Part shown: positions 1-64,000 of the stretch, in pieces
How the letters are laid out: each line of letters starts with the position of its first letter
Position numbering within the stretch: the stretch's first letter is position 1
From: a virus
Lineage: Duplodnaviria; Caudoviricetes
Length of the DNA stretch: 64,000 nucleotides
Virus record (IMG/VR): IMGVR_UViG_3300028797_000004
Direction: 5' to 3' (one strand)
Position numbers and translations under genes: made by a program
Notes under the pieces: generated by a model
Database searches by the model: none
What the model was told of the DNA's origin: nothing
What the model saw: only the letters and a program-made list of their open reading frames with translations

Positions 1-309
1 ACAAAGCATAACAACGAGAAAATCACAGACCTGGTAGACAAGGTGTATAACTCCGGTGTAAATTTTGTCAAATGGTTTGAAGGTTTCCATTCATTCGTTA
101 TAAATATTGTAAAATATATCCAACTCAAGGATATATCAAGAACAATGATTCCTGCACATTATGTAGACAAAATCTCTAAATACACTGAAGCACATTCAGC
201 TGTATGCTTACGATTATCTCAAGTACTGCTGAAGCTCGTACATGAGCTCAAAGGTACTAATTACCAGCAAGAGGTTGCACTTACATACTTGTGTGAGACG
301 AAGAGGTGA
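1..309 (+). CDS. C-terminal part of a DNA polymerase III gamma/tau (DnaX)-like clamp-loader subunit, 5'-truncated
   Basis: Frame is open from base 1; helical C-terminal sequence resembling the DnaX collar; delta/delta'-like genes lie nearby. Confidence 0.45.
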   Translation, partial: TKHNNEKITDLVDKVYNSGVNFVKWFEGFHSFVINIVKYIQLKDISRTMIPAHYVDKISKYTEAHSAVCLRLSQVLLKLVHELKGTNYQQEVALTYLCETKR

Positions 310-812
310 TACCTATGGATATGGATAAAGTATTTGCAGAAGTATCAGCAGACATCACATCAGTTGCTGACTGGTGCAACAGGCAGTATGATGAGAAATT
401 CGCTAAGTACTTCAAAGAATCTCGTGAGCTGTTCCGCAAACTTGAAGACACTACTAAGCCAATCAGCGATGACGCACTTAACTGGATTCTGATTTCCTTA
501 CCTATTAATCTGTTTGACGTGTCTGAAGCTCTCAATCAGTTCAGATTAAGTTATGAGGTAGTAAAGCTCAGGAATGCAGTTGACGCAGAAGCTATTTCTG
601 CTGAAGCTCGTAAATCAGCTATGCTTGAGCGTAAGGTGCTTTCGTCAGCATTTTCATCTGTAATCACACGTGTAGAGAATGAGATTTCGTTCTCTCGTGA
701 ACTTATCATGGGTGCTAAGAAGATATGGGACGGAAGACGTGCTACTGAGAACGTGATGCCTGTATCAGAATCTGCAGTAGATAAGCTCCCTAAGTATGTG
801 AAGGGTGCGTGA
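306..812 (+). CDS. Hypothetical helical protein, possibly a recombination mediator
   Basis: Overlaps its neighbours in an operon directly before recA; coiled-coil character. Confidence 0.45.
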   Translation: MIPMDMDKVFAEVSADITSVADWCNRQYDEKFAKYFKESRELFRKLEDTTKPISDDALNWILISLPINLFDVSEALNQFRLSYEVVKLRNAVDAEAISAEARKSAMLERKVLSSAFSSVITRVENEISFSRELIMGAKKIWDGRRATENVMPVSESAVDKLPKYVKGA

Positions 813-1971
813 TACAGTGGGCATGATAGACGATATACTCAAGAAAAAAGCGCGTGAGTGGGATTGCCCTACGCTTATGTCAGGAGCAACAAACACTGAT
901 GCACCTAAGATACCATTTTCGAGCCCTCTGCTCAACTGGGCTACATATGGTGGTATACCTCGTGGTAGAATCACCGAATTTGCTGGAGAGCCCGGATCTG
1001 GTAAGTCGACGACAAGCGTAGATATCTGCAAGAATGCCATCAAAGTGTTCGAAGCTGAATTTGAAGCAGAGTGTGATGCTCTTAGAAAGAAAGCTTCACA
1101 AGGTGATAAGACTGCTGCTAGTGCGCTTGAGGACCTCATGGATAGGGGACCTAAGCGTGTCATGTATATTGACATTGAGCATGGTTTTGATGCTGCTTGG
1201 AGCAGTACACTAGGTATTCAAGAAGACAAGATGCTTATCATGCAACCGCCTGATATTGATGCTGAGTCACTCTTACAGACAATAGAGGATCTAGTCTGCT
1301 CTGGTGAGCTTGGTCTATGTGTGCTTGACTCTATCCCTACGCTTGTAACTAAGGCAGAGCTTGAAAAGAAATATGGTGAAAGAACTGTAGCTTCACTTGC
1401 AGGCTTGATGACAGTATTCTGCAGGAAGATTGTATCGCTTCTAACTCGATATGATTCTACGCTGCTTCTAATCAATCAGACTCGTGATAACATGGACAAC
1501 CCATATGTTATCAGCACACCTGGTGGTAAAGCAATCAAGTTCTACTCTTCGCTTCGTATGCTGTTTAGGCTTGGTTCACCGCTTGACTTCTTAGGCAATG
1601 ATCTACCATCGAGCGCTGAGAACCCTGCAGGCTACAATGTTACTGTTAAGCTGCTGAAGCAGAAGACAGCACCATTTGACCGAAAGAATGCTAAGTATAT
1701 TCTGATGTGTCAGTCAGGTATTCGTCCTGATTTCGACTATGCAAAACTTGCTATTAATAATTACCACCTTATACAGAAAGGTGGAGCTTGGTTTACATTT
1801 CTTGATATCAAAACAAAACAACCGCTTGAAATCAATGGTAAACTTGCTAAAGTAAACGGTATGGCAAGAGTATATGAATTCCTACAGCAAAACCAGGAAT
1901 ATTTTCAGGAGCTGAAAGAATACATAGACGTAAACATAAAGGGCTCAGATATAGGTGATGAGTATGCCTGA
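805..1971 (+). CDS. recA: RecA/UvsX-like recombinase
   Basis: GGIPRGRITEFAGEPGSGKST Walker A, YIDIEH, VLDSI Walker B, INQTR, TPGGKAIKFYSSLR, KGGAWF. Confidence 0.95.
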   Translation: MRDTVGMIDDILKKKAREWDCPTLMSGATNTDAPKIPFSSPLLNWATYGGIPRGRITEFAGEPGSGKSTTSVDICKNAIKVFEAEFEAECDALRKKASQGDKTAASALEDLMDRGPKRVMYIDIEHGFDAAWSSTLGIQEDKMLIMQPPDIDAESLLQTIEDLVCSGELGLCVLDSIPTLVTKAELEKKYGERTVASLAGLMTVFCRKIVSLLTRYDSTLLLINQTRDNMDNPYVISTPGGKAIKFYSSLRMLFRLGSPLDFLGNDLPSSAENPAGYNVTVKLLKQKTAPFDRKNAKYILMCQSGIRPDFDYAKLAINNYHLIQKGGAWFTFLDIKTKQPLEINGKLAKVNGMARVYEFLQQNQEYFQELKEYIDVNIKGSDIGDEYA

Positions 1972-2464
1972 TGCTACAAAAGTATATTCAGAACGTCAAG
2001 AATCAATGATCGCTCGATATCTCGGCTGGACTTTAGTTCCAGCCAGTGGAGCTCGAGATTTTGACAAGGGCGACATCAAATCTGATAACTTTCTTGCAGA
2101 ATGTAAGACTCACATAGCTCCGCAAGTAAGAATTTCATTCAGCCTATCAGTATGGAAGAAACTTACAGCTGAAGCAATGGCCAATTTCAAAACTCCTGTG
2201 TTGTTTACTGATGACGGAACACAACTGATTGAGCGAACTTGGGCTGTTGTTGATATCAGATCCTTGCCTTGTGCGCATGACGTGTATGTAATATCCGAGC
2301 CTAAGCTGCGGATAAACAAATCTACTGTATCTTTTGTTCCTGATAACATTTCAACACCACACAAACATTTCTTGATGATGTGTAAACACAGTGAACAGAA
2401 TGTAGGCTTCGCTATAATGCCATTAGCAACATTCAGACATATGTTTTTTGTGGGGGTGATGTGA
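1955..2464 (+). CDS. PD-(D/E)xK nuclease, Holliday-junction resolvase-like
   Basis: E...SGA..KGDI....LAECKT motif; follows recA. Confidence 0.75.
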   Translation: MMSMPDATKVYSERQESMIARYLGWTLVPASGARDFDKGDIKSDNFLAECKTHIAPQVRISFSLSVWKKLTAEAMANFKTPVLFTDDGTQLIERTWAVVDIRSLPCAHDVYVISEPKLRINKSTVSFVPDNISTPHKHFLMMCKHSEQNVGFAIMPLATFRHMFFVGVM

Positions 2465-3390
2465 TGGCTACCATACAAGAGGTTGGTAAAGCTATCCTTT
2501 CAAATACGCCTGATAAACTATATATTTTCGGTGGGCATGAATACGGCTTGAAGTGCAAGTACATTGATATGATGAAAGAGCACTATGGCTCAGCAGTAGA
2601 AGCTGAGTCTGCTGAGTCTGTATTCAAGCTGATGCAAGGTCGCAGGATTGTTCCACTTTCACCTGCACTTTACATAGTTCGATATGACGAAGAGTTTGTA
2701 CGAAACTTGAACGAGAAGCAAGCTGAGCAGCTAGAAAAGCTCAACATTGTTGGCACAATTGTTTGCTTGTATGAGGACGAGAAACAAGTGCAGAAATGTA
2801 TGAAGTTTCTCACGAAGTACACAGTTCGTATAGATCCTGTCAATCCAGCTTATGTTGTACAATATCTCATAAAGGACTACCCTTCACTTTCACAACCTGT
2901 CATTCAGAATGTAGTTAGCGTTACATCAGATTATAATCTCTGTAGATGTATCTGTAATTGCTTACAATATGCTTCACCTCAGTATCTGAGTAAAGCTACT
3001 CCTGCAGCTATTGCTAATGCTTTCGGCTATAAGGTCTCTAGTACAGAGGACAATATCAAACTTGCGCTTGCAGCAAGAGATTTCAACTGCTTAGTTACGC
3101 TTCTAGATCATTATGAAGATGACTTAGGTCTGCTTCTGTATACAGTCATGAGTACAATGCTTACGCTTGAGAAACTTATCGGTACAAAATACGGAGATGA
3201 TCCGCTGAGGCCGTATGTAAACCTCTGGAACGTAACCGATATTTATTTTATGTTCAACAATGCTTTTCTTCTGCTTCAGCAATCACGTAAGTATGCTGTT
3301 GACATGAAAGACCAGCTAACATATTTGTTCAGCTTAGTTCGTATTTCACCAGTACCTAACTTGGAGGTGTGGGCTAATGAAGTTTCTTGA
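2461..3390 (+). CDS. Clamp-loader delta (HolA)-like subunit
   Basis: N-terminal LYIFGGHEYGLK resembles the HolA start; about 310 aa; adjacent to a delta'-like gene. Confidence 0.6.
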   Translation: MMATIQEVGKAILSNTPDKLYIFGGHEYGLKCKYIDMMKEHYGSAVEAESAESVFKLMQGRRIVPLSPALYIVRYDEEFVRNLNEKQAEQLEKLNIVGTIVCLYEDEKQVQKCMKFLTKYTVRIDPVNPAYVVQYLIKDYPSLSQPVIQNVVSVTSDYNLCRCICNCLQYASPQYLSKATPAAIANAFGYKVSSTEDNIKLALAARDFNCLVTLLDHYEDDLGLLLYTVMSTMLTLEKLIGTKYGDDPLRPYVNLWNVTDIYFMFNNAFLLLQQSRKYAVDMKDQLTYLFSLVRISPVPNLEVWANEVS

Positions 3391-4165
3391 ATTTGATTGC
3401 CAAGCTGCTGTCAAGAAAGAGCTTCAGCAGCTTAAGAACTATGATAGACACAGCATCATGATTGAAGGATCTCAGGGTTCTGGCAAGACAACGCTTGCAA
3501 AATACTTTGCTGAATGTTTAAAGTGCAATGACTTTCAGATAGTTGCCCCTAAGGTGCAGGATCTCAGAGAGGCAATTGAAGAATGCTATCAGATATCTAC
3601 TCCTGTAGTAATCTGCATAGAAAATCTAGACCAAGGTGTTAAGAGCGCATCTTATACACTTCTGAAATTTCTAGAAGAGCCACTGCCTCATGTCTACATC
3701 ATTGTAACTTGTACGTCAGCACAGCGTGTCCCTGATACTATTGTAAGTAGAAGCACAGTGCTAACTATAGGGACAATTACTCGTGAAGACATACAGAAGT
3801 ATGCTGGTGATAAAAATTTTGAGTTGTATTTTCAGCTTGAGAAGAAATCAATCTGGAACATCGTTAGATCTTTTAAAGATGTAGACGAGCTGTTTGAGAT
3901 TGGCTCAGCAAAAGCGTTGTACCTTGAGAGCCTACCGTCTCTGCTTGCGAGCAATGACGCTGTAAGCAACCAGATGTGGAAGTTCCAGAAGTTTGAAGAT
4001 AACGAACCAATACCACTAGGCATTCTGATTCGTTATATCATGTATACAAATCCGAAGTATTGGGCAGTATGCTATCGCTGTTTACAAGAGCTTGCAGCGG
4101 GTCAGATAGCGCAGCACGCAGTACTGGCGAGATTCTTATTAGATTGTAAATATACAGTAAGGTGA
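3377..4165 (+). CDS. Clamp-loader AAA+ subunit (HolB/delta'-like)
   Basis: GSQGSGKT Walker A, LLKFLEEP, TIVSRS (SRC-like). Confidence 0.85.
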   Translation: MKFLEFDCQAAVKKELQQLKNYDRHSIMIEGSQGSGKTTLAKYFAECLKCNDFQIVAPKVQDLREAIEECYQISTPVVICIENLDQGVKSASYTLLKFLEEPLPHVYIIVTCTSAQRVPDTIVSRSTVLTIGTITREDIQKYAGDKNFELYFQLEKKSIWNIVRSFKDVDELFEIGSAKALYLESLPSLLASNDAVSNQMWKFQKFEDNEPIPLGILIRYIMYTNPKYWAVCYRCLQELAAGQIAQHAVLARFLLDCKYTVR

Positions 4166-4531
4166 GTGATAACAATGAGAAGAGTACTTGATACTATTCA
4201 AAAACATAACAACTTGAACCAGGTTTACGCAGTTGACGAACCAGGTGCAGGTAATGCAAATCATACATACGAAGTCTGCACACAGGGTGATGAGGTAACT
4301 ACAATTCAGTTCCAGCATGGACCTAGACTTGAGCCTAACAGCACACTTGGTGTACTTGATGTAGACCTTCTTGAGATTGTCAGAGACCGACTCAAAGGCT
4401 TTCAGAGCGGAGAATTCTCAACTCGTGAAAATGCAATTGCATTGACACACATTGAAGAAGCTTTACTCTGGATGAATAAACGTGTTGAAGATCGAGCAGC
4501 TCGCGGCGTGCTCGGAACAAATAATAAGTGA
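4166..4531 (+). CDS. tad1: Tad1-like sponge for cyclic-nucleotide immune signals (anti-Thoeris/CBASS)
   Basis: TIQK..LN...GAGNANHTY...IQFQHG...[50 protein letters not shown] closely matches clostridial Tad1 as I recall it. Confidence 0.85.
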
Positions 4532-4542
4532 GGTAAACAGCT

Positions 4543-5037
4543 ATGGCAGAATTACACCAGAATCTGGAGGGCGTATCCCTTCTTGGTAATCAGAATACAA
4601 AGTATAAGTATGAGTATGACCCAAGCATACTTGAGAAATTTGAGAATAACCATCGCGATAGCGACGACATCGTTTCGCTTGATGCGTTTGAGTTTTGTTC
4701 AAGATGCCCAAAAACGGGACAGCCAGACTTTGCAACAATCTATATTTCATACATACCAGATCAGTATCTAGTTGAAAGCAAGTCTTTGAAATTATATCTG
4801 TTTTCATTCCAGCAGCATGGAGCTTTTCATGAAACTTGTGTGCATCAGATCATGCAAGATTTAGTGGAGTTCTTACAGCCTAGATATCTTGAGGTGTATG
4901 GCGACTTCAACTCACGCGGAGGCATAAGTATCCTTCCATATTCCGCATACGCAACAGAACAGTATAAAGATTTCAAGATGCTGCGTCAACTTGCTGTGAT
5001 GGACAAAGCAATCGGTCACACACCTAGAGCGCATTGA
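4543..5037 (+). CDS. queF: NADPH-dependent preQ0 reductase QueF (unimodular)
   Basis: [39 protein letters not shown]. Confidence 0.93.
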
Positions 5038-5074
5038 AACAATATACTCATATTCCGCGAAAGGAGATAGCTAG

Positions 5075-6025
5075 ATGCGATATGTACTGTCTGGTAATTT
5101 AACTAAACAGATGGTTGAGTACCTTACACAGATGCCCAGATTTGAGCCGCTTGATGTGCTAGTATCTCAACTTGATAGAAGTTCTATCAAAGAGATGATA
5201 GAGCATCGAAAGAACGGCATAGTGAAGACACTGTTTATCGACTCCGGTGCATTTTCTGTGCATACAGGAAAAGCTAAAGTTGATATAGATGAATACATCG
5301 AGTATGTTAACGGCATAGACGAGTACATCGAGATGGTAGCTCAAGTAGATACAATTCCTGGTACATTCGGTAAGGCGAAGTCTGCTGAAGACTATGCGGA
5401 ATCGTCAAGAAAGTCTTGGGAGAATTTTCTGTATATGTACCATAAGATGAAATCTCCTGAGAAACTCGTACCCGTATTCCATTTCGGCGAGCCATTTTCT
5501 ACTCTGAAGAATATGCTTGACTGGCGAGACGAAAATGGAAAACCGCTTACATATGTTGGAATCAGTCCTGCGAATGATACTTCGCAGAACATCAAAAATC
5601 AGTATATGGGTGAGGTGGCAAGCTTCATTTCACAGTCAAACAATCCTGATGTAAGGGTGCATTACTTTGGAATGACAAGCCTTGATGCACTTTCTAAGTA
5701 CCCTGCATTCTCGGCAGATTCAGTTTCACATAGATTACAAGCTGCTTATAATAAAATTTTTACTCCTGATTTTGGTACAATTTCATTGTCAAGAAAGTCT
5801 AGATCCTCTAAAACTAAAAGTAATATGAGTTTTGTGGATGTAGCAGACGAGGCGGCGTTAAATAAATTGAAAGCTTATTTAGCCAGCTTGAATGTGACGC
5901 TTGAAGAGTGTCAAGAGAACCACAACGCAAGATCTGCGGTTTGTATTCGAGGCATATTGGATTGGGTGAAAGCTCACCCATATGACCCTAAGAATCGTGT
6001 TCGCAGCAGGAGGTTTCTCACATGA
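5075..6025 (+). CDS. dpdA: DpdA-like DNA guanine transglycosylase (TGT fold)
   Basis: [33 protein letters not shown] motifs; lies between queF and queC. Confidence 0.8.
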
Positions 6026-6594
6026 TCGAGTGGAAACCTGTAGTTGGGTATGAAGGCTTGTATGAAGTATCAAATCAAGGCGATGTGAAAAGTTTAGCAA
6101 GGACTGTATTGACATCTTCAGGTAGACTTCGTAGCATTCGTGAATGCGTCAAACGCCATGATATAGACAAATTTGGATATCATAAGGTTGGGTTGAATCG
6201 GGACGGTAAAGAACGAACTGCGGCAGTTCATCGGCTTGTAGCGCAAGCATTCATACCTAATCCTGAAAACAAACCTCAAGTAAATCATATTGATGGTGAT
6301 AAATCAAATAACTGTGTGGAAAATCTAGAATGGGTCACTTCTAAAGAAAATATACGCCATGCAATTGCTACTGGATTGACAACCCAGACTCAATTGTTTG
6401 CTTCGCTTCATGCTGCGTCTTTAGCAAACTTTAAATCAGTTATCTGCATAGAAACTGGTGTTATATACGCTTCTAGAGCTGATGCAGCTGAAGCACTAGG
6501 TCTACCTAGAAACTCCACAGCCATATGGAATTCTATAAAGTATGGCTGGGCAGTTAACAAGAAGTTCCATTTCAAAGCATATAAGGAGGAATAA
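6022..6594 (+). CDS. NUMOD4-HNH homing endonuclease
   Basis: [18 protein letters not shown] (NUMOD4), [31 protein letters not shown] (HNH). Confidence 0.92.
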
Positions 6595-6596
6595 TC

Positions 6597-7310
6597 ATGG
6601 ACGATTCAATCAAAGCTGTTGTTCTCGTGTCAGGCGGTGTGGACTCTGCTACTTGCCTCGGCATAGCTGTAGATAAGTATGGTGCTGAGAATGTAAAAGC
6701 TCTGGGTATTACATATGGTCAAAAGCATGAAATTGAACAAGAAAGTGCAGAGAAAATCTGCGCTTACTTTGGCGTAGAGCTCTACCACATAGATATTACT
6801 AACGTAATGCAATATAGCAACTGTGCATTGCTCAAGCAGAGTACAGAGGCGATCCCTGAGAAGTCTTATGCAGAGCAGATGGAAGAAAACGGCAGCGGTC
6901 GCGTTACTACATATGTACCTTACAGAAATGGTACAATGCTTTCAGTAGCAGCTGCTTTCGCTGATAGTGTATTTCCGAATCAAGCTGTTAAGCTCTTCTA
7001 CGGTGCCCATGCTGATGATGCAGCAGGTGAAGCTTACGCAGACTGCTCAGTAGCGTTTATCAAGGCGCAAGCAGCAGCTATCAAAATCGGCACATATGGA
7101 AACATAGAGCTTGAAGGCCCACTTGCAGAGATGAATAAGACTCAAGTAGTAGCTACAGGTCTTGCTCTTAAGAAGCCAGTACCTTATGAGCTGACTCATA
7201 GTTGCTACGAAGGTGTACCTGGTGGTTGTGGTAAGTGCGGCACATGTATTGACCGACTTGCAGCATTCAGAGCAAACGGACTCAACGACGACGGAACACT
7301 TAATAAGTGA
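6597..7310 (+). CDS. queC: 7-cyano-7-deazaguanine synthase QueC
   Basis: SGGVDS PP-loop, YGQKH, TYVPYRN, YADC, SCY...CGKCGTC. Confidence 0.95.
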   Translation: MDDSIKAVVLVSGGVDSATCLGIAVDKYGAENVKALGITYGQKHEIEQESAEKICAYFGVELYHIDITNVMQYSNCALLKQSTEAIPEKSYAEQMEENGSGRVTTYVPYRNGTMLSVAAAFADSVFPNQAVKLFYGAHADDAAGEAYADCSVAFIKAQAAAIKIGTYGNIELEGPLAEMNKTQVVATGLALKKPVPYELTHSCYEGVPGGCGKCGTCIDRLAAFRANGLNDDGTLNK

Positions 7311-7319
7311 GGTGGCATT

Positions 7320-7523
7320 ATGGCTGTAGAAAATAAACCTGCTTGTGGTCAGCACCCAACCAACAAAGTTCGTGAAACACTCACTGGCGATGCAGAATGC
7401 AACGCATATGATTACGAATATGATTGTGGTGCTGTTTACCATCAGAATTACATGGATGTAGTTGGTAATCGTGACCATGATTGCTTCTGGGACTGTTCAC
7501 GTTGTAAAAATAAACAGAATTAA
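7320..7523 (+). CDS. Small Cys-rich hypothetical protein
   Basis: GAGGTG RBS; 67 aa with 6 Cys. Confidence 0.55.
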   Translation: MAVENKPACGQHPTNKVRETLTGDAECNAYDYEYDCGAVYHQNYMDVVGNRDHDCFWDCSRCKNKQN

Positions 7524-7550
7524 CAGCTCAGCCCTGCTCTGCAGGGCTAT

Positions 7551-7633
7551 GCCTATGTGGTGAAACTGGCAGACACAGCGGACTCAAAATCCGCCTCGCA
7601 AGAGTGCAGGTTCGACTCCTGTCATAGGCACCA
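7551..7633 (+). tRNA. tRNA-Leu(CAA)
   Basis: GCCTATG/CATAGGC acceptor, GCGGA-CTCAAAA-TCCGC anticodon arm, variable arm, GGTTCGACTCC, encoded CCA. Confidence 0.93.
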
Positions 7634-7692
7634 AAAGTCTACTTTCGCATACAACCTACAATAAATATGAAGATTTCCAAGGAGGTTTCAGT

Positions 7693-8079
7693 ATGGCTTA
7701 TCTACGACAATTCAGACTATTTTCACACAATGATGCTCTCGCACATACTCGTGTTTTCAATATCAAAGACATACAAGAATACATGTGGCTACAGATCCCT
7801 GCAGTGCTCAGCCCATATATAGACCTCACTGGTGTGGTTAATATGCAAGTTGCAGACGGAGCTCTCCCTGATTTCACGGAGAAAATCACTCGTGAAGGAA
7901 GAAACTGCTGGCTAAAGATAGATTCCACATTGTTCAATACCGAAATAGGTCTGCACTTCTACAGGTTTGATTTTCTAAATCCTGTAACAGCTGAAGTCAT
8001 ACCTTTATACTTCGCATATTCACTACAGAATGATGATCCAGAGAAACCATACATCTATATGGACAGGAGTGAATCCTAA
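7693..8079 (+). CDS. Hypothetical protein (probably late)
   Basis: GGAGG RBS; ACCTACAATA motif upstream. Confidence 0.6.
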   Translation: MAYLRQFRLFSHNDALAHTRVFNIKDIQEYMWLQIPAVLSPYIDLTGVVNMQVADGALPDFTEKITREGRNCWLKIDSTLFNTEIGLHFYRFDFLNPVTAEVIPLYFAYSLQNDDPEKPYIYMDRSES

Positions 8080-9131
8080 TGCACAGATCAGTTACAGCTG
8101 CATTAAAATACTATAACATGAACTCAAGCGGTAAGCGCGTAGGCGACTGCTACAAACGAGCTCTTGCCCTTGCTTTCAGAAAAGATTATGACCAAGTCAA
8201 GAACGAACTCAACAAGATGGTTCGTAATGGTGAAGCTTATCAAAATAATGCGTACACTACGCTTGATAAATATATCAGACGTAACGGCGGTGTAGGTCTT
8301 GTAGACGGCACATATGACGCTTCGTCTGTAGAAAAGTTCTGTGAGGAGCATCCTACTGGCACCTATCTGCTTTTCACAAATAAAGATCCTAAAGCGTTAT
8401 TCAGCAATCATGTAGTTGCAATCATAGATGGTGATGCATACGATAGCTGGAATTCTTATCAGTCAAAAATTCATAGTGCTTTCAGTATAGATGCAGCGCC
8501 GAGGCAGCTTCATTATGATGATGTAAAGGACATGACTCCTGTCGTTGCCGAAAACATATATCCTTTACTTGAAGATTATATCACAAAGATGAACATGAAA
8601 TATGTCACAGACGATAGCATCATTACTCAGTTTTCTCTTAAATCAATAGAGGCTAAATCTGCTGATACAATTTCTATTTGGCTAAAATGTTTCTTTGATG
8701 AGGCTCGTGTACCGCTTAATTCTAAGTATTACAGTCACGGGTGGCAAGGCTATGATATTACTTTAAAGCTTGATATCAATCAGAACGCAGATGAAAACAC
8801 CAAACGACTCTGGCCTAAACTTAAACAGAAGGTGTATGATTGGACATATAACATTGCTTCTGAGCTCAAGAATGCTGCTCGTCTTGACAGTCTTGGCCAT
8901 AGATACTATGGAGATAAAGAAATTTTCAAGGCAGTACCTGATGAGCTGATCCCATATGTATACTCTGCCGATAGACTTGGTAGCTATAGTGAATACAATT
9001 ATGAAGTTACACTCAAAGGCTTAGACCAATGGGGCGATGACGGTAGACTCATAGATTTCTACGCAGACACAATCAAAGAAATGCGTCAGAAACTTGTGCG
9101 CTATCTTGAAACAGGATATAGTGATTATTAA
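8079..9131 (+). CDS. Protein with an N-terminal papain/C39-like Cys-His-Asp domain and a VTAA tag
   Basis: GDCYKRA...HVVAIIDGDAYDSWNS; starts MHRSVTAA. Confidence 0.5.
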   Translation: MHRSVTAALKYYNMNSSGKRVGDCYKRALALAFRKDYDQVKNELNKMVRNGEAYQNNAYTTLDKYIRRNGGVGLVDGTYDASSVEKFCEEHPTGTYLLFTNKDPKALFSNHVVAIIDGDAYDSWNSYQSKIHSAFSIDAAPRQLHYDDVKDMTPVVAENIYPLLEDYITKMNMKYVTDDSIITQFSLKSIEAKSADTISIWLKCFFDEARVPLNSKYYSHGWQGYDITLKLDINQNADENTKRLWPKLKQKVYDWTYNIASELKNAARLDSLGHRYYGDKEIFKAVPDELIPYVYSADRLGSYSEYNYEVTLKGLDQWGDDGRLIDFYADTIKEMRQKLVRYLETGYSDY

Positions 9132-9139
9132 TAGAAAGG

Positions 9140-9907
9140 GTGGTTGAAAAGATGAGTTCAATATTCGCTTGTAAGATGTTCAAAGCTTGCAAACACCCTG
9201 AGCGAATTATCGCTGCAGTACAGAATCCAATCAATCAACAACTTGTAACTCAAATCAAACAGTATTTAGGTCCTGATGCACTTACATTACTTCAGGAAGC
9301 TGAAGCTAAGAAGCTTGCTGAAGCTGAAGCAAAGGCTCAAGCTGCTGCACCACAGGAAGGCGTTCCTGCTGGTCCTTCACATTCAAGTCCCAGTGCTGGT
9401 GGTTTCAGCGGGGGTGGAATGCCTTCTATGCTTGATGAACCGCTTGCAGAGAAGTATGAAGATGACTTTGAAGGTGAAGAGAATCCTGATGCAAACACAG
9501 CTGCTTTCTCAGAAGCAGTAGACGATGCACTTGGTGAACCAGATGAAGCACAAGCTTCTACAGATTCTGAAAAGCAGATGATCACTGGTGAAGAAACAGT
9601 TGACGATGCAGCAGGTGTAGAGCTTAGTGACGAGCTCAAGAAAGAAAATCTAGAAACTATTCCTAAGCGAGAGCTCAACAATGATGCAAGAACAGCTGGC
9701 GTAGACAGAGTTCAGCTCAAAGGTGATGAACTCTGGGTATACTACAATGACGATACAAACCTTAACAAGGTGATGTCAGATGCTGTAGACTTACTTGCAG
9801 CTAAAGGCTTCACAGAGCTCACATTCAACAGACTCGCTAGATCAAATAATGCGATTGTCTTCACTGTAGAAGGTGCACCATATGAAACTCAAGCTTCCGC
9901 TACCTGA
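9140..9907 (+). CDS. Acidic low-complexity protein, possible head scaffold/core protein
   Basis: Acidic and Ala/Gly-rich linker; lies upstream of the packaging genes. Confidence 0.4.
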   Translation: MVEKMSSIFACKMFKACKHPERIIAAVQNPINQQLVTQIKQYLGPDALTLLQEAEAKKLAEAEAKAQAAAPQEGVPAGPSHSSPSAGGFSGGGMPSMLDEPLAEKYEDDFEGEENPDANTAAFSEAVDDALGEPDEAQASTDSEKQMITGEETVDDAAGVELSDELKKENLETIPKRELNNDARTAGVDRVQLKGDELWVYYNDDTNLNKVMSDAVDLLAAKGFTELTFNRLARSNNAIVFTVEGAPYETQASAT

Positions 9908-10205
9908 ACAGAATGATTTTCACTACTTACTTACAATCATGCAAGTTCTGCACAGCATGGACGAGTATGCGTGGTTACCAGAGCTGTTCACTATACTTGA
10001 AAGTGATGAAGCAGTAGCGAAATTGTGTCATGTAGCTGGTGGAGAGGTAATCAGAATACCTACACTTGATGAGTTACAGAACAGCATTACAGCTCTGCAA
10101 TGGTACTATGATGTGTACATCACACAGAAGAAAACAATCTTTCAAGTACCAAATGAGTACAAACCGCTTGTGTATAAGATACGTGATGAAATGTCTAAGG
10201 AGTGA
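9873..10205 (+). CDS. Mor-like DNA-binding protein
   Basis: AVAKLCHVAGGEVIRIP resembles the Mor-family motif. Confidence 0.45.
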   Translation: MHHMKLKLPLPEQNDFHYLLTIMQVLHSMDEYAWLPELFTILESDEAVAKLCHVAGGEVIRIPTLDELQNSITALQWYYDVYITQKKTIFQVPNEYKPLVYKIRDEMSKE

Positions 10206-10399
10206 TTCATGTGTTAGATACAGTGAAACAACACATTCAACTGATTGAATCAACACCTAAGCAAGATATAATCATACATGGTATTCTGCGTCGCGCAGAT
10301 GAATCGCTTGAAAGAGAGCTATCGCAGCTAACAGCAGCTTCAGCTCTTGATATAGAAAACTTAGTAAATCAGCTAACAAAGGAGATGAGTGAAGCATGA
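10202..10399 (+). CDS. Hypothetical protein
   Basis: Translationally coupled to its neighbours. Confidence 0.5.
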   Translation: MIHVLDTVKQHIQLIESTPKQDIIIHGILRRADESLERELSQLTAASALDIENLVNQLTKEMSEA

Positions 10400-10704
10400 G
10401 TGAACTTATGAGTTTCAACGAATTACAGAATCGATATATTCAACTATATAAGCTACTTCGCAATTACATATGGGAATATGACATTGTAGAGCTCATCGCT
10501 GATCTTGAGGTGTTAACATTCACAGCTTTCGCAGATAAGGAAGAGCTCAAGAAAGCACTTGATGCGCTTGAAAGAGCAATACGCTTCACAGATGTGTGGA
10601 AGCAAGACGAGCAGCTGCAAGAACAGTTTGGTGCATTCAGAGATGCGCTTGATTGTGATACAGCAATTCCGCTCAAAACATTCCAAGGAGTGAACGCAGT
10701 ATGA
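10396..10704 (+). CDS. Hypothetical protein
   Basis: Coupled ORF with RBS. Confidence 0.55.
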   Translation: MSELMSFNELQNRYIQLYKLLRNYIWEYDIVELIADLEVLTFTAFADKEELKKALDALERAIRFTDVWKQDEQLQEQFGAFRDALDCDTAIPLKTFQGVNAV

Positions 10705-10892
10705 ATACAATGAGAATAAAGAAAAGACCAGTTACAGCTGCTACGCAAAAGACAGCTAACTACGATGAAGCAATTTCATATATACAGTCAGCAATTGAAG
10801 CTCTCGGCATGGAGTCAGGAAAAGACGAAGCTGCAAGAGACGCTATTGCTAATCTGAGTGTAATCTTACTTGATTTGAAAACTGCAAAATAA
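10701..10892 (+). CDS. Small tagged protein (IKKRPVTAA)
   Basis: GGAG RBS; basic leader plus VTAA. Confidence 0.6.
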   Translation: MNTMRIKKRPVTAATQKTANYDEAISYIQSAIEALGMESGKDEAARDAIANLSVILLDLKTAK

Positions 10893-10907
10893 GGAAGTGA
10901 CGTAGGT

Positions 10908-11441
10908 ATGGCCGCTGAAACCTTCAACGACTACACTGTAGTGAATCCGTTAGATACAAAACTCAAGAAGGACGTTGAACGCATGAGGACGTCCTTATTG
11001 GCGTGTACTGATGAAAATGGCATATCACCTAAAAGCGCAGTCCAGATGGTTACTGCGCTTCGTGTTGAACACCAGATGACTCGAATCGTCAGATATCTGG
11101 ACCTGATGGACAAAATAGAGGCTAAGCTATACGATGCAATTGAACAGCAGTTAGATCGGCTTGACCCAACACGTCTATCAACTATAGAGCTGCTTATGAA
11201 CTACCAGGAGCGTCTACAAGATGCAATGATACAAAGTCATAAGTTGCTGCAGCCTTATCTCAGTATTGACACATTCAGTGCTCTTGATTTAACAATCACA
11301 ACAGCATCAAATGCTACACAAGTAGCTACAACAGGTATAGAGATACTCCCTTCTGAGTCTCGTGATAGGCTTCGTACTTCTGCGAAAGCAATTATCATGG
11401 AGCTGCAGAAAGAGAAAGAAGAGGCAGAAAATGCTGTTTGA
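10908..11441 (+). CDS. Putative terminase small subunit
   Basis: Helical 177-aa ORF overlapping the terL start; positional evidence only. Confidence 0.4.
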   Translation: MAAETFNDYTVVNPLDTKLKKDVERMRTSLLACTDENGISPKSAVQMVTALRVEHQMTRIVRYLDLMDKIEAKLYDAIEQQLDRLDPTRLSTIELLMNYQERLQDAMIQSHKLLQPYLSIDTFSALDLTITTASNATQVATTGIEILPSESRDRLRTSAKAIIMELQKEKEEAENAV

Positions 11442-13794
11442 CGATATACCTGAGAAGATCTACAAGATATATCATAGCTGTACACCTGATGAACAGAAAA
11501 TATTGATGCAGATCCTGAAAGAGCTCAGTGATTCTGATATGGGCTACTCTCCTACATATACTGATATCTGGCTTGCCGATTATAAGGAGATCCCAGTTGA
11601 CATCGACACATTCTTAAATGATGATTTGTATCTAGGTAGAACAAACCGCAACGGAGCAGCTGTATATCCTTTCTGGCGAAACGAATTACACACCGTATTT
11701 GATGCAGGCAATAAATTCTATGAGTGGATACTTACTGGTGCTACTCGTATCGGCAAGACGTCTACGTTCAACTCAGGTATGGCATATATGCTATATAAGC
11801 TGATGTGTCTGCGTAATCCGCAAGCGTTTTTTGGTAAAAAAGATGTTACACAATTCAGTGTATTATTCTTTAATCTAACTGAAGAATTAGCTAGGGGCGT
11901 AGCGTTTCGAGAATTTAACGACACGATAGCAGCAAGCCCTTGGTTCTTACAAAATGGACGAATGTCCAGCTCTAAAGAAAACTCATATTACATTCCTGAT
12001 GGCGGTAAAGTATCTATCGACTTCGGTAGTTCTTATGCACATGGTCTTGGTAAACATGTTTACTGCTTAATTGCTGAAACATCTGTACTCACCAAAGATG
12101 GATACAAAACATTAGGTGAGCTCGCTAAGAAGAAAACAGCAGTAGAGATTGCACAGTATGACCCTGCAGGAAGAGTTGAGTTTTCAAAAGCTAAGGTGCA
12201 ATGCACAAAGCTTACGCACATTACAGTAAAGCTCACGCTTGAGGATGGATCTTGCATTGAGGGATCAAAAGATCATCTGATGCTTACATCGCTCAACAAG
12301 TATAAGTCACTTAGCGATTTCGCAGTAGGTGAAGCGCTTCTATGCTATCAAAGCAAACCTGTGAAGGTCACCGCTACTAAAGTAGTATTGCATACACGTG
12401 AGCCAGTACAGCTGTATGATGTAATTGACATCAAGCCTCACCATAATTTCATTATAAAGGACAAATCACACTTCATATCTCATAACTGCTGCGCTATGGA
12501 CGAGATCAACTTCTCACAAGCTGGTATTCGTGATGTAACTAAAGCGAAAACTCGTATGCGAGAAGTATACAACGTATTGTCAACTCGTGTGAAAGGTACA
12601 TTTAAGCACGGCGGTGAAGTCTTCGGTAAGATTTTCGCAGCATCGTCTAAGCGTAGTGATAGTGACTTCATGGAAGATTATATCGCTGAGCAGATGGCTG
12701 CTGGTGCTGCTGAGCACATGCACGTATCTGGTGCACCACAATGGGAAGTACTACCACCTGGCACATTCTCAGAGAAGAAATTCTACATTGCTGTAGGTGA
12801 CCGGCATCACAAAGGCTTTGTAGTGCCTGATAACCAAACAAGTGAAGAAGATCTCAATGCTCTAAAGCAGCAAGGTTATGCATTGATGACACCTCCTATC
12901 GACATGAGGTCGGACTTCGTAGCTGATTTCAACGTAGCGTTGCGAGACCTAGCGGGTGTAGCTGTTCCAGGTTCTATGTCATTTATCACACAAGAACTGA
13001 TCACCGCATGCATCACAAAGAAGCGTAGAAATCCATTCCATCAAGATATTCTTGAAATCGGTGTACACGATTCTTACTCTATTGAAGAATTCTTCCACAT
13101 AGAAGACATCACACCAGAAATTAAAGCTGCAGGGTTGTATATACATCTTGACCTTGCGCTGAATACAGACCGTGCTGGTATATCTGGTGCGGGCATCATA
13201 GGTAGAAAAGACGTAGAAGTCACTGTACCAGGACAGGAGTCTAAAACAATGTCATTGCCTGTAGTAGGTCATGGCTTCTCAATTGCAATACAAGCACCTC
13301 GCGGTGATAAGATCCCATATGATAAGATACTCAAGTTCATCTTATGGCTGAGAAAAATAGGCTTACACATACATGTAGTTAGTCGAGACCAGTTCCAGAG
13401 TGAATACATGGGTCAGCTACTTGATACTAATGGTTTCAAAGAGGAGAAGATCTCGCTTGATAGAACACCAGATGGTTATGAATGCTTGAGGTCGCTGTTT
13501 GCTGAGCAACGTGTAGAGATGCTTGATGTACAGTTACTCCAAGACGAACTCATTCACTTACAACAAGACGCTATCTCACGTCGTGTGGACCACCCAACTG
13601 GGTCAGGAAAGGATGTTGCTGACTCCTTTGCAGGTGCAGTATGGCAAGCTATAAAGTACAACGAAGGTATACTTGTGCCGAAAACAAAGATAGCATCAGC
13701 TATCAGAAATGTAAATGCGACAAACAGAAGCGCATCAAAACCAACACCAAGATTTCCTGGTCTTCCAGGTATGGGCAAATTCAAAATATATTAA
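11431..13794 (+). CDS. terL: Terminase large subunit containing an intein
   Basis: GATRIGKT Walker A, CAMDE Walker B, HLDLA nuclease motif, DHP..GKDVADS; true start probably ATG 11431. Confidence 0.9.
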   Translation: MLFDDIPEKIYKIYHSCTPDEQKILMQILKELSDSDMGYSPTYTDIWLADYKEIPVDIDTFLNDDLYLGRTNRNGAAVYPFWRNELHTVFDAGNKFYEWILTGATRIGKTSTFNSGMAYMLYKLMCLRNPQAFFGKKDVTQFSVLFFNLTEELARGVAFREFNDTIAASPWFLQNGRMSSSKENSYYIPDGGKVSIDFGSSYAHGLGKHVYCLIAETSVLTKDGYKTLGELAKKKTAVEIAQYDPAGRVEFSKAKVQCTKLTHITVKLTLEDGSCIEGSKDHLMLTSLNKYKSLSDFAVGEALLCYQSKPVKVTATKVVLHTREPVQLYDVIDIKPHHNFIIKDKSHFISHNCCAMDEINFSQAGIRDVTKAKTRMREVYNVLSTRVKGTFKHGGEVFGKIFAASSKRSDSDFMEDYIAEQMAAGAAEHMHVSGAPQWEVLPPGTFSEKKFYIAVGDRHHKGFVVPDNQTSEEDLNALKQQGYALMTPPIDMRSDFVADFNVALRDLAGVAVPGSMSFITQELITACITKKRRNPFHQDILEIGVHDSYSIEEFFHIEDITPEIKAAGLYIHLDLALNTDRAGISGAGIIGRKDVEVTVPGQESKTMSLPVVGHGFSIAIQAPRGDKIPYDKILKFILWLRKIGLHIHVVSRDQFQSEYMGQLLDTNGFKEEKISLDRTPDGYECLRSLFAEQRVEMLDVQLLQDELIHLQQDAISRRVDHPTGSGKDVADSFAGAVWQAIKYNEGILVPKTKIASAIRNVNATNRSASKPTPRFPGLPGMGKFKIY
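12064..12486 (+). mobile_element. Mini-intein (141 aa, no endonuclease) in TerL
   Basis: Starts CLIAETSVLT, block B GSKDH, block F LYDVID, ends SHN followed by a +1 Cys; splicing restores KHVY-CCAMDE. Confidence 0.9.
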
Positions 13795-13805
13795 GGAGGT
13801 AGGAC

Positions 13806-15398
13806 ATGGAAAACCGTTTCAGTCCAATCAAAGCACCTCATTGCTGTACATCATTGCAGCCAGGTGCAACAGTAACACTTGTACCTTATGGTGTACTGAT
13901 AACAATACAGTACAGCTCAGAAGGTAACATCGAAAAAATCTACACAGGGGTGTACCCTTCGGGACAAGATGTAACGCCTAAGCTGATGAACAAATTTATT
14001 GACAATGCTGTAGCGCCAACGAAAATTAATATTACAGGCGGTACCACATGGGTTGTAGGTGTTATAGTACCACAAGGTATAATCTTTCAAGAAGGTACCG
14101 TCTCGACAGACATCGTAAATGATATGGTGGACGCTGATCCATCTACTTATCAATTTTATGCTGCATACATTGAGAGTAACGCAATAGCGTTCCACAATAT
14201 ACAATCAATCAATCATGTGTTGAGTACATACGGATTCAAGACATTACCTATGTGGGTAGTTCCTTTCGCAGGTGTATCTCAAGCAATCATGGATTCTTGG
14301 TTCAGTGCTGACACATGGATTTTCTCTACAAAGGTAGTTATGAACTATGTTTCATGGATGAACGGAGAGAAGTCTTGGTATACAACAGATCTGCATCAGT
14401 TAGAGGTTGATAGAGTTCAAGTTGATACAGATGCTGCAACTGGTATTGTTCATGCTACGCTGTATAATACTTCCGGTGAGCACATAGCTGTATCTATGTA
14501 TGATATATACAAGTATCAGATCCAGAAAGGCGCTATGGTGCTGCTTGATGCAATAGGTACAGTATTGCTTTCAGTCCCAACAGGTAAACACAAACAATCA
14601 CATGTGTCTAACACTATCACTTGTGCATACTGTGGTAAACAGTATAAGGTACAACCTGGTATTGAAACTATCTGTCCTGACACACACTGCACATCTAGAT
14701 TAGTTGAACGTATTAAGTTAATGCTTAATATGTTTAATTTACCTATCAATTATTCTGATGATGAGTGGTCCGAGAAGATAGCATCAAAACATCTCATGTG
14801 TTTAACAGATGTGTTCACGCTTCCTGTATTTGAGCACATGGAGATTACAACAACTCTTGCAAACATTCTCAGAGCTTTGATTCCAATATCTCTTATCAGG
14901 AGTAATGATGTGTTTGAAGAATTTGCAAATAGATGCAACAATAACGTAACCACATTTCAGTATTATGTCACAAACTTCGACAGAGCTGAGTTTGATCTCA
15001 ATTTTCATCACACTGATGCCCCTAAGCTGGGCTGCTGGCTGAGTGAGCCTGCTAATGCTTCTGATGTAGCTGCTGTGCTGATGCTACCTAACCTTACAGT
15101 AACCGGTACAGGTAGAAGCTACAATGGTGCACCAATCTTCAGAAATAAACGGTTCTTCATCACTGGCGGATTCAAACGTGGTGCAATCAATGAAATAGCT
15201 GATTTCCTTCGCAGTTATTCCGCAGAGGTGTACACAGAATGGAATGACAAGATCAATGCTGTAGTTGTGGGCTCAACGCGCACAAACATAGACGGCCAAG
15301 CTATCTATAAAGCTCGCATGAAAGAGATTGACATATTTGACGAAGATGAATTTTTCACATGGTGCGATCTAGATTCGGACCTTGCGAACCTACAATAA
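13806..15398 (+). CDS. Degenerate NAD-dependent DNA ligase-like protein (Zn finger plus BRCT)
   Basis: CAYC..CPDTHC Zn finger; C-terminal BRCT (KRFFITG..VVG..KA); no KxDG motif at the expected position. Confidence 0.65.
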   Translation: MENRFSPIKAPHCCTSLQPGATVTLVPYGVLITIQYSSEGNIEKIYTGVYPSGQDVTPKLMNKFIDNAVAPTKINITGGTTWVVGVIVPQGIIFQEGTVSTDIVNDMVDADPSTYQFYAAYIESNAIAFHNIQSINHVLSTYGFKTLPMWVVPFAGVSQAIMDSWFSADTWIFSTKVVMNYVSWMNGEKSWYTTDLHQLEVDRVQVDTDAATGIVHATLYNTSGEHIAVSMYDIYKYQIQKGAMVLLDAIGTVLLSVPTGKHKQSHVSNTITCAYCGKQYKVQPGIETICPDTHCTSRLVERIKLMLNMFNLPINYSDDEWSEKIASKHLMCLTDVFTLPVFEHMEITTTLANILRALIPISLIRSNDVFEEFANRCNNNVTTFQYYVTNFDRAEFDLNFHHTDAPKLGCWLSEPANASDVAAVLMLPNLTVTGTGRSYNGAPIFRNKRFFITGGFKRGAINEIADFLRSYSAEVYTEWNDKINAVVVGSTRTNIDGQAIYKARMKEIDIFDEDEFFTWCDLDSDLANLQ

Positions 15399-15413
15399 CA
15401 ATGAGGTGATAAC

Positions 15414-16919
15414 ATGGCTTCATTCTCCTTATTACGTAGACTTCGTAAGAAGTGGAAGCGCCAAGATCGAGACGAACGTAGACCATCTTTCTTACGAAGA
15501 TTAGTTTCAGGTACATTCTTCAGACCGTCAGACCTGAAACAAAGTAGTGATTTAGCTACAATTCGGTCAAAAATAGATATGATGCGAGCTCTTGCGAAAG
15601 ACTCGCAGATAGCTACAGCAATATCTTATTATGCTACAGATGCTACACAAGTGAATAGCGCGGGACAGATTATCTGGGCTACTTCTGAGAAAGAAGAGAT
15701 CGCAAATGTAATCAATGATTTGTTCAAGCGACTAAAAGTGAACAGATACGTTCGTGACCACATAGTTGAGCTTACAACTATTGGTAATGCGTATATGCCT
15801 ACTACACTCATGTACAAGACTTTGTCCAAGGACAGAATCGCAAATGGTGTAGCTCTTGATAACAATACAATTATTGATGACAAATTCGATTTAGTTCCAG
15901 CTTACATGATTCCTCCAGAGGATATTGTACACCTTTGGTCTGAGGGCCAGCCTCAGGGCTATGGGTACAAGCCTGAGGAAGATGAATCAATCGAGTTCGT
16001 TCGCTTCCCTGAAGATGCTGTAATCCATTTTTCATTGGGTGGATGTTTAGGTAAGTACTCCCTTTCAACTCGTGACCCTAAGACTGGTGACGAAGTAGAC
16101 TGGGACATACAGTTTGCCGATCCATTACTTGAAGCAGCTGTAACTCCTACACAGACTCTTAACTTACTTGAAGATGCGTTGCTACTTTCCTCTTTCGTTC
16201 GCGTAGTCAAATTTATCAATGTTGACTGTCGTGAGGCAGAGGAAGAAGAAATTCAGAATACTCTTCAGCAGGTTAAGGATGCTGTTGAGCAGCAGCTTTC
16301 AATTGATACCAATACAGGCAGAGCTGAAAGCTATCTGAATCCGCAAGCACCTAATAACTTCATCTATGTCCCTAAGGTAGATGCAACAGATCCAATTTCT
16401 GTTACAGACCTTAACATGACTGAAGCAAACGATGCTGAGAACAAGATGTTAGATCACTTTGAGACCAAGAAGCTTTCAGTACTTGGTATTCCAAAGGAAG
16501 CATTGAACTATTCGTCTAATGAGGGTCTTGGCGGTGCAGGCTCTGTAATGTCCCAAAGATCTGCACTATACGCTAATTCACTTCAACGAATTGAGCAAGC
16601 TTATCTTGATGGCTGGACAGAAGGCCTCAATGCTTATTTCAGAAATCGTAACATGGGTGGATTTGTTGATAAGTTTGAGCTTCATATGCAGCCTATCATT
16701 ACACTACAATCTACTGTACAGTTTGATAAGCGCGATGCTGCGCTCAATCAGGCAATTCAGTATGCACAGCTCTTAAGAGATAACGGCGTAACTGATCCGC
16801 AGACATACCAAGAAGGTTTTGTAGAGATCCTTAGCGAGACCTTCCCGAAGATCGGAACAGCTGCTGCATCTTGGAGCGTTAACATAGTAACCGACGGAGG
16901 TGGCGGTGATGAATACTAA
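15414..16919 (+). CDS. Portal protein
   Basis: About 500 aa after terL; IATAISYYATDAT, VIHF, LEDALLL, LGIPKEAL patterns. Confidence 0.8.
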   Translation: MASFSLLRRLRKKWKRQDRDERRPSFLRRLVSGTFFRPSDLKQSSDLATIRSKIDMMRALAKDSQIATAISYYATDATQVNSAGQIIWATSEKEEIANVINDLFKRLKVNRYVRDHIVELTTIGNAYMPTTLMYKTLSKDRIANGVALDNNTIIDDKFDLVPAYMIPPEDIVHLWSEGQPQGYGYKPEEDESIEFVRFPEDAVIHFSLGGCLGKYSLSTRDPKTGDEVDWDIQFADPLLEAAVTPTQTLNLLEDALLLSSFVRVVKFINVDCREAEEEEIQNTLQQVKDAVEQQLSIDTNTGRAESYLNPQAPNNFIYVPKVDATDPISVTDLNMTEANDAENKMLDHFETKKLSVLGIPKEALNYSSNEGLGGAGSVMSQRSALYANSLQRIEQAYLDGWTEGLNAYFRNRNMGGFVDKFELHMQPIITLQSTVQFDKRDAALNQAIQYAQLLRDNGVTDPQTYQEGFVEILSETFPKIGTAAASWSVNIVTDGGGGDEY

Positions 16920-17265
16920 TGATGTGAAACTTTCACACGTATTCTTCTCAGAGCTAAAACAATTCAATGGTACAAATTTCAAAACACTGAAGGAAGCAAG
17001 TTTAGATAGTGTTTCAGATGTTCCACCTGAGCAGCTGAAAGCATTCAGTTCTGTCACAACAAGGTATTTTATCTTCTGCGAGAAGCACCCTGAGATACCT
17101 GCTGATCGACTTAAGATGCTCTACTATCAGCTTAAGATAGATATGATAGCAAGATTCTTTTCATCGTATCCTGCTATCAATACATCAGACTTGATTGCTT
17201 TTCAACGAGAGCTTCAGTGTTTCCTGGAGGAGGGGAACATAGATGCCGAACGAACTGCGGTATAG
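16909..17265 (+). CDS. Hypothetical protein
   Basis: Coupled to the portal gene. Confidence 0.55.
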   Translation: MNTNDVKLSHVFFSELKQFNGTNFKTLKEASLDSVSDVPPEQLKAFSSVTTRYFIFCEKHPEIPADRLKMLYYQLKIDMIARFFSSYPAINTSDLIAFQRELQCFLEEGNIDAERTAV

Positions 17266-17857
17266 TATAACAGACTGGCACCAGGCTCCTGCTGCTAAGT
17301 CCAATAACAGTGATGAACTACATATACATGTAACAGATCTGATTACTACAGAAATTTCAGGTCTGTGCATCAGCGTAGAGCATGATGAATTAGGTACACT
17401 ATTTGCAACACTTGTAAATGCTTCTGGTACAGATCTAACGCCCGACGAGTCTGAACTTGTGTTTGAGCTGCCGCTAGAAACAATCATACATATTCTGTAT
17501 ACATTTGGTTTCATCATTGAGTTTGACGAAAAGTTGCATCTACCTACTTCTCAGATTGAGTTTCTTAGATCACTTCAAGGCCTTAACTTCGATAAGCTTC
17601 GCGTGCTGAATGTTAGAAAGCAAGCTGGCACAGAGATTACAACAGCTGACTGGTATGTAGTAGCATTCAATGCGCAGAAGAACCCAAATTGGCTTATGAA
17701 TATGTATGTAGCTTCGTGGAAAGAATTTCAAGATGCTACTTCGTCAGGATCTGCTATTAATCTTTCAGATGCAACCAATCGTGACATACATCGATGGTCT
17801 TGGAATTGGCTCAATTTCGTGGCTAACATATCTGATATACTTGATAATCAACAGTGA
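17243..17857 (+). CDS. Hypothetical structural-region protein
   Basis: GGAGG RBS; lies in the late operon. Confidence 0.55.
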   Translation: MPNELRYSITDWHQAPAAKSNNSDELHIHVTDLITTEISGLCISVEHDELGTLFATLVNASGTDLTPDESELVFELPLETIIHILYTFGFIIEFDEKLHLPTSQIEFLRSLQGLNFDKLRVLNVRKQAGTEITTADWYVVAFNAQKNPNWLMNMYVASWKEFQDATSSGSAINLSDATNRDIHRWSWNWLNFVANISDILDNQQ

Positions 17858-17868
17858 GGTGATATGTC

Positions 17869-18408
17869 GTGAACTTGATAGGTAAAGACATAGAACTTAG
17901 ACGTAAGCAGTATGACGAAGCACTTGAAAAGCTTGGTGTACCTTGCAAGTATCAATACCCAAATATGCCTGACTCTAATGTGCACGGCGAAGCAGTAGTA
18001 GATAGCTATTCTGATATGATCGGCACATATGTGTTCTTCGATGGTTCGCCCAAGGTCAAGACGTATCGTAGATATGGTTGGGTAGTAGAGAACGACGAGA
18101 ACTTACCTTTTCTTGTGCATTGCAGTTTTCACTTGCCGTTCTTGCAGAAAGATTCGCTGTTCTACATACACGGACAATACACAGGTATGAAAGATAGAGT
18201 ATTCAGAGTAACAGAGCTTACTTGCTCAATGCAAGCGCCAGACCACATGATTGCTCAAGTAGTTCCTGTATGTGAAAAGCAAACAGTAGGTCGCACAGAG
18301 GCTGAAGTAGCTAAGACGTTTACCACATCAAATCATTTTATCAAAGACAAGACAGACTATCGCGGTCACTATTATGATACAGATTCTTATGAAAAGAAGA
18401 AAGGGTGA
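17869..18408 (+). CDS. Putative neck/head-closure protein
   Basis: Position between portal and sheath; beta-rich. Confidence 0.45.
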   Translation: MNLIGKDIELRRKQYDEALEKLGVPCKYQYPNMPDSNVHGEAVVDSYSDMIGTYVFFDGSPKVKTYRRYGWVVENDENLPFLVHCSFHLPFLQKDSLFYIHGQYTGMKDRVFRVTELTCSMQAPDHMIAQVVPVCEKQTVGRTEAEVAKTFTTSNHFIKDKTDYRGHYYDTDSYEKKKG

Positions 18409-18413
18409 GGTAG

Positions 18414-19010
18414 ATGCTCTATTTATATGATAAAGCAATCGTTAAAGATTTAAACGAAAGCTTCAATGAAGACATAGCACACCCTGTAATCAAAGTAATT
18501 GAGCCTGACGGTGTGCTAGGTCTTGCTGCACAGATACAGAATGATGAAATTCAGTTTCCGGTCATCGCATTATCTAGGGCTGAGAATTACGATGTAGACA
18601 CCAACCTAATTAATTTCACACGAGCTACTATGGGAGTACCTTGTGGGTTCGACAACGAAACTAATAACATATACTCAGAACATGCAATACCTATCACATT
18701 AACATATGCGCTTACAATTCTGACAACTAATCAAGCTGACATGGACGAGCTTGTCAGAGAGATTCTATTCAAGTACCGTCGTCAGTATTTCCTGACCATT
18801 ACAGTGCCATATGAGTCAAAGCGTAAGATTCGGTTTGCAATAATCAAGGACCCAAATGCTGATATACAAGCTGATTCTCGTCAGTTAGGATACATACAAG
18901 AAGGCAAACTTTATCAGACTGTAATCCCACTATCTACCATTGGCTGCAACTTGATTCATTATACTAAACAGCATCTGAGACGAATTGTCCCTGAGGTTCA
19001 TGCTCAGTAA
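18414..19010 (+). CDS. Putative tail completion/terminator protein
   Basis: FPVIALSR...PITLTY.LTILT..QADMDELVREILF pattern; lies before the sheath gene. Confidence 0.6.
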   Translation: MLYLYDKAIVKDLNESFNEDIAHPVIKVIEPDGVLGLAAQIQNDEIQFPVIALSRAENYDVDTNLINFTRATMGVPCGFDNETNNIYSEHAIPITLTYALTILTTNQADMDELVREILFKYRRQYFLTITVPYESKRKIRFAIIKDPNADIQADSRQLGYIQEGKLYQTVIPLSTIGCNLIHYTKQHLRRIVPEVHAQ

Positions 19011-19074
19011 TATACATCAGTAAGGTTCACAACTCATGTGAACCTTATATTTTTATGTATAATATTCAGGTGAG

Positions 19075-19347
19075 GTGATCACAGTGAGATATCGCAACAT
19101 ATCGAACTCAACGCTTACATTCTATGGCGTAACTTTTGCACCTGGTGATGTTAAGGACGTACCTGGAGCTATCAATGCAGCTCAGTTCATACGTACTGAC
19201 GAACCTGTAACAGAAGATGCTCCTGAGAATAAAGCTGATACAAAAGTTGCAGCTAAGACTACTGAAGAGAAACCTGCAACTAAATCAACAAAAACAACTT
19301 CTGAAAAGAAGAAGGAGGTAAAAACAGATGGCACAGATAACGATTAA
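19075..19347 (+). CDS. Small virion-associated protein with a Lys/Thr-rich tail
   Basis: Overlaps the sheath start; late motif upstream. Confidence 0.5.
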   Translation: MITVRYRNISNSTLTFYGVTFAPGDVKDVPGAINAAQFIRTDEPVTEDAPENKADTKVAAKTTEEKPATKSTKTTSEKKKEVKTDGTDND

Positions 19348-21493
19348 TGAAATATCGCAGAACTATACATTCAATGTTGGTGATGCTCAATATGCTACAG
19401 TTGCTATGCCGATTACTGCTGCTTGGGGACCTGCTTACACAGACCCTGCAAAGGAGTATGGTTCTGGTGATAAGGCTAATATTGACAAGATGATGGAGCA
19501 AACCAGATGGTTGCACTTTGCATCTAATCAAGCTGGTCTTGAGTCTTTTGTAGCTACATTCAGAGGTCCTGCAAGCAACTGGAAGGTAGCAAAGGATTAT
19601 TCATATCATCAGGCAATCACACTTCTTGCTGCTGGTTATGATGTACTTGTATGTAGAGTCTGCCCAGGTAATAAGGCTGAAGCTAATTTTGAGAACGCAG
19701 GTCACACTCCGCTTCTCAACGTTAAGGCCAAGTATGCTGGCGTATTCGGCAATAACCTTAGAGTTACACTCAATCCTATATCAGTTAGTGATGGATCTAA
19801 ATATACATCAATGGTTGTTTACGCGATCAACGATGACGGAAGCATGACTGCTCTTGAGAATCTCATCTTCTGCTTTGATCTGGATAATCCTAATTATACA
19901 GACGGCGATGTTCCTCACATCTCTGAGGTAGAGTCAGCTTATGTAGTGCTTCTCAATCGTCTTTGTACAGATGCAACATTCACAACTGCTACTTCTGTTA
20001 CACTTACAGGCGGCTCTGATACACTCTCTGTTGATACTACAGATATTCCACATACAACTACAGGTACACCTGAAGTAACCACTTGGTACGCGCTTGAGTC
20101 AGCTAACACACCATCTCAGACATGGCCAAACGATTATTTCTCACTTACACAAGATCCTACTACTAAAGTATGGACCGCTACTCCTGTAACACAAGGTACT
20201 GAGTATGAGAAAGATACCTATTACTTTGCTACATCGCAAGAGATTGCAACAGGCAGCGCATACGCTGTACAAGGCTTCCAGCTCGCTTCCATCAGATACA
20301 ACTGGCTCGCTCAGACTGATGCAGCTATCACAACTGATGACGGATTCAAGCTCGGCGTAACTAGATCTACTCCCGCAGGTGCAACTTGTGCATATAGAAA
20401 TGCATGGAACAACATCGGCGGTGGTTGGGCTTCAATCATTGCTAATGCTCATATGGAGTGGTGCTACAATGCAGCATTTCTAGTATATCAGCTCCTCAAG
20501 GATAAGCTCAACTACAATCCTCAGAGAATTATTTCTCCTGGTTGGGACGACCAGAACATCTACAGAATTACAGGAAATGTTGCAATGTTCGGTGATACAG
20601 TCGGCGGTGCGCAGTATCCATTGAACGAAGTTTCTGCTATACAGCAAGTTATCATGGATGCAGCATTCTGGAGCAGATGTGCTACAGGATACATCGACAT
20701 TCCGAAGTCTTGCCCAAGAAGTCTTGTGTGGAATCCAGATAGTACAAATCCTGGTTATTCTCAGATGCTTGCTCGTATCCAGATCCCAGATTCAATGCTT
20801 CTTTCAAGCAACGGAAACGCAGCACTGTATACAACACACTATGCACTGTTTGCGCCTTGGGGCCAGTATACTTATTCTGGTACATCTAAGATGGCAACAG
20901 CTTCACCTTCATTCCTGGCTCTTATGATTCAGAGAGCTCAGATCCTTAATCAGTCTTCACAGTATGAATGGCTGCTTCCTGAGAACAGAAAGCACAACCT
21001 CAAGATTGGTAAGATGGATTATGAGGTACCTGATAAGCTTCGCAAGAAGTGGCAGAACCTTGAGGGTGCAAGCCTCAACATCATCACATATATTCCTGAT
21101 TACAATATCAATATCTGGGGCAACTCAACTTGTTATGAAGTACCGCCAGCAACATATCAAGCTCTTGCAAATCTCTCAACTCGCTTCCTCTTCGGTGCGA
21201 TAGAAAATCAGGTTTACAAGATTGGTATCAGCATCACATGGCAGTACAATGTAGAAAGTGCTTATGCAAAGTTCTATGCAGGCGTTCGTCCTCTGCTTGA
21301 TACTATGCGTCAGCTCAATGCTATCACCGATTACAAGATCGAGATGAGCGCAGACATCAACGGAGTAGACCATGTAAATGCTAATACCGTGGTAGGCAAG
21401 ATCTACATCTGTGTCGCTGGTGTAATCAATGACATCGTAGTAGACCTCATCGCATTGCCTCAGGGTACTTCCCTTGCTGGATTCGGCGAGTAA
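19328..21493 (+). CDS. Contractile tail sheath protein
   Basis: WGP, AKYAGVFGNNLRV, LTGG, IWGNST, LSTRFL and the C-terminal sheath pattern. Confidence 0.88.
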   Translation: MAQITINEISQNYTFNVGDAQYATVAMPITAAWGPAYTDPAKEYGSGDKANIDKMMEQTRWLHFASNQAGLESFVATFRGPASNWKVAKDYSYHQAITLLAAGYDVLVCRVCPGNKAEANFENAGHTPLLNVKAKYAGVFGNNLRVTLNPISVSDGSKYTSMVVYAINDDGSMTALENLIFCFDLDNPNYTDGDVPHISEVESAYVVLLNRLCTDATFTTATSVTLTGGSDTLSVDTTDIPHTTTGTPEVTTWYALESANTPSQTWPNDYFSLTQDPTTKVWTATPVTQGTEYEKDTYYFATSQEIATGSAYAVQGFQLASIRYNWLAQTDAAITTDDGFKLGVTRSTPAGATCAYRNAWNNIGGGWASIIANAHMEWCYNAAFLVYQLLKDKLNYNPQRIISPGWDDQNIYRITGNVAMFGDTVGGAQYPLNEVSAIQQVIMDAAFWSRCATGYIDIPKSCPRSLVWNPDSTNPGYSQMLARIQIPDSMLLSSNGNAALYTTHYALFAPWGQYTYSGTSKMATASPSFLALMIQRAQILNQSSQYEWLLPENRKHNLKIGKMDYEVPDKLRKKWQNLEGASLNIITYIPDYNINIWGNSTCYEVPPATYQALANLSTRFLFGAIENQVYKIGISITWQYNVESAYAKFYAGVRPLLDTMRQLNAITDYKIEMSADINGVDHVNANTVVGKIYICVAGVINDIVVDLIALPQGTSLAGFGE

Positions 21494-21530
21494 GATACAC
21501 GCCTTAATAATACAACATCCTTTCAAAGAG

Positions 21531-21566
21531 AAACACCTGGTGTAGAGATACATCAGGTGTTTTTCT
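21531..21566 (+). terminator. Rho-independent terminator after the sheath gene
   Basis: AAACACCTGGTGTA/TACATCAGGTGTTT hairpin plus T tract. Confidence 0.75.
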
Positions 21567-21821
21567 GTGTGTGTGAACATACAGATATGATGCAGTTGGT
21601 GTGGTTTTACACCCGTGCGAACATAAACTTTTTCCTGGTGGTAGACTAAAATATATCAATCTCTGTGAACGTAGAATTGGCAAATGCAGTTCCTTTTCTT
21701 CGTTATTAGAATAAACGAATTAATCATGCATTAATGAGTCAAAAATCTTGGTGTGGTTTCGCACCCCTGTTCGCTCCGCCAGATTCATCAGAATTCTTGA
21801 GTTGATTAACAGATGATTAAC

Positions 21822-21886
21822 GAATCGTAAATAATTGATTAATTTTCTGAAAAACTATTGATTTCACCCCCAGAAGATGCTATAAT
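21822..21886 (+). promoter_or_regulatory. Host sigmaA-type early promoter, copy 1
   Basis: TTGATT-17 bp-TATAAT with extended TG; 44 bp (21822-21865) identical to 51014-51057. Confidence 0.85.
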
Positions 21887-22033
21887 ACATACAATAACAC
21901 AAATCACCAAAGGTTACTAACAGCAGGCCGCTGCATCGCAGAGTAGAACACACTACCAACAGCCGAGCAGCAGCAATAGTTGCTGCATTACTGCTAAGGT
22001 AACACATCGTTATTCAGTGAAGGGAGAAGTATT

Positions 22034-22366
22034 ATGAAGAACACAAACAACAAGTCCGAGATGCTCAGAAATCATCTCGTGCGCGTAGCGCAGAAGAACA
22101 TTCACCACGCAGCTAATGAGTACATCGGCGGTCTAGAGAATACGCTGTACGATTACGCAGAGACCGACCAAGAGTATATCAACGCTAAGGCGTCACTTGC
22201 CGCTCATGATTTACTTGTAGACATGATCTACGGCATGAGTGTATCAGGTACATTCGGCGACGGCTACTCCGGTCCTGCTAACAACTACACCAAGGCCATC
22301 AAGTTCCTCGGTACAAAGCAGCTTAGAGCGCTTGTCGAGCAGGAAGTCATCAAACAGGGTTATTAA
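22034..22366 (+). CDS. Early hypothetical protein
   Basis: RBS; downstream of the early promoter. Confidence 0.65.
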   Translation: MKNTNNKSEMLRNHLVRVAQKNIHHAANEYIGGLENTLYDYAETDQEYINAKASLAAHDLLVDMIYGMSVSGTFGDGYSGPANNYTKAIKFLGTKQLRALVEQEVIKQGY

Positions 22367-22434
22367 TCATATTACACATGGCGCTGCCACGTCAGCAGCG
22401 CCATTCTCGTTTAGATATCAAGGAGGTATCATTT

Positions 22435-22761
22435 ATGGAGATTAGAATAACAGCTACTGACCGCAGCGATTTTCTTGTGTTTACCAGCTCCGTCTTATTC
22501 GCTGCTAAGACATTAGTTACACTTCAGTGCGCTGAAGCATTTTTCAAGGGCGATCGCGAAGTGACGCCTAGCACCTCTTGCTTCAAGGTAGAGAAGTTTG
22601 AGACTATCACAGACAGATGGGTACCTTGGTACCACGAAGACTCCTGGGGTGAGGTGTATACAGACCTCATTCAGTATATGGAGAACTCGGCTGATGTGTC
22701 AGCTCATGACAGAGAGGACTTTCGTCAGCACCGTGGTAGCATACGCCCGAAAGCGTTGTAA
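22435..22761 (+). CDS. Hypothetical protein
   Basis: AGGAGG RBS before ATG 22435. Confidence 0.6.
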   Translation: MEIRITATDRSDFLVFTSSVLFAAKTLVTLQCAEAFFKGDREVTPSTSCFKVEKFETITDRWVPWYHEDSWGEVYTDLIQYMENSADVSAHDREDFRQHRGSIRPKAL

Positions 22762-22792
22762 TCGTTATTAACTACAAAGGAGGAATTCTCTT

Positions 22793-23833
22793 ATGTTTGA
22801 CATCAAGAATATCAAGCCCAAGACCGAATTTACATTCTGGTTCACCCCCATACCGCACAGCATGCTTAATCTCAACTTAGAGTTACTTGTGCACTGCAGG
22901 GCTGCTGTAACCGAGACAGATCCGCAGGGTGAGCCTGTCGGTAAGGTTGTCTTAGTTCGCAATTATGCTACATCGCTTATGGAGCGCGGAGCAATGATTG
23001 TTGAGTTTCGACTTGACTACAGCGTCATTCACGAAGTGCATCCAGAGTTCAGCGAAGATTCAGCGATTGACGACTTGCTCAAATCTGATTTGAACGATTT
23101 CTTCAACCACAGACCAGAAAGCGCATTATTCTACAAGCCGATCAGCGAGCTGTTCTACTTCCACAACATAGAGCTTGTAGAGTTTCAGAAAGCTCCTACT
23201 GCTGAGCTCATAGGTATCGATACATCGGCTACTGCTGACAGCGTATTCAATGAGCTGCTGGCAGGTGCAATGCTTTCGCTTACAAGTACTAATGGCGCAG
23301 ACGAACACAAAGCTATCGCAAGAGTAGCGAAATGCATCACTTGGCTCAACAGCACAGATTTCTATACAGCTCCTGGCTCAACACAGTATCATGACGCACA
23401 CCCAAAGGGCTTGCTGCTTCATACTCTTAGAGTCATTGAGTCAGCTCAGAAGCTTCTAGAGTCTTCAATGTTCAATCTTGTTCGTCTTGACCAAGCTATC
23501 ATTTGTGCTGCTGCTCATGACTGGTGCAAGATTAACAAGTATGAGATGTATCTGAGAAACGTCAAAGATGAGACAACAGGTACCTGGACTAAGGTTCCTA
23601 GTTACAAGTATCGAGATCAAGAGATACCGTTAGGCCACGGCGAAACGTCAATGTTTATTCTTCAGCGATTTGTACCTGTGTCAGTAGAAATGGCTTGCGC
23701 TATTAGATGGCACATGGGAGCATGGCAAGTGCATCAGACAGCCTACAATGAGCTGCAGAAATCCAATGAGAAATATCCGCTGGTTCATCTGCTACAGTTT
23801 GCAGACCAGCTTTCTATCACAGATTACTTCTGA
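22793..23833 (+). CDS. HD-domain phosphohydrolase with an N-terminal extension
   Basis: APGS..YH...GLLLH, AHDWCK, GHGE, IRWHMG, QFADQ. Confidence 0.85.
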   Translation: MFDIKNIKPKTEFTFWFTPIPHSMLNLNLELLVHCRAAVTETDPQGEPVGKVVLVRNYATSLMERGAMIVEFRLDYSVIHEVHPEFSEDSAIDDLLKSDLNDFFNHRPESALFYKPISELFYFHNIELVEFQKAPTAELIGIDTSATADSVFNELLAGAMLSLTSTNGADEHKAIARVAKCITWLNSTDFYTAPGSTQYHDAHPKGLLLHTLRVIESAQKLLESSMFNLVRLDQAIICAAAHDWCKINKYEMYLRNVKDETTGTWTKVPSYKYRDQEIPLGHGETSMFILQRFVPVSVEMACAIRWHMGAWQVHQTAYNELQKSNEKYPLVHLLQFADQLSITDYF

Positions 23834-23942
23834 TGTTCGTTTCATATATACTTCTTTCTACTGATAGCCCTACCGAAAGGTGGGGCTATTGGTATATACC
23901 TTATATATCTATGAAACACAATACTATGGAGGTGTTCATACT

Positions 23943-24701
23943 ATGAGCGAAAAAGTTTCACAAGCAATGATTCCGCAGACTGTAAAGCAGTATGCTAAAG
24001 AAGATATCACAGAAGCTATCAAGAAGGCTAAGAAGCTTGGTACTGATCTTAAACTAGATACTATCAAGTTTGATGCATATCGTGCAGGTGATGATGAAAA
24101 TAGCTTTTCTGTAGATGCGCAGTGCAGGATCAAGACTGCTGACGGTAAAACATTTGAATTTCCGATAGAGTATGTTATCGAAGGTGACGATGTTTACCTT
24201 GGTGCGGAAAGTATGGGCGATCTTGCTCAATCACTTGTTGATAGAAGCAAAGATTCGATCACGGCTGCTACTCGTCCTCGTAGGAAAAAGCGTATTGTCG
24301 CAGAAGAAGAAGTTCAGATTGCTGATACTCTTGGCGACATCGCTGATTCAGTTAATGATATGCAGGATTCTGTCGAGGATATCACAGAAGACGATCCTGA
24401 TATCGAAGTTGAAAATGATATTACAAATCATTACATATGTCAATGTGACGTATGCAACGGCATCTTTGTTTCTGCTCTCATGGAGACTGATCAGGAAGTA
24501 GATTCAGTTTCTGGTATTTGTCCTAACTGCGGTAAAGAGTCAGAGCAGTTTATCAAGTGGATCGTCCGTGAACTTGACTATGTACCTAGTGTAGCTCCTA
24601 ATCAAGTTTCTGATGAGGAACTTGAAGAGAAGGAAGAAGAAGCTTTTAAGCCTGAGGAAGAAGCTCCGAATAATGATTCAACCAATACTGAGTTTGATTG
24701 A
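23943..24701 (+). CDS. Acidic Zn-ribbon protein with an internal ITAA motif
   Basis: CDVC...CPNC; GGAGG RBS; late motif upstream. Confidence 0.6.
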   Translation: MSEKVSQAMIPQTVKQYAKEDITEAIKKAKKLGTDLKLDTIKFDAYRAGDDENSFSVDAQCRIKTADGKTFEFPIEYVIEGDDVYLGAESMGDLAQSLVDRSKDSITAATRPRRKKRIVAEEEVQIADTLGDIADSVNDMQDSVEDITEDDPDIEVENDITNHYICQCDVCNGIFVSALMETDQEVDSVSGICPNCGKESEQFIKWIVRELDYVPSVAPNQVSDEELEEKEEEAFKPEEEAPNNDSTNTEFD

Positions 24702-24707
24702 TCGGAG

Positions 24708-25052
24708 GTGAGCTCAATGTCAGATACGCTCAAGACGATTCTCATCACAGTAATCACATCTTCAGGTATAATCGGTATCGGCACTAAATTCCTTCTCGCT
24801 AGAATCAAAATGCTCAGAACTCGACAGCAAGCTTTAGAAAAAGGCATTCAAGCTCTGTTGCGTAATGCGCTGATTCAGCAGTATGATTTCTGGTCAACAA
24901 AACAGCATGCGCCTATACACATCAAGGACAACTTCAATAACATGTACCAACAATATCATTCGTTAGGCGCTAATGGCGTTATGGATAATATGTATCAAGC
25001 TTTCATGGAGCTCCCTGTAGCTCCCTCATCAGATAAGGAGGCGTCAGCATGA
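24708..25052 (+). CDS. Holin/anti-holin-like membrane protein
   Basis: N-terminal TM helix; GIQALLR...YHSLGANG pattern typical of Bacillota phage lysis cassettes. Confidence 0.6.
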   Translation: MSSMSDTLKTILITVITSSGIIGIGTKFLLARIKMLRTRQQALEKGIQALLRNALIQQYDFWSTKQHAPIHIKDNFNNMYQQYHSLGANGVMDNMYQAFMELPVAPSSDKEASA

Positions 25053-25459
25053 ACGTATCAACTATGATTCTGCAAGCGGTGATTACAATTGCCTCGGCAA
25101 TAATCACCACCGTATTACTCCCGCTGCTTGCGCAATGGCTTACATCTAAAACAACTAACCAGAAGCTTCAAACTGCTATTCGTGATTTAACACAGACAGT
25201 AGCTACAGTTGTTGATTGCACTGAGCAGACAATGGTTTCACAACTCAAGGCTGATAACAGATGGAACTACGAAACACAATCTCAGGTGCTGAACTACGCA
25301 GTAGAGCACATAATTGAGAACCTTTCAACATCAACTACAAAGTGGCTTGAAGATAATTCTACAAATATTACAGCAACTGTACAGCAGTATGTTGAAGCTT
25401 ATATATTTTCAAAGAAACAGGAGGGTACATCTAATGAAGATAACTCGAAAAACACCTGA
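25049..25459 (+). CDS. Holin (LL-H-like)
   Basis: Single N-terminal TM helix, V...EQ pattern, C-terminal VEA. Confidence 0.6.
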   Translation: MNVSTMILQAVITIASAIITTVLLPLLAQWLTSKTTNQKLQTAIRDLTQTVATVVDCTEQTMVSQLKADNRWNYETQSQVLNYAVEHIIENLSTSTTKWLEDNSTNITATVQQYVEAYIFSKKQEGTSNEDNSKNT

Positions 25460-26564
25460 GCAGCCGCTCGATCAGCAGTTTCCAGATTACGCAGAAGAAG
25501 AGCTTCTGGACACAATCATTTATCCGTTTGAGCTTATCGCTAATGTGAACGCTCGCGGAGATGTAACATATGAAACTAAGGGCTTTGGCTCCAATCTTGA
25601 TGATGAGGAGTATGGTAACTGGTACTGCGAGAAGTATCCTGGTTTAGAGATTGCTACTGCTGACGATGTTGCGGATGCAATTGACCAGCTTATCGTCAAC
25701 ACAGATTCATACAATGAAATTTCAGGTACAGGTGAATATCAACTCACAGGTACTGCATACATAGTTATCAAGACTGACCTCGGTTTCTATGCTGACATAG
25801 AGGAGTCCGATATCACAAATTCTGAAGCAGAGGCAGATTCAGAAATTGACCTTGACGAATCTTACATCGAAGACTTCAAAGTAGTGAAGCTAGGTACTAG
25901 TGTAGAGTCTGCTAAGAAGCTAGATAATGTTGACTATGATGTGATATATGCAGCCGACGGTGCAGATGACGAATACGAACCTTATACAGGTGAGCATGAC
26001 GAATACGAAGATGTCTGGGACAGCATCGCTGATATAGATCAAGAATTCACATCAGCTAATACTTCAATCAACTCAAGCAAACTGCCAGCATTATTCAGCA
26101 TGGTTGAATTTGATCCTGAAACCGTCAATGTAGACTATGGTGGAGGACGATTCGACAACGTAGCTGATTATCTCACTGATTTTGATGTAGTAAATTTAGT
26201 TATAGATCCATTCAATCGTAACAAGAAACATAATCGTGATGCGATCAACCTTATTAGAGATCACGGCGGTGCGGACTCGGCTACGTGTTCTAATGTTCTG
26301 AATGTAATCAAGGAATCAGAAAATAGACGTCAAGTTCTTGAAAACATGAAGAAACTTGTCAAACCCGGTGGTAAGATTTACATCACAGTTTATGAAGGTG
26401 ATGGTACAGGGGAAGAAGGTGTAACTTCTTCTGGTTATCAGCTTCGCAGAAAGACAAAAGAGTATCTTGATGAAATTCGTGAAGTATTTCCTGATGCTGA
26501 ACGAAAAGGTAAGCTGATCTCAGCTACAAATTCTGGTAAGATACCTAACACACCTACATTATGA
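25434..26564 (+). CDS. Acidic N-terminal domain plus class I SAM-dependent methyltransferase
   Basis: VDYGGGRFD, IDPFNR, SNVLNVIKE..R, LVKPGG. Confidence 0.75.
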   Translation: MKITRKTPEQPLDQQFPDYAEEELLDTIIYPFELIANVNARGDVTYETKGFGSNLDDEEYGNWYCEKYPGLEIATADDVADAIDQLIVNTDSYNEISGTGEYQLTGTAYIVIKTDLGFYADIEESDITNSEAEADSEIDLDESYIEDFKVVKLGTSVESAKKLDNVDYDVIYAADGADDEYEPYTGEHDEYEDVWDSIADIDQEFTSANTSINSSKLPALFSMVEFDPETVNVDYGGGRFDNVADYLTDFDVVNLVIDPFNRNKKHNRDAINLIRDHGGADSATCSNVLNVIKESENRRQVLENMKKLVKPGGKIYITVYEGDGTGEEGVTSSGYQLRRKTKEYLDEIREVFPDAERKGKLISATNSGKIPNTPTL

Positions 26565-26740
26565 TAATTCAAACCCTGCGGCTCATTCAGTCGCAGGGCT
26601 TTTGATTATACGAATCGTTATAATTGTTGCATGAAAGGGGTGTTGACTTACTAAGTAATCTGGTCAGTAACCATATATTAACATAAGTACCAACCTGGTC
26701 TTAAGCACTTAGTCGACTTGACTAAAGGAGGAAAATTACA

Positions 26741-26923
26741 ATGGCAAAAAATCCTGCGCAGGAAACTATCACCCACAAGTTCATAGCTGACGGAAGCGCA
26801 TATCCGAAATGCAAAACATGTGTCAACTATGAATTCAAAGACGGTCGCGAAAGGTGTACAAAGTTCGATGCATTCAAACCAACACTAGCATTCAGGTGCT
26901 ATAAGCGCGATCTCAGCAAGTAA
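26741..26923 (+). CDS. Small Cys-containing protein
   Basis: Strong AAGGAGG RBS; CxxC. Confidence 0.6.
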   Translation: MAKNPAQETITHKFIADGSAYPKCKTCVNYEFKDGRERCTKFDAFKPTLAFRCYKRDLSK

Positions 26924-26948
26924 TAGGTAACTAAGGAGGAAAATACCA

Positions 26949-27659
26949 ATGAATTTTACAAACCGAAGTCCCCTCGCGGTAGGGGCATATATTATTTCAG
27001 TGCTTGCAATTATTATCGTGTCTATTCTCGCAAGCGCACTCAACAGTAGACACGAAACAGAGCCTCAGGAGGAACAACCATGTACAACTTCGACGATCAC
27101 TATCGTTTCCAGCTCAACAACATTATCTACGACCACAAGCACAAGAACGACGACGAAGACGACGAATACGACAACGACAACCAGCACAACCACTGTAGCG
27201 ACGACGACTGTCTTGGAGAGTACAGCTCCGACTGAACCTCAGACAGAGCCCCCAGCTCCAGAACCAGTGTATGAGGAGCCTGCTCCGGAACCTGTATACG
27301 AAGAACCTGCTCCTGTTGAACCTGCAGCTACTTCAGGATCACCAATCACTGATTATGAAGTGATTTTACTTAGAAATGTAGTAGCTCGTGAATACGGCAG
27401 CGATTGGGTATCTGTTCCAGAGAAAGCAAAAGTAGTGGCTGTAGTCATGAACCGAGTTAACAATCCTAAGTTCCCGAATACAATTGAGGGTGTGCTTACA
27501 CAACCTTATCAGTTCAGCGGATACTGGGCTTGCAACTATGAGTGGTCTAATGTAACTCAGAGCGTTCGAGACGCTGTAGATTACTACTTTGCTCACACAG
27601 AGGAGTTCGGCGCTTGGACAGGTATGTGGGGCGATGGTACTTGGAATCACTTCTATTGA
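26949..27659 (+). CDS. Membrane-anchored SleB/Hydrolase_2 cell-wall hydrolase
   Basis: TM helix, Thr/Pro-Glu linker, VVMNRV..PKFPNTIEGVLTQPYQFS. Confidence 0.85.
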   Translation: MNFTNRSPLAVGAYIISVLAIIIVSILASALNSRHETEPQEEQPCTTSTITIVSSSTTLSTTTSTRTTTKTTNTTTTTSTTTVATTTVLESTAPTEPQTEPPAPEPVYEEPAPEPVYEEPAPVEPAATSGSPITDYEVILLRNVVAREYGSDWVSVPEKAKVVAVVMNRVNNPKFPNTIEGVLTQPYQFSGYWACNYEWSNVTQSVRDAVDYYFAHTEEFGAWTGMWGDGTWNHFY

Positions 27660-27745
27660 TGTGAATCGTTATAAGCAATAAGAATATAAATCCTAAAACC
27701 TGAGAAACTTTCTTAGGTTTTATCTTTTTGTAGGAGGAAAGTAGT

Positions 27746-29356
27746 ATGGCTGAACTCAATGCTGAGCAGAAAGCTGCTGTAGAGTGCACAGATAGAAAAA
27801 TAGTTTGTATTGCAGGCGCAGGCGCAGGCAAGACCAAAACATTAGTTTCTAGATTGATACATCAAGTAGTTGGTGGCGCTGATGCAACTCATATGTTAGT
27901 GCTCACATTTACAAATGCTGCTGCACAAGAAATGAAAGCTCGATACATCGCTGCTGCACCTGAATTTGATGTACCAACCTTCGGAACATTCCATTCATTC
28001 TGTTATTCACTACTTGTAAATCCTGACATACGCAACGCTCTTGGCTATACAGATGTGCCTACAGTAGCTACACCTGAAGACATTAAATTCTGTAACTCAC
28101 AAGCTAAGCTGATAACAAGACCTAAGCTTCTTGAATCTGAAATGTCTGGTGACGGAGAGAATCTACCTTCATCTAAGAAGCGAGATTACGAGACGTTCAA
28201 GCGTTGTAGAGATAAGCTTCTGCGACAGAGAGGTCTTATCACATTTGATATGATGTGCTACGACATAGGTCAGCTGTTTATCAATGATGAAGCTTGTGTG
28301 CAGCCGATAAAGCGTAGATATGAGTATGTGGTGTGCGACGAGATGCAAGATTCAGACAAACGGCAGATGTCGTTTCTTAAGTCTTTTAAAGATGCAAACT
28401 TATTTGTGGTAGGTGATGCCAAACAGAATCTATATAGCTTCCGAGGTACAACTAACAGGATAATCAAATCGCTTGCTGAATCTGATGAGTGGACAACAAT
28501 CAAGATGTATAAGAACTACAGATGCACAGAAGAAATATGCGAGTTTGCTAACAAGATTCATAAAAGTTGGGGAGATTCTCCTTACAACTTAGCAATACAT
28601 AGTGATAAGCATGATCCGGATTCTGTACATTTTATGCCCGCTTCCGAAGCTTATGAAGTAACCCCTTTGTATTTGTTAGAGATTACACAGAATTCTGATA
28701 AGGAGTCAATTGCATTCTTAGTTCGTACTAATGCAGAAGTAGCTTCGCTTGTAGATAAATGCAAGGCAGTTGGCGTGAAGTATCACACTAATAGTTCCGC
28801 TGACTGGCGAGCTTCCATGCTGCTGGCGTTACAAGATGAGCAGTATGCTATTACCTGGCTGCCGTCAGTACTTAATGCTACTAAGTATAACAATTATCTG
28901 CGGGCGTGCATACTTAATCCGGAATATAAAACTATCATAGGCTTACAGCATTTCACAAGTGAGGACGAAGTGTTTGCTGAGAGATACGGGACATATCTTA
29001 CGCTTAAAACACTACTTGACACAAATATATCTGTATTTCAGAAGTATAAGTCAATCACAGAGAAGCTTGACCTCCCATTTGACGTAGCTGACACACCCGA
29101 TACTGTTGAAGGTATATTTGATCTCCTCAATACTAAACTTGGTAGCGCAACTACTGATGAAGGTGTTTACATCGGTACAATACATTCGTCAAAAGGACTT
29201 GAATACGATACTGTGCACTTGTTCGGCGTAGGCGGATCCAGCTTCCAGATCTCCGACGAGGACTCAAAGAATGTCTTCTATGTAGGATGCACAAGAGCTA
29301 AGAATAATCTTTATATCTATTCGGATAAATATAGAAAGGATGATGAAGAATGCTAG
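27746..29356 (+). CDS. UvrD/PcrA-like SF1 helicase
   Basis: AGAGAGKT, TFTNAAA, DEMQD, VGDAKQNLYSFRG, NYR, TIHSSKGLE, YVGCTRAK. Confidence 0.93.
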   Translation: MAELNAEQKAAVECTDRKIVCIAGAGAGKTKTLVSRLIHQVVGGADATHMLVLTFTNAAAQEMKARYIAAAPEFDVPTFGTFHSFCYSLLVNPDIRNALGYTDVPTVATPEDIKFCNSQAKLITRPKLLESEMSGDGENLPSSKKRDYETFKRCRDKLLRQRGLITFDMMCYDIGQLFINDEACVQPIKRRYEYVVCDEMQDSDKRQMSFLKSFKDANLFVVGDAKQNLYSFRGTTNRIIKSLAESDEWTTIKMYKNYRCTEEICEFANKIHKSWGDSPYNLAIHSDKHDPDSVHFMPASEAYEVTPLYLLEITQNSDKESIAFLVRTNAEVASLVDKCKAVGVKYHTNSSADWRASMLLALQDEQYAITWLPSVLNATKYNNYLRACILNPEYKTIIGLQHFTSEDEVFAERYGTYLTLKTLLDTNISVFQKYKSITEKLDLPFDVADTPDTVEGIFDLLNTKLGSATTDEGVYIGTIHSSKGLEYDTVHLFGVGGSSFQISDEDSKNVFYVGCTRAKNNLYIYSDKYRKDDEEC

Positions 29357-29868
29357 TTCCAGCACAGCTGTATAGAGATGAAATCAGCCGTGAGCTAACT
29401 GCCCGCTGGTACATACCTAGATTCAGTCATTATTTTTCAGGTAATAGGGAGGAGGTTCGGATAGCTGATAATGCTCATTGGCGCAGAGATTTTGCTTATG
29501 AGGACATGCATCATAGACTTGGCGGATATTTCTCTTATGCATACAATGAATCAGCTAGATCCATGAGTAACTTCGGGCTGGTAGGCTTTCAGAAAAATAA
29601 CATAGCATTTCTTCGAGAGGTCAAAGCCCATATACTGCATATGATAGTTACAGGACAGGCTCAGCGAATTGAGTTCTGGGCGTTCACAGATAATCCAGTC
29701 ATGAAATTGTATCGTAGGTGGGCAGAGCAATACGGTGGTGTAGAAATCGCTACATTGCATCGTGTAGCTTTCTACGAAGGGGCATATCATGATATGTCTG
29801 TGTTTGAGTTTCTGCGAGAGGATATACTGTCACATATCACAGTACTACCGGAGGTGTGTTATGAATAG
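29350..29868 (+). CDS. GNAT (RimJ/RimL-like) acetyltransferase
   Basis: NP..KLY...GG....L......G.YHD C-terminal pattern. Confidence 0.55.
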   Translation: MLVPAQLYRDEISRELTARWYIPRFSHYFSGNREEVRIADNAHWRRDFAYEDMHHRLGGYFSYAYNESARSMSNFGLVGFQKNNIAFLREVKAHILHMIVTGQAQRIEFWAFTDNPVMKLYRRWAEQYGGVEIATLHRVAFYEGAYHDMSVFEFLREDILSHITVLPEVCYE

Positions 29869-30241
29869 GTCAGATTTCACTAGAGATATTGAACTTCGTG
29901 CAAGGAAGATGCTGAAGACAAAAGCATTTCTTTCAGAGTTTGCTAAGCATCTGTCAGGGCTGAAAGAGTTCAGCAAGGTGGAGTATGAAGTGACAATTGA
30001 TGCTGCGGGCTATGTGAAAGCAAATGTTGACAGATTAATCAGTGTTTCACACAATAGCCGAAACAAGACAAATCTTATAACTCATATTCTACTTCTGCAC
30101 TGCTCTTCAGAAGATTCACAATTAGGGATACATGGTGACGGTAGCAGGTACCGATTAAACTTATCGCAGTATGTGATAGGTACATATAAGTATGAGCTGT
30201 CATCAACAGGTAAGACTCGGCATTGGAGGAAAATATCATGA
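29861..30241 (+). CDS. Hypothetical protein
   Basis: GGAGG RBS; coupled. Confidence 0.5.
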   Translation: MNRSDFTRDIELRARKMLKTKAFLSEFAKHLSGLKEFSKVEYEVTIDAAGYVKANVDRLISVSHNSRNKTNLITHILLLHCSSEDSQLGIHGDGSRYRLNLSQYVIGTYKYELSSTGKTRHWRKIS

Positions 30242-30606
30242 GAAAGCGATTTTCAAATACAGTGGTGTGCGGACGCTCAGTTCAAGTAGGTAACTTCTAT
30301 CGAAGCTACAATGGTACTTGTGTTGAAGTCATTGCTATCGCAGAGAATGTAGAAACTGGTCAAGAGATGGTCGTCTATCGTACTCGTCACGAACAGAAAC
30401 GTGAAATTGACGATATGATTCTCACTTGTACTGCCGAGGCATTCTTGAGTGATGTGCAAGTTGGTGGTGTAACCAAGACTCGATATCGTGAGGTACTGAT
30501 AGGCGTAACACGTTTTCACGATAAAGAGTGGGTAGAGCTTCTTGAATCGTCACCTATGCGATCACGTCACATGATAAGTTTTGAAACGCAGGAGGGGGCT
30601 CAGTAG
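30238..30606 (+). CDS. DUF1653-like protein
   Basis: G.FYRSYNG..VEVIAIA...[10 protein letters not shown]. Confidence 0.6.
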
Positions 30607-31730
30607 TGTTTAGATCATTTAGATTTCGATTGCATTTATCTACATTTCAGTCCGCACAAGTTCGACAAACATTCGGCTGTTGCCGATTTGTCTACAATTA
30701 TTTTCTAGCGGATTCTATCAAACAATACAAAGCTGACAAACAAAGCTTCAACTTATTTCAAAGTTTCAAGCAGCTTTCAGCAATGAGGAAGCTGTCAGAG
30801 TACAGCTGGTTACAACAAGCTGATAGCGAAGCTTTGAGATATGCTTTGAAGCAGCTGAACTCAGCTTACCAAAATTTCTTCAGAAGTTTGGAGTCAGATA
30901 AACATATATGCTTTCCGAAGTTCAAATTTAAACGATTTGCAAAGCAAACATATACAACATCGGCTGTGAACGAAGCTACATTCCGTATTGAAAACAATAA
31001 GATTTTCATACCTAAATTAGGGTTTGTTAAATTCCGAGGTCGTCAACATATGCAAGGCAAACCGATTCATGCTACAATCTCAAGGTCTGCAACTGGAAAA
31101 TATTATATTTCTGTTGTTTGCAAAGATGTTCAAATTGATAAGTTACCTGAAACGCATCAAAGTGTAGGTATAGATTTAGGTCTGAAAGATTTTGCAATCA
31201 CCTCAGACAGAGAAAAATTCTCAAATCCAAAATTCTTCGCAAAATACCAAAAACAGCTTGCAAAAGCTCAAAGAAAGCTGTCCCGAAAACCAAAGGGCAG
31301 CCATAACTTCGAGAAGCAAAAGCTGAGAGTTGCAAGAATTCACGAGAAAATTACAAACTGTCGAACAGATTTCTTGCAGAAGCTATCAACAAGTTTGATT
31401 CGCAGATATGATATCCTCTGCATTGAAGACCTGTCAGTGCAAGGCATGATGCAGAATCATAAGCTTGCAAAATCAATTGCGGATGTTTCTTGGTCACGAT
31501 TTGTATCAATGCTGAGCTACAAAGCTGAGTGGTATGGTAGAACTCTCCAGAAAATCAACAAGTTCTATCCAAGTTCACAATTGTGCAGCTGCTGCGGGCA
31601 TCAGAATCCAGATGTCAAAGACTTAGCAGTTCGCAGATGGATCTGCCCACAGTGCAACACAGAACACGACAGAGATACCAACGCAGCGAAAAACATTTTA
31701 GCTGAAGGTCTCAGATTACTTTCAGCTTAA
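30606..31730 (+). CDS. tnpB: TnpB RNA-guided endonuclease (IS200/IS605 family), no transposon ends visible
   Basis: HTH (FGCCRFVYN), RuvC GIDLG / IEDL / DRDTNAA, CSCC..CPQC Zn finger. Confidence 0.93.
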
Positions 31731-31740
31731 AATCGTTATG

Positions 31741-31860
31741 ATACGGTGAGCCACACCGGAATTCACGCCTTTGGAGATCTGATAAGACTTGCGCGCAAGC
31801 GCAAGCAAGGTCGTCGAACAAGGAAGAAACAGATTGTTTCGTGGCGTTATAGAATACATA
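31741..31860 (+). ncRNA. Putative omegaRNA of tnpB #1
   Basis: TACGGTGAGCCACACCGGAATTCACGCCTTTGGAGA...TAAGAC...GGAA scaffold typical of IS605/IS1341 right ends; 3' boundary uncertain. Confidence 0.65.
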
Positions 31861-31896
31861 CAAATCTACTGTTACTGAATGGAAGGAGTAACTACT

Positions 31897-33717
31897 ATGT
31901 ATAAAATTCAAAGCATAGAAATTCAGGGTCTGCACAATGTGATGCATGAGAAATACGACCTTGATAATTTCAATTATTTCTACGGCAAGAATGGCGCAGG
32001 TAAATCGACTATACTTAATGCGATCCAGCTTGCATTGCTTGGCTACATTCCTGGTACAGCTAAGACCAATGTAGCTATCATGAAGCATGCTAACGGCAAC
32101 TTGCTTGACGTCAAAGCTACAATTACTGACGATTCTGATGCAACAATCGTAGTAGAACGTATGTGGGTGCAGAAGGGTGCGTCTGTTTCGTCCACTACTA
32201 CAGTTACACCTGAAGTGGATCTGTCAACTATCTTAGGTGATCTGTCGGTTCCTGTTTTTGATTTCAATGAGTTTCTTAACCAGTCAGCTAATTCACTGAA
32301 AGCTTGGTTCATTGATATACTTCCACCTGTTGAGTCTGAAGTAGATCTTGCTAGCGAGCTTGAGAAGTCTGGTGCTGATTATCGTGTAACTGCAGCTGCG
32401 TATTACCTTGCTGGTGTAGCGGATCGTATCTGCTCAAACAGCGGTGATCTTATATCTAAACTTCAGGCAGGCGTAGATATTGTCAAAGATGAAATTTCAG
32501 CTATGAAGGGGCAGATTGAAGCAAATCAGAAAACAATCAATACACTTATCTTCTATGATGAGACCTTACCTGGTAGCATAGATGCAGCAAAATCAGCTTA
32601 TGAAGCAGCTATCCTGAAGTCGAATGCGGCAAGAGATAGATTCACAGAAGTGAAATCAAAGCAAAATCTCCTTATACAGCTGGATTCGCTTAATGCTTCA
32701 CTTGCAGAATCTATGGATGCTGATGAAGCTCTGAAGTCTGCTAGAACACGACGTATTGCAACAGCTGCAGCACTTCATGAGAACGAAAAGCTTCAGAATG
32801 AGCTTCGTACAGAAATTGATACGCTCAAGAATGATCTCACAACCCTTCAGCCGATTATCAATAGTCATGGTCAATGTCCGTTTACAAAGTCTGTATGTTT
32901 AACTATTGATGAGAAACGCGAATCGGCTCAGAAAGATTTTGATGAGAAGTATGCAAGAAAAGCAATGCTTGACTCTAAGTACAACGCAACTACAATGACT
33001 ATCAATACAAATCGAGCTGAGCTGCAAACGCTTGACAAAACTATTGCCAACATTGAAGCTCAGTACACCAAGCGAGATGAGCTTCGTCAGTTAGTAGGCA
33101 GTGCAGAGGTAGTGGATCTTTCTGTTTTGGAAGCAGATATTCAGGAAGCTTCACAAGAGATGCTTACAGCAAGGGAAGCTCTGTCTAAGGTAGAAGCTAA
33201 TCACAAGTTCACAGAACTTAGTGAGAAACTCACAATGGAGAAGGTTGTCTGCGAAGCAAATCTCAATGTGCTGAAAGCTTGGGAGAAGATCCTTGGGCCT
33301 AACGGTTTACAGACCACTGCTGCTAAAGCAACATTCAATCAGCTTGCATCAAAGATATCTGCATATCTTACAAAGCTGCTTGGCGAACCTTGTGAAGCTG
33401 GTTTTACACTTACAGCTAAAGCAAACTCGTTTGACTTCGGCATCAAACGCGGAGATACATATGTGAACTTCACAACATTGTCTAGCGGAGAGCAGTGCAT
33501 TTACACACTTGCGATGTTGCTTGCACTTACAGAGACTGCCGATACACAGATGCCCTTTATCATGATTGATGACCTTCTGGATCATCTTGACGTAGCAAAG
33601 GCGAGCGCCGTGTTCTCAACCTTGTATGATATAGCTGGTATACAAATATTACTTGCAGGTGTGCAGCCATGCGATCATCCTGCTGCTAACCAGTTTGTAA
33701 AAGTAATTGGAGGATAA
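31897..33717 (+). CDS. SMC/SbcC/Rad50-like ATPase
   Basis: GKNGAGKST, coiled coil with CPF..C hook, LSSGE, IDDLLDHLD. Confidence 0.88.
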   Translation: MYKIQSIEIQGLHNVMHEKYDLDNFNYFYGKNGAGKSTILNAIQLALLGYIPGTAKTNVAIMKHANGNLLDVKATITDDSDATIVVERMWVQKGASVSSTTTVTPEVDLSTILGDLSVPVFDFNEFLNQSANSLKAWFIDILPPVESEVDLASELEKSGADYRVTAAAYYLAGVADRICSNSGDLISKLQAGVDIVKDEISAMKGQIEANQKTINTLIFYDETLPGSIDAAKSAYEAAILKSNAARDRFTEVKSKQNLLIQLDSLNASLAESMDADEALKSARTRRIATAAALHENEKLQNELRTEIDTLKNDLTTLQPIINSHGQCPFTKSVCLTIDEKRESAQKDFDEKYARKAMLDSKYNATTMTINTNRAELQTLDKTIANIEAQYTKRDELRQLVGSAEVVDLSVLEADIQEASQEMLTAREALSKVEANHKFTELSEKLTMEKVVCEANLNVLKAWEKILGPNGLQTTAAKATFNQLASKISAYLTKLLGEPCEAGFTLTAKANSFDFGIKRGDTYVNFTTLSSGEQCIYTLAMLLALTETADTQMPFIMIDDLLDHLDVAKASAVFSTLYDIAGIQILLAGVQPCDHPAANQFVKVIGG

Positions 33718-33722
33718 GAAAT

Positions 33723-34292
33723 ATGGAATTGGACTTTCAAGCTCAATATGCTGCAGCAAAGGTGTTTGGTCAGCCTTACATCTCTGAGCACATATATGAC
33801 TGCGCGTTTAAAATATCACAGGCTATGAATCCGGACGGAAGCACGCTCTACTTGGGTGTGCTTCGCGGCGGCTACTGGTTTACAACGCACCTTACAGACT
33901 GTTTACCTGATGGCCGAGTAGAATTCATCATAGCTCATAGCTATGAGAAAGATGGACACAGGTCCGAACTTACAATTGATTTCATGCCTACATTTGAGTC
34001 TGATGAAGTATTTGATAACATTATCATCATTGATGATATTTGTGATTCTGGTCAAACTCTCAAGCAGCTTAAAGAAAAGATGCAAGAGTTGTATCCTGAA
34101 GCTAAAGTGCTTACTGCTGCTCTTGTGCAGAAGGTAGGTTCACCTAATCCTGCTGACTTCGCAGCCATTCAAGATACAACAAATACATTCTACTACGGGT
34201 GCGGTATGGATAAGCCTGATGGCACAGCCCGAAACTGTGTTTCACTCTGTGCTGTAGATCCAACGGAGGTACCAGGTTATGAAGGTCACTAA
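33723..34292 (+). CDS. Purine phosphoribosyltransferase (HPRT-like)
   Basis: GVLRGG, IIIIDDICDSGQTL PRPP loop, YGCGMD. Confidence 0.85.
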   Translation: MELDFQAQYAAAKVFGQPYISEHIYDCAFKISQAMNPDGSTLYLGVLRGGYWFTTHLTDCLPDGRVEFIIAHSYEKDGHRSELTIDFMPTFESDEVFDNIIIIDDICDSGQTLKQLKEKMQELYPEAKVLTAALVQKVGSPNPADFAAIQDTTNTFYYGCGMDKPDGTARNCVSLCAVDPTEVPGYEGH

Positions 34293-34728
34293 GGGTACAC
34301 TATACAATGTTCGAGTTCAGAAGGTCATAGAAAAAGGTGTGATTGTAGTCATGCCAGATAATACTACCGAATTCATTCATGTGTCTCGTCTTTCAGATAA
34401 GTACATTTCTTCACCAGAAGCTATCGCAGCCCCAGACATGGAATGGGAAGTAGCCGCAATATACAATGAGCGATTACAGAAAGTCGAGCTCTCACATCGT
34501 ATGTCTGATATTATCAAGTTGAAGCAATCTGATTCTGAATCGTTATTGAAAGCGAAGAAAAATTTCAGCCGTAAGCAACCGCACAAGGTTGATCCGAAAG
34601 AAACTTTCATTCCGAAGCAGCATGCACCTAAATCATTTGATGCTATGATAGCTGACGCTAACAAGGTGCTTGCTGATAAGCGCAAAGCTGTAGAGCATGA
34701 TATGAAACGTAGACCGAGGAGGAAGTGA
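34279..34728 (+). CDS. S1 RNA-binding domain protein
   Basis: V.KV..KGVIV......FIHVSRLSDKYI. Confidence 0.75.
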   Translation: MKVTKGTLYNVRVQKVIEKGVIVVMPDNTTEFIHVSRLSDKYISSPEAIAAPDMEWEVAAIYNERLQKVELSHRMSDIIKLKQSDSESLLKAKKNFSRKQPHKVDPKETFIPKQHAPKSFDAMIADANKVLADKRKAVEHDMKRRPRRK

Positions 34729-34732
34729 TCTT

Positions 34733-35119
34733 ATGTCCCCATATCGAGTTGTTGTCCGCGAGCACGATTGTTCATTGCAGATATATCAAGCGATGCACAG
34801 CCCTGACGAAGCTACCGAAAGGCGTAAGATCTACATACTTCGCAGAGTTCAAGGTGAATTGCTGAACCCTACTCTAGATGAGAAGATAGCCGATAGCTAT
34901 ATCATGGTAGATAGAGTGAATTCCTTGATATGTGATTCCTATGATATTGTGGAGAATACAGCTTTACCTCAGAAGTATGCATGCGTGCACACTAGTAACA
35001 TGAACGATTCAAAACAGTACGCACTTCCTGGCCGCTGTATGCTGATATCTGAGTGTCTGCGCTCTTGTATGCTTGACTATGCAAAGAAAAAGAATCTGAC
35101 TATTACAGAAGTTATTTGA
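34733..35119 (+). CDS. Hypothetical protein
   Basis: RBS; lies in an operon. Confidence 0.5.
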   Translation: MSPYRVVVREHDCSLQIYQAMHSPDEATERRKIYILRRVQGELLNPTLDEKIADSYIMVDRVNSLICDSYDIVENTALPQKYACVHTSNMNDSKQYALPGRCMLISECLRSCMLDYAKKKNLTITEVI

Positions 35120-35133
35120 GAGGATGAAAATGG

Positions 35134-35439
35134 ATGGCAGTAAAATACTACTCATCTGAGACTAAACAGTGCTATGATAGCTTTGTTGAGGCACAAGTAG
35201 CCGATATACAAGCGAAAGCAAATGCTCGTAAGTATGATGCACTTGCTATTGAAAGTTGTATCAAGAGCTTTGACAGCACTAAGCGGTCATACCTGAATGT
35301 GCTCAATGCTGCACAGAAAGATTATCGTAGAGCTAAACAGTCAGCTGTTAACTACCTGAAACGACATGGTGCATCAAAAGAAGCACTTAGTATCATCGAG
35401 AATGATGGAATTACAGTTTCAGTGACTGTAGCTCACTAA
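35134..35439 (+). CDS. Hypothetical protein
   Basis: RBS; lies in an operon. Confidence 0.55.
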   Translation: MAVKYYSSETKQCYDSFVEAQVADIQAKANARKYDALAIESCIKSFDSTKRSYLNVLNAAQKDYRRAKQSAVNYLKRHGASKEALSIIENDGITVSVTVAH

Positions 35440-35460
35440 TATGCAGGAGGTCAAGAAGAA

Positions 35461-36225
35461 ATGTTTGTGTCCGAGTCATTTTGCTCAATTGACGGTGAAG
35501 GCGTTAGAGCAGGACAAAAAGCCGTGTTCATACGTTTCGCAGGTTGTAACATTCGTTGCGAATACTGTGACACCAAATACTCGCTTGCTGAATCGCAAGC
35601 TAATGCAGCATACACATGCGCTGCTGATGTAGCTGAAGCAGTAACAAAATTCTGCGTAGAAGGTGTAGTGAATAACATCACAATCACAGGTGGTGAACCT
35701 TTGCTATATCCGGATGATATCTGCGCTATACTTGACCAGCTAGATCAAACACAATTTGCGTTCAGTATCAATATTGAAACAAATGGCACTATCAGCCCAG
35801 TTGAGTTCATTGAGAAGTACAAGAGGACAAGTTTCGCTCACTGCTTACTCAATGATTTGTTCTTCACTTTTGATATCAAAACTTATTCGGCAGGTGAAGA
35901 TGCAAAGGCAGCTTGTATGCAGGGTGATAGTTTACTTCCTGTTATTGCAAGCTATTCACCTTACATAAACACTTTCACAAGAAAGTATAATGACGTAATC
36001 AAAGCTGTAGTTGGTTCTCGAGAGGATCTTGATTATATTCGCAAGATCTACACATCATGGATCACAAGACCTCATGAGTACCAATGGTACATCTCGCCAG
36101 TATTTGGCAAGATAGAGCCTTGTGATTTAGTTGAGTATGTGCTCACACACAATGATTGTGCAGCATGGCGAGTTCAAATTCAGATGCATAAAATCATATG
36201 GAACAGTGATAAGCGAGGCGTATAA
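35461..36225 (+). CDS. queE: 7-carboxy-7-deazaguanine synthase QueE (radical SAM)
   Basis: ESFCSIDGEG, FIRFAGCNIRCEYCDT, TGGEPLL, IETNGT, QMHKIIW. Confidence 0.92.
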   Translation: MFVSESFCSIDGEGVRAGQKAVFIRFAGCNIRCEYCDTKYSLAESQANAAYTCAADVAEAVTKFCVEGVVNNITITGGEPLLYPDDICAILDQLDQTQFAFSINIETNGTISPVEFIEKYKRTSFAHCLLNDLFFTFDIKTYSAGEDAKAACMQGDSLLPVIASYSPYINTFTRKYNDVIKAVVGSREDLDYIRKIYTSWITRPHEYQWYISPVFGKIEPCDLVEYVLTHNDCAAWRVQIQMHKIIWNSDKRGV

Positions 36226-36226
36226 C

Positions 36227-36688
36227 ATGAAGTTCTATATTCATGCAATGTCTGATGCTAGGAGAAAAATTGAGTCAACTTTGCGTGACGCTACTCCGAA
36301 GATAATCGAACACATTGCAAAATTGATATTGATGCCTGATAGTGAGTCTCGCAATCATTGGGAGAAAGAAATTGTCACATTTATCAGCAAAGTTTCTACA
36401 CTGAAAGGTAGCAATAAATGGCCAACTGCAAAGCAGATATTTAGCTGGACATATGGTATTGATCAAGATCTGATTCAACGACCAGCTTGGGTTAAGGTGT
36501 ATATGCGTAACATTGCACGAGATGAGGGCTGCGAGTTTGATTCAAGTCGAGATTACTCTACCATATTAGATTATATTTGCTATCATTATTTTACGTGGCT
36601 GTCAGAGCAGCTGAGTCAACAAGGCATCATAGATCATCAGGAAGCTTATGTGCTTCTTGATGATTTGCTTGCAGATTATAGTTTATGA
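36227..36688 (+). CDS. DUF29-like protein, paralogue 1 (tag MKFYIHA)
   Basis: HIAKL...SRNHWEKEI; clear similarity to 53196 and 58707. Confidence 0.6.
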   Translation: MKFYIHAMSDARRKIESTLRDATPKIIEHIAKLILMPDSESRNHWEKEIVTFISKVSTLKGSNKWPTAKQIFSWTYGIDQDLIQRPAWVKVYMRNIARDEGCEFDSSRDYSTILDYICYHYFTWLSEQLSQQGIIDHQEAYVLLDDLLADYSL

Positions 36689-36707
36689 GAAAGGGGTACG
36701 AATATCT

Positions 36708-37010
36708 ATGTACACTGTAGACGATAAATACAAAATTCACAGAGAGCTTACTGAAAAGCTCAATCCACTGTATGTGGCTAAGAATACAGATTATGATGAC
36801 AGCTTCGGCAAGAGCATTGATGATTCTGGCTATCTTGCAGCTATTACAAGAATGGAAGACAAGATGAGAAGAATCAAAGCTCTTCTGAGTAAAGTAGAGG
36901 GCAATCAGAAAGTTGCAAATGAATCTATTCAGGATACACTGATAGACCTTGCGAATTACTCTCTGATGCTTGCTACAGAGGTAGAGCTTAGAGCTAACAA
37001 CATAGACTGA
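36708..37010 (+). CDS. Nucleotide-modification-associated domain (DUF1599/MazG-like)
   Basis: KNTDYDDSF...RMEDK.RR...ESIQDTLIDLANY. Confidence 0.75.
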   Translation: MYTVDDKYKIHRELTEKLNPLYVAKNTDYDDSFGKSIDDSGYLAAITRMEDKMRRIKALLSKVEGNQKVANESIQDTLIDLANYSLMLATEVELRANNID

Positions 37011-37155
37011 TGCTTGAATCGTTATAATAATTGAAGGAAGAAAGCCAACTTCCTTTCGCAGTTATTCAGCCGAGGTTTTTGAAAGTATTTACTCGGTGAA
37101 GACCGCTCCTTACATCAAAGTACTCCGCCTGGTGCTCACACCACTAGGCGGGCAT

Positions 37156-37191
37156 GGGCTACTTGAGGTAGTGACTTGGGCAGCCCTTCCA
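37156..37191 (+). ncRNA. Minihelix-like hairpin 1
   Basis: 12-bp stem (one A-C mismatch), loop GTAGTGA, followed by TTCCA. Confidence 0.5.
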
Positions 37192-37254
37192 AAATACATC
37201 CGTTCTATCTCCGTGACGCACTTGTCACCCCCTGACGTGCGTCACACTCTTTCT

Positions 37255-37334
37255 TGGGGTATCGTCAAGCGGTTCAAGACAGCAGATTTTGATTCTGCCA
37301 TATGTCGGGAGTTCAAATCTCTCTACCCCAACCA
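37255..37334 (+). tRNA. tRNA-Gln(TTG)
   Basis: TGGGGTA/TACCCCA, GCAGA-TTTTGAT-TCTGC, GTTCAAATC, CCA. Confidence 0.88.
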
Positions 37335-37684
37335 TCGTTCCAACAGGTAGGACGAATACAGTGATTCAGAGCAATAGTGTGTAAGTGGTGAGGAAGAAAC
37401 GCAGACATGATATACTACACTAGTATAGCTTGTGAGACTGCTGACGACACCCATCTGAGCTCTGACACGATGCAGAATAGGTAAATTACTATGATGCATC
37501 TCCAATAGGTGAAGAGACTCCTTAGCTGTTTGCAAGCGGCTTAAACAAATCTCCGAGGGAGCGACACCCGGGAACCACAGGCGTTGAGTGGTGGGCACTA
37601 AAAAGCCGTGCTAGGTATTCCTTCGCACGTAAAACCTTTGGAATCATGTGAGTGGTCTATGACGCAAGGCGCACTCACACAGCT

Positions 37685-37719
37685 GATAGCGTCGAGGTAA
37701 TGACTTGTCGCTGTCTCCG
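37685..37719 (+). ncRNA. Minihelix-like hairpin 2
   Basis: 12-bp stem (one U-U), loop GTAATGA, followed by TCCG. Confidence 0.5.
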
Positions 37720-37826
37720 ATAATCGAGATAAGTGCCCGTTCGCAGACGTGCTGATGAGGAATCAGGAATCAGTCGCGGAGCTGGTTTGTAGTGGAGTTT
37801 GAGGAACAGCTTATCTCGATAATAGC

Positions 37827-37911
37827 GCAGATGTGGTGAAACTGGAAGACACGCGAGATTTAGGTTCTCGTACCGAAAGGTGTGTAGGTTCAAATCCTAT
37901 CATCTGCACCA
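37827..37911 (+). tRNA. tRNA-Leu(TAG)
   Basis: GCAGATG/CATCTGC, CGAGA-TTTAGGT-TCTCG, variable arm, CCA. Confidence 0.92.
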
Positions 37912-38025
37912 GTACACGAGGCTTCTGACCCATTGAGCCTAGTGTATGATTTTTCAGGCTTGTGGCGTTGTACATAAGCTACTTTCCTCATGTAGCTGCC
38001 GGTTTCCGCACTTCCGGCAGCAAAT

Positions 38026-38060
38026 GGTCAAGTTGAGGTAATGACTTGATTTGATCACCA
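38026..38060 (+). ncRNA. Minihelix-like hairpin 3
   Basis: Fully paired 12-bp stem (with G-U pairs), loop GTAATGA, followed by ACCA. Confidence 0.55.
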
Positions 38061-38144
38061 ATAGGGTTGCCTCCTACTTTAACCTCGGGAGTTGCTCCCG
38101 AACCCCTTTGCCATCAGAGCGGTGAGCACACACCGCTCTGGCAC

Positions 38145-38218
38145 GCAGATGTAGCACAACGGTAGTGCATCAGCTTCCCAAGCTGAGGACACGAGTTCGA
38201 CACTCGTTATCTGCTCCA
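38145..38218 (+). tRNA. tRNA-Gly(CCC)
   Basis: GCAGATG/TATCTGC, TCAGC-TTCCCAA-GCTGA, GTTCGAC, TCCA. Confidence 0.9.
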
Positions 38219-38303
38219 GTAGTCTCTACCTGGCATGATAGATTCGACTACACTTTTTCAGCGTTTGAAAGGTTCTCTCAGAATTGCAGCTCTGAGAGGA
38301 TCT

Positions 38304-38381
38304 CCTCACTTAGCTTAACAGCTAAAAGCAGTCAGTCTGCAGCTGACATATTACCGAGGGCAGCACCGGTAGTGAGGACCA
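38304..38381 (+). tRNA. Atypical tRNA-like gene (central triplet TGC)
   Basis: CCTCACT/AGTGAGG acceptor plus ACCA, D stem GCTT/AAGC, GTCAG-TCTGCAG-CTGAC; non-canonical T loop GGCAGCA. Confidence 0.6.
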
Positions 38382-38420
38382 AGTGACGTTTCCATACAGT
38401 CACTCACAACCTTTCGGCAG

Positions 38421-38449
38421 AACCTCCAGCGAAATAAGCTGGAGGTTTT
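38421..38449 (+). terminator. Terminator of the tRNA island
   Basis: AACCTCCAGC-GAAATAA-GCTGGAGGTT plus T run. Confidence 0.8.
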
Positions 38450-38515
38450 GTTTTATACGAATCGTTAATATTCTTGAGAACATTTATATGTTATTCACGA
38501 AAGGAGTAGTCAAAT

Positions 38516-39451
38516 ATGCAGAAATTTTATAGTAAATATAGACGAGGTGACGTCTGGTTCCTTAAATTCCACACAGAGCGTGGTGATGGCAATGATAATA
38601 GTTCAGTGCAGAAAAAGTCTAGACCATATGTCATCGTGTCTTGTGAGGAGAATAACAATAACGCACCTACATTCAATGTATGCCCGATCTCTTCAAGAGA
38701 TAATGATCACCTTCCACCACATGTATACTTCAGATATGAAGATGGGACTGAGTCTGCTAGAAATCAGCTTGTGTTCTGTGAGCAGATAACTACTGTTTCC
38801 GTTCAAGATTTTCTGAGAAGCGGATCGTACTTCATGTATTCTTTCTCAGTGGAGTTCATGGATAAGATTGACACAGCTCTTGCAGCACAACTTGGTCTCC
38901 AGATTCGTGTAGCTGATATGCACGTTCTAGAGTCCCTCATAGATAAGCTTGCAGCGCAGAAGCTGGAAGACATTCAGAGGTTGAGAGAAAAGGCACTAGA
39001 GTCTCGTGTCAATGATTTAGCTGCTAAGCTTGCACAGCAATTCCACATTGATCTAGATGCTCAAGATCTCCTCAATGGTCTCACATACACTGATAAGGCT
39101 GATACAATCTACACGCCTAAAGATGTGCTTCAGCAGATGAAAGAAGCTGAGGTAGAGCGCACCAAAGCTCCTAAGGCAGAGAAATCATACCATAAGCTTA
39201 CTGTTCCGAAACTTACAAATAGATCCGAGCTTACTGCTCCACCAAAGATAAATGCTGTACCTTTAGCTTCTCCTCCTGCTGCTGAGCCCACCAAAGTTAA
39301 ATATAAATCCTGGACACTTGATATGAAAAAGCAGTTCTTAGACGATTACAAGCGATTGTCACTCAAAGATATACAGCTCAAGTATGATATGAAGAAATCC
39401 ACAATTCAAACTAATGCTTGCAAATTCCGGAAGGAACTTGGTATCAGATGA
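38516..39451 (+). CDS. PemK/MazF-domain protein with a long C-terminal extension (HTH-like end)
   Basis: RRGDVWF...QKKSRPYVIVS...NN...VCPISS...CEQITTV. Confidence 0.8.
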   Translation: MQKFYSKYRRGDVWFLKFHTERGDGNDNSSVQKKSRPYVIVSCEENNNNAPTFNVCPISSRDNDHLPPHVYFRYEDGTESARNQLVFCEQITTVSVQDFLRSGSYFMYSFSVEFMDKIDTALAAQLGLQIRVADMHVLESLIDKLAAQKLEDIQRLREKALESRVNDLAAKLAQQFHIDLDAQDLLNGLTYTDKADTIYTPKDVLQQMKEAEVERTKAPKAEKSYHKLTVPKLTNRSELTAPPKINAVPLASPPAAEPTKVKYKSWTLDMKKQFLDDYKRLSLKDIQLKYDMKKSTIQTNACKFRKELGIR

Positions 39452-40023
39452 CACCTCAAGAGCTGTTTGAAGCAAATCAGAAGCTGGTGTACTGGTGTTT
39501 TCATAAACTTCGATGTCCGGAATCTATGAAGGAAGATATGCTGCAATCCGGATTCATGTATCTATGGAAAGCTTGCTTGACATTTGACCCAAAACTGGGC
39601 AATCAATTTACTACATATGCAGTACCATATGTACTTGGTGGAATGAAACGAATATACCGGGATAATATGCACACAGTAAAGATACCAAGGTCCATGTGGG
39701 ATGCAAATCAAGCTGGTCAAGTCTCGCAGCTATCGCTAGATCAGCCAATTGATGAAGCTTCTGATAATTCAGCGACATTAGGCGATTTGCTTCCCGGCTC
39801 ACCTGATGATTATTCTAATCTAACTGAAGATCTCATAGATGCGTTTCTTGAGACAATCGAGAAAGAGCCTGATCGAAGTATATTTGAGGAGTGGATATAC
39901 AGTATAGTATATGGTGATAAATTAACTCAAGAATATCTTGCAGCTAAATACAATAGAAGTCAGCCGCAAGTGATGCGAGTAATAGCTGCGTGTAAACAAA
40001 AATTCAAGAAATTCATAGAGTAG
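39448..40023 (+). CDS. Phage sigma-70-family factor 1 (SigF/G-like)
   Basis: DMLQSG...LWKACLTFDP..G.QFTTYA (region 2), SLD, TQ..LA....SQPQV.R (region 4). Confidence 0.88.
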   Translation: MTPQELFEANQKLVYWCFHKLRCPESMKEDMLQSGFMYLWKACLTFDPKLGNQFTTYAVPYVLGGMKRIYRDNMHTVKIPRSMWDANQAGQVSQLSLDQPIDEASDNSATLGDLLPGSPDDYSNLTEDLIDAFLETIEKEPDRSIFEEWIYSIVYGDKLTQEYLAAKYNRSQPQVMRVIAACKQKFKKFIE

Positions 40024-40026
40024 GCG

Positions 40027-40623
40027 GTGAATATTTTGAGCCCTGCAGAACTATTCAACAATAATCAAGCACTTGTGCATTCTGTATATCATAGATACTT
40101 CTACCAATATCCTTTGGAGCAAGAAGAATTAGTGCAGGAGGGGTTACTAGCCCTCTGGATAGCTGCTCAGAAGTATGATCCAACTGCAGCAAAGTTCTCC
40201 ACTGTAGCTCATACATACATATTCAATGCCATGCGTAGATACATACGAGATCAGACAACATGTATACACCTTTCAGCTCGTGAGTATGAAAAGAACAATC
40301 CTGAAACATATCACAAAGCTCGTTATTATGTGTCCTTAGATCAAGACATAGACGCTGGCGGAGATTCTGATATCACCTTGCATGAATCGCTTGGTGGAGA
40401 AGAAGATGACTATAAAGGCGCAACGCGCTCGCTCATATATCAATTTATCTCAACTGTTGATAGCCCTAGGGACAAACAGCTTCTAACAGATTATTATATT
40501 GCTCAAATCGAGAATATCAAATTACAACAAAAAGATCTAAGTAGAAAATATAAGCTTTCACAGAATCGAGTTAGTTCACTTATCAAAGATGCAAATAAGA
40601 AATTTCAGAAATTTGTCTCATAA
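40027..40623 (+). CDS. Phage sigma-70-family factor 2
   Basis: ELVQEGLLALWIAAQKYDP..AKFST.A, SLD, QKDLS....SQNRVS. Confidence 0.85.
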   Translation: MNILSPAELFNNNQALVHSVYHRYFYQYPLEQEELVQEGLLALWIAAQKYDPTAAKFSTVAHTYIFNAMRRYIRDQTTCIHLSAREYEKNNPETYHKARYYVSLDQDIDAGGDSDITLHESLGGEEDDYKGATRSLIYQFISTVDSPRDKQLLTDYYIAQIENIKLQQKDLSRKYKLSQNRVSSLIKDANKKFQKFVS

Positions 40624-40636
40624 GGGGAGATGAAAT

Positions 40637-40972
40637 TTGAAGTCATTCAAGATTCTTAGGAACAGGTGTATAGAAGTCCTTGGACGACATGGCTATCATC
40701 TGTCAACTAAACTCAACAATTCTGGTGTGATGTGCGACTCTCGAATATACATCAAGTCCGCGCAGGAAGGATGCATATTCAACGAATACATCAGCGATAC
40801 ACCTGTGTTAACGATTGCATTCTACAAATCGTTCTTGACGTTCACACCTTCAGCTATGTTTGTAGCTAAATTTGATGCAGGTGTTGTTGACGTTATCACA
40901 ATGCATCAGAATTCAGAGTTAACTTGTATGCTGAAAGAATTAGAAGCTGTAGCAAAGGAGCAGAAGCGATGA
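40637..40972 (+). CDS. Hypothetical protein
   Basis: Lies in an operon; RBS. Confidence 0.5.
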   Translation: MKSFKILRNRCIEVLGRHGYHLSTKLNNSGVMCDSRIYIKSAQEGCIFNEYISDTPVLTIAFYKSFLTFTPSAMFVAKFDAGVVDVITMHQNSELTCMLKELEAVAKEQKR

Positions 40973-41676
40973 AGTTTATACGACAGTCTGTAGAAATCAG
41001 ATCAAAAGAATTTACTAATGAATACGTCCTTGAGCTTATTGAAGACGCGGCGAGAACGTGTTACAAATCAGAAGCGAATAAGAAACCTGGGTCAGCAGAA
41101 CGCCTAGTGAAAAACCTTATTTCTCGTGGTCATGAAGCAATGCTTGAGCATGGGCCTGCATTATCTATGAGATTCATCACTGACCGAGGTATTACACACG
41201 AGATAGTTCGACATCGACTTTTCTCATTTGCTCACGAATCCACAAGGTATGTGAAGTACGGACAAGCTGGTGAGGATATGGAATTTATCCTGCCCGAAGA
41301 GAAGGGGTACATTACGCAACCTGATAAGCTGCTTGCTCGTAGCTGGCATCGCATTGTTGAAAGCGATGATGAAACCGCTGACTACTTTGCTTTGCCGCCG
41401 ATTGAACAAGAAGTCATCGCTGCTTTCACAGGAGCCGAAGCTCACTATCGTGCATTGTTAGAACTTGGCTGCCAGCCTCAAGCTGCTCGTGATGTACTGC
41501 CTACTGATGTTAAAACAGAAATCGTAGTTACAGGTAATATTCGAGAGTGGCGTCATTTTTTCACATTGAGATGTGATAAGGCTGCACATCCTCGTATGCA
41601 GTTGCTTGCAAATACAGCATTAGAGCTTGCGTATAACAGATGCCCGCTTGTATTTGCCGATATTGTGAACCAGTAA
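40969..41676 (+). CDS. thyX: Flavin-dependent thymidylate synthase
   Basis: GHEAMLEH, RHRLFSFAHESTRY, ARDVLP, NIREWRHF..LR...AHP. Confidence 0.93.
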   Translation: MKFIRQSVEIRSKEFTNEYVLELIEDAARTCYKSEANKKPGSAERLVKNLISRGHEAMLEHGPALSMRFITDRGITHEIVRHRLFSFAHESTRYVKYGQAGEDMEFILPEEKGYITQPDKLLARSWHRIVESDDETADYFALPPIEQEVIAAFTGAEAHYRALLELGCQPQAARDVLPTDVKTEIVVTGNIREWRHFFTLRCDKAAHPRMQLLANTALELAYNRCPLVFADIVNQ

Positions 41677-41743
41677 CAACTGAACATTAGGCTCGCCCAC
41701 CCCCGTTACCTTTTATATAGGTAACTAGGAGGTGGGCATTTCT

Positions 41744-41974
41744 ATGGAGATATTTGATTATCTAACACTACCAAACACAGATGTGAAGATATATCCTGGA
41801 TCACGTATACGCATACATAGATTTGATAACGAAATCTGGCTTGTTAGCGTAGGTTGGTATGCTTGGGGCGGTAATCGTGAAGTCTGCGGTTGGTATCTCA
41901 CTTCTGAATCTACAGGTAAGATAAAACCTTTGCAGCGTCCCGATCTTGAAGATGCATACGCTGTAATTAATTGA
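41744..41974 (+). CDS. Hypothetical late protein
   Basis: GGAGG RBS; late motif upstream. Confidence 0.55.
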   Translation: MEIFDYLTLPNTDVKIYPGSRIRIHRFDNEIWLVSVGWYAWGGNREVCGWYLTSESTGKIKPLQRPDLEDAYAVIN

Positions 41975-41985
41975 GAGGTGATCAT

Positions 41986-42222
41986 ATGCTTACAATACAT
42001 AATGTAAAACATAAAGGCTGGATCACAGGTACACAACAAGAAACTATATCAATCGACTTCTATGAGCTATTCGCTGATGAGGATACAGACCTCCCTTCTG
42101 ATCCATATCATTTCAGCACACCTACACAGAAGTATAAGATTGATACAGGTTCACTTGCATACATCATATCAACAGGTGATGTATACATGATGAAATCAGA
42201 TGGTACTTGGGTACTGCAATGA
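41986..42222 (+). CDS. Small tail/fibre-associated protein
   Basis: GSLAYIISTGDVYMMKSDGTW motif common in fibre modules. Confidence 0.5.
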   Translation: MLTIHNVKHKGWITGTQQETISIDFYELFADEDTDLPSDPYHFSTPTQKYKIDTGSLAYIISTGDVYMMKSDGTWVLQ

Positions 42223-42237
42223 TAGGAGGGAACCTGA

Positions 42238-42606
42238 ATGTTCAATACAACAAGTGATTTATTCGCCATTCTACTTGCAAGAGCTACTGGCGGTGGCGGA
42301 GGCGGTGGTGGAGGCGGTGACGGTAATTGTAGTATTATCGCAAAAACCACAGCTCAATGGAACGCTACACCGCGGTTAGTTTCCCATAAAGATACCATAT
42401 ATGTGTATACAGACTTCGACGAACAGAACGGAGTTGACATACCTGCGATAAAGATTGGTGATGGTACAACATTTGTAGTAGCTTTACCATTCCTTGCAGG
42501 GAGTGCTGTTACGGTAACTCCACAACAAGTCGAGAGTTGGAATAATAAGGTAACAGCGTATCAAGATGAATCAGACGGTGAAAATTTAATTCTTTCAAAG
42601 ATTTAA
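42238..42606 (+). CDS. Tail-fibre-associated protein (Mtd/hyaluronidase N-terminal-like)
   Basis: Poly-Gly, TTAQW...IKIGDG...LP. Confidence 0.6.
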   Translation: MFNTTSDLFAILLARATGGGGGGGGGGDGNCSIIAKTTAQWNATPRLVSHKDTIYVYTDFDEQNGVDIPAIKIGDGTTFVVALPFLAGSAVTVTPQQVESWNNKVTAYQDESDGENLILSKI

Positions 42607-42659
42607 AGACACTGTTTGTATATTAAATTAAAATTTATTTTTAAGGAGTGATTTTTGTT

Positions 42660-43931
42660 ATGGCAAATTTCAAGTATTTTTCTAAGGTGACATTACCTGA
42701 CAGTACGGAAGCTGATATACGTGACCGTAGTTCTATGCACTGGCTTGGTAAGACAACTACAGAGCTTGTAGACCAAGCTACAACTTCATCTATCATAATC
42801 GGTAGTATCACTTATTCTACTGCTACTACAACCGAGACTTCAACAGCTCAGAAGCTGAGAGCTAATGATTATGTTACCTATGGTAGCAATAATCAGAATT
42901 TCATTTTCGATGGTACTAAGTGGCATATTCTTTCTGAGACAGCGGCTGCAATTCCTGTAACTGATGTACAGGTTGATGGTACTTCACTTGTTGGTTCTGG
43001 TGATACTGTAGCTGACCTCAGTACAACTGGTAGCTATGACGGTGATAGTACATCACAGACATACAACCCACTTGCTACAAAGACTTATGTTGATAATGCT
43101 ATCGATGCTCTCCCTGAGCCTATGGTATTCAAGGGTACTCTCGGTGCTCAGGCTGACAATCCTACAATTACAGCTCTTCCTGTGGACGGTTCTGCTAATA
43201 TCGGTGATACCTACAAGGTAATTACAGCAGGTACATATGATTCACAGGCTGCTAAGGTTGGTGACTTATTCATTTGCCTTACTAAGACTACAAATGCTAA
43301 CACATGGTCATACGTTCCGTCAGGTGATGAGCCCTCTGGTACTGTAACTAATGTAGCCGCAGGTGTAGGTCTTACAACTGCTGACGGTAATCCTATCACA
43401 TCTACAGGTACTATCAAGGCAAAGCTTACTTCTGAGACAGCTCTCACAGGTGACGGTGTTGCTTCTGTTGGTGTTGATGGTAGCGGTAATCTTGCTGTTG
43501 ATATCAGAGTAGTAGACGGTACTTATAACGCTTCTACTAACAAGGTAGCTACACAGTCTACAGTAACAAATGCTATCGAAGCTCTTGACGGTGGTACAAT
43601 TGGTACTCCCGGAGCAGGTAAGACTGTTACAGCACTCTCACAGACAGACGGTAATGTAAGTGCTACATTCGGTGATATCTCTATCACAGTATCTCAGGTA
43701 TCTGATGTAACAGCTACAACTACAATTCATAATCCTACAGCTGCGACAGTTGTTACAGATGTTGGCGTAGCAAACGCAAGCTCTACAACAGCTACAGGTG
43801 CAATTGCATACTATTCATACGATGCTTCTACCGAAGCTCTCACACTCAAGCAGATCACAGTTGCTACTGGTGATTCTATCTCTACAACAGATGTTGCAAA
43901 TGTTGTTGTTGCAACAGCTTCACAAGGTTAA
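42660..43931 (+). CDS. Tail fibre-like protein
   Basis: Thr/Gly-rich; ATKTYVD, FKG..GDTY motifs. Confidence 0.65.
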   Translation: MANFKYFSKVTLPDSTEADIRDRSSMHWLGKTTTELVDQATTSSIIIGSITYSTATTTETSTAQKLRANDYVTYGSNNQNFIFDGTKWHILSETAAAIPVTDVQVDGTSLVGSGDTVADLSTTGSYDGDSTSQTYNPLATKTYVDNAIDALPEPMVFKGTLGAQADNPTITALPVDGSANIGDTYKVITAGTYDSQAAKVGDLFICLTKTTNANTWSYVPSGDEPSGTVTNVAAGVGLTTADGNPITSTGTIKAKLTSETALTGDGVASVGVDGSGNLAVDIRVVDGTYNASTNKVATQSTVTNAIEALDGGTIGTPGAGKTVTALSQTDGNVSATFGDISITVSQVSDVTATTTIHNPTAATVVTDVGVANASSTTATGAIAYYSYDASTEALTLKQITVATGDSISTTDVANVVVATASQG

Positions 43932-44024
43932 TAAACAACACAGAGCAGAGCCTACGCACACTTAGCCCCAATAAAGTAAGTCTGCGTAGGCTTACTTTTT
44001 CACATATAAGGAAGTGAAGTTTAT

Positions 44025-46403
44025 ATGTCTAATGTATCGAAAATTACATTACCTAACGGTAGTGATATAAATATAAAGGACTCTACTGCGGTTCGTGGTT
44101 TGAGCTCTGGCACTAATCAAAATAATCTTGTTAAGTGGGGTTCTGATGGTTATACTGTAGCTGATGCAGGAGTAGCTATACAGAGTGATACTATCTCTAC
44201 ACAAGATAATACTAAAGTTCCTACTAATAAGGCTGTTGCTTCTTTTGTTAATAGTTCTGTGGCTACTAACACAGCTAATTTTGTAGGTACTTATAAATCA
44301 TTAGCTGAATTACAGGCAGTACAGAATCCTACTAATAATGACTATGGTTTTGTATCTACTGTTGATTCTGCTATCCTTACTACTTCTCAGCCTGCGGATT
44401 GGACTACTAATTATACTGATTATTATACCTATAGTGGTGGTGTGTATACTCCTGTAACTGGTTCATCTGCTCCTACTTGGCAGGCTAATACTTACTACAA
44501 AGCTGATAACTTAATATTTAGCAGATATAAGTATGTAGCTTCTTCTTCTACTTGGACTTATGAATATGAACTTAATAATAGCTCTTTCACGGCAGCCGAG
44601 TGGGATACTATTCAAAGTGGTCTGAGTGCTAATGATAAGGAAAAGCTTGATTCACTTGCAACTATTAAATATGTTGGAAGTGGATTAGGTCTTAATGGTA
44701 CTACAGGTGAACTTACAGCGGATGTTATTGGTGTTAAAGGCGATAGCGAAAGTAACTATAGAACAGGTAATGTAAATATTACTAAGTCTAATATTGGACT
44801 TGGTAATGTCACCAATGATGCACAGGTCAAGAAGATCAGTTCATCTACTTCAGGTAATATTATGACATGGAGTGGAACTACTGGTGATACTCCTGCTGAT
44901 AGTGGCGTATCTATTGAGACAAGTTCATCGGGAATCTCAGATAGTGATGCTAAGATTCCTACATCAAAAGATATTAGAAATAATGCAGCTGGAATTGCAA
45001 AGCTCACAGGGTATACTAAAGCTACAGGTGATGTAGCAGCGACTGATACTATTACGACTGCTATCGGTAAGCTTGAAACAAAGGCTGATAATAATACAAC
45101 CAACATTGGTAAGGTTCAGACACAAGCTAACTGGAACACTAATAATGGTGTGAAGAATCTTGCAACTGAAAACAACTTTAGTAATACAGGTTATTATAAA
45201 GACGTTCCTGTTGACGGTTCACTTACAGGAAATGTTGCCGTTTACATTGGTAACATTATATCTACTGATACTGATGCTAACCAATGTGCAGTCTTATTTA
45301 TTTATACTGACTATACATCATCAGCAATCCATTTAGTGAATCGTGGTACGGCTTCTTCGTTTTCGGTGAACTTGGAAGAAAAAGTTCTTAAAAGTGTACG
45401 AATCTATTCCAGTGACAACTATGTTCATAGTTCTGGCGATACTGTTACAGTAACTAACCTTATGGTTTGTCCTAAATCCCTCTACGATGCAGACTCCACC
45501 TATGAACCATACGCTCTCCCCAACACCAAGATAACCCCAGAGCTTATCGAGCTTGTTGATTCTGGGGCGAAGAATCTTGTAAATTCAACAAGTGGTAGTG
45601 GTACTCGTTGGATTGATATTCCCGTTGATATTCCAGCAGGTGAATATGCAGTATCTTTTGCAACTTTATCAACAACATGGGAAGTTTCTGCTAACCAATT
45701 GCAGATTTCATTCATGGACTCTAATTACGATATAGTTACTGATGGCTATACATATATTAATTATACAACCAAGAATGGGGTATATAAATTAAATGATACT
45801 TGTAAAATTATTCGTCTGTATGCTTCTCCAACCTCGGTGTCTGGAAAGGTTGTAACCTATACAAACATGATGATATGCACCAAAGCCGCATGGGACGTAT
45901 CACAGAAATTCGTACCCTACCGCCCAACTTACGCTGAGACTGTCGCACAGGTGGCAGAGAATGAAACCAATATTTCAACGAATGAGCGTCTGGGATATTT
46001 GAAGAATTATAACCTTTCACCTATTATTGGCGGACACTTAGACAGTGCTGGCATTATTGACAGAAAAGAATGTTTTTTGTTAGCAGGTACATATTATGTA
46101 TCATGGAAAAACTCAGGAGCAGCAAACTCAGGCACAGCAACAATGACATTTTATGATTATAATGATACAAGCGTTGGTCAAGCTACAATTACTCATTCAA
46201 GAACAAGAACTGAGGTTTCAGTGACATTAACTGATGATTGTGAAGCAATTGAGCTTACAAATGATAGTAATGTATATGTTGGTATCATTCAAGTTATGAT
46301 AACTACAATGGCTAATCAGTCATTTGTTCCGTATGCTCCATCAAACGCAGAATTATACGTAACTATTGGTAATATCAATACAGTTCTGGAAGGAGTGTTA
46401 TAA
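44025..46403 (+). CDS. Tail fibre/receptor-binding protein with three C-terminal CBM-like modules
   Basis: RTGNVNITKSNIGLGNV; repeated KN...(YE/FV)PY modules. Confidence 0.7.
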   Translation: MSNVSKITLPNGSDINIKDSTAVRGLSSGTNQNNLVKWGSDGYTVADAGVAIQSDTISTQDNTKVPTNKAVASFVNSSVATNTANFVGTYKSLAELQAVQNPTNNDYGFVSTVDSAILTTSQPADWTTNYTDYYTYSGGVYTPVTGSSAPTWQANTYYKADNLIFSRYKYVASSSTWTYEYELNNSSFTAAEWDTIQSGLSANDKEKLDSLATIKYVGSGLGLNGTTGELTADVIGVKGDSESNYRTGNVNITKSNIGLGNVTNDAQVKKISSSTSGNIMTWSGTTGDTPADSGVSIETSSSGISDSDAKIPTSKDIRNNAAGIAKLTGYTKATGDVAATDTITTAIGKLETKADNNTTNIGKVQTQANWNTNNGVKNLATENNFSNTGYYKDVPVDGSLTGNVAVYIGNIISTDTDANQCAVLFIYTDYTSSAIHLVNRGTASSFSVNLEEKVLKSVRIYSSDNYVHSSGDTVTVTNLMVCPKSLYDADSTYEPYALPNTKITPELIELVDSGAKNLVNSTSGSGTRWIDIPVDIPAGEYAVSFATLSTTWEVSANQLQISFMDSNYDIVTDGYTYINYTTKNGVYKLNDTCKIIRLYASPTSVSGKVVTYTNMMICTKAAWDVSQKFVPYRPTYAETVAQVAENETNISTNERLGYLKNYNLSPIIGGHLDSAGIIDRKECFLLAGTYYVSWKNSGAANSGTATMTFYDYNDTSVGQATITHSRTRTEVSVTLTDDCEAIELTNDSNVYVGIIQVMITTMANQSFVPYAPSNAELYVTIGNINTVLEGVL

Positions 46404-46406
46404 ATT

Positions 46407-48128
46407 ATGCCAGAACATACATTAGCTGAAAATTTAACACGACTTCAGAATGCTAAAACCGCTATCAGTGATGCTATCATATCAAAAGGTGGTACTGTCG
46501 GTAGCGGTGATGGCTTCGAGGATTTCCCTGCTGATATCGATACTATTTCAGGCGGAACTCAGTTAATTGTATCTCCTAATGCTAAACCTCTGACTATGCA
46601 TATTAGAGATGATGCTTGGGAAACTAAGGGTGATTGGTCGGGTATATCCACAACGCTTTCTGGTAGTAATGTATGGACAGACGGAGAAAATATCTATTAT
46701 TCATCTGATGCATACCAATATGTTCTCGATAAATCTACATCAACTTGGTCAACAAAAACCTGGAATGGATTGACGAGTTTTTCTGGTCAATATATATGGA
46801 CAGACGGAACAAACATCTATTATTCAAACGGTTCAACATATGTTCTCAACAAATCTACTTCAACTTGGACAACAAAAACCTGGAGTGGATTGACGAGTAT
46901 TTATGGAATCTATATTTGGAGAGTCGGAACAAACATCTATTATTCATATGGTTCAACCCAGAAAGTTCTCAACAAATCAACCTCAACATGGTCAACTAAA
47001 ACCTGGAGTGGATTGACGAATTTTAATAGTAACTATATCTGGACAGACGGTACTAATATCTATTATTCATACGGTTCAACTCAATATGTTCTCAACAATT
47101 CAACTTGGACAACTAAAACCTGGAGTGGATTGACAACTTTTAATGGTAATAATATCTGGACAGATGGAGAGAATATTTATTATTCATATAATACAACTCA
47201 ATATGTTCTTGATAAATCTACATCAACTTGGAGTAGAAAAGATTGGGGCGTATTGTGGAGTTTTGATGGTAAAAATATCTGGATAGATGGTGAAACTATC
47301 TATTATTCGGAGAGTTCAGGTAATCAATATACTCTCAATAAATCTACATCAGCTTGGTCAACAAAAACTTGGAGTGGATTAACGGGTTTCTATAATGACA
47401 ATCTCTGGACAGACGGAGAAAATATCTACTATTCGTACGCTACAGACCAATATGTTCTCGACAAATCCACATCAACTTGGAGTACAAAAACTTGGACTGG
47501 ACTGGCGAGTTTCGATGGTACACAAGTGTGGACAGACGGAAAAAACATCTATTATTCAATTGGTTCAACCCACCGTGTTCTCGATAAATCTACCTCAACG
47601 TGGAGTACAAAGACATGGAGTGGTTTGACGAGTTTCGATGGTATATATATATGGACAGATGGAGAAAATATCTATTATTCAGCTGGCTCAAAGCACTATG
47701 TTCTCAATGAATCAACTTCAACCTGGTCAACTAAAACCTGGAGTGGATTGACAAGTTTTTATGCCAATAATATCTGGACAGATGGCGAAAACATCTATTA
47801 TTCAAGTAGTTCAAATCAATATGTTCTTGATAAATCAACTTCGACTTGGTCAACTAAAACATGGAGTGGTTGGACGAATTTTTATGGTCGATATATCTGG
47901 ACAGACGGAGAAAACATCTATTATTCAGAGGGTTCAACCCAGAAAGTTCTCAATGAATCAACTTCAACCTGGTCAACTAAAACCTGGAGTGGATTGACAA
48001 GTTTTTATGCCAATAATATCTGGACAGATGGCGAAAACATCTATTATTCGCTTGGCTCAACTCAATATGTTATCTATGAACATGATACTACACTACCTGC
48101 TCCCAAAAGCACTGTCCTCTATGATTAG
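46407..48128 (+). CDS. Trp-rich repeat protein (12 x ~41 aa), putative beta-propeller adhesin
   Basis: WTDGENIYYS..QYVLDKSTSTWSTKTWSGLTSF repeated 12 times; N-terminal AKTAI..AI..KGG domain. Confidence 0.75.
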   Translation: MPEHTLAENLTRLQNAKTAISDAIISKGGTVGSGDGFEDFPADIDTISGGTQLIVSPNAKPLTMHIRDDAWETKGDWSGISTTLSGSNVWTDGENIYYSSDAYQYVLDKSTSTWSTKTWNGLTSFSGQYIWTDGTNIYYSNGSTYVLNKSTSTWTTKTWSGLTSIYGIYIWRVGTNIYYSYGSTQKVLNKSTSTWSTKTWSGLTNFNSNYIWTDGTNIYYSYGSTQYVLNNSTWTTKTWSGLTTFNGNNIWTDGENIYYSYNTTQYVLDKSTSTWSRKDWGVLWSFDGKNIWIDGETIYYSESSGNQYTLNKSTSAWSTKTWSGLTGFYNDNLWTDGENIYYSYATDQYVLDKSTSTWSTKTWTGLASFDGTQVWTDGKNIYYSIGSTHRVLDKSTSTWSTKTWSGLTSFDGIYIWTDGENIYYSAGSKHYVLNESTSTWSTKTWSGLTSFYANNIWTDGENIYYSSSSNQYVLDKSTSTWSTKTWSGWTNFYGRYIWTDGENIYYSEGSTQKVLNESTSTWSTKTWSGLTSFYANNIWTDGENIYYSLGSTQYVIYEHDTTLPAPKSTVLYD

Positions 48129-48148
48129 AAAGAAAGGAGTGATATATT

Positions 48149-49135
48149 ATGCCGACTCAGACTATAGCACAACAATTACAAAAGCTTATTACTGCTAAGA
48201 GTGATATAGCTGATGCTATCATAGCAAAAGGTGGTACTGTTAATAGCGGTGATGGTTTTGAAGAATTTCCTGCTGATATAGATAGTATTCCTATTAGTAG
48301 TGGTGGTCTATTAACGTCTATCCACTGTAAACCTATGAGAGATAAGAGAACGAGTTGGGAGACTAAGGCATGGAGTGGATTAACGAGTTTCGGTGGTAAC
48401 GGCATCTGGACAGACGGAGAAAATATCTATTACTCGAATAATTCAACCCAATATGTTCTCGATGAGTCCACATCAACATGGACTACAAAAACTTGGACTG
48501 GATTAACGAGTTTTGATGGTTACAATGTGTGGACAGACGGAGAAAACATCTATTATTCAAATGCTGCATCTCAGTATGTTCTCAATAAATCCACATCAAC
48601 ATGGTCAACAAAAACTTGGACTGGATTGACGAGTTTTTATGGTAATTATATCTGGACAGATGGAGAAAATATCTATTATTCATACAGTTCAACTCAATAT
48701 GTTCTTGATAAATCTACTTCAACATGGAATAACAAGACATGGGGCGGATTAACGAGTTTTGATGGTTACTATATCTGGACAGATGGAGAAAATATCTATT
48801 ATTCAAGTTTTTCAACTCAATATGTTCTCGATAAATCAACGTCAGCATGGACACAGAAAACTTGGTTTGGGTTGACTGATGCCATTGGTCAATATATCTG
48901 GACAGACGGAGAAAATATCTATTATTCAGAGGGTTCAGGTTATCAATATGTTCTCAATAAATCCACATCAACATGGTCAACAAAAACTTGGACTGGATTG
49001 ACGAGTTTTTATGGTCAAGGTATATGGACAGACGGAGAAAACATCTATTATTCAAATGGTTCAAACCAATATATCTTAGCCAAAACTCCCACAACATATT
49101 TATCCCCAGCATTAACCCCGTCATTACCGGGTTAA
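48149..49135 (+). CDS. Paralogous Trp-rich repeat protein (6 x 41 aa)
   Basis: Same repeat 6 times and the same N-terminal domain. Confidence 0.75.
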   Translation: MPTQTIAQQLQKLITAKSDIADAIIAKGGTVNSGDGFEEFPADIDSIPISSGGLLTSIHCKPMRDKRTSWETKAWSGLTSFGGNGIWTDGENIYYSNNSTQYVLDESTSTWTTKTWTGLTSFDGYNVWTDGENIYYSNAASQYVLNKSTSTWSTKTWTGLTSFYGNYIWTDGENIYYSYSSTQYVLDKSTSTWNNKTWGGLTSFDGYYIWTDGENIYYSSFSTQYVLDKSTSAWTQKTWFGLTDAIGQYIWTDGENIYYSEGSGYQYVLNKSTSTWSTKTWTGLTSFYGQGIWTDGENIYYSNGSNQYILAKTPTTYLSPALTPSLPG

Positions 49136-49175
49136 TAATAAATAAAAATTCTAAATCAGAAAGGAAAATTTTACT

Positions 49176-49400
49176 ATGGAAAAGTATTATCTTGTTATCA
49201 TTCAGAATGATGAAGCACAGGCTATCTATAAATACGATAGCTATAATGCAGCACTTGCAGCATACCACAATGAATTAGCATATAGAGCCGAGGGAAGAAC
49301 ATCTACCCGTTGTGCAATTCTCAACTCAGAATTAGTTGTGGTTATGTATGAGAGTTATGTTGCAAATGCTACACCTAATGAGGAAACACAGTCTGAATAA
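49176..49400 (+). CDS. Small hypothetical protein
   Basis: AAGGA RBS. Confidence 0.55.
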   Translation: MEKYYLVIIQNDEAQAIYKYDSYNAALAAYHNELAYRAEGRTSTRCAILNSELVVVMYESYVANATPNEETQSE

Positions 49401-49700
49401 ACCAAGGACATAGTTTGAAATGACGTTAAACTATTACAAACCTTAAATAGAGGTGAGCTATAAAAGAACTCACCTCTATTATTTTTTTTTTATATGAAAG
49501 GTGTGTATCAGACTGTGATACCAGACGATCTCGGAAAGAAAGCAGAAGCAAAGATAAAAGCATGGTTAGATAGACCTGCGGAAGGATATTGTATAGATAG
49601 AGTATACGACCAACTATCAGGATTCTACGGTTCAAAGAATCTGAATTTTAGCATTGGTCTTCATGTGAATCGTTATTAAATATGAAAGGGGTAAACTGCT

Positions 49701-50018
49701 ATGAAGTTATATATTCGTGCAGCTACACTGACGCCTAAAGATGTGAAGCGCATGTACGATGCTGGTGAGTTAGAAAATCACAAAGGCTATGAAGTTGATG
49801 TGCTGAATAGAGCTGGTGGACTTCTTACTCACAATTATCTTGACTGCTTCACATATCAAGGTAAATATTATATCTACTGTGATTTACATGGCTGGACGTA
49901 TGCTAGAGGTGGTGGCGAAGCTCGAAATAGGTTTCTGAAAGAGTTTGATAACAAGAATCAAGCTAATGCCTACTTCAAGAAGCTGGTTCAAGGTAGAAAG
50001 TACAGGAGGATAGAATGA
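49701..50018 (+). CDS. Tagged hypothetical protein (MKLYIRAA)
   Basis: RBS; shared leader. Confidence 0.65.
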   Translation: MKLYIRAATLTPKDVKRMYDAGELENHKGYEVDVLNRAGGLLTHNYLDCFTYQGKYYIYCDLHGWTYARGGGEARNRFLKEFDNKNQANAYFKKLVQGRKYRRIE

Positions 50019-50572
50019 AACTATATATCAAAGCTGCAACAACTCCTGCAGAATACAACAATCGTCAAACAGAAGTGGGCTCTACTTTGAAGACATACAA
50101 AGGTTCACCTATCAAGCGTAGCACTAAGTATGGTGTCGGTAAGGAGATCGGCGGAGACATATATGTACATAAGATGTATGCCGATGCTGTAGTGCCTGCA
50201 GATGTACTTGCTAGAGCGAAGTCAATCCTGCAGCAGAGCTATCCTGATTTTCAATATAACTGTATTCGCTATTCTCCGAAGACTGGAGCAGTATCGTTTC
50301 AAGAAGTTCCTGATTTTGACACAGCTCGTGAACCTAAAGTAGGTCACTATATTACAATACTTCCTGACGGCTCTGTAAAAACTGGATATTCACCTTATAT
50401 CTTTCATCACAAGTGGCTCTGGGTGAAAAATGATTATTCAGGTTTCGATGTAGCTGAAAGCTGGAATTGGTCACGTCAGTGGCTAAACACATTGCAAGAG
50501 ACATCAGACGGTAACGGTATTGGTCGCTGGAATGCCCAGCTAGATCGATACGGTCTACCGCATGATAATTAA
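50015..50572 (+). CDS. Tagged protein (MKLYIKAA) resembling the non-catalytic domain of phosphorothioation-associated methyltransferases
   Basis: VGKEIGGDIYVH...VSF...PDFD...EP...IFHHK..V. Confidence 0.5.
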   Translation: MKLYIKAATTPAEYNNRQTEVGSTLKTYKGSPIKRSTKYGVGKEIGGDIYVHKMYADAVVPADVLARAKSILQQSYPDFQYNCIRYSPKTGAVSFQEVPDFDTAREPKVGHYITILPDGSVKTGYSPYIFHHKWLWVKNDYSGFDVAESWNWSRQWLNTLQETSDGNGIGRWNAQLDRYGLPHDN

Positions 50573-50603
50573 GCGTATAAGGGTATGAGGTTGAAAAATT
50601 CAT

Positions 50604-50906
50604 ATGCATAAATCACATGATATAGGGACTGTTGAGGTGAATGTTATGTCTGAAATTTTAGTTATCAGCCCATACCACTATGCGCTTGCACAGAAAGTAG
50701 ACGACATTAAGCTGCGCAAATTCTGTGCACAAGACAATAACTACAACTTATACGCTATACAAGCTCTGCCTTATGAAGTTGCTGAGAAGATAAAAGGTCA
50801 ATCCTTTGACTTCGCTTACATTGACAACCATTATATTGATGAAGAGATTGCAGAGATTCGCTCACATATCACTGGTGAGCAGTACAAGCGTATTAAATTC
50901 TTTTGA
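50604..50906 (+). CDS. Hypothetical protein
   Basis: GAGGTG RBS before the internal MSEIL start. Confidence 0.5.
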   Translation: MHKSHDIGTVEVNVMSEILVISPYHYALAQKVDDIKLRKFCAQDNNYNLYAIQALPYEVAEKIKGQSFDFAYIDNHYIDEEIAEIRSHITGEQYKRIKFF

Positions 50907-51013
50907 CATCTTCCTGTTCATATTTGAACAATCTCCTTATTACTGAGGTATCGCAACCCCTGCGGTACCTCTCTTTTTGTAGTGGATCCGTCAAAGATTA
51001 ATGAACGATTAAT

Positions 51014-51078
51014 GAATCGTAAATAATTGATTAATTTTCTGAAAAACTATTGATTTCTCGCCTATGCGATGCTATAAT
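51014..51078 (+). promoter_or_regulatory. Host sigmaA-type early promoter, copy 2
   Basis: TTGATT-17 bp-TATAAT with extended TG; 44 bp identical to copy 1. Confidence 0.85.
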
Positions 51079-51132
51079 ATACTTGTAAACAAATTCACCT
51101 CATATTCTACTTTTGAAAGGTTGGTAGATCTT

Positions 51133-51369
51133 ATGAAACGAACAATTGCATTTTCTTCTCCCGAGACCGGATATCTTTCGAGTATGCCTATACTCACTTC
51201 TGAAGAATTCCAGTCTGCTAAGCTCAAGTATGTCTGCACCAGTTGGAATGCAGACCCGAAAGCAAATATCCACATATACAAGAAGCTTGATAGCTCTAAT
51301 GAATACGTCGGTGTCGAAGAAGCAGACATTGACGAAGCTATCGCAGCCATCAACATCTTGCTCAGCTAA
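51133..51369 (+). CDS. Early hypothetical protein
   Basis: First ORF after the early promoter. Confidence 0.55.
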   Translation: MKRTIAFSSPETGYLSSMPILTSEEFQSAKLKYVCTSWNADPKANIHIYKKLDSSNEYVGVEEADIDEAIAAINILLS

Positions 51370-51382
51370 GGAGGTAGGTCTT

Positions 51383-51745
51383 ATGTTAAAGAATTTAGTA
51401 CCTAGAGAGACTGTCGAGATCGTAGAGCACACAATCGAGTTCACAGAGAACGGCAGCGGATTTTCATTCAAGGCAACACCAACAGGCGAAGTCATTCTTG
51501 AGAACAAAGACCAGGAAGCAAATTATCAGTTTGCTATCGCTCACCCAGAGCTGTTCACAGATGAGTACAACAAGTTCCGCACAAGACGTCGTCACTACAC
51601 AGAAAATGCTCACGGTACTTGCACCTGCGGAGCTCAGGTAGAACTCTACAATCAGTATCAGGGAGCTTGTCAGTGTCCAAGATGCGACAGATGGTACAAC
51701 TTATTTGGGCAGGAACTTATATCCCCAGAGTACTGGGAGGACTAA
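51383..51745 (+). CDS. Early Zn-ribbon protein
   Basis: CTC...CPRC; GGAGG RBS. Confidence 0.6.
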   Translation: MLKNLVPRETVEIVEHTIEFTENGSGFSFKATPTGEVILENKDQEANYQFAIAHPELFTDEYNKFRTRRRHYTENAHGTCTCGAQVELYNQYQGACQCPRCDRWYNLFGQELISPEYWED

Positions 51746-51760
51746 TAGGAGGTAACAATC

Positions 51761-52228
51761 ATGAGGAGAGTAATGTTTTGGGACGACAATAGGTGCGTCA
51801 AGGTGGTCATGCTTGCAGGGTTCAACACTGATGAGTGTCTTAAGATGGCACATTTCTACTACGTGAATCTTCCTAACGACGAGCAGTTCAAGTATACAGA
51901 CATTCAAGTAGACCCTTTCGACTACGGTCGCATTGATGTATCTAAATCCTACAAGGAGTTCGGCAGTTCGCTGCTGAAAGCTATCAAGTGGCTCGACGAC
52001 AATGATTTCGAGGCTACACTTACAACGTACAACACCGATAGGGCTGTCTTTCGTGTTTATCGCAACGGTACAGAAGACGAGCTCACGCTTACTAATGCAG
52101 TACTCAATCCTACAAAGGTCAAAATCCTTGACTACATGGAGCAGTTCCTCAAGAGCTTCAAGATGAAGCAAGAGATTGAACGACTCAAAGCTGAGAAAGC
52201 TGCACGTGACGCTGCTAAGGAGGTCTGA
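51761..52228 (+). CDS. Early hypothetical protein
   Basis: GGAGG RBS. Confidence 0.6.
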   Translation: MRRVMFWDDNRCVKVVMLAGFNTDECLKMAHFYYVNLPNDEQFKYTDIQVDPFDYGRIDVSKSYKEFGSSLLKAIKWLDDNDFEATLTTYNTDRAVFRVYRNGTEDELTLTNAVLNPTKVKILDYMEQFLKSFKMKQEIERLKAEKAARDAAKEV

Positions 52229-52231
52229 CAT

Positions 52232-52468
52232 ATGAATATCAGAGAAGCTGAAGAAATGCTCGAGTACGAGCTCAGTGTCAAGCGCAGAGCGCTTGAATAC
52301 ATACAGGAGAATGCAGATGACTTCGACGATGACGAAGAAATCGACATGGACGAACTCTGCAGATCTATCGCAGAGGAAGACGAATACAACTTCCAGCGTA
52401 ACGAAGAAAATTCACTTCGTAACGCTTGGCAGCAGGATCTTATCGACATGTACCGCTTCGAGAGATAG
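52232..52468 (+). CDS. Small very acidic early protein (possible DNA mimic)
   Basis: DDFDDDEEIDMDE; GGAGG RBS. Confidence 0.55.
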   Translation: MNIREAEEMLEYELSVKRRALEYIQENADDFDDDEEIDMDELCRSIAEEDEYNFQRNEENSLRNAWQQDLIDMYRFER

Positions 52469-52478
52469 GAGGCAGCAT

Positions 52479-52727
52479 ATGAAAACTACAGTATACGTGA
52501 GCTTGATCACACCAAGCAGCAATCTTCGCATTGCTGAAATCGACAACGTGGAGCTCAAGTACGGCCAAGCTTTCTTCACCGAAGAGCAGTGGGCAGCAGT
52601 CAAGCAGGCGGAAGCAGCTAATACTCGCAACCTCAAAGGCTACTCTATCGAGTTTCACATTCCTGGCTGTACGCCACTCCAAGGTGTTCACTACCCGAGC
52701 ATGCAAAGACGAGGACAGGTGCGCTGA
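52479..52727 (+). CDS. Early hypothetical protein
   Basis: GGAGG RBS. Confidence 0.55.
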   Translation: MKTTVYVSLITPSSNLRIAEIDNVELKYGQAFFTEEQWAAVKQAEAANTRNLKGYSIEFHIPGCTPLQGVHYPSMQRRGQVR

Positions 52728-52800
52728 GGGGTCTACCTTCAGCGCTAACCTTTCATATTTACATACGAATCTCTAACAGAAAGTGAGGTATCACTCTAGT

Positions 52801-53181
52801 ATGAAAATGTACGTGAAAGCTGCTACTGATGAGCAGAATAAGTATAAGTCAAACCTGAAGAGTGCAGGCCCAAAGCTTCGCGCTGATATCAAGAAGCTTG
52901 AAAAAACACTCAAGGATGTACAGAAGAAGAAGGACGAGCTCAAAGCTCTCCTTGATTCAGCTGACATCATATATCCTACAGAGGAATACGACATCAAGAA
53001 CCCAGAAGATTTTGAGTGGTTCATGGACGAGAAGAGAACTTCTGATGACGAAGCAGACGAAATCTACAGCCAGTTTGACGAAGCAATGAAACTCGTTGAC
53101 GAGTATGACGAACTCGCAGACTATTTAGACAAGCTCAAAGATGCACTTGAGAAGCTCCCAAGTGATCTTGATCTTGATTAA
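52801..53181 (+). CDS. Tagged coiled-coil protein (MKMYVKAA)
   Basis: GAGG RBS; late motif upstream. Confidence 0.65.
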   Translation: MKMYVKAATDEQNKYKSNLKSAGPKLRADIKKLEKTLKDVQKKKDELKALLDSADIIYPTEEYDIKNPEDFEWFMDEKRTSDDEADEIYSQFDEAMKLVDEYDELADYLDKLKDALEKLPSDLDLD

Positions 53182-53195
53182 GAGGTGAGCCTTAC

Positions 53196-54200
53196 ATGAA
53201 ATGGTACATACAAGGTCAAGCTAAGAGCTCCAAAGATATTGAAAACACCCTCAAAGATCACATCACTGAGATAGAACTCAATTTCATAATGCTTGTGCTT
53301 GGTCCTGGTGTAAGTACTCGACATCACTGGAAGCAAGAAGTCTACGCACAGATACACGATGTACCAGTAACTAAGAAAAGTAAGCAATATCCTACAGAAG
53401 CTCAGCTTTACAAATGGCTGTACACTGATAATATTCCTGATTTTCAGGAACCTAAAAAGTTCAGAAAGTTGCTCAAGGCAATTTCTGATAAAGAAAAACA
53501 GCTCCCGAAACCTGGAGATGCTGAAGCGTTGCAAAAGCAAGTAATTGAGTACCTACATGAGTATTTCACTTGGCTTGCTGCTGCACTTTCAGAAGACGGC
53601 TACGTCACGCTTTCAGAAGTTGAGGAAGCACTTACACATATTTTAGAAAGTGGTGAAAACACAATGAAAAAATACATTAAATCTGATTCACTTGATGATC
53701 CTCGTGTATGGACTAAAGCACAGAGGGCAAAACTTATAGATCTGATCGACAAGTACTACGACGATGACTCAAAGTATGAGTATGTAGAAGAGGTGCTTGA
53801 GGAAGTATCCGGTCTAGATTTCGATGAGCTTGATGACAACGACTACGGTACTGGTGAAGGCTTCTACAAGCACTTCACATCAGAGCAGCTGGCTGAAGCT
53901 TTCAAAAAGCTCAGATCTGCATACGGATCAATTGACGGCTGCTCTTCTGTAACAGCTGCTTCCGCAAGCAATGTTGAAGCTAGAGTTCAAGAGTATGTAG
54001 AAGGCGTGCTTCATGATGCACTTGAAAATCTTGAAAACACAGACCTAACAGCTAATGTAGTGCAGCAGAAGGTTGGCGGATACAACAGCGATTGGTGTAA
54101 TGAAGAGGCTCTCCCATCAGGTACAATGGCTAAGTTTGACAAAGCTGTAAAAGCTCTTGCAAAGCTGTATGCAGAAACTTTATTCTGGAATGAACCTTGA
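53196..54200 (+). CDS. DUF29-like paralogue 2 fused to further tagged modules
   Basis: MKWYIQG start, RHHWKQEV; internal MKKYIKS at 53664 and VTAAS. Confidence 0.6.
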   Translation: MKWYIQGQAKSSKDIENTLKDHITEIELNFIMLVLGPGVSTRHHWKQEVYAQIHDVPVTKKSKQYPTEAQLYKWLYTDNIPDFQEPKKFRKLLKAISDKEKQLPKPGDAEALQKQVIEYLHEYFTWLAAALSEDGYVTLSEVEEALTHILESGENTMKKYIKSDSLDDPRVWTKAQRAKLIDLIDKYYDDDSKYEYVEEVLEEVSGLDFDELDDNDYGTGEGFYKHFTSEQLAEAFKKLRSAYGSIDGCSSVTAASASNVEARVQEYVEGVLHDALENLENTDLTANVVQQKVGGYNSDWCNEEALPSGTMAKFDKAVKALAKLYAETLFWNEP

Positions 54201-54217
54201 CTGAGAGGTGAGCTTAT

Positions 54218-54553
54218 ATGAATATAAAGCGTAAACCTATAACTGCTGCAAGCCGCGGCGCATCAGGCGCTGCAGCCATAGCTAAGAAAGATGCAGAAAT
54301 GGCAATATATCTTGCTCAGCAAGGTGAAACCGACTGCGAACTTGAAATAAACAGCAAGCTTGACAACGATCGTTATTGGGCAGTGTTCAACAGAATGCTT
54401 AAAGAGGCAGATGTTTACTACACTATTGAAAGCAATGACGCAGAGTACCTTGAGGGTACAGGTTTAAATTACTATTACTTGCGCATTTGGACACGTGATT
54501 CAGCTGATGAGCTATTTGCTCCGAATGCAGAGAAATATGCCCCAAGGTGGTGA
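54218..54553 (+). CDS. Tagged hypothetical protein (IKRKPITAAS)
   Basis: GAGGTG RBS. Confidence 0.65.
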   Translation: MNIKRKPITAASRGASGAAAIAKKDAEMAIYLAQQGETDCELEINSKLDNDRYWAVFNRMLKEADVYYTIESNDAEYLEGTGLNYYYLRIWTRDSADELFAPNAEKYAPRW

Positions 54554-54559
54554 AAACAG

Positions 54560-54772
54560 ATGAAACTATACATTAAAGCTTCTGCAGATCCGAAGCAGAA
54601 GAAAAACAAAGCGCTCAGAGAGTTTGATCAGCAGCTTCTAGACGAAGCATTGTCAAAGCTGAATAAAGTATATGAGTACAACTATTCAGAGTCTTCACAT
54701 GATAAGGTGTCACGTCGCCTTGAAGTGATCATGAAGAAGATTAAAGAGCTCAAGGCTCTGGAAATCGATTAG
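54560..54772 (+). CDS. Tagged small protein (MKLYIKAS)
   Basis: RBS; shared leader. Confidence 0.65.
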   Translation: MKLYIKASADPKQKKNKALREFDQQLLDEALSKLNKVYEYNYSESSHDKVSRRLEVIMKKIKELKALEID

Positions 54773-54794
54773 ATCTAGATGGAGGTCAAGAGCT

Positions 54795-55325
54795 ATGAAA
54801 CTTTCAGCTAAAGACAAGAAGACATTTGGGGCTATAACTGCTTCAACTGATGTATACTCACATGATATACTGAAGATGCAAGGCAACTGGGCAGCTCCTA
54901 AGAAAATTGAACAAGCTCTCAGAGATGAAATCTCATCAGATGATACAGTAATTGAGGTCAAAGCTACATATACACCTGAGCGCGATACGACAATCATAGC
55001 ATTCAAGTATATTGACAAAAGTGCAACGAAAGACTTCGCAGCTGTGAAGTCTTCGACAACAATCAATGCTGCTTATGGGTCAATTACAGACCCTAACAAC
55101 GTCACAATTTCTGAGCTCATGAGTCGTATTGACGTAGAGCAACCAGACCTCTGGGACGATGCTGTCAAGTATCTTGATAAATGGCTTGATAATCCTGAAG
55201 ATGTATGGGCAGATGACTGCCCGGACTGGGAAATTGCTTCCTGGGGTATAGGCTCAGACAACATTATAACTACATTAAAATCTGCCCTTGAGACTGGTGT
55301 AGTTGAAGACATGTATACATCCTGA
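54795..55325 (+). CDS. Tagged two-module protein (AITAS, INAA)
   Basis: GGAGG RBS. Confidence 0.6.
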   Translation: MKLSAKDKKTFGAITASTDVYSHDILKMQGNWAAPKKIEQALRDEISSDDTVIEVKATYTPERDTTIIAFKYIDKSATKDFAAVKSSTTINAAYGSITDPNNVTISELMSRIDVEQPDLWDDAVKYLDKWLDNPEDVWADDCPDWEIASWGIGSDNIITTLKSALETGVVEDMYTS

Positions 55326-55368
55326 AGTCTTGGTGTAAGGGTATCAATTGAAGGGAGGAGCGATATAA

Positions 55369-55701
55369 GTGTTAAAAGGCTTCATTATTAAGCGTGCACG
55401 AGTTGAAATCATATCTCGTGCAGAATACGACGGCGCAGATATTCGGTTACCTGACACCAGAGAGCTGTTTAAGTCCATAGACGAGGTCTTAGATTACATC
55501 GACTCTAGTGAAGAGCTATACGCTACTGGGTGGGGAATTCCTACTCGTCTATATGACTACCACATTGAAGAAAAAGTCAATCATGTAGTCCTGCGTACAT
55601 CTTCTACTGACGCTGATGTAACTGTATCATTTCAAATGGTCATGCCCTCATGTACTATAACTCTTGATGAGTTAAACAATATTCAATATTTATTTAAGTG
55701 A
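55369..55701 (+). CDS. Hypothetical protein
   Basis: GGAGG RBS. Confidence 0.5.
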   Translation: MLKGFIIKRARVEIISRAEYDGADIRLPDTRELFKSIDEVLDYIDSSEELYATGWGIPTRLYDYHIEEKVNHVVLRTSSTDADVTVSFQMVMPSCTITLDELNNIQYLFK

Positions 55702-55934
55702 CAAAGGCGAGCTTCGAGACGAACGAGCTAGAGTATACTTCAAAGGTCAAATCATCACAGGTCATCCGCAGACGTTACAAGTGCTGTAATCACACACATA
55801 CATGCCCTCAGCGTTGAAGTCTAACACTGAGGGCAAACCTATTATACATACATAGACGTGAAACACATCTTTGTGTGTTCTCACAACGTGATAAACACAC
55901 TTACAAATACAGATCAATAAGGAGTGATAACAAT

Positions 55935-56480
55935 ATGTTCACACCACTTTCAATGGGTACAAATCATATGCTGGCTCAGGACAACATGGTTCCTATAACA
56001 ACAAATAACTTTGAGGTTCGCTTGTTCAACCTAGACGGCAGCCAGCCTTCCGAATCAAACATCTTAACACTCTACACAGATGAAATCGGAGATGTCCAGG
56101 AAGAACAAGACATCATATCTGTTCACTATGGTAACGGTGTACAGAAGTTCCCTTCAAAGGTTACTTTCGCAGATGTAGACTGGACACTGAATTACTTCTG
56201 CTCACCTAATGTAGCTGATGCTATTCATGCATGGAGAGAGAAAGTATTCGAGTTCGAGTCACAGAAGATGGGCTTACCAAGCCAATATATGAAGAACGCA
56301 TATTTTATCAGATATGACGGTCAAGGTAACCCGCGTAGCATCATATATCTACCTTGTGTATGGCCTGGCGCAGTCCGTGAGACAGGTGGAAATCAGCAGG
56401 GCGGCGAAGTTGTAAAAATTTCATTCCCGCTGGTGGTTTCCAGAATGCAGTACATCAAGCCAGAGGACTACAGAGGTTGA
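55935..56480 (+). CDS. Tail tube protein (T4 gp19-like)
   Basis: NNFEV...KFPSKVTFADV...W...YMKNA...YDGQG.....VWP; late motif upstream. Confidence 0.75.
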   Translation: MFTPLSMGTNHMLAQDNMVPITTNNFEVRLFNLDGSQPSESNILTLYTDEIGDVQEEQDIISVHYGNGVQKFPSKVTFADVDWTLNYFCSPNVADAIHAWREKVFEFESQKMGLPSQYMKNAYFIRYDGQGNPRSIIYLPCVWPGAVRETGGNQQGGEVVKISFPLVVSRMQYIKPEDYRG

Positions 56481-56582
56481 CCACATAATCGTTATTAAAT
56501 TTGAAAACTATAAAGCGCAGCTTTCAGGCTGCGCTTTTGTGTTTCACACAGCTATACACAATGTAAGGGAGTTGATCCAGAT

Positions 56583-56810
56583 ATGATCAAAGGTACAAAC
56601 TATGATGTGCTCATGAAGAAAAACTTAGCCGATTTGCTAGAGAGCATGAATACAAACCTCATGGAACGACAAGAGGAAGAATATAGCTCACATAGAGTAT
56701 GCATCATGGACGCGCTCAATGTGAACTCACCTCTCTACTGTCATGAATTCAAAAGTTGCTTTGATTGTATCTGCAACTTCTTACATTCAGAAAGTAAGGG
56801 GAGATTATAA
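56583..56810 (+). CDS. Small Cys-rich protein
   Basis: C-terminal C..CI pattern. Confidence 0.5.
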   Translation: MIKGTNYDVLMKKNLADLLESMNTNLMERQEEEYSSHRVCIMDALNVNSPLYCHEFKSCFDCICNFLHSESKGRL

Positions 56811-57145
56811 TGAACGCAAGTATAGACCCAATGTGGCTCGAGCAACTCAAACAAGTAACAATCAAAGGCGAGAAGTTTCGCTCGCACATGATAAACCTTG
56901 ATGCAGGACAATTTGATAATCTGATATATGGAGGTACAAACAGTATACGTGTACCTAAGCAGGATTTCAAACTCGGAGATTCAGTGGTGCTAGTACGCAC
57001 TAAGAATAACAGAACTACACCTCAGAGGTGCGTAGCACTCATAGAACAGATTACAGATGATGATTGCTTCAAACGATTACAACTTGAAATAGTATCTGTT
57101 TATACAGAGCTTGGGCAGAATACCTTCCCCCTCCCCCACTTCTAA
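56810..57145 (+). CDS. ASCH/DUF3850-like protein, C-terminus altered by the IS insertion
   Basis: H.I.L...F..LI.G......DFKLGD; removing the IS gives the end ...VYTELATYVS*. Confidence 0.5.
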   Translation: MNASIDPMWLEQLKQVTIKGEKFRSHMINLDAGQFDNLIYGGTNSIRVPKQDFKLGDSVVLVRTKNNRTTPQRCVALIEQITDDDCFKRLQLEIVSVYTELGQNTFPLPHF

Positions 57146-58589
57146 GCGAAGCGAAAGTGGGGGATGAATGCCGATTGTTTTTTTTACTGAAACTATTGAC
57201 AATCAGTAAAATATATGCTATAATAGATACATAGGGAATGTCCTAAATCTAAAAGGAAGGGGAAAAACCATGTATCTAACAGTAAAGCAAAAAGTAAAGC
57301 ATCTGTCAAAGGGAGAATACAGCATTTTGAGAGAATTGTGTCATACAGCAAAAAATCTTGCCAATGAAGCAATCTATAATGTCCGTCAGTATTACTTCAC
57401 AGAGGGAGAATATCTGAAATACGAAAAGAATTACGCATTGCTGAAAGACAGTCCTAATTACAAAATACTCAACTCCAATATGGCACAGCAGATTTTGAAA
57501 GAAGTAGACGGTTCATTCAAAAGCTTTTTCGGACTTCTGAAACCTGCAAAGAAAGGCAAGTATTCTTTCAGAGACTGCAAATTACCGCATTATCTCCCAA
57601 AAGACGGATTTGTTACGCTTGTGATAGGATTTGTCAGGCTGAATGGAAATAAGCTGATTCTTCCATATTCCAATACATTCAAGAAAACGCACAAGCCTGT
57701 TGAAATCAAAATACCGCCGATACTTGCTGACAAGCATATCAAAGAAATCAGAATCATTCCGAAATCAGGAGCAAGGTTCTTTGAAATTCAGTATACTTAT
57801 GAAGCTGAATGTATTCAAAGAAATCTTAACAAAAACAATGCACTTGCTCTGGATTTAGGTGTGAATAATCTTGTGACTGCTGTATCAAGTGAGGGCAGAA
57901 GCTTCATCATTGACGGCAGAAAGCTGAAATCTGTCAATCAATGGTTTAACAAAGAAAATGCACGGCTGCAAGGTATCAAAGACAGGCAGGGTGATAAAAG
58001 AAGAACAACAAACCGTCAGAAAATCTTAGCTGACAAAAGAAACAGACAAGTCAATGACTATATGAGTAAAACTGCAAGAAAAATCATCGATTACTGTATT
58101 GCTCATGATATTGGAACGCTTGTAGTCGGATATAATGAAACATTTCAGCGAAATTCTGGCATGAACAAGCGTAACAATCAGAATTTTGTCAATATTCCGT
58201 ATGGTAAACTGCGTTCCAAACTGGAATATCTTTGTGAACTGAACGGAATTGTTTTTGTCAAGCAGGAAGAAAGCTATACTTCACAAGCATCTTTCTGGGA
58301 CAGGGATAATATTCCTGTCTATAATGCAGACAATCCGCAGTCCTATAAATTCAGCGGAACACGCATACGAAGAGGATTGTACAAAACTGCTGACGGAATA
58401 TTGCTTAACGCGGATGTCAATGGTGCATTGAATATTTTAAGAAAAAGTAGCGTTGTGGACTTAACAGTCCTATACGGTAGTGGCGAAGTGGATACGCCTG
58501 TAAGAATAAGGGTTGCCTGATTTCAGGTGGAAACTTAAATACCAATCTTCTTACGAAGCCCCTGCCTCTTTAGGCGGGGGAGAGTTCAC
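57104..58589 (+). mobile_element. IS1341-like (tnpB-only) IS200/IS605 element
   Basis: Follows TTTAT; left-end hairpin TCCCCCACTT/AAGTGGGGGA; own TTGACA-17-TATAAT promoter; right-end hairpin then TTCAC. Confidence 0.8.
57270..58520 (+). CDS. tnpB: TnpB (VVG/EESYTS clade)
   Basis: ALDLGVNN, LVVGYN, QEESYTS, NADVNGALNI. Confidence 0.92.
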   Translation: MYLTVKQKVKHLSKGEYSILRELCHTAKNLANEAIYNVRQYYFTEGEYLKYEKNYALLKDSPNYKILNSNMAQQILKEVDGSFKSFFGLLKPAKKGKYSFRDCKLPHYLPKDGFVTLVIGFVRLNGNKLILPYSNTFKKTHKPVEIKIPPILADKHIKEIRIIPKSGARFFEIQYTYEAECIQRNLNKNNALALDLGVNNLVTAVSSEGRSFIIDGRKLKSVNQWFNKENARLQGIKDRQGDKRRTTNRQKILADKRNRQVNDYMSKTARKIIDYCIAHDIGTLVVGYNETFQRNSGMNKRNNQNFVNIPYGKLRSKLEYLCELNGIVFVKQEESYTSQASFWDRDNIPVYNADNPQSYKFSGTRIRRGLYKTADGILLNADVNGALNILRKSSVVDLTVLYGSGEVDTPVRIRVA

Positions 58590-58706
58590 ACAGAGCTTGC
58601 AACTTATGTGAGCTAATGCGAGATTAAACGAGATGAAATATTTCAATGTGTATCGGTATCGTTATATACTACGAGTATAATATTTCAAATAAAGGAGGTT
58701 TCTAAT

Positions 58707-59156
58707 ATGAAACTTTACATTCGTGCAATGTCAGAGACAAAGCAGAAAGTCGAACAAGATTTTTACCATCGTGCTGACGTGACGTTAGAGCATATCATGA
58801 AATTAGTTCTTATGCCTGATCATGAATCTCGGAATCATTGGCGTAAAGAGATCGCTACACAATTTTTCAAGCTCCCTAAATTCAAAGGCAGCAATAAGTA
58901 TCCAACTGAGAAACAGATATTTGATTGGACTTACAATAAATGGGCAGATGAAATGCATGATCCTAGATGGATGCAGAATATGATGCTTCGTCTATGTAAA
59001 GACTATCGTGTTATTTCGCCTTACACTGTTAAAGAATTTGCAGTTAAGGTGAACCGTATTTGCAAATCATATTTTGCATATGCAGCGCAGCAGCTACATC
59101 TGAATCAAACACTACCGTCTGCAGATACATATGCTTTTCTAGACGAGGTACTGTGA
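58707..59156 (+). CDS. DUF29-like paralogue 3 (MKLYIRAM)
   Basis: HIMKLVLMPDHESRNHWRKEI...KGSNKYPT, near-collinear with 36227. Confidence 0.65.
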   Translation: MKLYIRAMSETKQKVEQDFYHRADVTLEHIMKLVLMPDHESRNHWRKEIATQFFKLPKFKGSNKYPTEKQIFDWTYNKWADEMHDPRWMQNMMLRLCKDYRVISPYTVKEFAVKVNRICKSYFAYAAQQLHLNQTLPSADTYAFLDEVL

Positions 59157-59215
59157 TCGTTATTTATGTGTGTAGAACATAAATCATTTTTCATTGTTGA
59201 AAGGAGATATTTATC

Positions 59216-59431
59216 ATGTTGTATTGGGTGTTAGTAGCAATCTGCATAACTGCAAGCCTTTGTATGTTTGCTTGGTGTGGAAAAGAGGGCTGGAAGCTTT
59301 ACAATCAGTCCTCACAAGAGAAGTCAGACAAGTATCGTGCTGAGCGTAGAGCCGAGAGAAAAGCACGTCAGGCGTTTGACGATATGATTGCTTCACACAG
59401 AGATGCACTTTGGCACGCTATTACAAAGTAA
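59216..59431 (+). CDS. Small membrane protein
   Basis: N-terminal TM helix; AAGGAG RBS. Confidence 0.55.
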   Translation: MLYWVLVAICITASLCMFAWCGKEGWKLYNQSSQEKSDKYRAERRAERKARQAFDDMIASHRDALWHAITK

Positions 59432-59481
59432 CCTTGAATATAGTTACAATAACTTTGAAACCGTCAAAGGAGGAAAATTGA

Positions 59482-60300
59482 ATGTTAACAGAATCTGTTG
59501 ATCTTCTGTGTAAAGGTATGTACGAAGGTAAGATACCTGATGTGCTTACACTCACAAGCTTACCTACAAGCTCTGAGCTTGATTATGTCGGCAGTGAGGA
59601 CTTCGACAAGATCATGTTAGAAGAAATCTTACCTCAAGCTGTTCAAGAGAAAGGCATTGATTTCTACAATCTTTACACAATAGATTACCACTGGGTGCTT
59701 CGCGCACTTCGTATCTTGAATTATGGTCCATACTTCACAACTAATTCATTGTATTGTTCTGAATGCGGCCCGTCTTACGGAGAATATCAAGTTCGTCTTG
59801 ATGCTATTGATTGTGTACCACCTCCAGAGGGTGCGACTGCTACTGTTGTAATTCCTAAAGAGGAGTTTTTCGACGTCAAAAGCGATGTAGAAATGCGGCT
59901 ACTCACAATGCGCGAATCAATCAATGCAAATAAAGACCCATTATTCAAAGACAAGAAAGGTAAGCAGAACACAGAGTTTGCTCGTGTATGCTATATGATA
60001 TCTAAGCTGAATAACAATTCAAATATGAATGTCCTTGAGAAGAAGATGTACATAGAGAATAATTTCTCTAGTGCAGATTTCAAGATACTCAAAGATACAG
60101 CTTACAGCAAGATGGACTACGGTCTGAGAGCTGCTGGTCATGCTACTTGCCCTAAGTGTAAACAGCTTAAAGCTTCTTTCCTTGCGCTTGATGACGATAG
60201 ATTTTTTCGTCCAACCCTGGACGATCTACGGAGATGGCGAGACGATAGAAATTCAAGGGGAGAAAAAGACGTACTTACAGGTGCGTCAAAAAATGCATGA
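59482..60300 (+). CDS. Baseplate hub/tail assembly chaperone (T4 gp26-like)
   Basis: LRILNYG..CSEC...CPKC...RFF; lies upstream of the tape measure gene. Confidence 0.6.
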   Translation: MLTESVDLLCKGMYEGKIPDVLTLTSLPTSSELDYVGSEDFDKIMLEEILPQAVQEKGIDFYNLYTIDYHWVLRALRILNYGPYFTTNSLYCSECGPSYGEYQVRLDAIDCVPPPEGATATVVIPKEEFFDVKSDVEMRLLTMRESINANKDPLFKDKKGKQNTEFARVCYMISKLNNNSNMNVLEKKMYIENNFSSADFKILKDTAYSKMDYGLRAAGHATCPKCKQLKASFLALDDDRFFRPTLDDLRRWRDDRNSRGEKDVLTGASKNA

Positions 60301-60463
60301 TAACATCATAGATGAGATTATGTTTGTTTCAAGAGCTTCGGAAGGTGCAGTAACACCGGATTGGATGATGCAGCAGCCTATTTCAGTAAGAAAGAAATAT
60401 GTTGATAATTTCATGAAGGAGCTCAAAGAAAGGGAACAGAGATTAGTGAAGAACAGGAAGTGA
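60293..60463 (+). CDS. Second tail/baseplate chaperone segment (gp51-like)
   Basis: EI.F.......MMQQPISVRKKY pattern; frame open from 60140. Confidence 0.5.
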   Translation: MHDNIIDEIMFVSRASEGAVTPDWMMQQPISVRKKYVDNFMKELKEREQRLVKNRK

Positions 60464-60470
60464 TCTTTCC

Positions 60471-60740
60471 ATGCAAGTTAATTGCAATATTGAGATTTCA
60501 CCTGAGGAACAGCAAGCATATGTAGATTATGCTATGCAGAAGTACCCAGATAGAAAAATAACTGAGTTAAATATTACTATCGGTGACGACGATTTCGTTG
60601 ACTTGAAAACAGTCTTTGAACCAGATAACTTCTGGCGAATAAGACGAATCACAGGTTACCTTGTAGGTACACTTGATAGATTCAATGATGGTAAACGAGC
60701 TGAAGAAGCCGATAGAGTAAAACATACAATAACAGATTAA
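60471..60740 (+). CDS. Stand-alone glycyl-radical domain of anaerobic RNR (NrdD C-terminus-like)
   Basis: RIRRITGYLVGTLDRFNDGKRAEEADRVKH. Confidence 0.75.
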   Translation: MQVNCNIEISPEEQQAYVDYAMQKYPDRKITELNITIGDDDFVDLKTVFEPDNFWRIRRITGYLVGTLDRFNDGKRAEEADRVKHTITD

Positions 60741-60796
60741 CAAACAGCGGGATGGGACACACGTCCTGTCCCGTTTTTGAATGGTGGTGAATACAT

Positions 60797-63700
60797 ATGC
60801 CATTAGGTGATATAATCAATACGCTTCCAGGCGACGATAGCAACGCACAAGCTAATGCAGCTGAGCAAATTGCATTGCTGAAATCAATGGACGCTACACT
60901 GAAGCAGCTTGTTCGCAACGGTCAGAATATATCTCGAGATAATGCATCAACTCGTATGAACGACTATCGTCAAGCGAATACATTCAGGAGTATGTCCAGT
61001 CCTAGAAGCTCTGTTGGTACTTTTGAAGAAGCTTTCAGAAAAGAGCTCATGGATGCTTTCATCGGCTCAGATTTCAAGAAGCAAGTAAAAGGCATTTTTC
61101 AAACACTTGCTGATGACTTAGGTGTATCTCTTAGTGACTTACCGCAGACCCTTGGAAAGACCTTAGGTAAGCAAGCTGCTGATCTGCTGAAAGGGACATC
61201 ATTAGGCCAAGCACTCAAGCAGAATGTTGGTGGTGCGCTACAGCGTGGTCTAGATTCTGTCAAAGCACGATATGAAGCTGGTAGAGAGCAATACTATAGA
61301 GATCACCCTAACGCTGTTAGACCCACACCTGTGCGCAATGCTTTAACAACTTCACGCTCTAGTGCAGAAAGCAGCAATACAGGTAAGAATATTGTTGATA
61401 GCATCTTCGGCGGTAAGAAGTCTCCTGCTAACATGAGTGTAGAGTCGCTTACAGTCTATGCAGAATCTGTAGTTATTCAAAAAGGTAAGAATGGTTCAGG
61501 CATTACAGATGCTGCTCAAGAGCTGCTATCTAAAGGTATGGATGCAGGTGATATTGGCGAAGCTGCTGGAGAGCTTGGAGCAAATGCTGACGGCGCAAGC
61601 GCAATGCTTGCGGGGCTGAAAAGTGCAGCTGAACCAATTCTTGAAATGGCTCCTGAGATCCTGGCTGTGCTTGTTGCACTGAAAGTTGCTGAACTTGCTG
61701 TTAAAGCAGCTATGTGGGCGCTTACACCAGCAATAGATGGTGCTAAAGAAGCTTTCAAGGAGTTTGCACGTGCAGCTAAACGTGAAAGCGAGAGTCGCAA
61801 GAAAGCAATTGAAGAAGGTCAGAAGCGTCTTGAAGCAGATGTTCATACAATGGTTGAAGCTCCATTCAAGATACTTGAAGAAGCTGCTCAAGCTCTGTAT
61901 GATACTTGGGATCAGAATCTCAGAACCATAGGTCAAACACAAGGTTATAACAAAGAGCAGTATCTAGGCTTGATGGGTGCATTCGCAGATAGGATTCGTA
62001 GCGAAGGTCTGGAGCGCGAAATTGCTGTATCTGATGTTACCAATAATCTTGCAAATGTTTTGAAGTCAGGCCTTACAGGTGCTATCGCAGAAGAGTTTGC
62101 ATACCAGGCTACAAAACTTAATGCTGCTGTACCGACTCAAGACTTCTTCGGTTATGCATCTACATATGGTGAGCTTGTAGCGAATGCTATACAGCGTCAA
62201 GGCATGACTCAAGAAGCTGCAATTGAGTATGCTACTAAAGAGCTCACTTCGTACGCAAGTGAACTCCTATATGCTTCTCGTGATTTATCACATGGCGTAA
62301 CAACAGGCCTCCAGAATGCGTCAGATATTTTTGCTCAATCTGTTCACATTGCTCAAGCTGGTAGAGTAAGCGACGTATCCAGCATCTCAGGTGTAATGAC
62401 TGCTGTGTCTGCTATCACAGGCGCAATTGCACCAGATCTTGCTTCTGCAATGACGGATGCAATCTATAAAGCAGCTACTGGTGGTAACAGCACCGAAATA
62501 GTTGCCCTTAGATCTCTCGCAGGTATCAATGCTTCTAATACAGAGTTCTTGAAGCAATTAGCTCAAGATCCACAATCCGTATTCGCTAATCTGTTTGACA
62601 CACTTGGTGCTCGACAGAAGATGTCAGAAGACGCATACATGGAAGTGGCTGAAGGGCTGTCTACTGTATTTGGCGTATCTATGGACGCATTCGCAAGAGT
62701 TGACTTCAATCAGCTTGCAGCTGCGATTCGCAACATGGATACAGGTAATGATGCAATCAATGAGAATCTGAGCTTGCTGATATCCGGCCAAACAACAACC
62801 AATAAGGAACAGCTGAAGTCTCAAGAGATAAATCAGTATATCTTAGAGAACGGCCTTTCATATGTAATTGATAGCGCAGAAGGCAGACTGATTCAGCAGC
62901 ATATGTGGGACGAGCAAATTGCATTGCAGATACAAGAAGCCACATATGGTGTTGAGCTACAAGGTAAAGCTCTCAACTTCCTCGAGGGTCTGCAAGAAAC
63001 TGCTGATAGAATCCTTACAATCATCAATCCACTACGTCTTGCTAATAAGGCATTCAATGCTATTGCATCTGTAGTTGAAACCAAAGCTCTTAAGACTGAT
63101 GTAGGTAAGCTGCTTGAAGCAACTAGAGTTGGTTCAAGTAATGCTCAGTCTTATTACAACTTAACTACAAGAGGTAAGCAGCTTACTGTTGTAGAAGATC
63201 TGCTCACAATGCTCGGTAGTAGCTCAGCTTACACAGGTGTATCTACTGCTAGAAAAGCTGGATCGGCTAGAGCTAACTATATGCTTGGCGGTAACAGTGC
63301 TTCTGTCTGGGGTTGGCTGTCTACTTCAGCTGATATTAATAAGTATGGCAAAACATTTGATGCTGAAGCTTCGCAATTTGCTAGACCTACTTCGCTATAC
63401 AATTGGGGCAACATCAGTAAGAATACTGCACAAGCTGCTTTCTCTAAGAATTATGATGGTGTAGTAGCTACAAGCTTAACTCAAGAAACTATGCAGTCCG
63501 CATCTGATCAAGCAGCAATGGAAGCTGCAAAATCAGCAGAGAAGAAGATCAATGATGCGTTCAAGTACATGTCTGATTACATATCAGACAAAGGTGCCGA
63601 CGCAACTTATGAGGGTTGGGCTAAGAAAGCTCGTTCGCTGTATGGTATATCTGACCTTGCGAAAACACTTGAAACTGTCGGCATGACAGAAGCACAAGCA

Positions 63701-64000
63701 ATGAGCCAATTTGATTCAGCAATGACTCAAGTAGCTGCGGCTAAAGAGGCTGACAGAAAGACTCAAGAAGAGAACTTCTGGCGTGATTCACTTGAGAAGA
63801 TGGATACACGCACTGACGTGCTTACAACTATGAAAGAAATGCTTGAATCGAAGCTTGACAAAATGATTAACAAACTCGGAAGCTTCTACAAAGACTGGAC
63901 AGACTACTACATACATCACACTTATTATGATCAAGCTGGTATGAGCTACACTAAGGTGGCTGAAATTCAAGCTCAAGAAAAAGAAAGTTCTGATACAGCA
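60797..64000 (+). CDS. Tape measure protein, 3'-truncated
   Basis: ATG 60797 (MPLGDIINTL...); appears open to the window end (>1000 aa, absent from the ORF track because it has no stop); Ala/Gln-rich helical; follows the tail chaperone. Confidence 0.75.
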   Translation, partial: MPLGDIINTLPGDDSNAQANAAEQIALLKSMDATLKQLVRNGQNISRDNASTRMNDYRQANTFRSMSSPRSSVGTFEEAFRKELMDAFIGSDFKKQVKGIFQTLADDLGVSLSDLPQTLGKTLGKQAADLLKGTSLGQALKQNVGGALQRGLDSVKARYEAGREQYYRDHPNAVRPTPVRNALTTSRSSAESSNTGKNIVDSIFGGKKSPANMSVESLTVYAESVVIQKGKNGSGITDAAQELLSKGMDAGDIGEAAGELGANADGASAMLAGLKSAAEPILEMAPEILAVLVALKVAELAVKAAMWALTPAIDGAKEAFKEFARAAKRESESRKKAIEEGQKRLEADVHTMVEAPFKILEEAAQALYDTWDQNLRTIGQTQGYNKEQYLGLMGAFADRIRSEGLEREIAVSDVTNNLANVLKSGLTGAIAEEFAYQATKLNAAVPTQDFFGYASTYGELVANAIQRQGMTQEAAIEYATKELTSYASELLYASRDLSHGVTTGLQNASDIFAQSVHIAQAGRVSDVSSISGVMTAVSAITGAIAPDLASAMTDAIYKAATGGNSTEIVALRSLAGINASNTEFLKQLAQDPQSVFANLFDTLGARQKMSEDAYMEVAEGLSTVFGVSMDAFARVDFNQLAAAIRNMDTGNDAINENLSLLISGQTTTNKEQLKSQEINQYILENGLSYVIDSAEGRLIQQHMWDEQIALQIQEATYGVELQGKALNFLEGLQETADRILTIINPLRLANKAFNAIASVVETKALKTDVGKLLEATRVGSSNAQSYYNLTTRGKQLTVVEDLLTMLGSSSAYTGVSTARKAGSARANYMLGGNSASVWGWLSTSADINKYGKTFDAEASQFARPTSLYNWGNISKNTAQAAFSKNYDGVVATSLTQETMQSASDQAAMEAAKSAEKKINDAFKYMSDYISDKGADATYEGWAKKARSLYGISDLAKTLETVGMTEAQAMSQFDSAMTQVAAAKEADRKTQEENFWRDSLEKMDTRTDVLTTMKEMLESKLDKMINKLGSFYKDWTDYYIHHTYYDQAGMSYTKVAEIQAQEKESSDTA

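Follow-up and report, generated by a model that had tools for sequence, protein, structure and literature searches.

The locus lies within a 64,000-nucleotide stretch of DNA (the window), which corresponds to bases 21082-85081 of G000, a 148,711-bp phage genome from IMG/VR with direct terminal repeats. DNA of this ~149-kb rumen phage was found in cattle and goat gut or rumen metagenome runs from 13 studies, and no RNA run containing the locus was listed. The genes around the locus are co-oriented and tightly packed, comprising a UvrD-like helicase gene, two small ORFs, a DUF1653 gene, a TnpB ORF, a gene for an SbcC/Rad50-like ATPase and a phosphoribosyltransferase gene (Table 1), and the TnpB cassette is positioned between two DNA-repair genes. 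Megablast and blastn searches of a phage collection with the locus retrieved no related phage, just distant matches to tnpB coding sequence. No related locus was found in IMG/VR with SbcC and TnpB as queries, nor by exact-pattern scans of IMG/VR for the flank and the scaffold. Elsewhere in the window there are four tRNA genes (Leu-CAA at 7551, Gln-TTG at 37255, Leu-TAG at 37827 and Gly-CCC at 38145). In a sibling phage contig, L002, QueF-like and QueC genes adjoin an Acb2/Tad1-like gene (13373-15579, about window 5000-7700); the phage may encode a 7-deazaguanine DNA modification, which could influence cutting by nucleases, including TnpB.

The TnpB ORF matches HTH_OrfB_IS605 (PF12323), OrfB_IS605 (PF01385) and Cas12f1-like_TNB (PF07282) in Pfam, all above the cut-off, and the domain set of HTH/WED-REC, RuvC and zinc finger (TNB) is complete in its product. 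The best structure matches are those of TnpB from the Deinococcus radiodurans element ISDra2 (8bf8, 8exa and 8h1j; E=2.5e-99), which extend over the whole length at ~45% protein identity. The RuvC residues D190, E274 and D357 align with D191, E278 and D361 of ISDra2 and show no variation in alignment A1. The CxxC..CxxC zinc finger is kept as well (C327, C330, C347 and C350); both had been called intact in the original prediction. Between this tnpB and its sister copy in L002, dN/dS is 0.06 and pS is 0.39 over amino acids 124-374, which shows that TnpB is under purifying selection. The element is single-copy in G000. No match to the Y1 transposase TnpA (PF01797) and no reverse transcriptase were found in the whole 148.7-kb phage, and a tblastn search of plasmids found just ~48% relatives. 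One protein relative, P0003 (58% identity), was uninformative; the element that encodes it is a different, AT-rich one, which ends canonically in ..GGTTCAGG and contains an internal duplication.

The gene is a member of the TnpB family in an element that lacks two defining features of IS200/IS605 transposons, tnpA and the left-end hairpin. Unlike ISDra2, it also has no C-terminal domain (374 vs 408 aa), and six of the seven residues that contact the TAM in ISDra2 differ, the exception being N124. The absence of tnpA, the large phage host and an omegaRNA at the 3′ end are shared with solo (IS1341-type) phage tnpB genes. The same phage carries two other TnpB genes (Table 1). The second is preceded by a near-perfect sigma-70 promoter (TTGACA-17-TATAAT), its right end is a canonical GC hairpin plus GAGTTCAC, and a copy of the phage motif ATCGTTAT (see below) lies after it at 58658, ahead of the next gene. 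The third comes with a promoter-like sequence of its own, and its right end, ..GTATGTCAC, is canonical. A sigma-70-type promoter of their own and a terminal GC hairpin followed by GTTCAC/GTCAC are common to these two; the element studied here has neither and is coupled to the gene upstream.

Table 1. Positions of the features discussed (window coordinates unless stated otherwise)
Feature	Position	Strand	Evidence or remark
UvrD-like helicase gene	27746-29356	same orientation as block	
DUF1653 gene, 122 aa vs 111 aa in siblings	30238..30606	+	Pfam DUF1653; comparison with L003/L004
Inserted TnpB-omegaRNA element, 1275 bp, in place of TTGATT	30570..31844	+	empty sites in L003-L008; junction-bridging contigs in four other runs
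Minimal left end, no hairpin, no promoter	30570..30605	+	sequence, fold and promoter scans
tnpB, 374 aa, GTG start	30606..31730	+	Pfam domains; ISDra2 structures; RuvC triad, zinc finger
Recurrent intergenic phage motif ATCGTTAT, -10-like, just 5′ of minimal omegaRNA scaffold	31732..31739	+	enrichment; kept in L002
omegaRNA minimal scaffold (predicted)	31744..31844	+	MFE folds; 6/95 vs L002; block match to ISDra2 omegaRNA
Stem 1 hairpin, loop GCCAC	31744-31758	+	MFE folds, ISDra2 comparison
Stem 2, CCUU with AAGG	31768-71 with 31820-23	+	MFE folds, ISDra2 comparison
Stem 3a	31776-80 with 31808-12	+	MFE folds, ISDra2 comparison
Stem 3b, GC hairpin, tetraloop	31788-31805	+	MFE folds, ISDra2 comparison
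Stem 4, GAAAC-AGAUU-GUUUC, hairpin GAAACAGATTGTTTC, specific to this copy	31826-31840	+	ISDra2 comparison
3′ pseudoknot strand GUGG	31841-44	+	complementary to stem-1 loop
Predicted guide template CGTTATAGAATACATACAAA, also sbcC promoter core	31845..31864 (start +/-2 nt)	+	after scaffold/insert end; L004 match
SbcC/Rad50-like ATPase gene, downstream	31897..33717	+	Pfam SMC_N/AAA_23
Second, unrelated TnpB-like gene, 416 aa	57270-58590		OrfB_IS605 + TNB
Third TnpB, 365 aa, 44% identical to the studied one	G000 139881-141100 (outside window; locus L046)		

Insert boundaries, haplotypes and the sister element

Six collinear sibling contigs were available for comparison, two of which (L003 and L004) were found via a 96%-identical SbcC protein and four (L005-L008) via cluster members. 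In all six the site is empty, the DUF1653 gene encodes 111 amino acids and sbcC lies 54 nt further. The empty allele reads ..ACGTCA TTGATT CGTTATAG.. (..ACGTCA TTGATT CGTTATAGAATACATACAAATC.. in L004), and the window allele reads ..ACGTCA / CATGATAAG .. tnpB .. GTTTCGTGG / CGTTATAGAATACATACAAATC.., where slashes delimit the insert and the left boundary is ambiguous by the dinucleotide CA. The insertion point, between the DUF1653 and sbcC-like genes, is the junction of stop codon and promoter. In the more distant siblings L005-L008 the site reads TGAAC and there are four or five mismatches to the flank, so the empty state is the ancestral one. The original prediction was of a domesticated, immobile gene with no empty site in related phages; the synteny check instead found a clean empty site in every sibling, and the polymorphism and the second location described below likewise contradict that view.

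Occupied junctions are bridged by contigs in four runs of other studies (cattle and goat): X4 (30505-30726 and 31545-32500), X5 (30370-30746), X6 (31621-31866) and X3 (31689-31839 and 31826-32080). The reads of these four runs revealed neither the empty form nor a joint linking both alleles. The occupied contig of X5 has about 20 differences from the window within 30402-30504 and carries the letters of L004 at 27 of 28 variant sites. L004 itself is empty although it shares this DUF1653 haplotype, so one flank haplotype exists both with and without the insert. The insert is therefore present on at least two flank haplotypes, which are ~20% apart over 100 nt. A third scaffold variant was seen as a loose end, in run X3 only.

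The closest protein relative, P0002 (78%), is encoded on L002, a collinear sibling phage, at a different position, where its neighbors are a clamp-loader-like gene and the gene that precedes recA. This second site is empty in G000 and nine other relatives (..ACTTGTGTGAGACG..), and is occupied in L002 as ..ACTTGTGTG / CACATAGTTGATGCT ATG .. ACGGCG / GTGTGAGACG.., with a boundary that slides within a repeated GTGTG. The two sister elements are mosaic. They share ~91% nucleotide identity over 30975-31825, whereas the 5′ third of tnpB is only ~50% identical in nucleotides and 41% in amino acids, and the last ~19 nt are unrelated. In the omegaRNA scaffold, 6 of 95 nucleotides differ up to 31825 (6% vs 39% at synonymous sites), and together with the dN/dS of 0.06 this shows that the scaffold RNA and the protein are both under selection. 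It is odd that unrelated 19-nt tails should stand beside RNA-binding domains that are 93% identical.

The left end is minimal. The GTG start codon shares its G with the upstream stop codon TAG (30604-30606), as had been noted, so that the upstream ORF terminates exactly at the start of tnpB, and a ribosome-binding site, GGAGGGGG, lies at 30591-30598, 7 nt before that start. This site does fall inside the upstream ORF as proposed, but the stretch itself, the last 11 codons of the DUF1653 ORF and its TAG stop are all read from inserted DNA. In the siblings the DUF1653 stop is a TGA inside TTGAT, 11 codons earlier, which is lost in the window. Coupling of the nuclease to an upstream phage gene is real, and is a product of the insertion; neither a sigma-70-like site nor a terminator was found between 30056 and 30606. 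The reported lack of a left-end hairpin was likewise borne out, as the first 117 nt are no more stably folded than shuffled controls on either strand (z of +0.9 and +0.75), and the left 117 nt of the L002 element behave in the same way. At the right end, the sole stem found by the subterminal-hairpin test for IS200/IS605 elements is the 5-bp stem at 31826-31840. CATGAT in the left end is a possible degenerate remnant of TTGAT.

The scaffold, the phage motif and the predicted target

MFE folds independently recover stems 2, 3a and 3b, and the published ISDra2 omegaRNA (supplement of PMC10097598) matches the region after the tnpB stop codon in blocks. ISDra2 CGCUCAUGGAG..AGAC corresponds to CGCCUUUGGAG..AGAC in the window, the GC hairpin and tetraloop of stem 3b are present in both, and ISDra2 GCAAUGGUCUGCGAAG corresponds to CAAGGUCGUCGAAC. 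Stem 2 has changed on both strands, from UGAG (-35..-32):CUCA in ISDra2 to AAGG:CCUU in the window. Beyond stem 2, ISDra2 requires 31 more nucleotides, which form stem 4 and the 3′ pseudoknot strand, and the architecture of stems 2, 3a, 3b and 4 and of a 3′ strand pairing to the stem-1 loop appears homologous. The loop:tail pairing is GCCAC:GUGG in the window and GCCGC:GCGG in L002, a matching change. Unlike in ISDra2, the scaffold lies almost wholly past the stop codon, with a far shorter stem 4 and a GUGG end (GUUCAA in ISDra2). The original prediction was correct in that a scaffold is retained; the terminal GC hairpin is not replaced by GAAACAGATTGTTTC as it held, since that hairpin is present as stem 3b and GAAACAGATTGTTTC is best taken as the counterpart of stem 4. 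The assignment of the scaffold is based on two sequences and a manual comparison, without covariance statistics. Scans for the scaffold pattern in GTDB genomes and IMG/VR gave chance matches only, outside any scaffold context, and a search of paper text for scaffold strings gave no relevant match.

An end of the scaffold at GGAA (31825), where the similarity to L002 stops although the insert continues to 31844, was favored at first and was reversed by the ISDra2 comparison. The block match, together with the GUGG pairing, suggests that the scaffold ends at the boundary of the insert, as in canonical elements. The guide would then most likely be the flank from 31845 +/-2 (CGTTATAGAATACATA..). 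The guide that had been proposed at 31841-31860 as a fixed one is thereby placed about 4 nt too far 5′, and is better read as the right flank of the local site, which also supplies the guide in ordinary IS200/IS605 TnpB elements.

The motif ATCGTTAT, pointed out previously between the stop codon and the scaffold, recurs 13 times in the window vs 1.95 expected; none of 100 shuffles reaches 13, and 12 copies are on the + strand. In the whole genome, which is ~88% coding, 14 of the 18 + strand copies are intergenic. Copies typically lie 20-90 nt ahead of start codons, inside a longer consensus TGAWTCGTTATW (+ strand sites include 22761, 26614, 27665, 37018, 49669, 56488, 58658 and 59156, and the sbcC site at 31840-31855 in its empty form). 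The enrichment and the intergenic bias mark it as a real regulatory signal, and the distance to ribosome-binding sites points to a -10-like role; TGAWTCGTTATW probably serves as the -10-like element in a class of phage-specific promoters, and no matching -35 was seen at its sites. The copy in the element is conserved in L002, stands 5 nt ahead of the first scaffold hairpin and lies near the 5′ edge of the 116-nt minimal scaffold as judged from ISDra2. Transcription starting a few bases 3′ of it would give a minimal omegaRNA continuing into sbcC. The corresponding position of ISDra2 reads AAGCGUUGU (PMC10097598), and two substitutions would turn this into the phage motif, so adaptation and chance are both possible.

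The right flank matches the empty allele of L004 at 22 of 22 positions, beside TTGAT(T). Three mismatches, all TAM-distal, distinguish L003 from the flank; in L005-L008 mismatches are more numerous and TTGAT is missing. TTGATT stands before the target in the empty allele, so that TTGAT, the TAM of ISDra2, is 1 nt off the flank match; it becomes directly adjacent only with a guide start at G31844, at the cost of one mismatch. Since so few TAM-contact residues are conserved, TTGAT is not assured as the TAM. The L002 junction would fit precise insertion behind TTGTG. In the window, where the empty site has TTGAT and TTGATT is replaced, the junction does not have the clean form of an IS605-type insertion; a canonical model would need T>CA plus either T>G or a deleted T. 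In one self-consistent reading, the right ends would be ..CGTG in the window and ..GGCGGTG in L002, and the TAMs TTGAT and TTGTG, respectively. The L002 insertion would then be precise, and that in the window would need T>CA plus T>G at guide position 1, the T>CA change being the one that removes the DUF1653 stop and creates the TAGTG coupling. The occupied allele is not expected to be cleaved by its own complex, because ..TCGTGG occupies the position of the TAM.

The suggestion that the guide holds a promoter core is supported for the predicted guide, since the flank coincides with the core of the sbcC promoter motif TGATTCGTTATAGAAT, which the insert splits between TGATT and CGTTAT. As the guide begins with this core, and TGATT followed by CGTTATAGAA occurs at another promoter as well, it is conceivable, though speculative and of little likelihood, that the complex might bind promoters of siblings or of its own genome and influence transcription. 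Promoter-motif sites at G000 115247 (outside the window) and at window 4029 combine TGATT with the initial 7-10 nt of the predicted guide (TGATTCGTTATAGAAcg and TGATTCGTTATAtc). These matches are too short for known TnpB cleavage and are possible weak binding sites. As to the proposed aim of the guide at host or competitor DNA, the competitor part is supported, with sibling phage DNA as the predicted target, and a host target was found for none of the candidate guides.

Proposed homing and competing explanations

In our view the element is probably mobile and selfish, of a homing type and adapted to phage expression, rather than a fixed domesticated gene. More specifically, we favor, with a probability of about 0.6, a compact tnpA-less ISDra2-like TnpB-omegaRNA element that acts as a free-standing homing endonuclease gene among ~149-kb rumen phages. 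Under this model, read-through from the upstream phage gene and translational coupling to it would yield TnpB, and the omegaRNA would be either cut from the transcript of that gene or transcribed from the internal ATCGTTAT, with the right flank (about 31845-31860) as its guide. In a mixed infection the complex would cut sibling genomes without TnpB at TTGAT(T)+CGTTATAGAATACATA. The break would be repaired from the TnpB+ genome by phage recombination (RecA, SbcCD and UvrD), which would copy in the element with nearby flank, and the occupied allele would be immune, the scaffold end (..TCGTGG) having replaced the TAM. The model is supported by the six empty siblings, the two haplotypes, the sister locus, the purifying selection, the match of the flank and the absence of both tnpA and a reverse transcriptase. 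It should be noted that general phage recombination alone could also put one insertion on several haplotypes.

The lineage is rich in other homing elements, with LAGLIDADG genes and inteins besides the two further TnpBs. The UvrD helicase gene of L004 is interrupted by a LAGLIDADG-like gene (673-1650, - strand), LAGLIDADG insertions occur in recA (735 vs 382 aa; L024 3009-5216) and in the clamp-loader gene (752 vs about 486 aa; L025/L032 237-2495), and an intein with HNH is present in DNA polymerase A of L002 (167-2758). The element resembles the free-standing homing genes of T4-like phages (Seg and Mob) in being intergenic, present or absent among siblings, equipped with phage expression signals and found on several haplotypes. 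TnpA-independent homing of IS605 elements into orthologous empty sites has been discussed as 'transposon non-restorative homing' (PMC13565253), and, as in that process and in Seg/Mob homing, the nuclease studied here would be expected to cleave the matching empty allele of co-infecting genomes. Unlike in Seg/Mob, recognition would be RNA-guided and would span the insertion point, and homing is here a matter of deduction. With TldR and other domesticated TnpBs the element shares a TnpB-family protein and a guide that overlaps a promoter; it differs from them in its intact catalytic residues, its polymorphic locus and a guide that is local flank.

Among the other explanations, a domesticated phage weapon, kept for destroying co-infecting TnpB-less siblings or host DNA with its own copying secondary, fares best, and we still hold it to be unlikely. 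Expression tied into a phage operon, a phage motif ahead of the omegaRNA, strong purifying selection and a guide that matches sibling genomes would all suit such a role, and phage endonucleases are known mediators of interference competition (PMC11620839). A weapon of this kind is harder to reconcile with a polymorphic locus without conserved synteny, with a guide that is merely local flank, as in selfish elements, and with the finding of a host or other target for 0 candidate guides. Interference competition is also a benefit compatible with homing, and killing and homing are not mutually exclusive.

It is somewhat less likely again that the cassette carries its guide with it. The scaffold would then end at GGAA (31825), and the following 19 nt, GAAACAGATTGTTTCGTGG, would be a guide from an earlier locus; the cassette would have moved by illegitimate recombination or break repair and would have its targets elsewhere. 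Such a history would account for the abrupt stop of the L002 similarity at 31825, beyond which both inserts run 17-22 nt further, about the length of a guide, for junctions that resemble break repair (6 nt lost in the window, and 5-nt GTGTG microhomology in L002), and for a TTGAT in the left end of L002. It is opposed by the correspondence of AAGG (31820-23) to -35..-32 of ISDra2, which means that ~20-30 nt more of scaffold are required, and by the tail itself, a hairpin plus a GUGG that pairs with the stem-1 loop and has a matching change in L002. Furthermore, neither tail was found to have a target beyond chance among the phage, its relatives, IMG/VR and JGI metagenomes. With the 19-nt tail as guide, JGI metagenomes gave ten matches in unrelated contexts, all without TTGAT. 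A 20-nt exact match to GAAACAGATTGTTTCGTGGC in L048 and L049 (IMG/VR) and L022 (JGI) falls within the 5′-terminal part of an unrelated ORF (MNIRKTQRKNKTKQIVSW..), directly follows AAGAC and was judged a chance match given the size of the databases. No target was found with the L002 tail as guide, and neither tail aligned locally with the empty alleles or with sibling DNA at a significant level. RNA-mediated (cDNA) insertion was also considered and was rejected, as the phage has no reverse transcriptase and the ISDra2 comparison accounts for the tail.

The least probable of these alternatives is an ordinary non-autonomous IS200/IS605 element, moved by a host TnpA in trans, with TnpB serving for retention only and the phage features incidental: the L002 junction, compatible with precise, duplication-free insertion after TTGNN, the TTGAT at the insertion point of the empty window site, the frequency of solo tnpB in phages (429 phage records matched) and the two canonical TnpB elements in the same genome fit it, but there is no left-end hairpin, just 17-36 nt precede the start codon, tnpA is absent from the phage and the element is single-copy in the genome.

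Homing may also have gone further, although we regard the following as a speculative extension of little likelihood. The lineage could now persist solely as an RNA-guided homing gene of lytic phages without transposase ends, in which new sites are gained by modular exchange and ATCGTTAT has been co-opted for a minimal omegaRNA. The exchange would be one in which the N-terminal, TAM-reading third (41% amino acid identity) is swapped together with the last ~19 nt of the omegaRNA.

TnpB cuts the empty donor site, so that the transposon is retained. Non-restorative homing into orthologous empty sites of other replicons has been proposed, and has been seen with plasmids. The locus described here is a natural case from a phage population, with an occupied and an empty allele on one haplotype and a predicted guide that matches the empty allele, in an element stripped to a nuclease and its RNA and wired into phage expression signals. 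If this interpretation is true, marker exclusion and mosaicism in large phages would be driven by RNA-guided nucleases as well as by protein homing endonucleases, and the sister elements, whose TAM-reading modules and guide-RNA 3′ ends differ, would represent a natural re-targeting experiment.

Follow-up and report, generated by a model that had tools for sequence, protein, structure and literature searches.

The 64,000-nucleotide stretch of phage DNA analyzed here (the window) contains three short hairpins that resemble the acceptor/T-arm minihelix of a tRNA, and these raise the question of what role such RNAs could have in a phage transcript. The window belongs to a complete phage genome of 148.7 kb (G000) with terminal repeats, whose closest protein matches are to gut Firmicutes phages. 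The hairpins lie in a 1.5-kb tract with no credible open reading frames, which runs from the end of a DUF1599 gene (37010) to the start of a MazF/PemK-like gene (38516) and holds ~35 predicted hairpins together with tRNA-Gln, tRNA-Leu, and tRNA-Gly, all three with an encoded CCA. The features of the tract, where H2 denotes the hairpins in question and H1 their leader hairpins, are as follows.

37003..37031 (+): weak sigma-70-like promoter match at the head of the tract, the sole such match there
37124..37152 (+): H1a, leader hairpin of H2a, 11 bp, loop CUCACAC
37156..37191 (+): H2a, 12-bp hairpin, loop GUAGUGA, tail UUCCA
37213..37245 (+): leader hairpin of tRNA-Gln
37255..37334 (+): tRNA-Gln(UUG), encoded CCA (tRNA search)
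37469..37504 (+): H2d, fourth hairpin, 12 positions with a tandem G-A mismatch at 7–8, loop GUAAAUUA, tail UCCA
37647..37679 (+): H1b, leader hairpin of H2b, within a stretch 92% identical in G001
37685..37719 (+): H2b, 12-bp hairpin, loop GUAAUGA, tail UCCG
37720..37825 (+): structured element with a 14-bp long-range closing stem, leader of tRNA-Leu
37827..37911 (+): tRNA-Leu(UAG), encoded CCA (tRNA search)
37995..38021 (+): H1c, leader hairpin of H2c
38026..38060 (+): H2c, 12-bp hairpin, loop GUAAUGA, tail ACCA
38114..38141 (+): leader hairpin of tRNA-Gly
38145..38218 (+): tRNA-Gly(CCC), encoded CCA (tRNA search)
38303..38381 (+): cloverleaf-like RNA, a 7-bp closing stem and three hairpins, then ACCA (fold z -3.5)
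38416..38455 (+): terminator-like hairpin with a U run, closing the tract

The Hairpins of the Window

A preliminary description had placed hairpins with a 12-bp stem and a 7-nt loop at 37156, 37685, and 38026, and exact matching and folding show these coordinates and this geometry to be right. The 14-mer GAGGTARTGACTTG occurs exactly at 37165, 37694, and 38035, each time on the + strand; the only other match in the window has two mismatches and lies on the - strand, and the rest of the 148.7-kb genome contributes a single near-match (one mismatch, genome position 109646) that is not a hairpin. H2a, H2b, and H2c each fold to a 12-bp stem with a 7-nt loop, with fold z-scores of -2.5 to -3.6, and are followed by the tails that had been claimed for them (UUCCA, UCCG, and ACCA). 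Folding of the tract also bore out the separate hairpin and short linker reported ahead of each copy and ahead of the genuine tRNAs: upstream of H2a, H2b, and H2c there is a separate, unrelated H1 hairpin and a linker of 3–5 nt, and upstream of each tRNA a leader hairpin and a linker of 3–9 nt. Because both follow a hairpin and a 3–9-nt linker, the hairpins and the tRNAs of the tract fill equivalent slots.

A strict scan of the whole genome on both strands (G...C ends, a G-C closing pair, a loop starting GUA, and at least 10 of 12 pairs) returned H2a–H2d alone, all inside the tract, with no further H2 hairpin in the remaining 147 kb. H2d, whose stem and loop span 37469–37500, has the H2 geometry with an 8-nt, GUAAUUA-like loop, and its ortholog in G001, a 166-kb relative, has changed outer pairs and the tail ACCA. 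All four hairpins are on the + strand of one promoter-to-terminator tract, together with the three tRNA genes, and no promoter-like site was detected on that strand inside the tract.

Other elements of the tract were also recorded. The tRNA-Gln(UUG) at 37255–37334 measures 80 nt and has an enlarged variable region, which is unusual among class I tRNAs. The leader hairpins form a second recurring hairpin class, in which the loop types CUCACAC and AGCACA are shared by unrelated stems (37124–37152 and 38114–38141 in the window, and L074 of G001); the H1a loop CUCACAC, on another stem, also precedes a hairpin in G001. The structured element at 37720–37825, which contains CUGAUGAG and is not matched by hammerhead models, has 81% identity in G001, where another H2 precedes it and no tRNA follows. 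At 38271–38302 (+) lies a 12-bp hairpin that starts with G, ends with C, and carries an 8-nt loop, AUUGCAGC, and the tail UCCU; its geometry is H2-like and its apex unrelated. The cloverleaf-like RNA at 38303–38381 was called by neither ARAGORN nor Rfam and may be another tRNA surrogate.

On the upstream flank (35461–37010) a QueE-like radical SAM enzyme and a DUF1599 nucleotide-modification domain are encoded, and on the downstream flank (39418–41676) two adjacent sigma-70-family factors and ThyX. Directly past the tract terminator, 38516–39451 (+) encodes a 311-aa protein with an N-terminal PemK/MazF toxin domain and a C-terminal half of ~185 aa without assignment. The hairpins might be imagined as the RNA partner of this protein, its substrate or antitoxin in a layout like that of type III toxin-antitoxin systems, and the order of tract, terminator, and MazF-like gene is indeed kept in both G000 and G001; the ~35-nt unit is, moreover, close in size to ToxI-type repeats. 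However, the copies are not tandem repeats, being 280–530 nt apart and interleaved with tRNAs, and the neighbor is of the PemK family and not the ToxN family, so that a ToxI-like RNA was rejected. The MazF-like genes of other phages lack such a tract, H2 contigs elsewhere lack a MazF neighbor, and we regard a partnership of this kind as highly improbable.

H2 Hairpins Are a Phage RNA Family

The H2 hairpins are a real, conserved, and uncatalogued phage RNA family. Pattern scans covered viral, genome, and metagenome collections, and their hits split in two: about half had 11–12 of 12 stem pairs and an H1 directly upstream with a short linker, and the others had 10 pairs or fewer and no H1/linker context. 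By chance, 11 or more stem pairs would be expected in ~1%. True members are present in at least 12 distinct uncultured phage lineages of 28–45% GC, among them G001 (four copies), L049 (two), L111, L013, L135, L139, and a large AT-rich group that includes L005, L022, L011, L036, and L080; others come from contigs that had been binned into one Clostridia and one Bacteroidales MAG, the two bins on which host assignments rest. Because 596 Gb of prokaryote genomes gave just 6 matches, 2 of them true members, the element is viral. Two large families of near-identical contigs with the 16-mer ('agcgtttc...' and 'tacccat...' types), whose folds are weaker or different, were left out.

The preliminary description had not recognized a named family in this motif and had proposed a covariance model with a search of phages and Rfam. 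The model, built from 17 copies, recovers those copies at 41–58 bits and found extra copies in L036 and L049. Rfam 15, at the gathering threshold and at E up to 10, returned only tRNAs from the tract and eight related loci, in agreement with the absence of a name. A blastn search of 50,697 deposited phages with the tract, and likewise with an AT-rich H1+H2 unit, gave only tRNA-Leu matches or nothing, and no copy is present in Phass-1, which by ThyX is the nearest phage with a name. Relatives sought through the MazF-like and sigma proteins came to none or one distant one, and the literature, searched for the loop sequence and for minihelices or tRNA-like punctuation in phages, yielded no account of them.

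Anatomy of Stem, Apex, and Tail

The preliminary claim that the outer stems covary holds on 17 sequences from several phages. Paired cells make up 95% of this alignment, whose members were chosen for pairing, as compared with 68% in shuffles (0 of 500 as high) and 30–46% when the partners were slid; the unbiased control is the split between 11–12 and ≤10 pairs over all pattern hits. Changes on both sides are seen in 8 of the 12 pairs. The stem spans 12 positions without indels in all 17 aligned members and in all three reported copies, and the loop has 7 nt, or 8 nt in the fourth copy, H2d.

Within this fixed length the stem has two parts. The seven basal pairs are near-random in sequence, complementary, and covarying, and the five apical pairs (U-A, U-G, G-U, A-U, and G-C) are fixed, as is the loop. 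All but one of the ten unpaired cells are confined to positions 6–8 from the base, where the tandem mismatches of the variants are also found. The stem starts with G1 and ends with C72 in every member (17/17), the loop-closing pair is G-C, and U stands at -1 in 13 of the 17 members and in all three reported copies of the window. Since G-U pairs account for 27% of paired cells, the fold can form only from the strand that is sense for the flanking genes.

An N73-CCA sequence follows the stem in 8 of 11 elements from contigs of 39–45% GC, mostly continuing AUA, where chance would give ~1/64 for each; in AT-rich contigs its place is taken by N-AAA. The match is exact in one of the three reported copies (ACCA), the other two tails being UUCCA and UCCG. 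Wider relatives have an altered apex that keeps the form AG[G-N-A-A...A]CU, with the loops GUAACGA, GUAAUUA, GUAAAUUA, GAAACGA, and GGAAAUA. Neither the GUARUGA loop nor its relatives are the T-loop UUCRANY, though the closing G-C is present. The likeness to an acceptor/T-arm minihelix put forward at the outset therefore stands for the shape (G1-C72, 7+5 pairs, U-1, N73-CCA in 8/11 elements at 39–45% GC, and the tRNA slots) but not for the sequence of the loop.

Several other identities were considered for the hairpins and rejected. They are not tRNAs (RF00005), as ARAGORN and Rfam call only the genuine ones, the Rfam tRNA model gives no partial match on the hairpins at E up to 10, and there is no room for D or anticodon arms. 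The G3-U70 pair of alanine identity is found in just 4 of 17, and a mini-ORF or SD-AUG reading of GAGGUAAUGA fails on frames that are not conserved and a spacing that is too short. A scan for a 7-bp stem followed by N and CCA, with about one match per 1.2 kb, was too permissive to inform.

H2 Hairpins Are Interchangeable with tRNA-type Elements

The equivalence of slots in the window has a counterpart in the AT-rich phages. L011 and L022 have in common the linker UAUUUAUAU, a 5' UTR, and a homologous downstream gene, and between linker and UTR there is an H2-type hairpin in L011 and a 40-nt mini-tRNA in L022, consisting of a 7-bp acceptor stem and the canonical T-arm GCGGG-UUCGAUU-CCUGC. That hairpin, mini-tRNA, and tRNA can replace one another in equivalent slots shows a way in which tRNA genes may degenerate into processing signals or originate from them.

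The mini-tRNA, found at L022:2189–2228 and in L005 (- strand, reverse-complement positions 129–168), has a 9-nt connector and no D or anticodon arm, and its acceptor stem is similar to that of H2 in the same phage.

Gene Neighborhoods and Cassette Borders

Most members outside the window are single copies between ordinary genes, with no tRNA nearby. One H1+H2 unit lies just upstream of (small subunit)-TerL-portal genes in L011, L036, L080, L049, and L111. Elsewhere, three units separate small genes in L036, each past a stop codon and 45–50 nt before the next start; in L082 the unit comes after the major head gene, and in L076 its neighbors are an anti-repressor gene on one side and an unknown gene on the other. 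The annotated H2 neighborhoods have no protein family in common. Because most homologs of the downstream gene phrog_3314 in other phages carry no upstream element (one has a variant), the unit is dispensable. In L005, L022, and L036 the same intergenic regions contain, upstream of H1, a further conserved hairpin class with covarying stems and a loop CUUUAG followed by GAGGUUCA.

The position of single copies right upstream of terS/TerL/portal genes in at least five lineages would suit a cis-acting regulatory hairpin, with an apex that binds RNA polymerase or a protein of phage or host, as in nut/put-like antitermination or a late-operon leader, and with an incidental likeness to tRNA. Such a role would also accommodate an apex that is exactly conserved while the base varies, a unit that always comprises two hairpins, and loops that begin GNRA-like, as in boxB-type protein sites. 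However, it leaves unexplained an unvarying G1-C72 on a stem whose length is fixed at 12 bp, the N73-CCA, the confinement of mismatches to positions 6–8, the sharing of slots with tRNAs, and the replacement by a mini-tRNA with a T-arm, and a common protein family is missing from the neighborhoods. On balance we consider it rather unlikely.

H2 units also coincide with the borders of indels and replacements. Where the window has one H2, G001 has two that bound a 2.3-kb two-gene insert; comparison of L005 with L022 shows whole cassettes exchanged, both in the interval from mini-tRNA to H2 and immediately past H2; and in L127, a chimera, the crossover falls within the apex. These borders, together with the precedent of the PeSLs (PMC4122927), are what a recombination module, or the end of a small mobile element, would be expected to leave. 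Recombination, however, needs sequence identity and not 12 covarying pairs or G-U pairs that form on one strand, and the sigma-70 promoter half of a PeSL is absent. A promoter or PeSL-type cassette was itself rejected, there being no promoter-like site at or after any copy and no consistent -35/-10 by eye in AT-rich members. Among the neighborhoods annotated, TnpB is near the hairpin in L005 and L076 only. The shuffling is more likely a side effect, and we find a recombination module distinctly improbable.

The TnpB gene of L005 (12106–13194, - strand), with OrfB_IS605 and Cas12f1-like domains, occupies the slot of an unrelated gene in the near-identical L022, and is preceded by a 150-aa ORF (13464–13916, - strand) that may be TnpA. 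TnpB is directly upstream of the hairpin in L005 and 1.3 kb off in L076, and is absent from the window and from the other annotated neighborhoods. An IS200/IS605 end or a TnpB guide-RNA scaffold was rejected, TnpB being near two lineages only and no Rfam IS605 motif being present.

A Proposed Role in Transcript Punctuation

Hairpins made of an acceptor stem and T-arm are cut at the canonical site by bacterial RNase P, for which the 12-bp helix serves as a ruler; enzymes of type A and type B alike use U-1, G1/C72, and RCCA as determinants (PMC11143913). We propose that H2 hairpins mimic the tRNA acceptor/T-arm and act as punctuation for RNase P and possibly for 3'-end enzymes, a reading to which we would give about an even chance of being correct. 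The split of the stem into acceptor and T-stem equivalents (7+5) is supported by the seven basal pairs, which vary with compensatory changes, and the five conserved apical ones; the loop-closing G-C matches G53-C61 of tRNA, and the unpaired cells sit, with one exception, at the acceptor/T junction. Further weight comes from the slots shared with tRNAs in a tract where no internal promoter was detected, from the mini-tRNA that stands in L022 where L011 has H2, and from a fold restricted to the sense strand. Against the proposal, the loop is not a T-loop, the unit is dispensable, two of the three reported copies lack an exact N73-CCA, and in AT-rich phages H1 followed by a U run resembles an intrinsic terminator, which could halt transcription before H2.

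As we picture it, the phage would place these minihelix mimics as punctuation marks in polycistronic transcripts, and host RNase P, with the 12 bp below the loop as its measure, would cleave at the junction of U(-1) and G1. This would leave H1 at the end of the upstream RNA, protecting its 3' end, and a fully paired 5' hairpin at the start of the downstream RNA, protecting that end. Where N73-CCA is present, 3'-end enzymes could release a tRNA-like, CCA-ended hairpin RNA of ~35 nt. The four units and three tRNAs of the window would thus go through the same processing machinery on one transcript, and in other phages a single H1+H2 unit would separate cistrons, often ahead of the terminase operon. 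We infer transcription, cleavage by RNase P and 3'-end enzymes, protection by H1, and processing to ~35-nt RNAs from sequence and predicted folds. Since a plain RNase P site needs no apex conserved letter for letter, something else probably reads the apex, and its exact conservation in a form other than the T-loop points to a further partner.

The function first suggested for these RNAs is that ~35-nt CCA-ended species would act in trans as decoys or sponges for enzymes or defence toxins directed at tRNA 3' ends or recognizing tRNA-like helices. The conserved apex does suggest a specific ligand, N73-CCA occurs in this phage group, and the tRNA operon of the window holds four copies together with a cloverleaf-like RNA ending in ACCA. 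Most members elsewhere, however, are single, lack an encoded CCA, and lie between protein genes far from tRNAs; no phage CCA-adding enzyme was found in G000, G001, or G002, and the element shows no link to a defence or counter-defence gene, which together make decoys quite doubtful. If H2 hairpins were instead widespread anticodon-less tRNA surrogates, excised as ~35-nt RNAs with CCA added where needed and with the GUARUGA apex read in trans, they could serve as sponge, decoy, or cofactor and not simply as sites of cutting; this too we think unlikely.

Should RNase P and 3'-end enzymes cut H2 as the punctuation proposal has it, a tRNA surrogate of 31 nt would serve several phage lineages as an all-purpose mark for cleavage and end protection, and this would account for the resolution of long structured non-coding tracts and multi-gene transcripts with no need of phage nucleases. 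Annotators would gain a new RNA family, and synthetic operons a compact processing part.

Comparison with Known Systems

Phage small RNAs matured by RNase P include the CI RNA of P4 and the species 1 RNA of T4. The C4 RNA of P1/P7 has also been named as an RNase P substrate (PMC11143913). In these RNAs, as in mitochondrial tRNA punctuation, the host enzyme for tRNA 5'-processing cuts parts of transcripts that are not tRNA, as is proposed here for H2. The phage RNAs are single and lineage-specific with known regulatory roles, whereas H2 is a repeated, generic module in many unrelated phages.

Among the closest precedents are the synthetic minihelix substrates of RNase P (McClain/Altman; PMC11143913), which share with H2 a 12-bp helix, a 7-nt loop, G1-C72, an unpaired N73, in part a CCA, and a single-stranded U-1. 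H2 differs in being natural, conserved, and phage-encoded, in having GUARUGA in place of a T-loop and a conserved tandem U-G/G-U in its T-stem equivalent, and in that its cleavage is predicted from these likenesses.

With regard to position, the PeSLs of T4-type phages (PMC2839356, PMC4122927) are, like H2, short conserved intergenic stem-loops at variable cassette borders with indels and replacements. They carry a sigma-70 promoter and conserve sequence rather than pairing, whereas H2 has no promoter match and covaries strongly.

Equally close as precedents, plant mitochondrial t-elements are tRNA-like, intergenic sequences that coincide with mRNA ends and have been read as RNase P/RNase Z signals (Forner et al. 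2007, PMC1920247). These and the acceptor-stem-like stem-loops described with them resemble H2 in being tRNA-like, in lying between genes, and in having no decoding role. The t-elements are degenerate cloverleaves that keep the T-arm motif GGTTCRANYCC (PMC1920247), in contrast to H2, which is a bare phage hairpin with a different apex and predicted RNA ends. If H2 is cut as we propose, it would be the bacterial-virus counterpart of mitochondrial tRNA punctuation and of the plant t-elements.

Follow-up and report, generated by a model that had tools for sequence, protein, structure and literature searches.

One N-terminal leader on many otherwise unrelated proteins

Why would many otherwise unrelated proteins of one phage begin with nearly the same seven residues? 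The question is raised by a 64,000-nucleotide stretch (hereafter the window) of the genome of an uncultured phage, a complete 148.7-kb myovirus with a gp23-type head and a Firmicutes-type host, for which we looked for a close cultured relative and found none. The first-pass annotation of the window had quoted seven such N-termini, together with several basic leaders, and had read them as a T4-like label that loads cargo into the head for delivery at infection. From the lines of evidence given below, we propose, with a probability of about 0.7, that these tags are T4-style capsid-targeting leaders clipped by a protease, the predicted P1 residue of which has changed from Glu to Ala; their cutting, packaging and injection are what the analogy with T4 would predict.

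All seven quoted N-termini are present. When counted over the 201 ORF N-termini of the whole genome, the pattern M[KR]x[YFW][IV]x[AGS] (Y-type tag) occurs 10 times, seven of them in the window, as compared with two matches when the 813 Met residues at internal positions are scored (Fisher P=3.5e-6) and with 0.41 matches expected from position-specific frequencies (Poisson P=2.5e-11), which bears out the recurrence noted in the first-pass annotation. The fourth residue is aromatic in every tag of this phage. About 6-8 further ORFs start with basic leaders ending in [IV]-[TK]-A-[AS], and within the first 20 residues the core [IV][TKRNQ]A[AST] shows a 5-fold enrichment genome-wide (P=3e-6). With so simple a core as [IV]-x-A-[AST], many of the matches inside ordinary proteins can only be due to chance; the isolated internal sites that had been taken as signals of domain junctions (TINAAY and RIIAAV) belong to a class that occurs at chance-level frequency.

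The Y-tagged set includes five paralogs (blastp E 1e-9 to 1e-39): the N-terminal domain of the 53196 protein, the 58707 and 36227 proteins, and the products of two genes that lie beyond the window. In seven others (five matches to the pattern and the hybrid leaders g119853 and g122337) the tag is the sole similarity. Hence, the earlier description of the tagged proteins as unrelated holds for eight families without similarity outside the tag, and fails for three of the seven window examples (53196, 58707 and 36227). One short N-terminal leader common to otherwise unrelated proteins is what a capsid-targeting sequence (CTS) system presents. The tags are, as had been claimed, under peptide-level selection: synonymous codons vary among them (TTA, CTA, CTT, TTG and CTC for Leu; CGT, AGA and CGC for Arg; both codons for Tyr), the tagged genes have no nucleotide conservation, and their upstream regions differ.

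Tagged ORFs in the window

All ORFs described here lie on the + strand, and arrows mark the predicted cuts. The 105-aa ORF at 49701..50018 (Y-type tag MKLYIRA↓A), with the promoter-like motif GAATCGTTATTAAAT 33 nt upstream, is followed by the 185-aa ORF at 50015..50572 (MKLYIKA↓A), the body of which corresponds to phrog_16075. Close relatives of the 50015 protein retain the tag (MKRYIRAA, MKRYIRTA), and homologs from unrelated phages lack it; the tag is portable and sits on unrelated proteins. Two further ORFs encode a 126-aa acidic coiled-coil protein (52801..53181; MKMYVKA↓A) and a 70-aa protein (54560..54772; MKLYIKA↓S). The 334-aa product of the ORF at 53196..54200 comprises three modules: residues 1-156 correspond to the tag MKWYIQG↓Q and a helical domain of the paralogous cargo family; a second, internal tag, MKKYIKS, starts at residue 157, the proteome having just one other match at an internal Met; and an SVTA↓AS site occurs at residue 252.

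The cargo family is also represented by a 149-aa helical protein (58707..59156; MKLYIRA↓MS) and its 153-aa paralog (36227..36688; MKFYIHA↓MS), the ATG start of which is backed by the 153-aa homolog P0004 with the same N-terminal start. The AF2 model of the 58707 protein has a mean pLDDT of 94.7, and confidence is low in a single block, the ten N-terminal residues (mean 63). In the 150 top-ranking of 750 representatives of the family, the leaders are short, tandem or long with a conserved junction, and leaderless homologs start exactly at the predicted P1' residue (MS..). That hundreds of representatives keep the leader would also be expected of an N-terminus conserved for its function in this family. 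The DUF29-like label previously given to these proteins is a weak lead: no Pfam match to DUF29 (PF01724) was found at E<=1, and in Atlas just 16-17% of the members of look-alike clusters carry DUF29, with scores of 0.87-0.88. The best structural row, 3fcn (Z 7.0, rmsd 3.2 over 117 residues), scores no higher than helical bundles commonly do.

The quoted basic leaders are likewise present. They start a 111-aa ORF at 54218..54553 (MNIKRKPITA↓AS), a 176-aa ORF at 54795..55325 (MKLSAKDKKTFGAITA↓ST, with FGAITAS), a 63-aa ORF at 10701..10892 (MNTMRIKKRPVTA↓AT, with KKRPVTAA) and a 350-aa ORF at 8079..9131 (phrog_3754; MHRSVTA↓AL), the latter being a weaker case with a short leader. The 376-aa ORF at 25434..26564, which starts with MKITRK (basic-leader type), has an acidic N-terminal half, then VIYA↓AD (residues 171-176) and then a weak methyltransferase-like region; its membership in the tagged set is speculative. 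The Pfam score behind the methyltransferase label that it had received is below the cut-off, and the Cys-protease-like label given to one of the presumed payload proteins found no support in any search.

The prohead protease, its scaffold and the capsid protein

The head genes lie outside the window. The capsid protein matches PF07068 (Gp23; E 1.9e-16), and the prohead protease is the N-terminal part of a protease-scaffold fusion (genome 109523-110923), the C-terminal half of which is a coiled-coil scaffold. This protease matches phrog_207 (E 7e-17), and its model (pLDDT 64) has T4 gp21 as best fold match (5JBL; E 1.6e-4, TM 0.55-0.58); it scores 18.7 bits against Pfam PF03420, under the cut-off of 27. 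The gp21 / peptidase S77 fold is accompanied by the catalytic His/Ser motifs, GHPEDP and GISIRG being invariant in the proteases of this phage and its clade (A-type below). Together, a gp23-family capsid protein, a gp21-family protease and a scaffolding core make up the head components of a CTS system.

The end of the tag recurs in these head proteins, which the first-pass annotation had named as a check on its reading. In the scaffold half of this phage [IV]-x-[AS]-[AST] is 4-5-fold enriched, and the scaffold halves of the seven clade members have 9-13 [IV]x[AS][AST] motifs versus about two expected (P<=5e-4 each). An excess of [LIV]xE, which cleavage after Glu by an S77 peptidase would predict, was sought in these seven scaffolds and none was found. 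Alignment of the seven sequences identified conserved sites at the protease/scaffold junction ([IV]AA↓[ST]), at TV[TV]A↓S and near the C-terminus ([IV]TA↓S), and the N-terminal propeptide of the capsid protein has a conserved SI[TN]AG-TSITA[AS] with ITAG/ITAA sites. Two Arg that never vary in the PTRNxR motif of E-type proteases are missing from the A-type enzymes, in which SIRG also replaces SSRG; these changes are consistent with an altered S1 pocket. Knowing that the leaders end with the motif that is in excess in both the scaffold and the capsid propeptide, we regard this motif as the probable cleavage site, as in a CTS system.

Glu and Ala tags in related phages

IMG/VR relatives have gene clusters starting with MKRYI[KR][SA], or with the long form M..RKFTKYPSNY[IV]xA, which often adjoin the protease and capsid genes. 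Such clusters were absent from five stretches of unrelated contigs and from Streptococcus phage GXN1, four ORFs of which start with MRL[VI][RK]L[TN]E. In the scaffolds of GXN1, HSE3 and LIS04, distant relatives with T4-type proteases, we counted 17-25 [LIV]xE versus 8-14 expected, the reverse of the clade. The 207-kb phage G001 has a T4-type protease with GVSSRG and a capsid propeptide with ALME↓S, RIAE↓S and MLNE↓A; its scaffold has a weak [LIV]xE excess (14 versus 9.1 expected, P=0.045). Of its 293 N-termini, 12 carry E-ended tags (MKLYIEE, MKLYIQE, MKLIIE, MKLFIKE and others) and none an A-ended one, whereas the present genome has 10 A-ended tags (A/G/S) and none ended by E. In the cargo family the junction residue is Glu in 5/5 paralogs of G001 and A/G/S in 5/5 paralogs here.

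The last residue of the tag thus tracks the protease type (A/G/S in the clade, Glu in G001, Glu in the T4 CTS MKTYQEFIAE), and it switches from Glu to Ala between lineages together with the scaffold and capsid motif. As all seven A-type phages belong to a single clade, this Glu-to-Ala contrast is essentially one evolutionary switch, and the covariation amounts to one independent contrast plus paralog sets, not to many.

Proposed function of the leaders

Since the Glu and Ala junctions match the protease type and leaderless homologs exist, we read the tag as a T4-style clipped leader; the sites in capsid and scaffold, the tracking of the protease type and the portability of the tag all support the first-pass reading, and delivery at infection would follow by analogy. 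We propose that the start of the leader, M-K-x-Y, docks the protein to a prohead core built from the protease-scaffold fusion, and that the last three residues, [IV]-x-[A/G/S], act as the cleavage motif of the phage's own gp21-fold prohead protease, which would cut after a small residue (P3 I/V; P1 A/G/S; P1' A/S/T/M). The mature, clipped protein would remain in the head and, at infection, exit along with the DNA. In the basic leaders, MKIxKRx..[IV]TA↓[AS], the major capsid protein's N-terminus is copied, and this site again forms the end. The new part of this proposal is the Ala-type cut rule.

Cleavage by the prohead protease could instead serve as a late timing or activation switch for proteins that are neither packaged nor injected. 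Everything that ties the tag to the protease motif, the covariation between phages included, agrees with this just as well, and T4 gp21 is able to cleave a non-virion protein in the cell, the CBASS CD-NTase (PMC12991175). Furthermore, a host-type sigma-70-like promoter (window 51050) lies upstream of some tagged genes, which may be transcribed early from it, so that late co-expression with the head genes is not to be presumed. We nevertheless consider such a switch unlikely, because M-K-x-Y is conserved upstream of P3-P1 in Ala-type phages, Glu-type phages and T4, tagged genes adjoin head genes in relatives, and the basic leaders resemble the capsid protein's own N-terminus. In the T4 CTS, targeting depends on residues 4 (Tyr in MKTYQEFIAE) and 7, and processing on residues 8 and 10 (PMC9026906).

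Two further explanations dispense with the prohead protease, and both appear very improbable. If the shared N-terminus were a cassette for recombination or translation start, or belonged integrally to related domains, without role in processing, this would suit the MK starts common in Firmicutes-type genes and the wide conservation of the leader in the paralog family; such a reading is already disfavoured by the variation of synonymous codons and upstream regions, the unrelated bodies and leaderless homologs, the low confidence of the fold model at the tag and nowhere else, the internal copy retained in the fused 53196 protein, and the switch of the last tag residue with the scaffold motif. 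As for reading by another enzyme, with a coincidental likeness to the scaffold sites, Firmicutes phages are known to use the host protease Prp on their capsid and scaffold leaders, but the Prp motif (..NLQFF↓A) is unlike the tag; as for a modifying enzyme such as a radical-SAM maturase, the sole radical-SAM gene of the genome is QueE-like (7-deazaguanine pathway). Action of a host enzyme would leave unexplained both the covariation of the tag end with the phage's protease type and the motif excess in the phage's own scaffold and capsid propeptide.

Comparison with known systems

Similarly to the CTS of T4 IPI, IPII, IPIII and Alt, which is cut by gp21, the tag is a short N-terminal leader on unrelated, fast-evolving proteins, with an M-K-x-Y start, an [IVL]-x-P1 end and Ile shared at P3 (seven residues are too few to test for homology). 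Both phages have a capsid protein of the gp23 family and a protease with the gp21 fold, and the tag-end motif, a cut site in T4 and a predicted one here, is also found in scaffold and capsid propeptide. Unlike in T4, the leader has seven residues instead of 10, with a longer version of 16 residues (FTKYPSNY) and a basic one besides; Ala/Gly/Ser takes the place of Glu as the predicted P1; protease and scaffold form one fusion protein; about 16-18 genes per genome are tagged versus 4-5; and the host is of Firmicutes type.

The fusion of a protease to the N-terminus of the scaffold recalls the herpesvirus assemblins, which belong to the same fold clan as gp21. HCMV assemblin cuts at YVKA↓S and VNA↓S. 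The PrV pUL26 assemblin has an R-site (YLQA↓T) and an M-site (VQA↓S) (PMC4498786). In the assemblins and in the phage clade alike, a junction site and a site near the C-terminus, before a tail, are of the x-Ala↓Ser kind, a match by motif only, and the rule predicted here (aromatic-[IVL]-x-Ala↓Ser/Ala) makes the tag, Y-[IV]-[KRQ]-A↓[AS], read like an R-site. The present protease is of the gp21 type (5JBL on top), its matches to herpesvirus proteases being weak (E 0.08-0.9, TM 0.3-0.4; among them E 0.08 with TM 0.38), and the likeness in specificity may be convergent. We know of no leader-tagged cargo set in herpesviruses.

The present case also resembles that of the ejection or inner-body proteins of the giant phages SPN3US and phiKZ, in which gp245/gp175 cuts at A-X-E or S/A/G-X-E: as predicted here, a gp21-like protease processes many proteins of the head interior at a simple motif of three residues, and the N-terminal propeptides are thought to guide incorporation. 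Those propeptides are long and mutually dissimilar with Glu at P1, whereas here one short, near-identical tag is reused. Staphylococcal phage 80alpha also has a short N-terminal leader on head proteins of a Firmicutes phage, removed before Ala/Ser, but there the host Prp acts on another motif and only capsid and scaffold carry the leader, while the protease here is phage-encoded and many non-structural-looking proteins are tagged.

The tag and its occurrence

The virus record is complete (148,711 bp, with direct terminal repeats), and the window corresponds to its bases 21082-85081. All genes lie on the + strand, the Shine-Dalgarno sequences are of the Firmicutes type, and the terminase, portal-like and sheath genes inside the window assign the phage to the myoviruses. 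Searches of cultured phages with megablast and tblastn found neither a close relative nor a phage carrying the cargo family described below; the capsid protein shares no more than 27% identity with its counterparts in Streptococcus phage vB_SagM-GXN1 (GXN1), Bacillus phage HSE3 and Listeria phage LIS04.

Every N-terminus quoted in the first-pass annotation is present in the window (ORFs are named here by their window start; "genome" positions refer to the complete record). The seven-residue leader M-[KR]-x-[YFW]-[IV]-x-[AGS], hereafter the Y-type tag (e.g. MKLYIKA), is truly enriched, as it starts 10 ORFs genome-wide, 7 of them in the window, as compared with 0.41 expected from position-specific frequencies and with 2 matches at 813 internal Met positions (Fisher P=3.5e-6). 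About eight further ORFs bear a basic leader ending in [IV]-[TK]-A-[AS], and the core [IV][TKRNQ]A[AST] is enriched 5-fold within the first 20 residues (P=3e-6). The isolated internal [IV]xA[AS] sites in ordinary proteins, of which some had been noted at apparent domain junctions, occur at chance frequency. The tag codons do differ at synonymous sites, as had been noticed, and the DNA upstream of the tagged ORFs is unrelated except for the ribosome-binding site. The view that the tagged proteins are unrelated stands for seven of them, which share no detectable similarity in blastp once the tag is removed; it fails for five others, the 53196 N-domain, 58707, 36227, genome 9578 and genome 10056, which form a family of helical paralogs (the cargo family). 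One of the only two internal tag matches in the proteome is MKKYIKS at residue 157 of the 53196 protein, which thus reads as two tagged modules fused together; the fetched loci contained no stand-alone homolog of the second module.

Outside the window, four adjacent genes (genome 119853-123143) begin with the leaders MKRYIKHRAVTA/AT, MKITRRSVPVKA/A, MNIKRRKKAVTA/ST and MKLYKKSMSISA/S, where the slash marks the predicted cut. The protein bodies, besides being very acidic, harbor additional internal sites, and so may be cargo polyproteins.

The tag in related phages

Relatives were retrieved from IMG/VR with the 50015 protein, the capsid protein and a long-tag pattern. They contain runs of genes starting with MKRYI[KR][SA]A.., M..[KR][KR]FTKYPSNY[IV]xA.. 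or MKIxKRx[IV]TA[AS], which often adjoin the genes for the protease and the capsid protein; of the 26 genes in one 16-kb stretch, 10 are tagged. None of the 113 genes on five fetched stretches from unrelated contigs, nor any of the 237 genes of GXN1, has a Y-type tag. Close relatives retain the tag on their homologs of the 50015 protein; the homologs from two unrelated phages have no tag and begin directly with the conserved body. Judged from these comparisons, the tag is portable and used throughout the clade.

The protease-scaffold and the capsid protein

A protease-scaffold fusion of 466 aa (genome 109523-110923; phrog_207) precedes a gp23-family capsid protein (genome 110940-112388; PF07068, E 1.9e-16). 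For the protease domain (model pLDDT 64), the best structural match is T4 gp21 (5JBL; E 1.6e-4, TM 0.55-0.58), followed by weak matches to herpesvirus proteases, and a profile search of the whole protein against the PDB returned only coiled-coil noise. The complex predicted between the protease domain and residues 1-40 of the 50015 protein scored 0.01, which counts neither for nor against their interaction.

The first-pass annotation had asked whether the scaffold and capsid proteins, which lie outside the window, carry the same site, and both do. Seven clade members contain, in their scaffold halves, 9-13 [IV]-x-[AS]-[AST] sites versus about 2 expected by composition (P<=5e-4 each), and the T4-type [LIV]-x-E is not enriched there; the reverse is true of the GXN1, HSE3 and LIS04 scaffolds, which contain 17-25 [LIV]-x-E versus 8-14 expected. 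Sites at the junction with the protease ([IV]AA/[ST]), in the mid-scaffold (TV[TV]A/S) and about 50 residues from the C-terminus ([IV]TA/S) stay conserved where overall identity is 40%. The capsid propeptide harbors a conserved tandem, SI[TN]AG-TSITA[AS], and an I-[MT]-[GA]-A site directly before the conserved ATNT..NIAA arm.

The C-terminal tail of the scaffold (GATNTSSIAAYPD, L007:5740-5830, in this phage's protease/capsid stretch outside the window) repeats the start of the capsid N-arm (GATNTTNIAARPD, L007:6150-6200). This mimicry is seen in each relative, with its own sequence each time, and may point to a docking pocket or protease site common to both segments.

Tag ends and protease types

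A profile search with the cargo family yielded 750 representatives, and the junction types were read from the best 150 of them. Among these 150, 60 have an Ala-type junction, with Ala, Gly or Ser at P1 (consensus M-K-[IR]-Y-I-[RK]-[AGS] / [MF]-[SA]), and at least 22 a Glu-type one (e.g. MKLFVTE/FAE); some have longer or tandem leaders (MKRYIKSIYA/MS, ..YPKYPIFA/MAD), and a few are leaderless and start exactly at MS. A single-protein scan and the exact MKLF[IV]TEFA pattern in IMG/VR revealed no Glu-type member, and a metagenome scan gave 120 matches, mostly by chance, with one true cargo-family member on a 2.7-kb contig. A second pattern led to G001 and G002.

G001, a 207-kb IMG/VR contig with a Glu-type cargo-family member, encodes a protease-scaffold with the T4-like GVSSRG and a capsid propeptide with ALME/S, RIAE/S and MLNE/ATN. 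Glu-ended tags (MKLYIEE, MKLYIQE, MKLIIE, MKLFIKE, MKLLVE) occur on 12 of its 293 N-termini, in unrelated proteins mostly clustered beside the head genes, and Ala-type tags on none of the 293. The cargo-family junction is Glu in all five copies of G001, and Ala, Gly or Ser in all five of this phage. On this sequence evidence the end of the tag changes with the protease type, which is our strongest test; as the seven Ala-type phages form one clade, it represents essentially one evolutionary switch.

The T4 capsid-targeting sequence (CTS) is MKTYQEFIAE, in which residues 4 and 7 operate in targeting and residues 8 and 10 in processing (PMC9026906). Its comparison with the two tag types indicates a register common to all three: residue 4 is aromatic, P3 is [IVL], P2 is free to vary, and P1 is either Glu or a small residue.

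The Ala-type proteases (L007:4523-5032) differ from the Glu-type ones (loci L026, which is GXN1, L031, L032 and L155) by PTRNxR to xxNNNxM, GEADHP to GFLGHP and SSRG to SIRG. They lack both Arg of PTRNxR, which do not vary among the Glu-type proteases; this loss and the SIRG motif would fit a changed S1 pocket, and the positions that differ invariantly between the two types are candidate specificity determinants.

Interpretation

We propose, in agreement with the first-pass annotation, that the tags are capsid-address leaders clipped by the prohead protease, the best-supported explanation, to which we give a probability of about 0.7. That the tagged proteins are injected, by analogy with T4, is less certain. 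This kind of tag is already known from T4; what is new is the Ala/Gly/Ser-type rule, to which tags, scaffold and capsid propeptide appear to have changed in coordination. Known gp21-type proteases cut after Glu (T4, [LI]xE; SPN3US, AXE), unlike the Ala, Gly or Ser predicted at P1 in this clade. The predicted rules, Y-[IV]-[KRQ]-A/[AS] for the tags and [IV]-[TN]-A/[SAG] for the scaffold and capsid, resemble the R- and M-sites of herpesvirus assemblin, a distant relative of the same fold clan as the gp21-fold protease of this phage; those of PrV are YLQA-T and VQA-S, respectively (PMC4498786). This phage and herpesviruses also share the layout of the protease-scaffold, in which one site lies at the junction and another near the C-terminus.

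A broader proposal, which taken as a whole we hold only tentatively, at slightly less than even odds, is that the protease switched clade-wide from Glu to Ala/Gly/Ser together with all its substrates (the scaffold, the capsid propeptide and about 16 cargo leaders), which would have led to the Y-[IV]-[KR]-A/[AS] rule and the protease-scaffold layout as in herpesviruses. The M-K-x-Y address would have remained unchanged from T4 to these Firmicutes phages, as an ancient and general capsid-loading code. The driver may have been host sensors of Glu-type prohead proteases, such as CBASS: since bacterial CBASS senses the cutting of an L-P-E loop by the prohead protease (PMC12991175), a changed specificity could, speculatively, be a route of immune escape.

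Should the ancient-code reading be true, sequence could directly reveal which proteins thousands of uncultured phages inject. If the tags are such leaders, a seven-residue label would suffice to mark a protein for head loading in a gut/rumen Firmicutes phage, and provide a rule for spotting such cargo in uncultured phages and a handle to package foreign proteins, like the T4 CTS. It would also list the probable injected proteins (about 16-18 genes of mostly unknown function), which would likely be host-takeover or anti-defence factors. A gp21-fold protease that apparently changed from Glu to Ala, with substrates changed to match, would be a natural case of co-evolving protease specificity. GXN1, a cultured distant relative which has four small ORFs starting with MRL[VI][RK]L[TN]E (L026:14939-17060) and a scaffold rich in L-[LV]-E-S, could serve as a model of leader-guided capsid loading in a Firmicutes phage.

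The candidate cargo proteins

The 58707 protein, modelled with 100 homologs, is a helical bundle (pLDDT 94.7, pTM 0.87) with its first ten residues as the sole low-confidence block (mean 63), so that in the model the tag lies outside the fold. Foldseek gave no significant match that would suggest a function for the cargo family. The DUF29-like label given to three proteins survives as a weak lead (a weak Atlas result; best VIA row 3fcn, Z 7.0), and Atlas returned nothing for the 50015 protein. The methyltransferase match in 25434 is present, below the Pfam cut-off, and the Cys-protease-like assignment is supported by no search.

We also considered a radical-SAM maturase as the reader of the tag, and rejected it because the sole radical-SAM gene of this phage's genome is QueE-like. 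QueC-like, QueE-like and QueD-like genes are found at window 6597-7310, window 35461-36225 and genome 11227-11691, respectively; the phage probably makes a 7-deazaguanine DNA modification.

Promoters

The phage-specific motif GAATCGTTAT(T/A)A, which looks like a phage promoter class, has 17 copies on the + strand (window 49668, 56487, 22760, 26613, 27664, 31731, 37017 and others), 12 of them intergenic; one lies 33 nt upstream of the first tagged gene (49701), and another precedes the tRNA operon. Host-type, sigma-70-like promoters with an extended -10 element (TTGAyTTC..N..TGCTATAATA) occur at window 21858, 51050 and 57196, and that at 51050 could drive early expression of the tagged genes 52801-55325. 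A transposase/TnpB-like gene (window 57270-58520; phrog_506, E 7e-40) lies between tagged genes with its own sigma-70-like promoter.
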